A DNA stretch of 64,000 nucleotides from Oopsacas minuta (GCA_024704765.1 JAKMXF010000088.1:186001-250000), one strand, 5' to 3'. Counted from the first letter of the stretch, positions 1 to 64,000 are shown. A program made the numbers and translations. The notes: generated by a model from the sequence alone, not told the origin.

Positions 1-295
1 TGCGAGGTGTATAAATTCAGGAATGTATGGACAGGAATCACAGGATTAGAACGTTCAATCCCTATTTCAAATTTACAATATTCACTAGGCTCTAACCTTG
101 ACATCAACTGAAGTCATTAATAAATTTAATGAAACGATGTATTTTTGTATTCTATATTGAAATATCTCTGGAGAAGACAGATTCGATAGTATAGTGATGA
201 TATTAATAGTAAAGTTATAGGGTCAGCAGAGTATAAATGATAATTCTATGTCGTAAGTAATATAAATACTCAAAAATTAACATAACCTTTGTAAA

Positions 296-1090
296 ATGGA
301 ACATTCTAACTATCAGCAATCTCCCTCCAACTATAATACATGTAATTTCATTAACAGTAACTGCTATCCACAGAATTCTTTTGAAGATCTCTATAACATA
401 GCTCTGTATGCGTATAATGATTCCTGTAGCTACACTGCTAATAACATTCAAGGAATTAATTCTACCTGTCAATATTCCCAATTTCCATCATTTTATGTAA
501 AAGAATTATCACCTGGAGATAACATATATAGTGAACAGGATTATATAGCTTATGAGGATAATTTATATGGAATAGAGCCGAGTTATCACAACGGGAATAC
601 TAATCAAATTGAAACAGAACGCGAATTACAAACATGCATAGATGATGTATTAAGCAAAGCTTTAAGTGGTTCAATCTTTGAAAACGGACTATTGGAACAA
701 GAAAACAATCTCCAGACACAGGAAAGAAATGATATCCTGGAGGAGATGAATGAGTTCATTAAGAGCAGTGAGAATGAAATCAGAGAGTATTGTCAAACTA
801 CGACAAGCTTCTATACAAATGGATGTAATGATTCTATAAAAAGAGAGTTAGGTGAGTGTAGAGAAGATGGTGTCGGGAAGAAACGTCCTAACTTCAGCCC
901 TGAACAGATTATGTACCTGAAGAGCTGGTTAATAAATAATAAGAACAATCCTTACCCAGATGAAGATGTCAAAGATTGGATATGTTTTCATACTAATTTA
1001 ACTCTAACACAGCTTAACTATTGGCTAGTCAATGCTAGGAGGAGGTTTCTACCAAAACTACAATCAAACTGCAATGTATTTTGTATATAA
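296..1090 (+). CDS. TALE-class homeodomain protein (TGIF/Meis-like, divergent), intronless ORF
   Basis: C-terminal KKRPNFSPEQIMYLKSWLINNKNNPYPDEDVKDWICFHTNLTLTQLNYWLVNARRRFLP (nt ~878-1054) aligns without gaps to TALE homeodomains: PYP loop and W-x-x-N-A-R-R-R recognition helix. The N-terminus is low-complexity (Y/N/Q/E-rich). Confidence 0.85.
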   Translation: MEHSNYQQSPSNYNTCNFINSNCYPQNSFEDLYNIALYAYNDSCSYTANNIQGINSTCQYSQFPSFYVKELSPGDNIYSEQDYIAYEDNLYGIEPSYHNGNTNQIETERELQTCIDDVLSKALSGSIFENGLLEQENNLQTQERNDILEEMNEFIKSSENEIREYCQTTTSFYTNGCNDSIKRELGECREDGVGKKRPNFSPEQIMYLKSWLINNKNNPYPDEDVKDWICFHTNLTLTQLNYWLVNARRRFLPKLQSNCNVFCI

Positions 1091-1399
1091 ATGCAACCAG
1101 ATGTCTCAGAACTCATGGTGTAAATTGTATTTCTACAAATTTTGTTGTACAAAATGTAACCAATTTGAACATTTTTCTAGAATTATCCCCACAATTATCT
1201 CATAGTGAAATGCTAGCTACTCCTGTGGATGTGTACATAGACATGGCCAGCGCCGCCTATTAGAGCGAGTGTGTGTAAATGACAAAGGGCAGTGGGCATC
1301 ATGGCACATCATGACGCCTACTGTTGCGTTGATAGTCGAACTGCATACAAGAATATAATGAAGGTATCCTGGGGCCTGGAAGTAGAGAGATTTGATAGT

Positions 1400-1900
1400 A
1401 AGAAGTAATAGTTCAAATATGATCCTCTTTTACCGGAAGCCAGTGTAAATGATATAGAACAGATGATATGTGATCTTAAATTTAGAAGAGAAATGAATGA
1501 ACCTTGTATTTTCTGGATCACACTTGAACGTATTGGATCCATACCAACGGGTAATATGATTGAGACATGTTTAAAAATTGCATTATGGAGTAGTTGATGA
1601 ATTGTCTTTGAGAGAAGTGTCTAGTTAGTATCGTCTGCATTAATTATTACGTATTTATTGATCAATTTCTTGAATAGGGGAGATGTATAATAGAAAAAAG
1701 AGGCCCAAGAACTGATCCCTGAGAGACTCCCATAATCTTAGAGAGAAAAGGGAAATTTGATAATGGTTGATACTTGTATGGATTTTCAGGATCAAGAGAA
1801 TACTCGTTTTCCATAGACAATTTGTGATTTCTCTCGAAGTAAGCGTTCTATCAGCACTATTCAGGGCGGGTATACAAATCCTATCCTAGTCAACCAGGTA
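1400..1900 (-). mobile_element. Degenerate, internally deleted LINE (CR1/L2-like) reverse transcriptase fragment
   Basis: Minus-strand reading gives LDPENPYKYQPLSNFPFLSKIM, GVSQGSVLGPLF and ADDT remnants, matching the non-LTR RT motifs YRPIS..LSKI, GVPQGSVLGP and YADD. Stops and deletions are present; boundaries are approximate. Confidence 0.7.
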
Positions 1901-2443
1901 CAACATGGGCTACTTAACATACGGCTCTATTTGTCACCTAGAAGACCATGAAGTGAGGAGGCAGTTTGTAATTCCCATTCTTGGGTAAATTATACTTAAC
2001 ATACCACTAATTATACTTTATATAGGCGTTATGGTATGGGGAATCCAGCAGAACCATATTAGGCGCCATTTAATCATGACGTCAGGAATTATTATCAAAA
2101 ATAGAATATAATAACTTTCTGTTGATATATTTGAATGCGTATAGATAAAGGATAGAAAAACAATAGTTTTTTCTTACTTTCAAAGATTTTCGTTCAAAAA
2201 TGATTGACTTTCCGAAAAATTCAAATTATTATAAATCAACCACATGATTAATTAAATGGAATTTCCAAGTTTGTAATTCGCATTTTGCTTCTACACAAAA
2301 TAAACTCACGCAGATTTCTTACTCATTTTACTCATTCATATTAGATATCATATTAAACTAGTATTCTAAAGATTTTTCCATTTTGATGATGTGAATTTAT
2401 GCCTCAAATTGTATATTTACTGTACTTGTCACGTCATCATTAA

Positions 2444-5442
2444 ATGGCGGCTAAACTGGTTAACTACGAAAATGGTTCCTTCGGATTCCCCATTTATTCG
2501 AAATGGAAAAATAATTCACATAAGATACTTGTGTTATTCGAGCGAATAATCGATCTATCAGTCTCGCCTCAGCCATCTACAGATTTCATACAGTGTAAAT
2601 CGCTTTCTCTATGTCCACCACCTCCACAAAGTACAACCAAATCATTGATTGTGAGTTATAGTCTCGACTCTTTCTCAATAGTGGATTTGCCATCTCTTCA
2701 AACTGCCACAATTTATCGAGATATTGTCCATTGCCTGGAATCTGCGTCTTCTTTTCATGATAATCATGAAGGAATATGTTGGGAGTCAATTGAACAGGAT
2801 TTGTTAGATGATAGGCTAATGGTAATTTGGTCTTCAGCTGCACAGGCCCATCTCATTACTATGATTTGAGAGATGAGCAATACAGTATCGACCTTTGCGG
2901 ATGTAATGATAGTAGTAGTTTAGTCGAATATTATTATTACAACAATCACCAGGTTCAGTTGTGGATTGATGGTTGTAACTTTTACCGTTATCGGAGTCCA
3001 AATTCTTACGAATGTTTTTGGGAATTTGAAAGCATTGAATTTGTACAGTGTAGTTCATTCATAAATAATTTTCCAAAAAGTCAGTATGAACATCAAGTCA
3101 TTGAGCAGACAGCCATGTTGCTAATGTGGATAGTTCTACATAAAATTGATTGTAAATCAACTATTTTGTTTGAGAATAAGTACTTACTTCTGACCAAAGA
3201 TCAGATGAGTTTATTTATTCATTGGGTAGTCAAATTGCGAGACCAGTTTTCCTGTATTGGTATTGAGGCATTTAAAGCTCTCTATACTAATTGCATTAAT
3301 GCTAGGATATGCGGAATAGAAATTTCCCCGGATTGTCACCAACCCCTGGCTCTGAAAAATACTCCTCATCTTCGTGTTGATGAGGATTTTGAAGATGAAG
3401 ATCCTATCAAATGCAACAATATTATCTCAAATACAGTTAATGACCAAATAGCCCCGTTATCTGATAAATCTGATGTATTTCTTATGACACCAGAGTCAAA
3501 CGTCAATGGAGAATTTCTTCTTGAGATTGGTGAATGGGATAGTATTCATTTTATCGATTTACAAGGTAGAGATATGTTGAATAGAGATTGGACAGCTGTG
3601 TTTAGCAATAAAATATCTAAAATATATCCAGCATGTGTTCTTAAATTTAACAATTATTGGTTTAAAAAGTCTTCCAGCCGAAAAATAAATGCGCACTACT
3701 TTCGAGCATCTGCTGAATGCAAGTTTTATAATTGTTACAAATTTGAGTTTTGTGTTGACGAGCTTGTAACTACGAATACAATCACAATACAATATGTAGT
3801 AAGTGGTTCACTCTCCTTGCAACATTCTGATGGAGAGACTGTACATGCACGTCATATATCTGGTAGTTCGCGAAAAATTATGGAGAAAGTCTTCAGCACA
3901 CATCTGTCACAAATATTTTTGATAAACAGTTCAACTGTAAAGTAGCTCAATGGAATATTGTAGAGGTAATTTTCTAACCTGAGGTCTCAAGAATGCTTAA
4001 GACAGATAAAAACTGAAGCTATATCATCCAATAGATTTTCTAATGATCTAATTACAGATATTTTTATCACTCAAGAATATTATAGTAACTTATTGAGTGA
4101 AAAGCCAATACCTGGCTACATTCAATATTTTGTTAAGGAACCCTTCATTATGCATCTATATATGAAGAGGCAGATAGAAGTGTTGAAACATTTAACTAAA
4201 GATATAGTTTTGCATTTGGATGCTACAGGTTCCATTATACGTAACCTCAGTTTTGCACCAAATCTATTTATTATTATGCTTTAACTCTACAACATCCCGA
4301 CTACCACATTACACCTATCCTTGTAGCAGAAATGATAAGTTCGGACCAAGGAACTGCTGAGATAACCCACTTCCTTAACAAATGGTACTTGAATTCAAAG
4401 TTAATTCTACACAAAGAAATATTCATAACAAGAGTGGAAATAGATTACAGTTGGGCATTGATTCATAGCACATGCATCGCATTTAATAAAATTAATATTT
4501 TAGGGTATTTAGAGAGTTGTTGGAGAAATGTAAATTCAGACGAAAGATCGCGGTTGATGTGGATGTCTTCACTGTAATTCATTTATGTTCTGCTCACGTA
4601 ATGCATAAGTTGAGTCAGAACTTGTCAAAAACATTCAAATTCGATAAAACTCTAAAACAACTAATCCTGCATGTCTTTGCTGCAATTTTGAGAAGTATTA
4701 CGATGAGAGAAATAAATCGACTTTTCATATTACTGTGTAATGTTTTATCTGTTGAGCATTCAACCGAAATTGTCAGTTCAAGTTTAGTAGAGTTAAACGA
4801 TTTAGTGAAGGGTAAAATAGAATTACAGTTAGAAAACGAAGGAAAATTTGAACTTGATACTGACACGAAAGAGGATCCTACCACTTATCGTTGTAAATCA
4901 CCATTTGGTAGACATTTCGATACTCTGAGAAAAAAATAATTGCACAGATCATGTAATTCACAAAGGCAATCGATCAAATCCATGTTATTCTCTGGAAGTT
5001 TAGAATATCTGCTGACATATTATATGCCAATTGTACCTCTTTGGACTGGAATTATACTGTCTAGGAGCAATGAAAACCTGTGTAAGGCTAGTAATGCAAA
5101 TGCAGAAAATTGGTTCAGAATAGTCAAACATCCAATTTTAGAAACGAAGGTAAACCTAAGAGCTGGCGATTTTATACGTACAATGTATGAATATGTGAAT
5201 GACAGAATTGATGATTTAATTTTGGATTTCATCCTTTGGCTACCAACATATTTAAAAGTAGGAAAAGGAAATTAGAAATACAAAATGAAGAAAATTCCAA
5301 AGAAAAATGGTGTCGCAGAAGTAAATGCCAACAGAGTTACATCAATCCTAATCTAAGTAGGGTAGATAAAGTTGTTGAAGCAATAAATGTAAATAAAATG
5401 GGAGGGAAAGCTAATAATAAGAGAAAAATTCTGATTTTGTAA
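2444..5442 (+). pseudogene. Frameshifted Mutator/Foldback (NOF-FB-like) transposase
   Basis: Consecutive plus-strand ORFs in shifting frames (2444, 2827, 4093, 4332, 4517, 4940, 5236) carry LHLDATGS (first D), EIDYSWAL (second D), HLCSAH (MULE CxxH) and NAENWF (likely E). The upstream CVLKF..RK..YF..A.C..C segment resembles NOF-like proteins. Confidence 0.7.
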
Positions 5443-5678
5443 TTCCACACAAAAAAAGGAATATTGACAAAGATTTTGTAAGAAACACGAGCCCAGATGT
5501 TTGTTGTCCTCTCAGTTAATAACGTTGAAATTATAACAGATTTGGCTCTAATAGAATTGTCACTTTAAATTATGATCTTCCAAGTTATAATCCCATCTCC
5601 CACACAGGAAAGTTAGATATTTGTAACACGTTACTTAATGTCAGGGTAAGTCTAGGAATAAATAATATTAATAGTCAA

Positions 5679-6164
5679 ATGAACAGGCCGTTGAATTATT
5701 ATATACCTAGCAGAACTCAGTATATTCCTGGAGATGGGAACTGCTTATTTTCTTCCTTAGCATATTCCGTGTCAGGCTCGCCAGATAATTCTCATATAAT
5801 ACGTAAATGCATTGTAGACAGTATGTCAAGTTCGCTAAAAGAAAAATGTGGAAAATTTATTACTAACAAATACCCAAATACTTATAGGAACACAATAGAT
5901 TATATAAATAAAACAAACATCAAAGGCAATGGAGTATGGGGTGGAGATTTGGAACTATTTACAGCAGCGCTTCTATTTAAGACTGACATATGGGTGTGTA
6001 TGAAAGAGACTGGAAATAGTTGGAATGTATTCTCCGGCAAAGGTTCTTCATTTGATGAGGTATTGAATTTTCCTCCCGCTAATGCTAATGGATCAATATA
6101 TATTGTACATACAGGTAATCACTATGAACCTGTTTTAGAAATTTTAGACAAGATTATAGTATAG
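5679..6164 (+). CDS. OTU-like cysteine protease domain, probably part of the adjacent transposon
   Basis: IPGDGNCLFSSLAY (catalytic D/C), WGGDLEL and GNHYEPV (catalytic H) are canonical OTU motifs. A GTAAGT donor at ~5646 suggests this may be a spliced exon. Confidence 0.85.
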   Translation: MNRPLNYYIPSRTQYIPGDGNCLFSSLAYSVSGSPDNSHIIRKCIVDSMSSSLKEKCGKFITNKYPNTYRNTIDYINKTNIKGNGVWGGDLELFTAALLFKTDIWVCMKETGNSWNVFSGKGSSFDEVLNFPPANANGSIYIVHTGNHYEPVLEILDKIIV

Positions 6165-7228
6165 GTACAACAATAGAGGTCTAGTAATATTTGATTCCTC
6201 AAATATAGCTTAGCTATAATACAGTTTTTCGTAATAATACAAAAACCCCATGTCAACAGAATAACGATGAAATTTGTAAATTGTTGGAAAGTAAATTGGA
6301 GGGCGATAGAAATAGACTTTGATGACAGCAAAAGTGAAGGTAATATGATCTAACCTAGAATATATATGTGAGTCATTATAGCTTCAAAACTTCTGCTGCC
6401 TACTTGAGAGGTACACAACTAAATACATCAACTCAACTCGTAACACAACAAATCAAGACTATGCAAAGAACATATAATCTTATAATCTGATGTATTCTGT
6501 GAATTTTGACCACTGTTTTCGTATTTATTGAACTGAATATCAATTCACCAATAAATAAAACTATATTTAGATTCACAAATCATTTCGTATTACATCAAAC
6601 AGTTGATATTGCAGTAATCTATATGCGTTACTATAGTTAGAATGGATTAGAATGTTTCATTAAATTTGTGTGCTTAGTACAAATCTAATAGAGACTCGAT
6701 TCTAACAAGCCAGTTTTCAAATGTAAATATCTCAAAAAGTTTTGTTTATTTTACCATAATATTTTAAACACATAAACGTCCATACAGCAGGAATACATGC
6801 CCATGATTTCAGGAAAAAATAATTTGTTTAAGTATACTAAATTCATATGTGAACTACTGCTGGTTAGATACACCAATTTCTATTAGAAAAAATTCAAGTT
6901 TATAAAATATAAATTTATTTCAGAAACGTCCGTATTTCTTCTTTCGAATGGCCAAAAAATATTTACATTCTGACTATGGGAAGTTGGTCAAATTAATGGT
7001 TGAAGTACTGCTGGTCGAATATTCAGCCAACTTCACACTCGTCTCTCAAATCCTATTTTGGGAAACCCTAGAGCCGCGGTTCTCAACCTTCTCACCAGTG
7101 GACCCCTATACCAATTTCAACACATTATGTAGACCCACTGCTATCCTTTGTGGACCACAATTGAGTCCATGGAGCCTAAGCTGGTAATCACTACCTTGGA
7201 GCCATAAAAACAGCATAAGTATAGTACT

Positions 7229-8460
7229 CTATAAATAGCATGAGGAAAGAAAACGAAAAATATGAGAATAACAATTAGAAGAATTGTAGTGAGAATCCTT
7301 CTTGTCCACTACAACAATACGACCCTCCTCGTTAATGTCAATGCAATGTGGACAGCAGAATTCTCCTGGTCCTGTCCCTTCATGTCCAATACTAGTCACA
7401 ATATGTGCCTCTATTGAGATTACTTTAATGGTATGTGCTCCATAGTTACTAACTATAATGTTTTGATGCCTGTCTAGACAGAAACGGGAAGGATTAGTGA
7501 GTAGTTCCTGTGACGCAATCACTTGAAAGAGGTTCCCATCTCTTGAAAATAATTGTACCAGATAGTCACACTTCTCAAACAGGACTATGAATAGAGATGG
7601 AGTTGTTCTTAGGTCCCAGAGCCTTGTGTCTTGTGTTATGTGAGGAGAGTTAAGTGCTGTTATCTTGATTATGCTCAAATCATCCAAACTGTAATGAGCT
7701 ATGTGATTAACTTCACACATTCCTGTCTACAGTGTATCTACGTCAGCTGTAATACCGGATATGGCATAACCTGTTACTACTCAGCTATGCCTAACGGCGT
7801 CAAACAAGGTGTCATTTGGCTAGGGGTTAATAATATCCCCAACATATTCGAATGACCACTCTAACGACGTGACGACGTCTGTAAAAATGGTCGTTGTATT
7901 ATTTACCTTAGAGTTAAGCCAAAACTTTCGCTAGTTGGATTAGACGCATCAATTCTCCTTACACCTTATCCAGCTTGAGAATACGATGTGGATTATAACA
8001 TCTAACAAACAGCTGATGAGGTGTTACAGCTATATCAAAAGGGTAAGACATTACATATGGTTTAACGGTCCTCTTATAAGAGCCATCTTTACAGAACACC
8101 TGAATTATATTAACCATACCATCACATACATAAATATCTCCGTTATCTCTATCTATTGAGAGACCAAAAGGATAATATATCTCATCACTTCCATCTTCTT
8201 GGTTGACACCAGACCACACTGGTTTGTGTCTGTTCACGTAGGGCACTCCCTCAACTACGCGACACAATCCTCCCATACCACCTTCCAACCACTCGTCATG
8301 CTATTCGAGCCACACAGATGAAATCCGGTCAACAATCACCCACTTGAATTTTCTGGTCCAACTCTCTTGACACATTTTTCAGAATTTCATTCAACTCATT
8401 TTGCACCAAATTTGTATAACCTCAGCTTTGGTGGTTAGCAGCTGATGTCGTTTTTCTAAC
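7229..8460 (-). pseudogene. Coiled-coil + NHL-repeat pseudogene
   Basis: Fragments 7959..8288 (YPFGLSIDRDNGDIYVCD) and 7229..7720 (GHEGTGPGEFCCPHCIDINEEGRIVVVD) are NHL repeats. They are broken by stops, frameshifts and a non-coding stretch at ~7720-7950. A coiled-coil remnant lies at ~8300-8460. Confidence 0.75.
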
Positions 8461-9982
8461 ACATGGGATCTCTTCTTAACATGACGTGCTAATAATTTAT
8501 TCGTTGACCGCTGGCTCTCAGCGGTGATAATAGAGGTGTTAGTCCGCATTCGGATGAATTAGTTTGGTCGTTTAGGATATTATTGAGAACGTTTACAAAC
8601 CCTTCTTTCATTTTGGCACTGTAATATCTGATTCTGGAACTGACATTTAGTTGGACCAATTCTATATATAATTTATTGAATGATACTAAAATAGCGACAA
8701 ATTGTGCATCAATTAATTAAGCATAGGGGAAACGATGAGGACATGCCCCATTTGATGTCTAACACCTAAATATGATCTTCCGATTAATATTGAGCTAACA
8801 CCCAGGATTGTGCCCATATGGTTCATGCCACAATTTTGAAGTTTATATCATGTTAAGTAAATTAGGGAGAATTAATTCAGAATTGCTGGGAGTGAGAATT
8901 CCTACGTGAGAAATCCTATGGGAATTCCCATAGAGATCTTGAAATTCCATTCTCATGCGGCAACCGTGAGAATTTATAAATTAGACTATGATGATAATTT
9001 AAGAGCTAAACAGTTATTATTCTTATTTCAGTAATATAATTATGAACTAAAAATGGGACATCAATTTCTTAACACCTTGTACTGCTGTACATACGTGAAG
9101 TTAGAAAATACCTGATAGCAGTCAATCGATGGTAGCTTTCGATTGTTATCACCCCAAGGATAAGTTAGAATCGATTGAAGATTTGGGACGGCGCTTCGCA
9201 GGTCAATCGCGCTCATTTCCGCTACACTCGTTCGCGTATAATAATTAAGGAGGTAAGGAAGATTAAATAAGTAATTTAGACTATAGACAGGATACTTTTA
9301 TATTAAAATCACAACAATAATACAAAATGGATAGATTCGTTTCAAAATAGAAATGTTTCGAAAAGTCACATATCGGATTCATATTAATTATAACTTGTGA
9401 CAGCATCAAAATTCTAACTAATGCAGCGTCAACAGTTTATTCAATTGAGTTACTAAATTACAACTAAAACTATCAACAACCTCAAACTCTTGTTGTTCTG
9501 TTTCCGTAAGTCGTGAATTACCATACAAATGAAACGTAAATGATTAAATTCTCATGAAAATTTAGATAATTATTGAAAATGTCAAGCAGACAGAGTGGGA
9601 GTAGAGCTCTGACATCTGGGTGATGTTTCTATTTAATGAACAGGGAGAAGAGTACTATTGAATCTATATTTATAGAGATACAGATTATTTGTGTAAAATT
9701 CACGCCTATGACGAAATTATGGCGTATTTGTCACCTTTTTGTAATTTCCACAAAAATTATCCCCGAGGCAGTAGTGCCGACTATATCCCATCGCGTAGCG
9801 CAGCATCAAGAAATGAAGTTGTTTAATATATTAGACTTGAGGCCTTAAACTGTCGCACAGCGACCTAGCAAACGAAGCGTGCTATGAATATAATAATTTA
9901 CACATATAAATTACTCTAAAATAAGACACCAAATCTCTAAATCAATTCAAATAATAACATATATAATCGATCTCTTTCAAAA

Positions 9983-11173
9983 CTAGAAAATTTGTAGTCC
10001 ATAGTTATTGTTATTAGACGAGACAATGAGTCTAGCATTGCTTGTAGTAACGATACCATAAGGACGAGAGAACTCTCCTTTACCATGGCCAACTTTCCCA
10101 ATCGTGCATACCAACACTCCTGCTTGATTATATATCAGAATAGTATTAGTTGTCCAATTGGAGATTAGGATATTATTCGCTACATCTAGACAGAAGAATA
10201 AAGTGGCGCCTCCACCATATGCAATAACACATTTAAGGTAATCACCAGTAAAATTGAATTGGTGAACTTTCTCAGGAATGTTGTAGCATAAAACAAACAT
10301 CTTATCCTTCGCGAACTTTATATCAACAGGCTTAATTACGCTTTCATGCGAAATAAATCTTTCGAAGTTTAATTCTGAGTCTAAAATTGATATTCTACTA
10401 TTCTTATTCTCTGGTATAAACAGACATCCATCTGTTCTCACTGCTATCTGCATTGGGAAATGAAATTCACCTTTACCTGATCCTTCCTGTCCTGTCTTCA
10501 TTAAGAATTTATAATTAAAACGCTGATACTTCAGGACAGAACATTGATTCCTATCTGACACATAAATATATGATTCATTCAGTGCTATGCCCCATGGATT
10601 CACTAGCTCATTAGAACCAAAATCGTTGACGAATTCACCTGATGAGGTGAATATCTTTATTGAAGAATTATCAGAAACAAAAATCAAGCCAGACCCCTCT
10701 TCATAAGCAATACCTCTTGGTCCATCGAACTCATCTCTTCCACTACCTTCCTTCCCTACAGCTACAACAGGCATCTTCATTACAGAATAATTAGGTACTA
10801 TCAGTTCACTAGCTTTAATGATTTTACCTAACTTGCTAATCTCTTGTTCAATAATGTGAGAATTGATTTGGAAATCTAATTCAAAAGATGTAGTAGAGAG
10901 AGTTAGTTTATGAAGTTTCTCTTCAATCTCAGAAATATTTATTGTTTGTAAAGTATCTGCTGTCTTTTGTTTCATAACTTCCAAATTTTTCTCAGTTTGT
11001 AACATATCTGCTGTGAACTTATCATACTCATTCCGATAATCATTGAGCTCAGTTAATAGAGATATCTTTCTACTAAGTACAAGCTGAACCAGTTTATCAA
11101 ATGCACCTTCTATCTGTTTAGCAACTTTATCCAGTGGGTGACAATTTTGGTTTTCATCGATAATACTAGCCAT
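9983..11173 (-). CDS. Coiled-coil + NHL-repeat beta-propeller protein (TRIM-NHL-like, no RING/B-box)
   Basis: Open 396-aa frame from the ATG at 11173 (the ORF track starts at an upstream TTG). Helical N-terminus followed by repeats such as FDGPRGIA, GEFHFPMQIAV and GEFSRPYGIV. Confidence 0.88.
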   Translation of the reverse strand: MASIIDENQNCHPLDKVAKQIEGAFDKLVQLVLSRKISLLTELNDYRNEYDKFTADMLQTEKNLEVMKQKTADTLQTINISEIEEKLHKLTLSTTSFELDFQINSHIIEQEISKLGKIIKASELIVPNYSVMKMPVVAVGKEGSGRDEFDGPRGIAYEEGSGLIFVSDNSSIKIFTSSGEFVNDFGSNELVNPWGIALNESYIYVSDRNQCSVLKYQRFNYKFLMKTGQEGSGKGEFHFPMQIAVRTDGCLFIPENKNSRISILDSELNFERFISHESVIKPVDIKFAKDKMFVLCYNIPEKVHQFNFTGDYLKCVIAYGGGATLFFCLDVANNILISNWTTNTILIYNQAGVLVCTIGKVGHGKGEFSRPYGIVTTSNARLIVSSNNNNYGLQIF

Positions 11174-11302
11174 CAACGATAGCTAGATTAGGTTTCTTAA
11201 TAGTTAGAGTAATCAAATAAAGAGAAATTACAGTATGCCGACAGCATAGTATATTCATCATGAGTACACTATGCTCACAGTCGTAAGTGATAACGGGAAT
11301 TG

Positions 11303-11670
11303 CAGGGCAGTAGCCACTGGTCAGGTTGGTCAGGTTATCAAGTAAATGTTAATTAGATGATAACCTGACCAACCTGACTGAGTGGTCAGTTTAACCTAAC
11401 CAGGTCGGGTTTCATCTAATTGTGAATTACCAGTATTTAACCAGTTTACATGAGCCAAGCATAGTAATGTAGTAGGCTCTTAGTTAACAAGCCTTTTCTT
11501 TTATTTCTTTGCGAAATACGTATGATTATATTCCGACTTACTATTGACCTGATCTCAACACATAACTACTATCTGAGATCGATTTAGATCCTTCTTGGCG
11601 TTTTGTTAGGTTCGTACTATATCTAGCCTGGTCTAACCGGACCACTTTTATTTTGGTGGCTACGGCCCTG
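11303..11670. mobile_element. hAT-type MITE
   Basis: TIRs cagggcagtagccact / ggtggctacggccctg (reverse complement cagggccgtagccacc) and internal ggtcaggtt/aacctgacc subterminal repeats. No clean 8-bp TSD. Confidence 0.65.
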
Positions 11671-13404
11671 AATTGTAATCGGTGCAGGGCTTAATTACAT
11701 TACAGATTCATCATGGTTATTTGTAGTAATTTTGAGCAAGAAGATTTCAAAGATTGATACAAAATAAACGATATTACAAGGGCAAAAGCAAGTGTTTGGT
11801 ACTCGTTTTTTATACATAGCATTCAGTCAACCTTTGAGAATGTTCCTAAAGATGTTTTTACGGAAATTATGAATATCCTAAAATGAATTGACCATGAGTC
11901 GGGGAGGCTTATATTATTTTCGGAATCCGATTTACTATATTACTGATGTATTCGCGTTTATTGGCATTTGTATTGCATGAAAGTGATAGATATTTGTCTA
12001 CGTGACTAAGAGACTTGTTTCAGCTGGAGTCTCGAGTCCTTCTACATTCCACAAAGGAAAAAAGGTGTGAAATATGCGACATAGTGACGTAAGATGATAA
12101 AAAGGTATGTAACGTCAATATATATATATATATCTTAGACACTAGATTATTTTTCGATGTAATAATGAAACATCTATTTGGGAAAAAATCAGAGAAACAA
12201 AAATTTTTCGGAATTTTTTCGAAAAACATTTAAGGTATCGATGGCGCACCAAATGTAAATATGTGAGATTTTTGAAAATTCTTTGAAAATAATGTATGAG
12301 GAGATAATTTTTCACAGATTTACAAAAAATCAACGATGTTTTTGAAAAATCTCAACTTTTCTCGAAAATTCTTAAAGCCAAGCCCATTCAAACACCGTTT
12401 TAATGCTAAGTCATCATATATATTTACAATTCTGATCAGGGTTGATTGATTTAATAATTTAAATATTCATATATTATTATCGTATTTACCGTGATGGCGT
12501 TCAATATACAAAAATTTAATTATTCAATTGGGCTATTCTTAACACTTTCTGGAAATCATAGAATTGAATTCCAAACTTTACTAAATACAATGCAAATACG
12601 AAAAGAGACACATCGTATATGTATATAACAACAACAGTAGTAAAAATTGATAATTATTAGTATTTTCGATTCATGGCATGAAGGAAACAAGACCCTATAT
12701 GGATATTTTCAACATTTGGATACATACATTCCAATATAAGGAATAGACTTGGAATCGAGGATGTGGCAAAACTAGCGTTTATCTACAGAATGCTCAATTT
12801 ACATGTATCTAAATATAACTCCGATGATATATAAACATTATTAAATTTTCATATTCATACTGAGTTAAGATTTCGCAAAAATAAACTATTAAACCATCTG
12901 ATTCTCAGTATATTTGATGTATTAGTCAAAAGATCTGATAAATATTACAAAAACACAATAAAATCAAAAAAATTTGATTTTTTGATTTTGTTAAAAAACA
13001 AATCATGATTTTTATCAACCCTTATTTAATTTATTTCTAATGACATTTTGGTATTCCACCAACGCTATACTTTCGAATAATAACAAGTTTTTCCCTAGCT
13101 ATACAGAAAGTCAATCAAATAAACGATTGAAGTGGACACGTTCTGATAATTTTGATTTGCTGCTATATTCGTCTTCGTCCCCAAAGCCCTTAGCCGTAAG
13201 TAAATGTTTCGCCGCTGAATACACTCAGTTTAGTTTTCGAAGATATTTAGCATATTGCTACAGTAGCCACACTGTCTAGCGTCACATAATACAATTAGTA
13301 TGTATGTGGCATAAATGGCATGAGAGTTAGAATACCGAGCAGAGTATGTATTATATTATATAATCAAGGTAAGTCAATTTTGTGAATATATTAAATTAGT
13401 TAGT

Positions 13405-13564
13405 ATAGATTCATAGATTCATAGATTCATAGATTCATAGATTCATAGATTCATAGATTCATAGATTCATAGATTCATAGATTCATAGATTCATAGATTC
13501 ATAGATGCATAGATTCATAGATGCATAGATTCATAGATGCATAGATTCATAGATGCATAGATTC
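13405..13564 (+). repeat. 8-bp tandem repeat: (atagattc)x12 followed by (atagatgc atagattc)x4
   Basis: Counted directly: 20 units. The last atagatgc unit supplies the ATG at 13553. Confidence 0.97.
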
Positions 13565-14872
13565 ATTTTTAGAACTCCCACAATAGTGGTAAAGAGAAGT
13601 ACTACAAAGTATTCAATAGTGATCATAATCGCTTTGTTATTACTCATGGGGTTGATATATGAGTTCACGAAAACAGAATCCCTGGAGAATGAGGTGGATA
13701 ATACAATTCCTAAACTATCATGGATTGATTACAGAAATTTGGGGAACCCAGAGATAGAATCACAGCATATTCCTACTTATACCACTCCAGTAAATATGAA
13801 GGAAGGAGTTAATCCTGAGATTCATGATACATCATGGATTGATTACAGAAATAATTGGAACGGAACAATATTGATAAAATCTGATTCTACTAAACTAATA
13901 CTCACAGATCAATACAGAGAGGCAATGAGGAGGAAGGGAGCACACCCTTTGACACAATTGTATCCTCAGTTATTGGATCATACAAACACTGTCAGAAACA
14001 ATTGTTTGAAAGTTCCTGGCGCTTTTAGTAACGAAATAACAACCTCCAGTGGAGTATATATATACTTCAATGACGATTATGAAGTAGTGAATTGTGCGAT
14101 TCCAAAAGTCTCTTCTACCATGTGGGGTATAGAGTTTGCGCGTATGATAAACTCCCCTATAACATTACCCAAAGAAACACGAGATAAATTTCGTTTAACC
14201 AATGTATTCACCCAGTATTCGAAAACAGCACGTTGCATGCAAACATATACTAAATTCTTCATTTACAGACATCCATTCGAACGTTTAGTCTCAGCTTATT
14301 ATGATAAATTTACATTGGCCTCGCAAGTGTGGTACGTAGGAAAGTTCGGTAGGGATATTATTACTGTGAATTATCTGAATGATAACACTCAAGGATCTAA
14401 ATATTCAGAGTTATCACTTGAAACAAAAACAAAAATTTCCAACCAGCAAAACCGTCTCAAATTACCTCATGGGAAGTACAACATAACTTTCTTAGAATTC
14501 GTTACATATATCGCTAGCTTTTTAGATAAGAATGCTGTGCAAGACCTGGATTTACATTGGAGGCCAATTTCTTTACAATGTAATCCTTGTGCAGTAGATT
14601 ATGACATCGTTATTGATCACGAATTCGTCGTTGAAGAATCACAAATATTAGCTGATTATCTCCAGAAAAACAAAAAATCAAACCCTCCCATTAATTTTGT
14701 AAAAGAGCAAAGAAGGGCAACACGTGATAAGTGTAATCAGATCTTCCGTGATATTCCACAGAATCTCCGTGAGAAACTGCATAAGATTTATTTAACTGAT
14801 TTCATCCTATTCGGTTATAATTACAATGGAGATAGTCACGACTATGCTTGTGATGAGAATATTGCTAAATAA
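13553..14872 (+). CDS. Carbohydrate sulfotransferase (Sulfotransfer_2; CHST11/HNK-1ST-like), type II membrane protein
   Basis: N-terminal TM (SIVIIIALLLLMGLIY), 5'-PSB CAIPKVSSTMW, 3'-PB FIYRHPFERLVSAYYDKF, plus HWRPISLQCNPC and YLTDFILFGY. The exact start is uncertain because splice-like signals flank the microsatellite. Confidence 0.9.
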   Translation: MHRFIFRTPTIVVKRSTTKYSIVIIIALLLLMGLIYEFTKTESLENEVDNTIPKLSWIDYRNLGNPEIESQHIPTYTTPVNMKEGVNPEIHDTSWIDYRNNWNGTILIKSDSTKLILTDQYREAMRRKGAHPLTQLYPQLLDHTNTVRNNCLKVPGAFSNEITTSSGVYIYFNDDYEVVNCAIPKVSSTMWGIEFARMINSPITLPKETRDKFRLTNVFTQYSKTARCMQTYTKFFIYRHPFERLVSAYYDKFTLASQVWYVGKFGRDIITVNYLNDNTQGSKYSELSLETKTKISNQQNRLKLPHGKYNITFLEFVTYIASFLDKNAVQDLDLHWRPISLQCNPCAVDYDIVIDHEFVVEESQILADYLQKNKKSNPPINFVKEQRRATRDKCNQIFRDIPQNLREKLHKIYLTDFILFGYNYNGDSHDYACDENIAK

Positions 14873-16146
14873 CTCATCATGATATATAATCTATGTTATT
14901 TTGTATCTTTTTGACATACATGTTTGTATATAAGTATTATTTGAGTACAGTCACTGTCAACTCTGCTTACCACCGAGTAATCGAGTGAACAATCAACGAC
15001 TCAATCAAGATGAAATTGCTCATGATCTGATCAAATTCTGATAAGCTAGGTAGAAGTCAAAAAAGTTCATTAAATTGGGATACATAATTAGTGCTTAAGT
15101 GATGCTGTTCTTTTTCTATATACAGTAAAACTCGGTAAAAATAGATGTACTTGTTTCTAACTAATGATTCGGATAATAAATATGTTTACGGCTAAGACGT
15201 ACTAAATATTTCTTCCCAAAAGAACAAAATGTATTGAATCATACTCGGATACGACGTACTCACTGATAAGTACAGTATATACCATACATAATACTATACT
15301 TTTATTAATTATTTGTATACTATGTACGTAGAATCATATTGATACTGACAACCTGGGTTAATACGTATTTTCTTTGCTCCCAAGCGAATGTATCTCAACG
15401 GGGAAGCCGCATTTGTCATAATATTATGTTGTCATTTGTCAGAATGGTATATTGAGAATGTTATCACTTGTCATAATTAACAAATAACAAATGGGCTATG
15501 CGCTCAAATTGAGTGGATATTTTTAATGAGAATATTATTATTGAATCTTTTATCTCAATATAAGATAATTATTAGTAATGAAACATAAGAATGGATACAG
15601 GAATTATTGACGAATGCTTGGATGTTGCCAATAGTAGGCTGATTGACTGAACAAATTTCCATCTCGTAACATATTTTTGTAGATTAATCTGTATTCATCA
15701 ATTTTTAGATCATTCTTTTTTTCTTGGCCCACTTGTTTATTTCCCTAGACGTAACCGATCAATATCATTGTCGATATCCTGAATAATTTCATTTAAAGTG
15801 GAAATTTGTGGCTAAATTCCGATCAAAAATGGATCATTCGTAAGATATTATTCGGTTTGACTAGTGTTTTGCAATATTTAATTATCATTTCAGCATTCTG
15901 TACAGAGAGTATTTGTACAAAAATACTCAAATGATCAGAGAAGAATATCACCCCCATATATTCACCAGATATGACAGTATATTTGTGATATCTTGTCGCA
16001 GATAATGTATCTGAAAATCGGCATCGGTTAGCCGAATTGTTGGTTCTATTGTTCTAGCCCGATACATCGAAGATTCGCATACTCTAAAGGAGATATCATG
16101 TGCAGAAGGATCCGTTCGAGTTGAATAATCGAAAACTGTTCTTAAA

Positions 16147-17721
16147 TTGGTTTGGGTACTTTTTACACTTGGTTTTGAGCTCAAATACTTAAGCAATACA
16201 CGTAATCATAATCAATTACGAAATTTAGCCATAATGTGTGATAGATATCAAATTAGCGATCGGGCAGCGGCAGCTATAGCTAACGCAGTACTGCAGGATT
16301 ACGGTATTATCACACAGGAAGAAGATAGTCAAATTATTGATAGAAACAAACTCCGTAGATCTAGATTCTCTGTGAGAAAGGAATTGGCTAATGAGGCTCA
16401 CGAAACTATCAATGATATATCTGCAATATATTTTGATGGCCGTAAAGATCAAACTCGAGTACTGGTAGAAAGAGAAGATGGACATTTGCATCAGGATACT
16501 GCAAATGAAGAACATTATACTGTCTTATCTGAACCGGGGAATCAGTATGTTGCCCATATAACACCAAGTTCTGGTAAAGCCAAAGATATAGCAAAGGAAT
16601 TGACTGATCTTTGCAGGGAGCGTAATTCAAATTTAATGGCGGTTGGAGCTGATGGAGCTCGTGTTAACACTGGAATCTACAATGGGTGTATTAGATTACT
16701 TGAACTAGAGTTCACAAAACCACTCCACTGGTTTATTTGCCAATTACATGGTAATGAACTTCCATTGAGGCATCTCTTTCAAATAATAGATGGAAAAACC
16801 AGTGGACCCAATTCTTTTAAAGGAGTAATTGGTAAAGAACTTAATTGTGATTTTACTTGCAAACCAATTGCAGCGTATCATCATTTATGCGGTAAAACTC
16901 AACTTATTGATTGCGATAGTCTCAAGAATTTAAATAAAGATCAGAAATATCTATATAATATCTGCCATGCAGTTCAGACTGGTATTTGCTCATCTGAACT
17001 GGCATCGATGCAACCTGGTCCTTTACATCATGCTAGATGGACAACACTGGCCAACAGATTACTTAGGTCGTACATTTCTACGATACATCCCACACCTGAA
17101 TTATCCCGACTTGTCAATTTTATTGTCAATTATTATGCACCAGTTTGGTTTAGAATCAAGAGTAACCCGATTTGCACAGATGGACCTAAAAATATGTTTT
17201 TTGCGATATCTTTGCTACGAGATCTACCGGAGTCTGACCAAGAAGTAATTTGCGATGTGATACAGAGAAACTCATATTTTTGTCATCCAGAAAATCTCCT
17301 GTTATCGATGCTTGCAGATAATGATGAACAAATTAGACAAAAGGCAGTGAAGACTATTTTAGATATCCGAATTAACAGTTCATCATTTAGACCGATTGAA
17401 ATTCGCCCATTTAATCTTCCTTCAATTAGGTTCACTGCTGAAACATATGTGGATATGATTGATTGGGAAACCTCTTTTATCACAGAACCGCCTTTTACAA
17501 GATACCTCTCAAAAGAAGTACTAATTAATTGTGTACGTACTCCACTAGAAATTCCAGCATATCCATGTCATACACAAGCTGTTGAAAGAACTATTCAATT
17601 AGTCACTAAAAGTTCGTGTTCAGTAACAGGAGAAGATGCGAGACATGGATTAATTCTTTCAACCCTAACATCAAGAGAAAAAATGCCCGCATTTGAGTCA
17701 AAGAAAGATTATGCATGTTAA
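16147..17721 (+). mobile_element. Uninterrupted DDE transposase ORF (hAT-related; 5' end probably chimeric); element likely extends to ~18142
   Basis: CDRYQISDRAAAAIA, YFDGRKD (D), GADG (D), CQLH (CxxH), HARW and PCHTQAVER (E). No stops over 524 codons. A left TIR was not found. Confidence 0.8.
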
Positions 17722-18142
17722 ATATACTTGATATAACATAATTGAATCATATACCACGATAGATAAAAAAGCTATAATTTTCAAATAATCGGAAAAAAAG
17801 GGGGGTGGGTAATAATATTAGGGTATGATAGAATATGCAAAAAAAATATTGATAACTTGAGTATCCTTGGACATAGAAATTCGATTAATACACCATTCAA
17901 TAGCAAATATGCGACTTAGTATTACCAAATAATATATATAAAGGGGCTAAGTCAAAGGAATTTGAAAATTCGGACAATATAAAATCAATTTTGCGAAAGT
18001 GACACAGCAAAAATATAAAACCGCAAGGGTCAAATCGAAATATTTTTCAAATTTAAGTCTCGCATTTTCCTAGAAAATGGTAAAGGCAACTTTTCCCTTA
18101 GGTAGAAGTTGAACCGATGATTTATACTTTTCTCGATCCGGC

Positions 18143-18384
18143 CTATTGTGGGAGTTCTAAAAATGAATCTATGCATCTATGAATCTATGAATCTATGAAT
18201 CTATGAATCTATGAATCTATGAATCTATGAATCTATGAATCTATGAATCTATGAATCTATACTAACTAATTTAATATATTCACAAAATTGACTTACCTTG
18301 ATTATATAATATAATACATACTCTGCTCGGTATTCTAACTCTCATGCCATTTATGCCACATACATACTAATTGTAATATGTGGC
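18143..18384 (-). repeat. Inverted copy of the sulfotransferase 5' region and first 11 codons
   Basis: Reverse complement of ~13282..13586. The flanks appear identical from ~13290 to 13586 apart from the microsatellite, which has 12 units here (18165..18260) with only one ATG unit. Weaker homology resumes at 19466..~19497. Confidence 0.95.
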
Positions 18385-19465
18385 GGTGCTAGAATATCTT
18401 GTCGAAGATATTTTCCAGAAGTTATTCTTAATTAATTGTACACTAAAATAGTGATAAAATTTTTAGCAGTTTAAGTTTATTGTAGAAAATTGAAAAAGAT
18501 GAAAATACAATAAAATGCAATATTAGTAGGTTAAATTATACGCTATACTACGAAGATATTCTAGATATGGTATATATATATTCGTCTACCAACTTCTCTA
18601 AACGTCTATTAAGTTGAACGTACTTCTTAGATTTCGGCAGTTCATGTCCACATCTAACTTTAGAAGATTTGATTGTACATTACTTCTGTTTTATTTTTAG
18701 CTATACAAAAGATTAGAGGAATTATCACCGTCTCAGTTAATAACGCATGGACAGTGTATAATTGGTATCCAAGTGGTGCGGATTCAAACGTACCATCGCA
18801 AAACCAATTTTGGGTATCGAGCTAGCATTCTGATGTTTTCTTCTGTTCCGAGGATAATTAGATCGATCTCTGGATTGTTGGAGATTAAAAATTGTTGGCC
18901 CCTTGTTGTATGTATAGATTCGTAAAAATCTATATCTGAAAGTTTCCTCTTGCGTCGTACAATTTTAGACAAGCATTCTTTAGTGGGAAGTTTTACTGCT
19001 GCAACAATTGAGATTGAGTTGTTGCATTCTGGATTACCGAAGAAGTAACTTCAGTTAGTGTAGATCGTAATTTGATCGCTTCTATAGTTTTAACTGCCTC
19101 AACAGATGCGAAATCGGGTTGATGATTGTAGTTTAGAGGTGACTTTTTCACAAATCCGTTATTCTATAAGTTATCATACGACTATTGCGTAAACCTCTCT
19201 TCTCGCAACGCCAATAAGTTGAATGATCAGAATCTTTATCTTTGATATATATGTAATCATTATATATCAGCTTCTTTCCTCCGAAAATTGTTGATGTCAA
19301 TTCCATTTTATCGATAATAGTAAGTATTCGATATTGCCAGTATTTATAGAGATTATACTGGTAGAATGTGTATAAACACCTACCATTCATTACATTATTT
19401 ATTTCATGAATATAATTAGTTCCATATGATTAATTTGTTATCTTTCAGTAAGATGTCCGGACACG
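18385..19465 (-). mobile_element. Deleted FLYWCH-type MULE with 9-bp TSD
   Basis: FLYWCH-like YIYIKDKDSDHSTYWRCEKRG and core WFCDGTFESAP..YQLYTVH (frameshifted). TSD atatgtggc at 18376-18384 and 19466-19474. Imperfect TIRs ggtgctagaatatctt / (reverse complement) cgtgtccggacatctt. Confidence 0.85.
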
Positions 19466-21466
19466 ATATGTGGCGCTAGATAGTGTGCCTATTGTGGTTA
19501 TGAGCACGATTTTACGCATTATATATCTCAGTCACCTCTTGGTTTATAGAAATGAAATCTCGTATGGAATATTATCTCTTGAGGGGCTTTTCTCATAATT
19601 CATAATCAATCTCGATCACACCTATTCTCCACACAATGACATTTGTAATACAAAATCTCCACAGGGAATCTTTATTTGTTATTTGACGATTATTTTCTTA
19701 TTGACCATATCAAAATGTAATACTATTGCTTAAATATTTTTTTCCTCAATTTCATCCTTATGTTATTGTCATGATTCAGATTTTGCACAAGAATTGATAT
19801 AATATACAAAATAGATTCGAAGCAATATATACATAGCCCACTATCCATAATAAAGCCTCACAACTTCCTATGGAAATTGAACCAGAGATGAATAGGTCGA
19901 CCGAAGTATTTGTATATGCTTTCTATATTGCAAAAACGACTCACTCTTGCCCGAATAAATGTATAGGAGTAGAACAACAATCAATCAAGCATAATATGTT
20001 ACAAAATTTAGTATTATAAATGTGTCAAAAAGTAAACATTTGTCATTCCTTGATGCCTTGTAAAAAGTTATATACAAATGTATATTTCATATGAAAGTTA
20101 ATATATGGAATGATCTAAAGATACTTCTAAGCAAAATATCAAAATTTGTATTAATAAAGTTGACTCGTTCCTGAGTTACAGTAGAGGCCACTGATGACAG
20201 TTTTAGGAAAAGCCAATTATGACTCGATAGTCGCTACAATTAATGTCTAATCAGTATTGCCAATTTATAGTATATACCGGAATTCCCATACCCTTGTAAT
20301 GAATACATTTTGCTACGATATATCTGAAGATTATTGTGCAATCTTGAAAAGAACCATATATGGGCATATTCATGATGATTACATCAATTTTAACAATTAT
20401 CGAGTTAAATTGGTTATCCATTAAATGTATCGCCTAGTTTAAACTTATATCTGTATGTCAGAATATTTATATTTATTACTACCTAAATTGGAAAAAAAAG
20501 CTCAAATTGGGCTGTAAAACAGCAAAAATCAGGTGTAAAAGCTCAAAATATGTAAAGGGCTAAACTGTTGGATATTCGGAAAATTGTAGTTGTTAAACAC
20601 TTTACTGCATTTCCACCATCCTGGTCATCCATGGTCACTACTGTAACTCAAGAACGAGCCAACTGTATTATTACAAATTTGTCTTTAGATAATTAAGATA
20701 TTAACTTTGTTGAAATGAAAGATGCAATATTTAACGTTCAAACAAAGCATCATAGAATGACATAATTAACCAAATAAAGGCTAACTAGACAAATATTTTG
20801 ACACATTCCTGAATTTTTAGCATACAAAGTTCGATAATTAGTTGTTCTTCAAATATACACTACAATAATTCGGGTAAAAATGTCCCGTTTTTGCAAAATA
20901 TAGAACCTATACAAATACTTCAGTCGTCCTCCGCATTCCTAGCTCAAAATCCATAAGTAACTCATGTATAGTGAGCTATGATATAGCGAATATGCTGTAT
21001 CCGATGTTAACAATAGGATTTAATCTTATGACTAGATTATTGTTGTTTATATGAATGACGCAAAATCAAATTCTTAAATCATTGAAACAATTATTTTCAA
21101 AAATAAATGTGTCAATGATCTAAGATTTTGAGATATTAAAATCATTATTCGACAGCCGATTTACCTCTATTGAGTATTGAGGAGGACTGGGCCTAACTAC
21201 TCCACTGAGGTTTTATATAAGCTGTTTGTTTGCAATAGATTTGGCCATAACATTAAAAGTTCTTAAGTTAATGGTGAATATTGGCAAAATTGTGTCATTC
21301 ATGTTGACTTTATGTATGTATATAGAAATAACAAGCAATTTATGAATGAAGAAAAGTACACACATATTCATGTCTCAAAAATATTTTACAAATTTACATT
21401 TTGCAATTACAACAAAATCGACAACAATAAATAAACTGAATAATTAAAGAGTAAAATGTGTGAAAT

Positions 21467-22095
21467 TCAAAAACATCTTCTATTTACTCCATCTCTGCTA
21501 TAGATTATAATACAATCAGGAATACAAGCTTTGTCTGTGTACAAGCATAGCTCATCATAGTTTAGATTTACTCCAGCTTTACCATATATAGAGTTGTATC
21601 CAGCATCTGGACTAACTCTATTGATATCATCCTTATACTCTATCTGTTTTTTACCAGGAGCACACTTCACATAAAACATAGCACGATATCCATAGCTAGC
21701 ATCGCCAAGAGTATAATCGTGACACTTCGAACTCTCAGGAGCAAAGTAGAGTCCCTTCCCGAAGCGAGTGAATTTGACATTGGTGCCAACCTTTTTTATG
21801 TCGAAGCTTTGTTTGGATACCTGACATATTGTGCATTCAGGAAGGTTACACAATGAATTTGACTTCAGAAGATCACATTTTATTTTACAACCATGAAAAT
21901 AGTATTCAGTATTAGCGTTTTCTGTCAGTGCGTTCTTGTAGGAGTCAAACATTACGTCAGCCCCTCTAGGTTGTACTCTAAATATGGCTGTTACTGGCGG
22001 ACAAGCCCCTTTATTCAGGTTCCAATTATTTTTGAACTGTGTGCATGCTGAAACGAAGTCTGGATGGTTTTCATCAAGTTTCAAAACACCAAATG
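21467..22095 (-). CDS. PARP-like ADP-ribosyltransferase domain (last exon)
   Basis: YFHGC (H), RFGKGLYFA (Y) and NYDELCLY (E) form the H-Y-E triad, with a Cys cluster after the HG motif. The acceptor ttcag|c at 22096/22095 joins the upstream exon in phase 1 (HYA-A-FGVLKLDEN). Confidence 0.85.
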
Positions 22096-22436
22096 CTGAA
22101 GTACAAAATACGTATATAAAATTGAGCTTGAACGAACTTTGTCTAAGTAATAATGGTCGACATACCAGGCTGTTTAATCATGATAATGCCTACTTTACCG
22201 TTGGAAACTAATCTATAGTACAGTTTTATATAAGGCCCAAAAGGTGTACTTGTATATGATTTTTTATCATATGACAAACTTTATGTAGATTTCATAGTAA
22301 AAATCACAATAGAATTCTACCGACCCCAAATTATTCGTTTGGAGCTAATCTCTGGCATAAATCTGGTAAGGCCTGAGATTTGTTGACTCATGGTTCACAA
22401 GTTATTCTGAAGGATTATATTCTCAAATCCACTTAC

Positions 22437-22796
22437 CAGCATAGTGCCTTTCTGCACAAGCATTTCCACAGAAATCCAACCACCTATTCTGATCCGAGTT
22501 AAAGAACTTGTCTTTTCCACAGAAACACTTCTCGGGACGGGATACAGCATTAGAAAGCTTCGCTTGGAAGCAAGTCTCACACCACTTAAACCCTTTATTG
22601 GGCTTATTCTTATAGCATTTAGTACATTTATCATAAGAGGCATAGCAACTTTGACACCAATTAAACCCAGGGTTAGAATTATTCACCTTACATTTGGTGC
22701 AAATAGGCAGAGATCTGTTCTGTAAACAATTCGTACATAAATTATCCTTGTTTACGGGTACATCCAACACCACATCACAATCTTTACACTTAGTTC
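22437..22796 (-). CDS. Cys-rich zinc-finger-like exon of the PARP-like gene
   Basis: CxxC pairs, two C-T-K-C..N-x-G-F-x-W-C-x-x-C repeats and CFCG...FCGNAC. Donor g|gtaagt at 22437/22436; acceptor tatag|ga at 22797/22796. The ATG-bearing exon further upstream was not identified. Confidence 0.75.
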
Positions 22797-25700
22797 CTAT
22801 ATACGTATTGTTATGACATAATTATCATAGATCTACAATACAAAATGTTACTCAAATTTTAGCATGATATTTACAAGGGTTACTACAGAACCTATGTAAC
22901 TAGTGCCAAATTCTCAGGGTTCCAAATTCAAGTTTTCAGATGACGTATTTCAGTGGTAATAGCCGTGTCGGAAGAATATCTTTGACAGGCAGGAAGTGTT
23001 AGCAGCCTAGCAAGTAGAAGCGTGGTTGTAATGAATTAATCATTAATCATTGCACCTCGAGGTCTTATTTATTCTCCAATAAGACGACCCATTTCGGGCT
23101 AACTTAGCTAATTGTTATTTTAGTAGTTAAATTCATCAAAAGTTTCTCGAAAGGTGCCATTAATTAGTACTAATCCTCATCCCGGTGTAGCAACCCAGGC
23201 TAATCCCGAGTATAATCTAGGCTAGTCCACTTCATACCAGGGGAGTATAATCTGTCCTACGACAGAATAAACCCGGGTATATAATGGGCTAGCTCAGATT
23301 ATCCCGGGGTAAACTGAGTGGGGAAGTTAATCTAGGCTGTTACATCTGGACCACGCTTCTGCATGTTGCAATATGTACAGCACTGAGAATGGCATACAAA
23401 TGCACTGCTGGGGAGTTTTGCAACTTAAGAAACTGTCGCCTTAGACTTGAGAAAGTATTTATTACCAACATCTAGTATGTGACTTGTACACTTTAAATAG
23501 TCCGGGGGACTAGTTATGGCTGACTATAACTAGTCCGAGGTGGAACAATCATGGCCAACATCAATTATAAACAATATTCTTAACAAATCTGATCAATATC
23601 CAATTTAGCAAGGAGATATCGATACCGAAGACCCAATCCAATAACCAGAAGGTAGTTAGACATCTGGAAAACATACAGGAGCAAACCTGACACTAATTCA
23701 AGGTAAATTTCTTCAATACAGCTCAATTAGTAAACAAAACACACATAACAATAGAATATCATTAAATAATTCATTCAAAGACTAGATATCGCTACCAGAT
23801 ACAACCAGGAGGTAAGGACATACTAGGACCAGATAGAGTCGACCAAAACTTGTTTGAGGGGTCAGTTATGGTATCACAGGCGCCTATATACACATGTTAT
23901 CAACAAAAAATCATGGTGTGTCATATAGAGAATTACAGATCGATGAATAGAAGTCAAAAAATAGATCATAGGTAGCAATTGGAATATTCCAATTGCAATC
24001 TTGGGTTAATAACTGATAAATCGTATAAATAATGGCAGTAATCTCAGCTAAATTCCTTATCTTCTTTACTTGTATATGTTATTTGATATAAAATGAAATT
24101 AAAGTTACACCACAGACGTAATATCAAATTCAATTAATTTTAGAATTAGCATTGGGATATGATGTAATATCATATAAATAATAGTGTTATGCTTACATAT
24201 GCTAATATGCAGAAAAGATGAGATTAATATCTTGATATTTGATGGGGATGGAGGCAGCAATTGATTTATAGAGTATGATTATAGGAATGGTAAATCTAGC
24301 ACGAATAACCAGTAGTAATGAATATAGAAATTCTAACAAAAACCGAATATTCTTCCTATACAATTAGTGTAATTGAGAATCCGTTTTGGAGAAGAGTAAG
24401 TCTAAAGCTGAGTACGTACTAACCGAGTTCTACTGTACTACTATTTCTTTCCCGAAGGGGTAAGTCTTAGCAGTTCAACTTTATTGTAATTGTAATTGTA
24501 ATGCATTAGCATTTTTGAACATTATTATTACCAAAAATCCAAGCACACTAGTCACCAGAGTGAAGATAATATGGGACAGAAGGATGCATATAAGCAGGAC
24601 ATAGACCATTAAAATAAAACACAACTATCAAAAATCGAGACTATTCCACATTTAGCAAGTTTGGAGGGGCATGAGTCGCATAACGCTCTACATATGCCCG
24701 AAAAAGGTGGGACCCAGCCAAAATCGGGACAGTTGTCAAATATGAATTAATTAATTAATTAATTACAAATAAACGTGAACTAGTAATTGTATAACGAACC
24801 TTGAGGGGTACTAAATAAACCGCCCATTCACTTGTTGTATTACTTATTTTAGTAAAGAAAACTTCATAAATTTCTCAATAATTTCTTACTTATACTGAGA
24901 TCAAGTATGCAAGAAAGTATTGTAATGTTACATATATGAATATAATGTTACAATTCAAATATATATGAATCATATCCGTATGTTAAGATTTGGGAATAAA
25001 TCAACCCTTGGGCCTTCCAATAAATTCTAAATGATTAGGACAATGGAACTTGAATTTCCGTCGCTCCAAATAGCTGTCACCGCTATATAGAGTCACTTAA
25101 TACCAGAGGCGTATCTAGCATTTCCTCTTGGGGTTGCCACTGTGGTTGCTAGCAACCCCAATAACATAGAGCTTGAGGGTATCTTCACTAATCCAGGGGT
25201 TGCTGGCATTAGCCCCGGGGTTACCAGCAGCACCTAACAACCCCATAGCTTAACACACTGGCCGTAGGAAACGGTCTGATTGGGCAGACTGAGGCTCCAA
25301 TCGGACCAGAAATAGTATTAATTAATCAACCAGACCAACTTTAGTGGCTCTATATACTTCATATAGGTCAACCTGACCAATTGAAATCTGCTTGCTACGG
25401 ATCTGTACTGTTATTTCATTAAAATGAATACAATTTTGCATGTAAATTTAGTGCTTATTGTTGTGTCCTATGTATATTTATGATATAGTAACATAGTATT
25501 AAAATAAGAACTTCCCAAATACGTCCATAGAGGGACCGATTGGGGAATAAATTAGATCACGAGGAGCAAAGCGTAATGATTAATACATTACAAACATACT
25601 TTGCTTGCTTGCAATACGTGACTTGCGAACTCTGTAGTCTATAGTATACTATCTCAATCTACCATTGAATCAATGTATACCAATACAAGGCATTAGTTAA

Positions 25701-25924
25701 AACATTTTATCACTTAAAGATGAGTCAAGATTTTTGTATAGAAGTTGAATTTTTTTAAGTTGAACAGTTATTAATCAAATGCCAAATTTCAATTGGTAGA
25801 TTTTACTTGTCCCTCAATCAAATGATATGGTATTTACATGATGACCCCCAGTCATGGCTTACTATATACTATTGCTTGATAATAAGCAAAGAATTACCCA
25901 AATAATTCCAGCGGCCATTGATTA

Positions 25925-26605
25925 TATTCGATTTGACTATGAAGAATTTCGAAATCTTCATAAATAAAACTATTATTTGGTTATCACATACAGCGGATTA
26001 TTCTAGAACACTTTCAAGCATGATTAGTCAGTAATTCCACATAATGAAGCAATCAAATTAATATCAATTTATGGTAGAATTTGGCTATAAAATAGTAGAA
26101 ATTTTGAATCAGCCTTGAAATCGTACGAACTGAGTGTAGATTCTCTTCCAATCAAACAAAACATAATAGGACTAGAATCAAATATAAAAATACTGTAAAA
26201 ATTATAATATGTTACTCGTAGACAGATTTGACTACATTTTCTGCGTTTTGTCGAAATTTAATGCTCTAGAATGCGTTTCACCACGAATTTTACTAAAATT
26301 CTACTTTAGCGATATTTTATGCAAATAAAAATAATTTTTTGTTCCTTTACAAACAATTGGTAATTAGAAATAATTTCCATTAATAATATACCAAGTTGGG
26401 TTTCGAAAATCTTGGACAAATTCAGCAAAAAAGTACCGAAATTACCATATATGGAGATGAATTTGATTTGCGTCATTGTGGTGATAATTACTGACTAATC
26501 GTGCTCAAAAGTGTTCTAGATGTTTCCGCCGTGAGTGATAACCAAATAAGGGTTGTAAATTCATGAAGATTTGTGAATTTCTAAATGATCAAATTGATAG
26601 TAAAT
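25925..26605. repeat. Foldback-like element with ~200-bp diverged inverted arms
   Basis: The arm at ~25945-26130 (aaatcttcataaat..ttatttggttatcac..tctagaacacttt..gattagtcagtaatt) is mirrored at ~26400-26580. Boundaries are approximate. Confidence 0.75.
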
Positions 26606-26994
26606 ATATTGGATATTTCACAAAAGTTGCAACTCAATTGATTATCAAATGATATCTAGCGTTTTCTAACCTAGGCTTGGTGCCTTCCAGGAACCTATTT
26701 AGCGATGAGATTGCTAGGAGATTTGGATGTAACAACCTCGGTTGCTGGTTAGTACAATTCTTAAATGATCCCTCTCACAATTATCAACCATGCTTCTAGT
26801 ATATAATTGTGTCACCAGTGCACCACTAATTATAGAATCTATAGATTATGAATATCTTGAAAATTGATATCTTCCTGAAAGAGAATAGGTTCTACTGCTA
26901 GATTATCATATAGGGCAGTTTCTGGACTTAACATTCACTGAAAGTGAATGTTATAACGTATATCAATTAATTCATAAAATATCGATTTGGAATA

Positions 26995-29900
26995 ATGGCA
27001 GAAAAATCACACAAACGTGGAGAGATCATAACTAAGGAAATACTTCCTGGAGATATGTTAAAGTTACCTTCAGATATTTACGAAGCTGATGTCATTTCAA
27101 GAAAAAAGATATTACACCGAGGGATGCAAATGGTTGAGAACAGTTTGATAGCACACAGAACCTGTAATTCAGCTATAATATTCGTGTATGGATTAAGTGG
27201 AGCTGGTAAAACATCTTCACTGAATCATTTGTTTGGATTTGAGCTCATTAAAATAATTGATAAACATGCAGCTGACACCAAATTTGTAACAGAATATGTA
27301 GCGATAATGGAGAGTCAAGCTTGGAGGGTGAGTAATTTACAGATTGTATTCATAGATATGCCAGGTTGGAGTGATGGAAGAGAAGAGAGTCAAGATGTCC
27401 GGAATATGGCCTTGATTGATCAGTTTATCTCAAATCATCCTTTTCTTGGTTCTAACATCTACAAATGTTATCCAAATATTGTTATGATTGCAATCAATGC
27501 AAATGATACAAGATTAAAAGGTGAGAACTCGCAGATTGTACGCATGTTCCGTGCACTATCAAAGCTTAATGTTGTTGACAAGGACAGATCTAATATTCTC
27601 ATTATTCTGACACATGTCAATAATGTTGGAAAGAAGAGTTTCAAGGAAAGACTGAAGGAAATAATCGACATTGTAGAAGACTTAACAATTTGCTATCTAA
27701 AAGCTAAGCCTGTTATAGTTTACCTTGAAAACGATTATGAAGAACATGAGTTGGAACAAATTGGAGATTGGACTATTCTCAAAGATAAAACTCTACAACC
27801 AAAGAATGTGTTTGATGGAATGATTCAACTAACAAGCAAATACAAGGATGAGGTCGGACAAGAAGCGATACGACTATATTTTGCTTCTAGAGGCAGTAAC
27901 AGGCCTGTCATTAGATCACAATTAAAACATGAAGTAATCATGGAAGACCAAATTAGAAAATGGAAAATGATACTTGGACAAGAATTCTCTGCTCTACCCA
28001 TTAATGAAGTGAATGCAGCTCTACAGAAGTACGCAAAATCTAATCCAGATAAGTATTCAACTAACAGATTAGTGCTACTTATGATTGAGTTAGATGCTCA
28101 CTCACTCACAAAGTTAAATACTCTTTGGTCCATGAGGCTAAATCAGGTGCAAGAGGAATTAGATCCTTACAAACTGTCTCAGCTGGAGAATGAGGCCTTA
28201 TTAGAGGGTTGTGGGGTTAAGCCTTATCAGTTCCCAGATATCCTACAACACATGGGATATGGAATAAAGGCAGAAACAGGGGAAGTTACTACAAATCCAG
28301 TTCTCAATCTAGAGAGTGATTGGCATGTCCAGAATGGTGTGAGTTTACCAAAATCCTTGCAGGCAGTGATTCCCAAAAATAAAATACGTGTAGAATGGAA
28401 ACGAAAGAACGATGATTTCTCTATAACTGAGAACATTAATAAATACGTAGAATCAATGTCACAAACCTTAGCTAAATACCAATTTCAGATTCTCTATAAT
28501 ATCTACACGATTAGGGTTTATACTTCTGAAAAGAAAATATTGGAGACTGAACTTACCCCTGCATTCAAACAAGCAGTATCAGCATTACCAGAAAATAGCG
28601 TAGCAGAGAATAATCTTGTGAACAGAGAGTATTTCCATTTCTTCAATAATTATGGGGAATGGGTTATAGTTGGTTGTGAGTGTGGAGGCAATTTACACGG
28701 AGAGGTGGAGCTGGAAGAGAAGGAAGTCGTAAACACACAGAAACACATCAATACATACATTTACAATTTACTGGACAGATTGGATACTGAGGAAACTACA
28801 GCTACGAAAGAGAAAACGAGTGATAGTGCCAGCAAGTTAGATGAGACATTCGAGTCATTCGGAAGTATAAAACTGGAGTGGGAGGGAGGATATTTACATG
28901 GAAAACCTGTAACTCTCAACAATCTAACTGCAGAATTATGGACAAGATGGAGAAACTCTCTCTACAAGAATCCTCAAAGGTTGAATACTTATAGCTCGAG
29001 AGAAGAAACAAGCTTACCTATTCACCAATTCGTTTCACTACTAAGTATTGACACTAGTACTCAGGTTATATTAGCGTACCCAATTTACTATAAAGATGAA
29101 TTAATTGGCACACATCATAACCACTTAGATACTTGGAAAGATTGTCAACCAACAAATTCTAATTTGATAATATCTGATGAAACAGTTATAACGAAAAGAG
29201 AATCGGCATCTATTGCTTCAAAATCTCTTACACTCGATATCGCTAGTGGGGGATTTCCAGAAAATGCTACTGTGATAGAAGGCACTAGCAATTCTCACAA
29301 TGTAAGTGATATTAGTAAAATAAAACTAGGCGATAAAATACTTTGCAAAGATCCTTGGGAATTAAAATATAATGAAGTAATGAAAATTCATTGTAGTGAA
29401 GAAGGAAAGGAATTAGAATATCTGCACTTTATACATGAACATGGTGAATTTCTTATTGGACAGAAACATACTATTGTACGAAGTGTTTCCCATCCCATAG
29501 AGGCAATTGACATGGTCTTAGCAAATAACTTTCAGCAAGGAGAGTATTTACTTTTCTTAGATAAGAAACAAAATAGAGTAATTAAATCAAGGGTGAAAGA
29601 TATTAGAATTGAAAAAGGAAAGGGGCACTACTCTCTAAAGGTGGAGAATGGTATGGCAGATATTGCAGTAAATCAAGTTCTAACTGGCGATGAGGAAGAA
29701 GCTTGTTTCCCAGGAAATGCAGGTGTATCATCGAGAGGAGGAGAACAAGTAAGGATGGATGAATTGAAGATAGGGGATTATGTGCTAAGCATCCATCCTA
29801 CTACACACAAACCTGTTTATTCCCAAGTTTATCTCTGGGCACATAGAGATCCACACATCAAAGCCAAATTCCTCCACATCACACATCCTCAAGGACACCT

Positions 29901-30399
29901 GCACATCTCTGCTAACCATCTCATCTTGAGTGGAGACAAGAAGAGACCAGTAGCAGCTCATCAACTGCGAGTGGAAGACACTATCCACTTCCTGTCTCCT
30001 TACATACTACAGCAACAGCAGCTGAATGGTGAAGAGAGAAAAGAGAGAAATTATCATACACTAATCTCAGTGCCTGTATTAGAGATACACAGCTGTATAC
30101 AGATGGGATACTACGCTCCCTTCACCAAAAACGGACTGATTATAGTTGATAGCATAGCAGCTAGTGTGTACAGTGAGATCTCTACTCACTCTCTACTAGA
30201 CAGTAGCAGCAGCAGTTTATACAGTGTGGCTAGTGGAATTATACACCAGTTTGGTATACATAGGATGGGTCAGTATGTGTTGGCGCCTTTACGTGTAGGA
30301 TATAAGTTGGGTGTAGGGAGTGTACTCAGTAACCAAATGGATCCAAACACTCACATACACAAGTACTGCCAGTTGTTAATGAAGTATATCTCTCATTGA
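26995..30399 (+). CDS. GTPase - MACPF - Hint(degenerate) - Hint/Hog fusion protein, 1134 aa, intronless
   Basis: G1 GLSGAGKT (aa66-73), G3 DMPG (121-124), G4-like THVN (206-209). MACPF features GYG (~420), L-T-P-A-F, signature YGEWV-x6-GG (553-565) and W..SL..NP. Hint1 starts G753-F-P; Hint2 starts C904-F-P with SANH (972-975) and GYYAPFT..G.I.VD...ASVY. The tail includes HIHKYCQLL, which resembles a sterol-recognition region. Confidence 0.88.
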   Translation: MAEKSHKRGEIITKEILPGDMLKLPSDIYEADVISRKKILHRGMQMVENSLIAHRTCNSAIIFVYGLSGAGKTSSLNHLFGFELIKIIDKHAADTKFVTEYVAIMESQAWRVSNLQIVFIDMPGWSDGREESQDVRNMALIDQFISNHPFLGSNIYKCYPNIVMIAINANDTRLKGENSQIVRMFRALSKLNVVDKDRSNILIILTHVNNVGKKSFKERLKEIIDIVEDLTICYLKAKPVIVYLENDYEEHELEQIGDWTILKDKTLQPKNVFDGMIQLTSKYKDEVGQEAIRLYFASRGSNRPVIRSQLKHEVIMEDQIRKWKMILGQEFSALPINEVNAALQKYAKSNPDKYSTNRLVLLMIELDAHSLTKLNTLWSMRLNQVQEELDPYKLSQLENEALLEGCGVKPYQFPDILQHMGYGIKAETGEVTTNPVLNLESDWHVQNGVSLPKSLQAVIPKNKIRVEWKRKNDDFSITENINKYVESMSQTLAKYQFQILYNIYTIRVYTSEKKILETELTPAFKQAVSALPENSVAENNLVNREYFHFFNNYGEWVIVGCECGGNLHGEVELEEKEVVNTQKHINTYIYNLLDRLDTEETTATKEKTSDSASKLDETFESFGSIKLEWEGGYLHGKPVTLNNLTAELWTRWRNSLYKNPQRLNTYSSREETSLPIHQFVSLLSIDTSTQVILAYPIYYKDELIGTHHNHLDTWKDCQPTNSNLIISDETVITKRESASIASKSLTLDIASGGFPENATVIEGTSNSHNVSDISKIKLGDKILCKDPWELKYNEVMKIHCSEEGKELEYLHFIHEHGEFLIGQKHTIVRSVSHPIEAIDMVLANNFQQGEYLLFLDKKQNRVIKSRVKDIRIEKGKGHYSLKVENGMADIAVNQVLTGDEEEACFPGNAGVSSRGGEQVRMDELKIGDYVLSIHPTTHKPVYSQVYLWAHRDPHIKAKFLHITHPQGHLHISANHLILSGDKKRPVAAHQLRVEDTIHFLSPYILQQQQLNGEERKERNYHTLISVPVLEIHSCIQMGYYAPFTKNGLIIVDSIAASVYSEISTHSLLDSSSSSLYSVASGIIHQFGIHRMGQYVLAPLRVGYKLGVGSVLSNQMDPNTHIHKYCQLLMKYISH

Positions 30400-30553
30400 G
30401 TTTATATTTTGACACCTGTAATTAGGTCGTTTACTAATGATTAGCTAATTTTAATCATACTTGTCAATATTTTTATAATGAGCTGTCTAACCAGCAACCT
30501 AGGTTGCTAGAACTTTGTATATAGCAAACTAGGAGGTACATTTTCATTAATTA

Positions 30554-30950
30554 CGAGCCTTTAGCTCGTCGCTTCGCGATAAACTCAGCGCATTGCGCCT
30601 TGAGGTATCCATTATTCTCTAAATTGACGAACCTTTGAGTATTATAATATAGATATATTTAGAACAATGTAATGCACAAATTGACTTATTTTGTAAGATC
30701 ATCACCTTTGTCGCCGTTGAAGGAAGTATCTACTTGAATTTGAGATTTTGCAAATTTGTTTCCTTTATATTCATAAAAACAACAACACATTTACATATGA
30801 TTAAGTGAAGTTTTATTGAATTCTATTTACTTCCTTGATTAACAAGATAAATACATAGTTATGCGACAATTTCAAAATTGCATACCGAAATCCTTTCCTC
30901 GACAACGGACAAACAAACAAACAAACAACAATTGAGATTTAATAATATAG
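30554..30950 (-). mobile_element. Non-autonomous Helitron-like element, copy 1
   Basis: Reverse complement of the 31883..32347 element (with indels): 5' ctatattattaaatctcaattg, (tttg)n, and 3' gcgaagcgacgagctaaaggctcg|t. Confidence 0.7.
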
Positions 30951-30994
30951 CGCGCTTCGCTTGCTAGGTCGCTGCGCGAGGTTAGCTTAAATAT

Positions 30995-31210
30995 TATTCA
31001 AATTTCAAACTTCTATAATGTGTATTGGCTGAGCAGTGGTTAATAATGTGATTTTTTCAAAATCCAAAAGGTTGCCAATGACGTCATAATTTCGTCATGG
31101 GTTTGAATTTTCGTCCAAGACTCGAACTTGTCCGAGCCAGGCCCAAAATCAGCCCTTGGAGTCTTCCATTTTCTTCAATATATATACACATTTACACCTT
31201 TCTATGCAAA
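30995..31210 (+). repeat. Dispersed repeat (also at ~50089-50310 and partially at ~37801-37860)
   Basis: Shared text tattggctgagcagtggttaataa..aaaatccaaaa..aatgacgtcata..tgaattttcg.ccaagactcgaa..gccaggcccaaa..cagcccttgg.gtcttcc. Family not determined. Confidence 0.8.
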
Positions 31211-31882
31211 TACAAAAGCAAGCTAGAGATTAGGTTTCAACATCTTGTCAGGGGTAATTGGGTGCGTAGAGTCCGATTTTGAGAATTTCAGAGCTCATAA
31301 GTAACAAATTCGCAGATACGCCATTATATTTATGTTAATAGTTATTATATTAGTGCCAAATAATTAGAGAACTTAACTGCTTTATAGATGGCAAGTAATG
31401 CTGAAATAATTTGTTAACCTATTAGTTTGAATACATGTACTGTCGAGACAAGTACCACAGATTTCCTCTATGTACGCTAGGTATGCCCTCTCTTCTACCT
31501 TTACCAGAAATTCTATATCTGCCTTAGTTTAGATAATTGAATCGGGTTCAGACACAAAATTTGTATTTACCCAGCACGGAGAGTCAGCCCACCCAGAATT
31601 TCTCGTAGCCTCCCCCCTACTCTCGCATTCTGGCTACGGGCCTGCTTTGTTAGCCGGGACGGGATTTCAAACTCGGGGCAAAAATTATTCTACTATAGGA
31701 AGTGATGGTCCAAGGATCTGGCAAGCCCGGGGCCAGGACTTTCAAATCCGGAGCAAATGCTTCGTTTGCAACCATCCTGCCACTGCGTACCTCGATACTA
31801 AAAATCAGCCTCCAGCTTTTTCCCAACTCATGCGATCTTCCCCCCCCGTATATTCTAGAAGTTCGTGAATTGTCCTTTACAA

Positions 31883-32347
31883 TCTATATTATTAAATCTC
31901 AATAATTGTTTGTTTGTTTGTCCGTTGTCAAGGAAAGGATTTACGGTATGCAATTTTGAAATTGTCACATAACTATGTATTTATCGTGTTTATCAAGGAA
32001 GTAAATAGAATTCAATAAAACTTCACTAAATATATCGAAAATGCTGAGTCCGATTTCACACTTTTGGATTAATCATATGTAAATATATTGTTGTTTTTAT
32101 GAATATTTAGTAAACAAATTAGCCAAATCTCAAAATATACGTACAGGCTTGCTCTAAACGGCTATAAAGGGGGTTGATCTTAGAAAATATTTCAATAATA
32201 TATATGCGATATAAGTATATTTGTGAATTACATTGTTCTAAATATATCTATATTATAATACTCATAAGGGCCTTTAATTTGGAGAATAATGGATACCTCG
32301 AGGTGCAATGCGCCGAGTTCATTGCGAAGTGACGAGCCAAAGGCTCG
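31883..32347 (+). mobile_element. Non-autonomous Helitron-like element, copy 2
   Basis: Starts a|tctatattattaaatctc and ends with a GC-rich hairpin region followed by gagccaaaggctcg|t. Inserted between A and T with no TSD, as expected for Helitrons. Confidence 0.72.
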
Positions 32348-32649
32348 TGTATAATAAATACCGTCCGTGGTCCCAGTTCCCGAGGAAATTTCGGATAAGA
32401 AACAAGTAATTTAGTTCACATGACCATATATTGCAATAACTTTATATATCGCCATCAAATGTAATTTCTAGCATCATTATGAAAATGTACACAAAGGTGT
32501 GAAAATATGATTAGCCATCACTCATAGGATAAATCTGTGAATTAGAAACTTTCAGGCTCTGAAAATGTCAGAATCTGAAGCTACGCACCCAATTATCTCG
32601 GATGATTTATAATTTTCATAAAGAGATGTGAAAATATGATTAATCACCA

Positions 32650-32790
32650 AAAAGTGTGGAAAGAAAATTCATACCCCAGGGTACAAATTTCCGACTCAAA
32701 ATTTACATGTGTACCAATTATCATGTAAATCGGACTGCTAGATTTCGCACGGCAGCTCGGACGGACGTCCATATCGTCCATGCCATTAGG
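32650..32790 (-). repeat. DINE-1/Helentron-like repeat fragment (related copy at ~63175-63350, plus strand)
   Basis: Both copies share cgtccgtcc and tgcgaaatctagcagtccgatt. The (cgtc)n tract is typical of DINE-like elements. Confidence 0.55.
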
Positions 32791-32925
32791 TATAGGCGCC
32801 AGAACTCAATTTGGTCAGGGTGGGTTAAACACATGTAAATCCTAAATTTTTATTTAGCGGATTTTGGATACAATTTATTGTGTTTACTAACAAATCTAAT
32901 CTATATTATATATGATACTAACAAG

Positions 32926-33346
32926 CAGGGCGTTTGGATAGTACGATCATTCATCGCTCGATCACGATCGCGATACTTTTTTGATGATCTGGCGACGATC
33001 GGCGATCATTTTTTTATTAAGGATCGGATGTAAGATTGCGATCCCTTTTTGCACAAAAATTTTCGATAATTTTTTGATCATTTTTGTATACTTTGAATTC
33101 TACTATCATTAGCGCTTTTATACTTGGGTAATTGTTCCAAATTTGTGTTCATCAATCAGTAATATTCGTTCATAGAATGCTTTGATTCTCCACCCATGTT
33201 TCTTTTGGCACAAGAAATGATGTAACTATCAAAAATATATGTCTTGAATATTACACAAACGATCGGCAAAATGATCGCGATAGTTTTTGAAATAAGGATC
33301 TTGATCGGGATCGCGATCTAGTTTAACACGATCGACTAATGCCTTA
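32926..33346. mobile_element. hAT MITE with 8-bp TSD
   Basis: TSD ctaacaag at 32918-32925 and 33347-33354, degenerate TIRs cagggcgttt / (reverse complement) taaggcatta, and many gatcg subterminal motifs. Confidence 0.8.
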
Positions 33347-34022
33347 CTAACAAGTCTATATCCTAGGTAATAAGTTAATATTTGTAAGAATTTTTAAGAT
33401 ATAGTGATGTGAGATTAAATAAATCTAGTAATACACTTAGTTCAATTAAATTTCTAATAGAATTTCGAACCTGAGACAAAACTTATTACAACTAGGAATA
33501 ATTATCTACAAGTATAAATATATATGCTCAAAGAAACCAATGTAAGTGCTCTAGTTATATTCGATAACACTTGCCACATGACCTCAATAGATAATACTAA
33601 TTAAAATTATAACACTTACATTTAGAAAATACATGTCTGGGGATAAATGCAAGTAGGGTAATTGACAAGTGACAACCAATATTTATCTCGGCAATGAACA
33701 AATCTGAGTGGGTAAAACACACACTAAAAATATCAGAGTGGGTCAAAACCCACCCTACCTACCCTGTTTAGGCGCCCCTGCCATTAGGGTATCTTCCTAC
33801 AGAAGCTGCACTAATATGACAAGTCGATAACTGGCGGTTACACCTCGGGGTCCTTTCCATTAATGTACAACTAGATTTCTCACTGCCGATCGGACAGGAC
33901 AGAATTCACGGAAGTACTGATGTTGTGTGCCAATAGGACACCTCCATATAGGAGCTGCACAAAATCATTTTTCTATATTATTATATATTAATAAGTGAAA
34001 GACTGGAAATATTCGAAATATA

Positions 34023-34349
34023 TTATACTTTTTGCAAATTTGCAATTCTATTTCTTCTCTCTTCAAACCTTTTTATTAGGCTAATAATAGAGAATTTGTG
34101 AGGAGAAAACACCCATTTAGATTTATCAGAGTATTCTACTTCAATACTAGGAACAGAGAAATCCTGCTTAACTATTATCTGTAATATCGCACGTGTATTT
34201 GTCCTCCGTAGAGATCTGGTCTGTAGCATTGTAATCAGCATACGTGCATTCTGAGAGGTAGCACTGAATGGAGAGAACAGAATCATTATCCTTGTGATGT
34301 ACTCAAGAGAAGCTAGCTTAGGATTAGAAACTATCTTTCCAAGAGGCAT
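34023..34349 (-). CDS. MRPL53: Probable mitochondrial ribosomal protein mL53
   Basis: ITRIMILFSPFSATSQNARMLI..RRTN..IVKQDFSVPSIEVEYSD matches the mL53 pattern (V.V.F.PF..R.FL..R.TN..V.HD.S.P.V.V.F.DG), and the length (108 aa) fits. Confidence 0.7.
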   Translation of the reverse strand: MPLGKIVSNPKLASLEYITRIMILFSPFSATSQNARMLITMLQTRSLRRTNTRAILQIIVKQDFSVPSIEVEYSDKSKWVFSPHKFSIISLIKRFEERRNRIANLQKV

Positions 34350-36029
34350 TGATAATAATAATTGAATACTTTACCTAAAAGCTACAATAGGTGGAAAAGA
34401 TATGTTACATGTTGCCAATGGATAAATTGTTGAAGAAAAGTTGCAGAATTTTCGAGTGCTTTAAGGCATATTTGCGTATTCGCTAGCACAAATTAAGATG
34501 TAATTTACATACTATACTGTAGTTCAGACTTTAGGATATTCCCTTCTTGCAATCTTTTCATGCAATATTAAACTTCTATATTATATAATACTAAAAATAC
34601 TGGACTTTCAGTAGTTCTAATAAATAGGATTGCTCCTCCAACCCGCATATCACGCACTCCTCAACGGCCAGTGGTATGTAAGGCGAAGCAGGTACAATCG
34701 ACTGCTGGTGGGCTGCAAGCCATGGTTCACCCAAGCTACAGGACCCATCAGCTAGTAACAAAAACACGGAGGTCGCACACAATCGCCTCCACACCCGACA
34801 ACGACCAAAATACGCTCAAAAACGAGCCTACAAATCACAAGACCCCACGCCACTCTAAATTCTTCGACGAGTTGCCCGATCTAACCAACCTCAGAATCTC
34901 GACTGAGCCACAAAGACCTGAGACGCCCCCCTTCCAAACAACATCACCATTGCAAACAAACACCTAGCACTAACAACAACAAATAAATCTAACATAAGCA
35001 AGAGACATTGTCTTAGCTAATCTCGAACACTCTAGCCACTATACTAAACAAAATTCTCAACTTTGATGAATATTTTTCTTGGAAGATCCAACCCCAAACA
35101 AACTCACGTTCCCTAAAAGCTAGCAATAGCCCAAGCTATTGATTCACTAACGTCCTCTGTCTCACAACCCATCAAAACTTTTTATATCAAATTACTGCAT
35201 TGGCAGCAGCTACATACGAATAATTAGGACTAGACATACCAGACGTGTAATGTTCTATTGAACTTACCTGAGTTCCAAGACTCTAATGCAGGCCCTCCAC
35301 ATGGATCAGGACATAAGGGTACACAAATTTCTGACACACTTCTACAAATAAAACTGAGATTCGCAACTGCGACCTATTCACAACTATTGAGAAGAAAACA
35401 TTTCCCAAGCTACGTTCCTATGCAGCAGCAGCAAGCAACAGACTATCCATAGCAGCAAAAGCTAAAAAGATCCTTCATCTTAAACCTATTGTTCCTGCAC
35501 ATACCCCTGTGCCAAATGTCTAACCACCGCAACTATTCTTACAAGAACGGACAAGAAATACACGGTCAACTGGCAATTGCACCACGCTACAAATCACTGG
35601 ACGAGTACGCCAAACACTCCTACTGGCCCTACGTAAATCAAACGCACAAACACATTCCTTACAAAAAAAAAAACTTACAGAAGTATACACCTACAAAGGA
35701 CTAGTAGACATCAGTAGACCTGTATAATAGTGAATCATAAGAACACAGTAACAAGCTGCGTAGCAACTCACCCTCCGCCACCCTATCACTCCTACTATAC
35801 AATATCATCCATACCTCACTCAACCAACACGTATTTGAGACAATTATGGAATTAAGCCAACCTGGACCCTGGACCCTCTGAGCACATCTACACAGCTGAT
35901 AAGAAACATCGATGTACAGCTATTCTTGTCACATAGTAAAGGAGTGTAATATTGTGCAGCTGTACCAGTTGTTTAGATGTTTAGGTATTTAGATGTTTAT
36001 GTTTAGATTTTGTTACATAATTATATTAA

Positions 36030-36942
36030 TACTGCTTAGTGAATACAAATTTACTCTGCTAATACATTAGTCATCTGGAGCCATCTAGAATATCGTCTGG
36101 AAAACCCATCAATAACTTCAGAAATTTTGACAGGGATGTCATAGCGTATGAGCATAAGAGCTAATCCAGCGAATCGATTCGTCCCCATCGATGATCGTAA
36201 GAAGGTTTTTATTCGTTTCAAAGAACTAAAAGATCTCTCTGCCATACAGCCCAGTAATTCCTGAATCGCACTCTAAGAAGTTAATGAAGTCTTCCCTTAT
36301 CAACCCAGTGTAAGAATCCACATACCTCAATACAAGACTCAACATTTCCTTGTTGGAAAGATCGATAACTTCATCAGCAATAACTGTAAACCATTTTGCT
36401 ATTTTCACTTTGTCAAGTAGTCTACACTGAATGTGATTGGAGATGACATCAATAATTTGGTTTGGATAACTGACAATGTATATATTGCGTTTTTGGGCGA
36501 GGGTTTGAGAAGCTCTTGGAGTATTGTTAAGGAGAGGCTGCTTTGGAGTAGATGGGACACAATCGCTATCGTCATCATGACAATATCTTCGATACCATCG
36601 TCTGAAACAGGAGAGAGATCCTGTGAAATTAATTCCGTCACATCTGAAGTAGATTGTGGGTGGAGATCATGTACAAGGTCTGATTCTTCCACTTTCAAGT
36701 ATTTCTTGATTTAGAGATACTGACTGGAAATACTCTGTATAGACATCAATTCAGAATAAAATAAGCTAATTTTCACACAATATCGAACAATAATTGTGAA
36801 AATTTGATAGCATTCTGTAGATAAGATTCCAAAAGCTCTGCGTTATTAAGGAAAATCGAATTATAAATAACAACATATCCCTTTTGGAAACCAGTTATGA
36901 GGGGGTGTTTGAACAACCAAATCCCCCCTGGATACGCCACTG
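36030..36942 (-). mobile_element. Internally deleted hAT (ZMYM1/P52rIPK-like) transposon fragment
   Basis: Terminus cagtggcgtatccagggggg (reverse complement ending at 36942). ORF remnants KNAIYTLS, FTVIADEVIDLSNKEMLSLVLRYVD and the dimerisation motif AERSFSSLKRIKTFLRSSM. Confidence 0.82.
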
Positions 36943-36949
36943 AAGTACC

Positions 36950-37663
36950 AAGCCCCCAAATGTACACAAACCACGATTATATACACTGCCCAACACATAC
37001 CAGTGCAACATATGCAACTCCTATGAAATTCTCATAACCAGTAACCAACCTGTACCAGTAATGCCGTGCACAAGACTAAGGATGCTGTATCTCCTACGTT
37101 TACGTTATGGGAAAGACGCAATTAAAGACCCCAACATTTTCATTGGTACCGCCAACACCCAATCAGCCAGCCCCCTGATACGCTCTTGGTCCGTCAAGCT
37201 CATCTCTTCTTCTACCTCTCTTCCCTACAGCTACAACAGGCATCTTCATTACAGAATAATTAGGAACTATCAGTTCACTAACTTTAATGATTTTACCTAA
37301 CTTGCTAATCCCTTGTTCAATAATGTGAGAATTGATTTGGAAATCTAATTCAAAAGATGTAGTAGAGAGAGTCAGTTTATGAAGTTTCTCCTCAATTTCA
37401 GACAAAAACTTGTCCTGCATACTTTTCAATTCATTAGCTGTCACATTTTCAATTTGTTGTTTCATTGAATGAAGCTCTTTCTCAGTTTGTATTCTACTCG
37501 CTACTAAATTATCAAACTCAATCCGATAATCACTGAGCTTAGTTAATAGAGATATCTTTCTACTATGTATAAGCTGAACCAGTTTATCAAATGCATCTTC
37601 TATCTGTTTAGTAACTTCATCAAATTGGTCAGGAGTTTGTATGTTATCAAATCTACTAGCCAT
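36950..37663 (-). pseudogene. Truncated paralog of the NHL gene at 9983..11173
   Basis: Near-identical peptide KLHKLTLSTTSFELDFQINSHIIEQ..VPNYSVMKMPVVAVGK, then a stop after DGPRAYQGAG. Degenerate sequence continues to the hAT terminus. Confidence 0.82.
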
Positions 37664-38950
37664 ATTGATTGATTATCCCAATCTAATTGTACATGTAGTT
37701 ATATACTAAATCGATACCATCAAAAATGCCAGTAAGTGGTTTCCCATTAAACTGTGTCCCAATTAAGCGGAGTTAATGACGAACTGACATGTAGTGTATT
37801 GAGGGGTATCTGTGATTCAAATTTCAACATCTAACATGTAAATTGGCTCAGTGACAAACTTTGTAAATCGAAAATCTAAAAAGATGATAATTGCTTCCTA
37901 ATTTCAATAACTTTTGTTTAACAGTCGAACTTTCCAGAGCCATGCCAGAAATAGCCCTGTAGGCAAAAATTAGCCCTAAGGATTTTCCAGTTTCTTAAAT
38001 CAATTCTGAAGATATAAACATGCTGTTCCAAATTCTCAAAGTATAGTGCGTAACATCTTAGAGGTCGCAACTGGTGGAGTTTATCGGTCGGATCCCGGCA
38101 CGACACGAGGCATTCAGGCCCGACGCATAGCTGCAACATGAGTTAGAATATTTTATAAAATTGAATACAAATTTACAAACTAAATCGTAGAGTCAGAAAC
38201 TATGATTTAATACTGATTTCAATGATGATTTAATTAAGTATAAGGAATGAAAGGAAAGTATTTCAAGGTTTAATGGCCGGTTTATTCGTAACCAGGATAC
38301 GCATTTTCTAGGATCTGGGAACTATGTTCCATAGGTTACTGTGGACAGCAGTATGATTTTCAGCCTGAACAAGATGAGGCACAATATTTTAGTAAGAAAT
38401 CAACTGATGAAAAAAAATTAGGAAATCTTTGGTGAGTATGGCCTCTTTCCTCTGCATCCTGTTCCCTGGTGACTTTAAAATACATACAGTAGAACGTCAG
38501 TTATCCAGAGGTCGGTTAACGGAATGCATGCCCTCGATGGTGTTAGGACAAAATTTGAGAATGGAATGTTGTTACATTCCTGACATATTCATGCGTTGCT
38601 AGGGAAAAAATTCTCAAATACGACGTGAAATCTTTCACTGATTACGAATATCGACATAAAATTAGTCTCGATCCAAACTGAAGGAATGATTTACATTTTA
38701 ATTGTTATATATATGCCCAAAAGTAGCTAAATCAAAACCCTCAAGGGTGACACTTTGTAACCCGGCTGATTATATAGGACTAATCAAGCATCAGAGATGA
38801 TGAATCAACCAAAAAAACATTCTATAGACGTCAATATTACCTGACTATGAAGATCAGATTAAACAAGGGTGAGTACTATAATTAACCATCACATAACAAT
38901 CAGTCACCATAAGCACATACATACATAATCTATTCACTTACTGGGCTAAA

Positions 38951-40093
38951 CTAATCCAGTTCATCGCTATCATCTACAATTTCCTGTCCGGTATCCTCAG
39001 CAACAGGACTAGTTACTACTTCATCTAGATTTCTCTCTACAGCTCTAGCTAGACTAACCAGATCTCCTTCCTGAGCAGCAACTACTGCATCGGGTCCATA
39101 CTCATGCATTAGGGGTGCTAACTGCCGCGAAGCAAATCCTTCACTAAAGAATCCGAGTGCTTGTGCGAATTGTGGTGAACTGAGTAGATCTTTGAGAGGT
39201 TCAGGAGAACCAGGTAACAGAGCTTCTAGTCTGGCCACTGCGTCTCCATCCGAGAGGACTGATTCCAAGGCTTGAGGCGTTATGACTTCAGAAAAGTGAA
39301 CACTTGTCTGTTGATTGAGTAAACTCTCTGGTAGTTGTAATCCAGACACCAGATTCTGAATATCTAATCCTTCTACACCTCTTGAAGCTGTCCCTCCAGC
39401 ACCAGAGGTTTCCTGTATCTGATCGTTCTCAGAACTTCCTGTGCCGCCCTGACTGGAAGGCACACTACCATCGCCGAGAGACTGACCGCTTGAGGAGAAC
39501 AGAGACCGTCCAGTAGAGGCGGAACCGCGAGAGAAGGGATCAGACGGACCCGCGAGAGAAGCATTCATGAACTGTCTGAGCGTGTTTGAACTCGATGAAC
39601 TTTGCATCAGCTGTTCGATTAGATTAGGGTCCATTCCTTCAAACATCCCAGGTAGATCTGAGGAGCGGAGAGAGGAGAGCATCTCCATCATATTATGACT
39701 CCTGTCTGTTTCAGGGGTGGGAGCTGGATTGCTTAGAATATGATTAACCTTCTCAACAAGATCTTTATCTTTATCTTTGCTAGGCTCCTGCATCCAATAC
39801 AGCTGTTTAGATTTAGAGCTAGTTATATACAGGGCGTATACACGACCTGTAGTACAAGCTTCTATGTTCTTAAACACAGCGTCTCCCGGTATGATAGTAA
39901 AGTCGTCCAGTACAACCTTGTTCTCTCTGTTCTGCCAGTAGAAATGGACCAGATGATCTGCTCCTGTTTTGAGGTAGATCAGGCCTTTCTCTTTGCTAGG
40001 CACTGCTCTGTTCTGATTCAGATTAACTTGTCCTGCTCTGAATTCTATCAGGTTTTTATTCGCTGGAACAGCCGAGGGACCGAAGAGAGCCAT
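38951..40093 (-). CDS. ADRM1: Proteasomal ubiquitin receptor ADRM1/Rpn13, intronless CDS
   Basis: PRU domain (LIEFRAG..KGLIY..L.HFYW..GRVY..YWMQEP) and C-terminal DEUBAD (SSPQFAQAL..F...FASRQLAPLM). The ATG is at 40093 (the ORF track began at a TTG). Confidence 0.95.
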   Translation of the reverse strand: MALFGPSAVPANKNLIEFRAGQVNLNQNRAVPSKEKGLIYLKTGADHLVHFYWQNRENKVVLDDFTIIPGDAVFKNIEACTTGRVYALYITSSKSKQLYWMQEPSKDKDKDLVEKVNHILSNPAPTPETDRSHNMMEMLSSLRSSDLPGMFEGMDPNLIEQLMQSSSSSNTLRQFMNASLAGPSDPFSRGSASTGRSLFSSSGQSLGDGSVPSSQGGTGSSENDQIQETSGAGGTASRGVEGLDIQNLVSGLQLPESLLNQQTSVHFSEVITPQALESVLSDGDAVARLEALLPGSPEPLKDLLSSPQFAQALGFFSEGFASRQLAPLMHEYGPDAVVAAQEGDLVSLARAVERNLDEVVTSPVAEDTGQEIVDDSDELD

Positions 40094-40164
40094 CAATAGC
40101 TTCAATCCTATAATCTGCTAATTAGTATACTATAGTAAATTGGATGTGCTTAATTTACGGGACA

Positions 40165-40180
40165 TGACGTGATGTGACGT
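40165..40180. promoter_or_regulatory. Paired TGACGT (CRE/ATF-like) sites upstream of ADRM1
   Basis: tgacgt at 40165 and 40175, about 70-90 bp upstream of the ATG. Function is inferred. Confidence 0.4.
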
Positions 40181-41091
40181 TATGGTAAGCGGTGAGGGTG
40201 ACCGGATAACCAATACTGTTTGAGCATTGGTCTAACGAGGAATCTATGGCGCATTATATTTATAGGTAGTGTGAGAAATAAGCGGTCCCTATTTCCCTGA
40301 ATTGGTTTTCGATATGCTAGCGATTTATTGGCCACAGGGGTCATCAAAATACTTGTGTTTTAGGACTGTAAGTATGTTTGGGGACCCAGATTTAGGGTCA
40401 AAACTTCGAAAATTCGCTAACGATTTCGCCTCTCCCTTCTTATATCGCTCACTCCTTTTGGTGTCCAAGATTCGCGCTTACATCACTGGTTCCAAAAATG
40501 CGATTATATTGTTATATGTAGTACAACTATATATATGCTTTATGGATAAGACGCCTCCAACAATTCCAGCGTTGTTGTTGCAGAGTGTTACTGTAGTGCA
40601 TTTTAGGAACACTGATAGACACGCGTTTTAGGGAACCGAGGGTACCAAAAATCAAGTTATTTAGGGACGGAGAGACACATTAGTGTCAATAGCTACTTCC
40701 TATAATCTATATCCTAATTAGCTTTTCTCAAAGCACACAAGTAAAACATGTGACAAGTAGGATTAAGGATATAACAAATTCCAAATCCACCAAATCCGTA
40801 ATATACGGATTTTGTACGGATTGGGAAATTATTCTCAAATCTATTCTAAAACTTTAAATTACAATGAAATAGTTTTGTGTCTACGAACAGCGATCTTAAT
40901 TCCATTAGTAACAAATATGATAAATGGAGATTTTAGATAATATTAATCAAACAGATATACGCAGACAGAGGACAACATTCATTTTCATTCAAAGTATTCT
41001 ATCAGACTATTAGTGTGGATTTGTAAAGCAATTATTTGGATCTAAAATGTATATTTGAAATTCTATGCGAATTCATACGGAATCGTAAATA

Positions 41092-41243
41092 CAGTAGAAC
41101 TCGGATAAGACGTACCCCCTCGGGAAACAGAAATTAGTACGTCTTATCCGAATATGTTTGCATTACAAATAATGATGGCTGATATTTTGGGATGTAAGAA
41201 ATAGTACGTCTTAAGTCGAGTACGCCTTATCCGAGTTCTACTG
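41092..41243. mobile_element. Tc1/mariner (Tigger-like) MITE
   Basis: 24-bp TIR cagtagaactcggataag(a/g)cgtac with one mismatch, flanked by TA on both sides. Confidence 0.92.
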
Positions 41244-41992
41244 TATATGGATTTTTGAAAATCATCTATGCATTATTGACTGAATAATGGAATGGAAATT
41301 CTGGATGAGAGGGATTATGGCCTGGATTTGGATAAGGATTCCGATCCATCCGACCCTCTGGCTGCAAGGTTTAACTGATAATTGCTTAGGAAATTTGTAG
41401 CAGTTGCTAACAGTAAATAGCCAAATTGGCTGTTTACAGCATTTTCACCATTCCTGGATATCTCATATCTACCAAGGGCGTAGACACCGGGGGGGGTTGG
41501 GGTCTTCAGCCACCTCCCCCAAGTTTTAAGCTCATGCACAGGATTTGATCTATCCACCTTATGGGACACAGTTAGCCCTCCCCCTCTTGAGAATGGCTAG
41601 TATCTAATGAATCGTTAAATATACCTCTGTAGCATAGATCATAAATTTTAGAATATTTATGGATATTAGGCGATATCTTTAGAATATGAATGCATATACT
41701 ACAAGCGAATATGAATGTTATAATAATTATTGAAGAACCTAGTTTAGAGTCAGCATTACTATACAAGTACACCCTTGATTATCCGAATACCTTCGTCATA
41801 AACTTTCAATATGAGTATTCGGATAAGTGAAATAGCGTATTTTCCTATATGAAATTCACAGCGCAGGGATAACTGAATTGAGGATTTGTAATTTGGAATA
41901 TTAGACTGCATATTTATTGCAATTAGTAACTATAATGATCACATCTCCGAAACCTAGTACTAAAGTATAGTGACCTTTAGCTTTGAGATGAA

Positions 41993-42134
41993 CAGGGACG
42001 TAGGAAGCAAAAAATTATTGGTACGGCGAGGTACAGTGTATTGGTGCGGCATTCACACATATCGCCATTATTAATAATAATAGAAAATCTGAATTATTGG
42101 TGCGGCGAGCGCCGCACCGGCTCCTACGGCCCTG
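41993..42134. mobile_element. Short hAT-type MITE
   Basis: TIRs cagggacgtaggaagc / (reverse complement) cagggccgtaggagcc and an internal tattggtgcggc repeat. No TSD seen. Confidence 0.6.
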
Positions 42135-42245
42135 AAGAAATTTGAACAATTTCACAAACTAAATATATTCTTCGGTGAATCGAGGTATTGCTATCATTAG
42201 AAACTCCAAATGCTCACTAGTTTTCTAAAACTTATTGCCATAGGT

Positions 42246-44119
42246 CAGTGGTTCTCAAACTGGGGTACGCCAGCACTTTTCTTAGGGGTGTTTCACCTAA
42301 TCATATCAATTCTGTAATAATCATATACAAATATTTCGAGTTACATGCCATCATGTCAACAGACTCAGCAGATAGAAGTAAATTCATGCCAAATAATTAA
42401 CATCTATCAGTCGCAATGGTTTCATCACTAATTATCAGTTATCACCTTTGAATATTTATTGTTTGAGGTTATGCTAATTAAGGATTCCATTGTCGTACAT
42501 GTGTGTCAACTCATATTGATTTAAATATCACACCCACCCGTGTATCGTATTGTTCTTATAAAATGGAATAAAATGGAAATTGGAAGAGTATTTCTTTGAG
42601 ACCTTGACTTTATTACCAAATTCATATGGAATCTGCTAAGAAACGGAAATATAATGAAGATTATATCAAATATGTATTTACATCCATACTTAAAGAGGGA
42701 CAAGGAACTACCACAATGTGTAATATGTTATAAGGTGCTATCTGAGGGCTCGATGAAACCAAGTTTTCTAAAACGCCATTTAAGCGGGTGCCACCCAAAT
42801 CTTGCAGAGTAGGATATAGATTTCTTCAAGCACCAAGAAGTAAGAGTAAAGCGAATCCGTCTAGATCACAGAGGATAATTCAGTCAACAGACTCAAGCAG
42901 GCCTTCGTGCCTCGTATATGGTGGTTTTGCGAATCGCTCAAGAAAAGAAACCACATACAATAGCAGAAAATCTTATACTGCCCTGTTGCAAGGACATCGT
43001 GCACTGCATTTTGGGAGATATGGCGGAAAAGAAACTCACCTCTCTGCCTCTCTTCAACGACACAATCAAGCGCCGAATCACAGATATGGCAGATGACGTT
43101 GAGCAGCAGGTAGTTGCTGAGATTTTGGAAGCCCTGTTGAACACGTTTTCAATTTAACTTGATGAGTCAACAGACGTTTCTAGTTGTGCACAACTATTGG
43201 TATTTGCACGGTACATCAAAGACGGGGACTTTAAGGAAGAGTTCCTATTTTTCCATTGCTTGGAAACAACTACAAAAGGAGAAGAGTCTGATAGAATGGG
43301 ACTAACCTGAAAGAAAGTTTCTGCTTGCACAGCAGATGGTGCTCCTGCTATGCTTGGAATTCATTCGGGATTTCGAGCTCGAGTAAAGACAGTGAATCCC
43401 ATTTCGAATCACTGTATGATACATCGATACACTCTTGCGTCTAAAACAATTCCATCCGATCTAAAACTTGATCTTGATGATGTTTAAGAGGGTACTACAG
43501 ATTGAAATATAGGTGCTCTAGTAAAGGCTCACTTCTCAGCATTGCGAATTGAATTTCAAACTTATTTCCTAGATCTCAGCGATCTGGACATGAAAATGAT
43601 TCGAAATCCATATAGATGCGATGTAAGTTCTATACCACACAGAGTCCAAGAGGAATTTGTTGAATTAGTCAATGATTCTAATGCCCGAGATCAATTTGAA
43701 ACACTTGCACTCACAAAGTTCTGGTGCGAAATGAGCTTTATATATCCCAACTTGGCTGGTAGAGCAGTAAAACTTTGTTGATGTTTCCCAGTACTAACCT
43801 TTGTGAGCAAGGATTTTCAGCACTATTACTAATATAAAAACAAATTTCTTGCGCGGTTGTCTGTGGAAGCTGATCTCCGTCTGGCCCTTTCAATAATGGT
43901 GCCTCGATTTGATAGCCTGAAACACAACATGCAAGCACATCTTTCCCACTAATTAATTATGTACTGTATGTATATGGTTAGATTAAAAAATTTTATTTTT
44001 CACAACTGGGTAAAGGGATTGTAACCCTAACATTTACAATACAAGGAAATTTAAGGGGTGCATCACACACAAGATCCTGCTTGAGGGGTACGCAATGAGA
44101 AAAAGTTTGAGAACCACTG
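42246..44119 (+). mobile_element. hAT Buster/Charlie (ZBED5/ZBED8/SCAND3-like) transposon, defective
   Basis: Perfect TIR cagtggttctcaaact and 8-bp TSD ccataggt (42238-45 and 44120-27), which fits the nnnTAnnn consensus. Frameshifted transposase from the ATG at 42626 (KRKYNEDY, PQCVIC, KPHTIAENLILP, DESTDVS, DGAPAM). Confidence 0.95.
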
Positions 44120-44223
44120 CCATAGGTGCTGGAAGGGTGTTATCCAGGTTTATGCGATGCGCCTACGTTTTGGCGGGACGTACCGAAAACGGGAAAGTTA
44201 GCAAGTATGTAACAGATTATATT

Positions 44224-44242
44224 TGACGTAATTATGACGTCA
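44224..44242. promoter_or_regulatory. Paired TGACGT/TGACGTCA sites upstream of fascin
   Basis: tgacgt at 44224 and a full palindrome tgacgtca at 44235, about 290 bp upstream of the ATG. Function is inferred. Confidence 0.4.
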
Positions 44243-44532
44243 GAATTGTGGTTGATTTACTGTAATCTCAATTATCATAATTATTGATGTTAAAATCGCC
44301 ATAGACACCAAATAATTTATGGAGAAATGCTTACAGTAAATAATTGCATATGATATGATTATGTTAATGGTGAAGCATTCTGGGCTGAAGCCAATCTCTG
44401 CAATAAGCCTACTATTCATAGCTTACCTCCCAGGTCGTAATAAATATCCTAAATTGTATAAAGGTATTAGGCTCGTCTTAGAAATTATTCTACAATTCAC
44501 AATTATATTTCCTTATTTCAAAATTAGTTACC

Positions 44533-47500
44533 ATGGCGTCTCAACAAGCTGGTCTCCTCGAAGGATTCAATGAGACTTTGAAGTGGACATTTGGACTGAT
44601 AAACCATCAAGGGAAATACCTCACTTGCGAGCAATTCCAGGCTAGAGTTAGCGTAGGGGGAGCTACTCTCAGGAAGAAACAGGTGTGGACACTTGAACCA
44701 CAAGACAATGGGAAAGTCGCTTTCAAGAATTATTTGAACAAATACCTAGGAGCTGATAAGGACGGGAAAGTAACCGGAGATTCTGATGACGTAGATACTA
44801 ACAATAATTTTGAAATAATCACTCAAGGTGAGTAGTTCTTGTTTTTATAGTTTATCGATTATTTCTAAAATGGATACCCGAATCGGATATTGTAATGCAT
44901 GCAGGTCCAAACGTCCACAAACCAAAATGGACACAAACGTAGTTGCCAGTGGGTTGGTTTGAATGGGGTTGTAGTTCTTGAAGCAGATCCAGGCCTGCCC
45001 AATGGCTATGGACTGTTGTGAGGATTTTTCAGGGGTGCCACCATACGGTCTTCCGCCCCTGCTTTCTGGGGCATTTGAGTTAGAATCGGGTTCACTTTTC
45101 TAAAATCGAGGCGAAAAACTTTACCCCATTCCACATACTAAAGGGTCGCCTACAAATTCACAAATTGACTTGGTATGAAACGGCGACTAGTACGAGTTGA
45201 AATATGGTATAGTTGACTGGCAATCCTTGAGGCAGCAATATCTTCCGATAATCAAGGCCTCTTTTTGACCAACTGAAACCGAAGACTGATACTCTGCAGG
45301 GCCGATCTCAGGAATTTTTGATGGGGGTGTAACCAAAATTTGAGAACTCTAAATTGTGAATTGAAAACGTGTTATCAAAAAGCCACCAAGTAGACATCAT
45401 AAAAGTGGGAGTCAGAGGGGAGGACAGAGGATTTGAATAGGGACTTAACGTGTGCGAGTGTAGCGAGCGAATGTTACTATCCGAATCAGCGTAGCGGATC
45501 AAATGTTTGTTCATTGCGTTATGTCAATGCTAATACATCAAATACAGTCGAAACCGATACCGATTTTCCTTCGGTTTTAAATGGGTACGAGTTAACCTCA
45601 AAAATTAGTACCAGTTGATATTAAGTACGAGTGATTGGCTCCATAATCTTCTCTGAATATAATCTCAATCTGATTTGAATTTGTATAGATAATTTGGTAG
45701 CAAAAGTTTAAATTAACATTTGAAGACTAGTGAACAACCTCACTGTCGACAACTTAGACTTGAGAAGCCCATTTAAAGTAGTCATCTTCACCAAATGATC
45801 CATAAATATGCCAAATGAAATCTAAATTTTACCGACTGGAATTGAAATTTGTCAACTGTGAGAAAATAGTGGGGTATCACACCCCCCACACCCCTCGTTG
45901 GAACGGCCCTAAATTCCTAAATATTATCTTGAACCGAATATTGAACTATTAGGTTGCAACCTTGATCATTTAATGTGTATATACTGTAATTATACTTCTT
46001 ACTATAGATGATGGACGAGTCGCTTTGAAGAGCTTGCATGGTCGCTACCTTAACGGTACTGACGATAAGATGGACTGCTACATGCTGGAAATCAAACCAG
46101 AAGCTCTGTGGACTATTCACTTAGCTATCCACCCTCAGATCAATCTCAGGAATGTGAACAGACGGACTTATGCTCACTATGTAGAGGAGAACGGTAACAA
46201 GTCCATCAAGGTAACATGAGTTTGTAATTACACAACTTACCGTAAATCCCTGAATACACGCTAGAGGTGATGCTATAGGGAATTGAAATTAACCTTAGTT
46301 TATACTCCTGAATAGTCGCCTGTTGCAATATACCCCTGGGGCTTATTCAGAGAAAAACAGTCATCTTATAATGTGGTTACTAAGTCCATTCTTCGAAAAA
46401 ATAATGTTTGGTTTTGCATTTGACTATTGTAATATTTAACTCTGTGCAAGTATTAATTTCCACGGTTTCCTGTTGTACGTATTAACGAGGGTCTATTCTA
46501 TTATCTCAAATTTGCATCTAGCTTATAATTATTAGTGAATTTATTATCTGACTCCACTTCACTGATTCATTCAAATTTTGATGACGAAAATTTACCAAAG
46601 GTGATTTAGTTTCGGAAGTTTTTTTATAAATTGAACTAGAAATTCTGGATTTTTGTGAATGATTTTTGACTTACTAATCTTCCTGTGAATTATAATATTA
46701 TCCCCCAACTGGAATTTAGCTGTCTCCAAATTTGCATGTGAAATCCTGGATCCTCTGATCCTATTTATTTCATTTCTATTGTTTGTGTATTATTGATAAC
46801 TTTGATTATACTATCATTATTATTATTTTACAATTATAATAGGTTAGTGAGGAGGTACCTTGGGGATCTGATGCTATGCTTATACTAGAATTTCATAACG
46901 GGAAGTATGCTATCCGTACATTCAATGGACTCTATCTTGTCAAGGATGGAACTCTGACTGAGGAGCTGAGTGAGTAGATTAATCAATATTCTATTTTATT
47001 CGGGGTTAATTACCTCTCTCCACATGAGTTTTACTTACAATTTTTAGGCTGTGAAATTTCAGATATATTCAGGTGTATTTCCATTCAGGTTCTATGAGTT
47101 TGCATTCCCGCTAATCTCAGTTATTTTCTTGGAGAAATCTCCAATTTACAATTTCTTGTTAGAATAGTGAATTGCCTATCTCTCATTGTAAAAGAGTAAA
47201 TCGCTCTATCTTGTCTATTGATTTTACAGTTATATTTATTCCTAACAATAATTTACACATATCTTCGTATATATACGATTGTTTTCAATAGTTTTATGTG
47301 TTAGAGTTAGACCGATTTGGAATTCAAATAATTTTCTCCATTTTTGAAACGTCATTACCAACCAAGTATCATTACTGATTCTACAGTGATAATAATGTTG
47401 GTAATGACGTCACAATTCTATATCTTATTTATTGTGAGTAATGTTGTATAGCTGATGACTGTCTATATGTTCTCGTATTCAGAGAGGGTCAGGTTGCCTT

Positions 47501-50500
47501 TAAGGATAAAGACCAGCTATTCCTTACAGCTGTTGGCATAACAGCAACTATGCAGTCTAGGAATGCTCAGGTCACGAAAGATGAGCTCTTCCTTCTGGAG
47601 GATTCTCACCCACAGGCGAAGTTTATGGCATCAACTGGCAAATACTGTTCTATTCGTGGGAATACCATTGAAGTACAAGCTAAACAGGTATAATTGATTG
47701 TGTAAATGAATAACTTGTAGTTATTCGTAAACCCTAGAAGAACGCTTAATCAATATTAATGGCTTATTTACATTATGCGCTATCATTTATTGGGGAATTA
47801 GAATTATATTAAAGATGATTCCTTTCTTATACAGAAATTGTAAGATTACAAATATCACAGATTCCTCTCTAACATATTTCATTCTGTGTAACTGTATATC
47901 GTTGCTTTGATTGAAAGAATTTACCAAGAAGTATTTTGAATTCATTCAAATCTTTGCAATTCAATGCTTAACTCATTGAAGAGATCACTAAGTACTTAAT
48001 AATGTATCTAACATTGTTCTGTTCTCATCATGTTTCATAGTAGAGTTCAGTAGTTTAATATTCCATCTGAACTTTATACAGCATAATTAGCTGATTGGAT
48101 TCTACACAATATACAAATGTAAAATGATTTGGAAATATTCCTTTTAAATTATAAAGGCTTTTTCTGTGATGAATTATTAAGGGATATTAACAAATCTATA
48201 TTATGTAATTACGGATAAGTCTTGAACTGAAATTTTGATACTAACATTTGGTTCCAGATATATACATTTAATCACATATTTTTTGAGGCACTGTTCTAGT
48301 GGTTGGAATAGGGATATACTATGGATTAATAGAATGTCATTGAACGAAATGTCAAACTTCATATCTGGATATCGGCTGTATTATGCAGAGTCTACTTTAC
48401 TTAATATTTTCACATTTCAACCTCCTATCCATGGTATTTGTACTTTAGGATGGAACTCAAGACGATGAGATATTTCAGCTTGAGGCTATAGATCGCACAG
48501 ACATGTCAGGGAATTGTAAGTGGGCTATCCGTGGTAGGAACAAAAAGTACTGGCAGTTAGGAGCTGGTACATGTAACATTGTATGTGACGCGCCCAACTT
48601 CTCAGAAGCAAAATCACACTTTTGTATAGAATGGCTTGGAGCTCAGGTATGTCATGCTGATATTCTTATTAATTTATACCTTAAAGTAGTTTGGTAGTGA
48701 TTTTTCATTATATACCATTGCCTGAGAAACTTCCCTATGACTCGTATACTTCATTATATCTAGTAATAACTTGTATTTCCGTTACATACGATCAACCAGA
48801 ATAGGAATAATTATATAATTATTCTACCATAATTCACCCCGTTTCTAGTATCCATAGTCCAAAAATGATTGATTCCCAATGGAGCTGCATTTGATCTATT
48901 TCCTTAGTTTATAGGATATAGCGTAATGTTATTCATTATTCTACGGTTCCTGTGTATAGATTACTATGAAAGCGGACAATGGACAATACGTCCTGATGAA
49001 GAGGAATGGACAGCTGAGTGCTACCAGTCCTGACACAGTTGAAGATGCTAAGTTTGTGTTTGAGTTTATCAACAGACCTAGACTAATTCTCAGATGTGAG
49101 AACGGATTTGTAGGACAGAAGGTTGCTAATCCACAGCTAGAATGCACAAGGTTTGTATTAGAGCTTTCCCCTGAGAAAATACGATACAATTGTGTTCACA
49201 TCGTGTTGGGCTGAATAATTCGTGTTTCGTGTTACATCATGTTTTGTATCATGTTACATCTTCAACAACACATATTCTAGTTGTATGAAATCTCTATGTG
49301 TAAATTAATGCCGATTATTTATAATACACAGCAAAAAATACTGTCAATACTATGCATGGTGTCTTGTTATTCACAATCATGGGAAAATCGAAAACATAAA
49401 CATAACTTAAGATTTCACGATAAATTTAGGAGTTTGAAAATATGACCATGGATGAAATAGCGAGTATATACATTAGTACACATATACAGTAATTACTATA
49501 TTTCCTAGTTCATAATTTCCCGGACTACTATTCGAGTAAATAATGTATTTATCATATTTTGTGGTATTAGGTCAGTCTACGATATTTTTGAAGTACATGA
49601 TAATAAGGGTGTCTACCGTCTGAAGGGGAAAGAAGGATGGTGGAACATTCAAGCTGACAATACCTTCACCACAAATGGAGCAAATCCCCAAGTAAGTATT
49701 ATGTAAGGGCATTTTCGTCGACAGACTTTAGAATTCCTTCCTTCTTGATTGGGGAAATATTAATTTGAGTCTCAGCTTTTTACGCATCCATATACACCTT
49801 GATATTATGAATTGAACTTTATACTATTTGATTATTCGTGCCTCGAGTTAATAATATAGCAGAAATGTCAAGATTTTATTATCCATGGTCCATCAAATTT
49901 CAGTTAATGGCCTTCTGTGGTGACGGTGGAGATGCTATGTCGCTTTTGGTTAGTAATATCGGCACTTCGCCTCGGCTATTAAGAAATTCGGAAAAATGTG
50001 GATTGTTTGTACAGTCATGATGACGTAATAATTCCATGATGAGTTTGTATTTGGTCAAAATCATGACGTCAAGACATTTGGCACATTGAGGGGTACCTGT
50101 GATTCAAATATCAAATTTCTATCATGTATATTGGCTGAGCAGTGGTTAATAAAGTGATTTTTGAAAATCCAAAAAGTGACAATGACGTCATAGGTATGAA
50201 TTTTCGCCCAAGACTCGAATATGTCCAAGCCAGGCCCAAAGCACCCCTGTATGCCAAATTCAGCCCTTGGGGTCTTCCTGTTTCTTCAATCAATTCCGAA
50301 CATACAAACATGGATTAATCTCGTTCCATATAGATTAATTCGTATAATAGCTTTGTCCGAATACACGATCTATCCCTTCGAGCTAAAAGCGCCTCTGTCT
50401 CTATCGTATTGTAAATCTCATTGGCGGAATTTAACGATAATCGGTAGATTTTGGATAATTTTAATACTTATATATAAGCCAACGGTTATTGCTCTATAAT

Positions 50501-50732
50501 TATTACGTGAACACGGAACGGCTGTGTTCGTAAATTCATGTTACTGTATAATTCATAATTATGACGTAATATATTTGTAATCTTTTAGGACTTCTTCTTT
50601 GAGTTACGAGCACACACACGTATGTGTATCGTAGCCAATAATGGCAAGTACATTTTGGGTGAGAACAATGGAGTTTTCTCTGCAACCGCAGAGAAAGGCA
50701 CTGTTAACATGAAGACGCTCTGGGAGTACTAA
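44533..50732 (+). CDS. FSCN: Fascin, 8 exons: join(44533..44827,46008..46210,46843..46969,47452..47687,48449..48646,48960..49150,49571..49691,50589..50732), 504 aa
   Basis: All introns are GT-AG with compatible phases (1,0,1,0,0,2,0). The product aligns to fascin throughout: FGLIN..KYLT, LRKKQVWTLE, DDGR, HPQIN, VPWGSD, KDELF.LE, KRNGQL, INRP and the C-terminal LWEY. Confidence 0.95.
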
Positions 50733-63103: not shown

Positions 63104-64000
63104 TTGAAGCTTAAACTAACCAAGGTTTGTTGACTTGTTAGTGTAAATCTAATCTAGAGAAACCCTTATGACAGGGCGATATGCGACGTTCGTCCGTCCG
63201 TCTGTACGCGCGGTCATGCGAAATCTAGCAGTCCGATTAACACCAATTGACCAACATTGATACTTATATACATTATACATTTGGGGTTTAAGTTTGCATC
63301 TGTGTGTGAAATTTTTGAAAGTGAATTTTCACACCTTTTTGGTAAATAATCATAATTTCTCACCTCTCTATGTAAATCCAAAAGCAAGCTGGAGATTTAA
63401 TTTCAATGTGTTAAGGGTAATTGGGTGCATAATGTCTCTTTTGAGAATTTAGGACCCAGAAAGCTTCAAATTCACAGACTTATTATGTCATTATTTATTA
63501 CTATATTTTAGAAATCCAGGGAATATTTTGGAAACCCCGGAATTCAAGATAAATATCCTGGGAAATATTTCGAAAGGGTTGAAGCGTTTCTTAGATGTCA
63601 TAGTTTTTCAAAAGAGCTATTTTCGGTCACCAGTGAGACTGGAAAATGCCATTGACAATGTTGCACCAATGACTGAACATCTGGGAATTGCAGATGATGT
63701 AGTTGCAATTAGCAAGTTATATTTGTCAATATATTCACATATGAGCTATAAAATAGTACGGTAAGTATGCAGATACCTGAGCTTCGCTCACATCCTGTTG
63801 GCGATCGGCTGGACATTTTTACGAGATTTGTTTATGAGATGAGATGTATTTACGACAATGTTCTACATTTCTTTCTGAGCATAGGCCCAACTAATGAGTG
63901 TTATCTTAGAGTAGATTCAGCAGCGAATTCGCAAACTTCACTTAAATGTAAATACCTCAAAAACTATGAGTTGTACATGAATAGTGATTACTTCATTGTG

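What the first reader, a model, noticed from the sequence alone, without database searches (positions are those of the whole stretch)
26995..30399. GTPase-MACPF-Hint-Hint fusion: candidate self-processing, GTPase-coupled pore-forming immune effector
Seen: one intronless 1134-aa ORF with a P-loop GTPase (G1 GLSGAGKT, G3 DMPG), a MACPF signature at exact canonical spacing (Y-G-x-x-x-x6-G-G, aa553-565), two tandem Hint domains and a short Hog-like tail. Established: Hedgehog Hint/Hog domains self-cleave before the first Cys and can ligate sterol to the N-terminal product; MACPF domains form beta-barrel pores; the fungal protein GmGIN1 joins an AIG1/IAN-like GTPase to a Hint domain. Inference: cleavage at A903|C904 would release GTPase-MACPF-Hint1, possibly lipid-anchored, giving a cytosolic membrane-targeting effector. 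I know of no described protein with this architecture, but I could not search to confirm novelty.
Basis: partly seen in the sequence, partly recalled or inferred. Interest (0 to 1): 0.92.

Follow-up and report, generated by a model that had tools for sequence, protein, structure and literature searches.

The report
Sponge GTPase-perforin-Hedgehog-type self-cleaving fusion protein
A glass-sponge gene really does join a GTP switch, a perforin-like membrane-attack domain, a dead self-cleavage module and a live Hedgehog-type one in a single cytosolic protein; it belongs to an undescribed 13-gene family, and what it does has not been tested.

Summary
Window 26995-30399(+) is one uninterrupted 1134-codon ORF. 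Its modules, in order, are:
- a Toc34/GIMAP/septin-class GTPase (aa 40-300)
- a helical stalk
- a MACPF domain (aa 409-708; Pfam E 2.9e-13; perforin/GNIP1Aa fold, Z 13-15)
- a flexible linker
- a pseudo-Hint (aa 753-901; Z 22 to the Hedgehog Hint, but the nucleophile Cys is an invariant Gly)
- a Hog-type Hint with an SRR-like tail (aa 904-1134; Pfam E 1e-41)

There is no signal peptide and no membrane-spanning segment.

It holds 13 paralogs: five with two Hints, five with one, three with none. Most lie in tandem arrays. The Hog module is homogenised between neighbours (96% nt identity where the N-terminal parts share 51%). The GTPase-MACPF core also occurs in a soft coral and a springtail.

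The Hog lacks the Cys143 equivalent (Val1058), which is required in Hedgehog. The first membrane hairpin region of the MACPF domain is only 21 residues long.

Self-cleavage at A903|C904 is likely. Sterol anchoring, pore formation and an immune role are inferences. No RNA evidence was obtainable. I found no paper describing this architecture. The scan had already noted the same family on five other pieces of this genome.

The parts
26995..30399 (+). Complete single-exon ORF, 1134 aa plus stop
   Evidence: frame open only 8 codons upstream of the ATG; full-length relatives of 1111-1160 aa
27112..27894 (+). GTPase domain (aa 40-300), Toc34/GIMAP/septin class. G1 is aa 66-73 (27190-27213) and G3 DMPG is aa 121-124. 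The likely G4 is LTHV at aa 205-208.
   Evidence: Pfam MMR_HSR1; AIG1/Septin hits in paralogs; Toc34 Z 18.5, Toc33 Z 18.0, GIMAP7 Z 14.4; invariant G66, G69, G71, K72, D121, P123, G124, T206
27895..28218 (+). Helical stalk/linker (aa 301-408) between the GTPase and MACPF domains
   Evidence: AF2 helices 317-406, pLDDT 82-94; conserved across the family, including members without a Hint
28219..29118 (+). MACPF domain (aa 409-708). The signature Y553-G565 is at 28651-28689 and the second GG motif is LEWEGG at aa 627-632. The TMH1 region is aa 471-491 (short) and the TMH2 region is aa 575-625.
   Evidence: Pfam MACPF E 2.9e-13; family profile against perforin E 4e-7 and C6 E 1.3e-5, with motifs aligned; Foldseek perforin E 2.9e-11; VIA model range 409-708; TMH lengths
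29119..29226 (+). Low-confidence, variable linker (aa 709-744)
   Evidence: pLDDT below 50 at 702-720; variable, gapped columns
29227..29697 (+). Pseudo-Hint (Hint1, aa 745-901). Full Hint fold, but Gly753 sits at the Cys1 position and Gly at the Thr69 position.
   Evidence: VIA: model 19-167 aligned to Hedgehog 258-402, Z 22.0, rmsd 1.6 A; G753 and P755 invariant in 21 sequences; active-site map
29701..29706 (+). Predicted autocleavage site A903|C904
   Evidence: C904-F-P-G-N invariant; C904 aligns to Hedgehog C258/C1
29704..30174 (+). Catalytic Hog-type Hint (aa 904-1060): C904, H950, S972, H975, V1058
   Evidence: Pfam Hint E 1.1e-41; PDB Hedgehog Hint 6tyy E 2.8e-5; Foldseek 1at0 E 4e-8 at 25% identity; active-site map
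30175..30396 (+). Helical SRR/ARR-like tail (aa 1061-1134) carrying the Hedgehog SRR motifs (G-x-Y-V-L-A-P-L-R; I-H-K-Y-C-Q-L-L)
   Evidence: Pfam Hint profile matched to position 206 of 213; alignment to the Drosophila HhC SRR; AF2 helices 342-399 of the model, at low confidence

Best explanation
This is a nuclear, single-exon gene of the glass sponge Oopsacas minuta. It belongs to a lineage-expanded family of cytosolic proteins built as: Toc/GIMAP/septin-class GTPase, helical stalk, MACPF, flexible linker, pseudo-Hint, then Hog (Hint plus SRR-like tail).

Shown here: the architecture, the folds, which catalytic residues are present or absent, the family and its tandem arrays, and homogenisation of the Hog module between paralogs.

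Inferred mechanism:
1. The Hog domain performs an N-to-S acyl shift at C904, helped by S972/H975.
2. The resulting thioester is resolved by a nucleophile. This could be a sterol or other lipid activated by H950, or else water or a thiol. The protein is cut at A903|C904 into a 903-aa GTPase-MACPF-pseudoHint fragment (possibly carrying a C-terminal lipid) and a 231-aa Hog fragment.
3. As in other GTPases of this class, the GTPase couples nucleotide state to self-association on a membrane.
4. The MACPF domain then binds, remodels or perforates that membrane. It may act in mixed assemblies with paralogs that carry full-length TMH1 regions.

The most likely biological role is cell-autonomous defence against intracellular microbes or symbionts. 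That rests only on analogy with GIMAP/IRG/GBP GTPases and perforin-2, on the copy number and on the fast-diverging N-terminal halves.
For: Architecture and folds.

Cytosolic: the N-terminus is hydrophilic and no 19-residue window exceeds a Kyte-Doolittle mean of 1.27.

Hog competence:
- C904-F-P-G-N is invariant, and H950, S972 and H975 are conserved in at least 90% of 21 sequences.
- H950 aligns to Asp46. PDB 6tyy is the D46H mutant, and PMC12054796 reports that D46H still autoprocesses in cells.
- The SRR motifs align to Drosophila HhC.

The Hog module is under strong constraint and is homogenised:
- Neighbours C33:457343 and C33:461128 share 36% aa / 51% nt in the N-terminal part but 91% aa / 96% nt in the Hog.
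- The C133 pair shares 38% aa in the N-terminal part against 81% aa in the Hog.

Family: 13 genes in this genome with two, one or no Hint, and tandem arrays in a related assembly.

The GTPase-stalk-MACPF core is an older unit. It occurs without a Hint in Xenia sp. and Orchesella dallaii, and with a Hint in two metagenomic contigs.

Coding constraint: a 96-97% identical relative (run X5) differs at 20 synonymous and 20 non-synonymous sites, with 22 of the 40 differences at third codon positions.

Host genome: the flanking genes are animal-type, namely a TALE homeobox, Rpn13, NHL repeats and ankyrin repeats.
Against: - Val1058 replaces Hedgehog Cys143. PMC12054796 reports Cys143 as required because it forms the branched thioester. 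The metagenomic relatives P0060 and P0079 keep that Cys, so the sponge type-A Hog has lost a catalytic residue.
- The residue before the cut is Ala and is variable, not Gly.
- TMH1 is 21 aa and polar; TMH2 is acidic (11 acidic, 6 basic residues), with beta-amphipathicity of 2.08 against 2.91 for perforin.
- No C2-, EGF- or TSP-type membrane-binding accessory domain was detected.
- There is no RNA evidence. The runs that hold the locus are genomic contigs.
- GTP binding, dimerisation, cleavage, lipidation, pore formation and an immune role are all untested.
Confidence: 0.55

Rival explanations
1. The Hog acts only as a proteolytic release or activation switch. It forms the C904 thioester, which is hydrolysed or thiolysed without lipid transfer, much as Hint domains release cargo in bacterial polymorphic toxins. 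The N-terminal fragment stays soluble and reaches membranes through the GTPase or MACPF domain, not through a sterol anchor.
For: - Val1058 sits at the Cys143 position required for Hedgehog cholesterolysis.
- The cytosolic setting differs from the ER lumen, where Hedgehog is processed.
- Three paralogs, plus the coral and springtail relatives, function without any Hint. An anchor is therefore not intrinsic to the core.
- There is a weak PT-HINT match on Hint1.
Against: - The tail keeps both Hedgehog SRR motifs, and they are among the most conserved parts of the protein.
- His at the general-base position is conserved at 90% or more. Simple hydrolysis would not need that role.
- The Hog is kept near-identical between paralogs, which argues for more than a passive cut site.
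Confidence: 0.3
2. The MACPF domain is non-lytic. Like astrotactin-, BRINP- or Torso-like-type MACPF proteins, it would work as a membrane-binding or scaffolding module in trafficking, signalling or syncytial tissue biology. The protein would then not be a pore-forming immune effector.
For: - TMH1 is only 18-25 aa in this clade.
- TMH2 is polar and acidic with modest beta-amphipathicity.
- Astrotactin-2 is among the structural matches.
- There is no evidence of induction by microbes.
Against: - Both GG motifs, the signature and a 46-52 aa TMH2 are conserved family-wide.
- Sister clades in the same tandem arrays have TMH1 regions of 36-58 aa. This resembles the mix of long and short hairpins among complement C6-C9 paralogs (comparison from general knowledge).
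- Copy-number expansion and fast N-terminal divergence are more typical of defence genes.
Confidence: 0.25
3. The ORF is an unexpressed or decaying copy (a retrocopy or pseudogene-to-be), or a contaminant or horizontally acquired fungal-type gene, rather than a working sponge gene.
For: - It is single-exon in an animal genome.
- No RNA run was found.
- A high-copy repeat lies directly downstream, at 30425-31300.
- AIG1-Hint fusions are otherwise best known from Mucoromycota.
Against: - All 1134 codons are intact and every catalytic and structural motif is conserved.
- All 13 paralogs are likewise single-exon or nearly so.
- Third-position bias is seen against a close relative.
- The gene lies on a scaffold of about 865 kb (longest-contig figure for the window's own protein) among animal genes.
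- The closest relatives are all of the same family, not fungal.
Confidence: 0.05

Closest known systems
GmGIN1 of Glomus mosseae and the Mucoromycota AIG1-Hint proteins
   Same: An AIG1/IAN-like GTPase lies N-terminal to a bona fide Hog domain in a protein without a signal peptide (PMC2362128). The Atlas cluster 'AIG1-type G domain-containing protein' (Hint 100%, AIG1 100%, Mucoromycota) is a feature-level look-alike, at score 0.77, so it is a lead only.
   Different: These proteins have no MACPF domain, no stalk and no pseudo-Hint, and are about 430-660 aa rather than 1134 aa. No sequence-level orthology was shown here.
Amphioxus CARD+AIG1+HINT GIMAP-like proteins (PMC12373286)
   Same: They are animal GIMAP-class GTPases with C-terminal HINT domains, in a variable, defence-associated gene family.
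   Different: They carry a CARD domain and one to three AIG1 domains, and no MACPF. That paper calls the AIG1-HINT architecture unique to amphioxus among animals; the sponge family shows it is not.
Hedgehog C-terminal autoprocessing domain (HhC, Hint plus SRR; PDB 1at0, 6tyy)
   Same: The fold matches (Foldseek E 4e-8 at 25% identity). Cys1, the T/SxxH motif and the SRR motifs are present, and the Pfam Hint profile is matched to position 206 of 213.
   Different: Asp46 is His, as in the engineered D46H mutant, which still autoprocesses in cells. Cys143 is Val. There is no signal peptide. The cargo is a 903-aa GTPase-MACPF-pseudoHint fragment instead of a Hedge signalling domain. A second, dead Hint precedes the live one.
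Perforin, MPEG1/perforin-2, complement C6-C9 and bacterial GNIP1Aa/Mpf2Ba1 (MACPF pore formers)
   Same: The MACPF fold matches over aa 409-708 (Z 13-15). The signature motif, the second GG motif and the W-x-x-S-L-x-x-P motif all align.
   Different: This protein is cytosolic, has no C2, EGF, TSP, LDLa or MABP accessory domains, has a truncated TMH1 (21 aa), and is fused to a GTPase and to Hint modules.
Toc34/Toc33, GIMAP2/7 and septins (septin-like TRAFAC GTPases)
   Same: These are the best structural matches to aa 45-285 (Z 18.5 and 14.4). The family profile hits septins and Toc34. The LTHV motif resembles the Toc-type G4 motif as I recall it from general knowledge.
   Different: The GTPase here is embedded in a multidomain effector. 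This protein does not reach the Pfam AIG1 or Septin thresholds, although its paralogs give weak hits.

Membership tests
MACPF (PF01823) | Profile match above the curated threshold | tested here: met
   50.9 bits against a cutoff of 21.5, E 2.9e-13; family profile against perforin-1 E 4e-7
MACPF (PF01823) | Signature (Y/W)-G-x-x-x-x6-G-G and the second G-G motif on the central sheet | tested here: met
   Y553...G564-G565 and W629-x-G631-G632. G554, G564, G565, W629 and G632 are invariant.
MACPF (PF01823) | MACPF/CDC fold | tested here: met
   Model pLDDT 80.9. GNIP1Aa Z 15.2 (245 aligned), Mpf2Ba1 Z 14.4, perforin Z 13.2 (253 aligned), all over model 409-708.
MACPF (PF01823) | Two helical clusters (TMH1 and TMH2) of about 45-60 aa that can refold into membrane hairpins | tested here: inconclusive
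   TMH2 is 51 aa with moderate beta-amphipathicity (2.08, against 2.91 for perforin and 2.15 for C6). TMH1 is only 21 aa here and 18-25 aa in its clade, against 36-58 aa in sister clades.
MACPF (PF01823) | Oligomeric pore formation | not testable with these tools
   Needs liposome or EM assays.
Hedgehog-type Hog domain (Hint plus SRR) | Hint profile and fold | tested here: met
   PF01079 E 1.1e-41; 1at0 Foldseek E 4e-8 at 25% identity
Hedgehog-type Hog domain (Hint plus SRR) | Nucleophile Cys1 and the TxxH motif | tested here: met
   C904 is invariant. S972-x-x-H975 (Ser in place of Thr) is conserved in at least 90% of sequences.
Hedgehog-type Hog domain (Hint plus SRR) | Asp46 general base that activates the sterol | tested here: not met
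   His950 sits at this position. The Hedgehog D46H mutant still autoprocesses in cells (PMC12054796), so this is plausibly a functional substitute.
Hedgehog-type Hog domain (Hint plus SRR) | Cys143 (branched thioester intermediate) | tested here: not met
   Val1058, nearly invariant in this clade. Paralog Hog types B to D have a Cys two residues earlier, and metagenomic relatives P0060 and P0079 keep the Cys.
Hedgehog-type Hog domain (Hint plus SRR) | Sterol-recognition region after the Hint | tested here: met
   The tail aa 1061-1134 aligns to the Drosophila SRR motifs (GLAPMR, IHWY) and is predicted helical at low confidence.
Hedgehog-type Hog domain (Hint plus SRR) | Secretory precursor (signal peptide) and sterol transfer | tested here: not met
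   There is no signal peptide. Sterol transfer itself cannot be tested with these tools.
Hint fold (Hint1, aa 753-901) | Hint fold with a catalytic Cys/Ser/Thr at position 1 | tested here: not met
   The fold is met (Z 22.0, rmsd 1.6 A). Position 1 is an invariant Gly753 and the Thr69 position is Gly, so this is a pseudo-Hint.
Septin-like TRAFAC GTPases (AIG1/GIMAP, Toc, septin) | G1 GxxxxGK[ST], G3 DxxG, and the class-typical fold | tested here: met
   G66-T73 and D121-G124 are invariant; Toc34 Z 18.5, GIMAP7 Z 14.4; profile hits to septins and Toc34
Septin-like TRAFAC GTPases (AIG1/GIMAP, Toc, septin) | Pfam AIG1 or Septin match above threshold, and a canonical G4 motif | tested here: not met
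   This protein has only MMR_HSR1 just above its cutoff. Paralogs give AIG1/Septin matches that are mostly below the curated cutoffs; Septin reaches its cutoff in two no-Hint paralogs. The G4 is L-T-H-V, not NKxD.
Septin-like TRAFAC GTPases (AIG1/GIMAP, Toc, septin) | Nucleotide-dependent dimerisation | not testable with these tools
   The complex prediction gave no verdict.

The most novel reading that the evidence does not exclude
Hedgehog-type lipid ligation is used outside secreted signalling. Here it would arm a cytosolic, GTP-gated perforin-like protein. The Hog module would esterify a sterol or other lipid onto the 903-aa GTPase-MACPF fragment. Tandem paralogs with long and short TMH1 regions would then co-assemble into a MAC-like hetero-oligomeric pore on the membranes of intracellular microbes. 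This would be an early-animal cell-autonomous immune system with no described counterpart.
Probability: 0.18. Interest if true: 0.92.

Novelty: new variant of a known kind. Interest (0 to 1): 0.74.

Why it matters
Every module is known, but the combination is not described in any paper I could find.

- MACPF research: this would be a GTPase-coupled, signal-peptide-less family of perforin-like proteins. Its GTPase-stalk-MACPF core is spread across sponges, a soft coral and a springtail.
- Hedgehog research: it is a natural Hog domain with His at the general-base position and without Cys143. That gives a direct test of which residues are essential for autoprocessing, and of whether sterol ligation occurs in the cytosol on non-signalling cargo.
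- Animal immunity: it extends the GIMAP-HINT theme, published as unique to amphioxus among animals, to a sponge. It also offers candidate cell-autonomous defence effectors.
- Genome evolution: one module is homogenised between neighbouring paralogs (96% against 51% nt identity for the C33 neighbours) while the rest of the gene diverges. This is a clear case of domain-restricted concerted evolution.

Tried and rejected
- Expression: the only runs holding the locus (X1-X4) are contigs that cover the intergenic DNA evenly, so they are genomic. X5 holds four short contigs inside the ORF at 96-97% identity and low depth, and could be DNA or RNA of a relative. Nothing can be said about transcription or splicing.
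- GTPase homodimer with GTP (complex prediction): no verdict, with scores 0.00, 0.35 and 0.00. This is not evidence either way.
- Single-sequence PDB search with aa 1-480 found nothing. The family profile was needed.
- First guess of a fungal (Glomeromycota) origin, suggested by the GIN1 comparison and the low GC content: rejected. The relatives are Oopsacas minuta proteins, and the contig lengths of G000 equal those of the Oopsacas records.
- Hint1 as an intein-like C-terminal cleavage module: rejected. Its last strand carries the Hog-type 'IAVNQV' motif, it has no His-Asn before C904, and its closest structural match is the Hedgehog Hint.
- A functional link to neighbouring genes in the window (PARP, NHL, ankyrin, Rpn13, sulfotransferase, TALE homeobox): nothing suggests one.
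- The organisms behind the ENA assemblies could not be named. I call them 'related assemblies', not 'other glass sponges'.
- Protein Atlas feature search: all scores were below 0.8, so these are leads only.


Full report

Yes. Window 26995-30399(+) is the only ORF of 100 aa or more within 24-34 kb. It starts with ATG and encodes 1134 aa. The reading frame is open for only eight codons upstream. Full-length relatives start with the same 'MAE...' and are 1111-1160 aa long, so the ORF is a complete single-exon gene model.

- GLSGAGKT at aa 66
- DMPGW at aa 121
- YGEWV...GG at aa 553-565
- GGFPEN at aa 752
- ACFPGN at aa 903

Pfam gives Hint E 1.1e-41 (two stretches), MACPF E 2.9e-13 (50.9 bits against a cutoff of 21.5) and MMR_HSR1 just above its cutoff.

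**2. What organism and context?**

The window is contig C88 of a 61.46-Mb, 365-contig assembly.
- C33, 956,846 bp, for LOD99_14045 and LOD99_14046
- C186, 7,569 bp, for LOD99_11391
- C45, 54,126 bp, for LOD99_10591

The genome is therefore that glass sponge. The other long ORFs in the window are ordinary animal genes: a TALE homeobox, a sulfotransferase, a PARP, Rpn13, NHL-repeat and ankyrin-repeat proteins. Contamination or a fungal origin is not credible.

**3. Anatomy**

An AlphaFold2 model of aa 1-720, built on a 35-sequence family alignment, has mean pLDDT 80.9.

- *GTPase.* Residues 45-285 superpose on Toc34/Toc33 (Z 18.5-17.6) and on GIMAP7/GIMAP2 (Z 14.4/14.1). The family profile also hits septins and Toc34 by sequence. 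G1 and G3 are invariant, and the probable G4 is L-T-H-V.
- *Stalk.* Residues 301-408 form a confident helical stalk that is present in every family member.
- *MACPF.* Residues 409-708 superpose on GNIP1Aa (Z 15.2), Mpf2Ba1 (Z 14.4), Plu-MACPF and perforin (Z 13.2-13.3) and MPEG1 (Z 12.8-12.9). The profile aligns to perforin-1 (E 4e-7), C6 (E 1.3e-5) and C9 (E 1.8e-4), with the F-K-x-A-x-x-L-P, Y-G-...-G-G, W-x-G-G and W-x-x-S-L motifs all in register.
- *Linker.* Residues 702-744 are low-confidence and variable.
- *Hint1.* A second model (aa 735-1134) gives Hint1 a pLDDT of 80-94. It superposes on the Drosophila Hedgehog Hint with Z 22.0, rmsd 1.6 A over 143 residues, with model residue 19 (Gly753) on Hedgehog Cys258.
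- *Hog.* The second Hint (pLDDT 63-79) matches 1at0/6tyy at 25% identity (Foldseek E 4e-8; phmmer E 2.8e-5). A helical tail follows, at low confidence.
- *Location.* No 19-residue window exceeds a Kyte-Doolittle mean of 1.27, and the N-terminus is hydrophilic. There is no signal peptide and no transmembrane helix.

**4. Catalytic residues**

I aligned both Hints to the Drosophila HhC sequence printed in PMC12054796. The Hedgehog pentad C1/D46/T69/H72/C143 reads as follows:

| Sequence | C1 | D46 | T69 | H72 | C143 |
|---|---|---|---|---|---|
| Window Hog | C904 | H950 | S972 | H975 | V1058 |
| Window Hint1 | G | C | G | H | - |

- Hint1 therefore cannot start an N-S acyl shift. Gly753 is invariant in 21 sequences.
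- In the Hog, Cys1 and S/TxxH are intact.
- His at position 46 is the same substitution as the engineered D46H mutant (PDB 6tyy). PMC12054796 reports that D46H still autoprocesses in cells.
- That paper also reports that Cys143 is required because it forms a branched thioester. The sponge type-A Hog has Val at this position. Other Hog types in the same genome have a Cys two residues earlier. The metagenomic GTPase-MACPF-Hint relatives P0060 and P0079 keep the Cys.
- The tail keeps the two SRR motifs of Hedgehog: GLAPMR-like and IHxY-like.

My reading is that thioester formation and cleavage at A903|C904 are likely. Lipid transfer is possible but not assured.

**5. MACPF competence**

Using the perforin register, TMH2 is aa 575-625. 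It is 51 aa here and 46-52 aa across the family, with 11 acidic and 6 basic residues. Its best beta-amphipathic moment is 2.08, against 2.91 for perforin and 2.15 for C6.

TMH1 lies between strand 464-470 and strand 492-508 and is only 21 aa here. It is 18-25 aa in the window's clade, 50-58 aa in the LOD99_14046 clade and 36-43 aa in the LOD99_11391 clade.

A canonical four-strand-per-subunit barrel is therefore doubtful for this paralog alone. Either a non-lytic role or a mixed assembly with long-TMH1 paralogs would fit.

**6. The family**

Searching the genome gave 24 matching pieces. These resolve into 13 genes:
- Five with pseudo-Hint plus Hog: the window gene, C33:457343-460762, C33:461128-464586, and two on C186.
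- Five with the Hog only: two on C133, C33:464859-467882, C33:609507-613211, and one on C45.
- Three with no Hint: C33:452226, C33:454809 and C45:21336.

Most lie in tandem arrays. A 58-kb contig of a related ENA assembly carries at least seven in a row.

The Hog module evolves in concert:

| Pair | N-terminal part | Hog |
|---|---|---|
| C33:457343 vs C33:461128 (neighbours) | 36% aa / 51% nt | 91% aa / 96% nt |
| C133 pair | 38% aa | 81% aa |
| One-Hint gene C33:464859 vs its two-Hint neighbours | 33-36% aa | 73% aa |

The same pattern, with Hog variants specific to each assembly, is visible across assemblies in alignment A1.

**7. Range**

A profile of the GTPase-stalk-MACPF part, searched against 1.84 billion cluster representatives, found 750 proteins at E up to 1e-3 and 179 at E up to 1e-30. 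Many of them cover the whole profile. Those I could characterise are:
- Xenia sp. (soft coral) XP_046852782, and Orchesella dallaii (springtail) CAL8121548 and CAL8138956. Both have GTPase plus MACPF and no Hint.
- Two metagenomic contigs, one of them from TARA Oceans, with GTPase plus MACPF plus Hint.

The core is thus an older, uncharacterised animal module to which Hog domains have been added.

**8. Literature**

No paper in the library combines MACPF with Oopsacas, with hexactinellids, or with 'Hint domain' plus sponge. None describes an AIG1/GIMAP-MACPF fusion.

The known neighbours are:
- GmGIN1, an AIG1-like GTPase plus Hog without a signal peptide (PMC2362128).
- CARD+AIG1+HINT proteins of amphioxus, described as unique to amphioxus among animals (PMC12373286). 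The sponge family contradicts that statement.

The deposited Oopsacas proteins are named only 'hypothetical', 'MACPF domain-containing' or 'Hint domain-containing'.

**9. Expression and constraint**

No RNA run was on record. Runs X1-X4 are genomic contigs. Run X5 holds 96-97% identical pieces of the ORF. Of its 40 listed differences, 20 are synonymous and 20 are not, with 22 at third codon positions. That indicates coding constraint, but not a tight one.

**10. Verdict**

- Architecture, cytosolic location and the predicted cleavage site stand.
- Sterol anchoring is weakened by the missing Cys143.
- Pore formation is weakened by the short TMH1.
- The immune role rests on analogy only.

The architecture is a new variant built from known parts. 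It is present as an expanded family and unannotated in the literature, and it is worth experimental follow-up. The scan's first readers had independently flagged the same family on five other pieces of this genome.

Noticed in passing
window 30425-31300: There is a very high-copy repeat directly downstream of the ORF. Summed contig depth there rises from about 50-200 to 10^3-10^5 in all four runs, with many loose ends and alternative joints. Only weak internal repeats were found. It is probably a dispersed mobile or satellite element.
   Followed up: partly
G000:C33:457343-464586 and G000:C133:337247-343532 (L013/L018, L017): Concerted evolution is restricted to one domain. The Hog modules of neighbouring paralogs share 96% and 85% nt identity, while the GTPase-MACPF parts of the same genes share 51-52% nt identity. 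This points to gene conversion or module swapping.
   Followed up: partly
P0057 (Xenia sp. XP_046852782), P0092 and P0103 (Orchesella dallaii): The GTPase-stalk-MACPF core occurs without a Hint in a soft coral and a springtail, preceded by N-terminal extensions of 240-400 aa. In Xenia the extension contains a second P-loop-like stretch.
   Followed up: partly
PMC12373286, compared with this family: The published statement that AIG1+HINT architectures are unique to amphioxus among animals does not hold. Oopsacas has ten GTPase(AIG1-like)-...-Hint genes.
   Followed up: yes
window 21467-22084 (-): An ORF with a PARP catalytic domain (Pfam E 1.9e-9). Another first-reader note (s1-209527) describes it as a spliced zinc-finger plus PARP gene.
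   Followed up: no
window 52641-53930 (+), 9983-11176 (-), 56435-60841 (+): Two NHL-repeat beta-propeller ORFs and a 1468-aa ankyrin-repeat ORF (eight matched stretches to the Ank_2 profile), all long single exons.
   Followed up: no
run X5 on window 27170-28460 and 29990-30377: A run labelled as a different organism holds pieces of this ORF at 96-97% identity and low depth. This could be a sister species, a sister population or a mislabelled sample.
   Followed up: partly
G000:C33:609507-613211 (L014): This 1234-aa paralog has about 290 extra residues between the MACPF domain and the Hog with no Pfam match, and it lacks a detectable stalk match.
   Followed up: no
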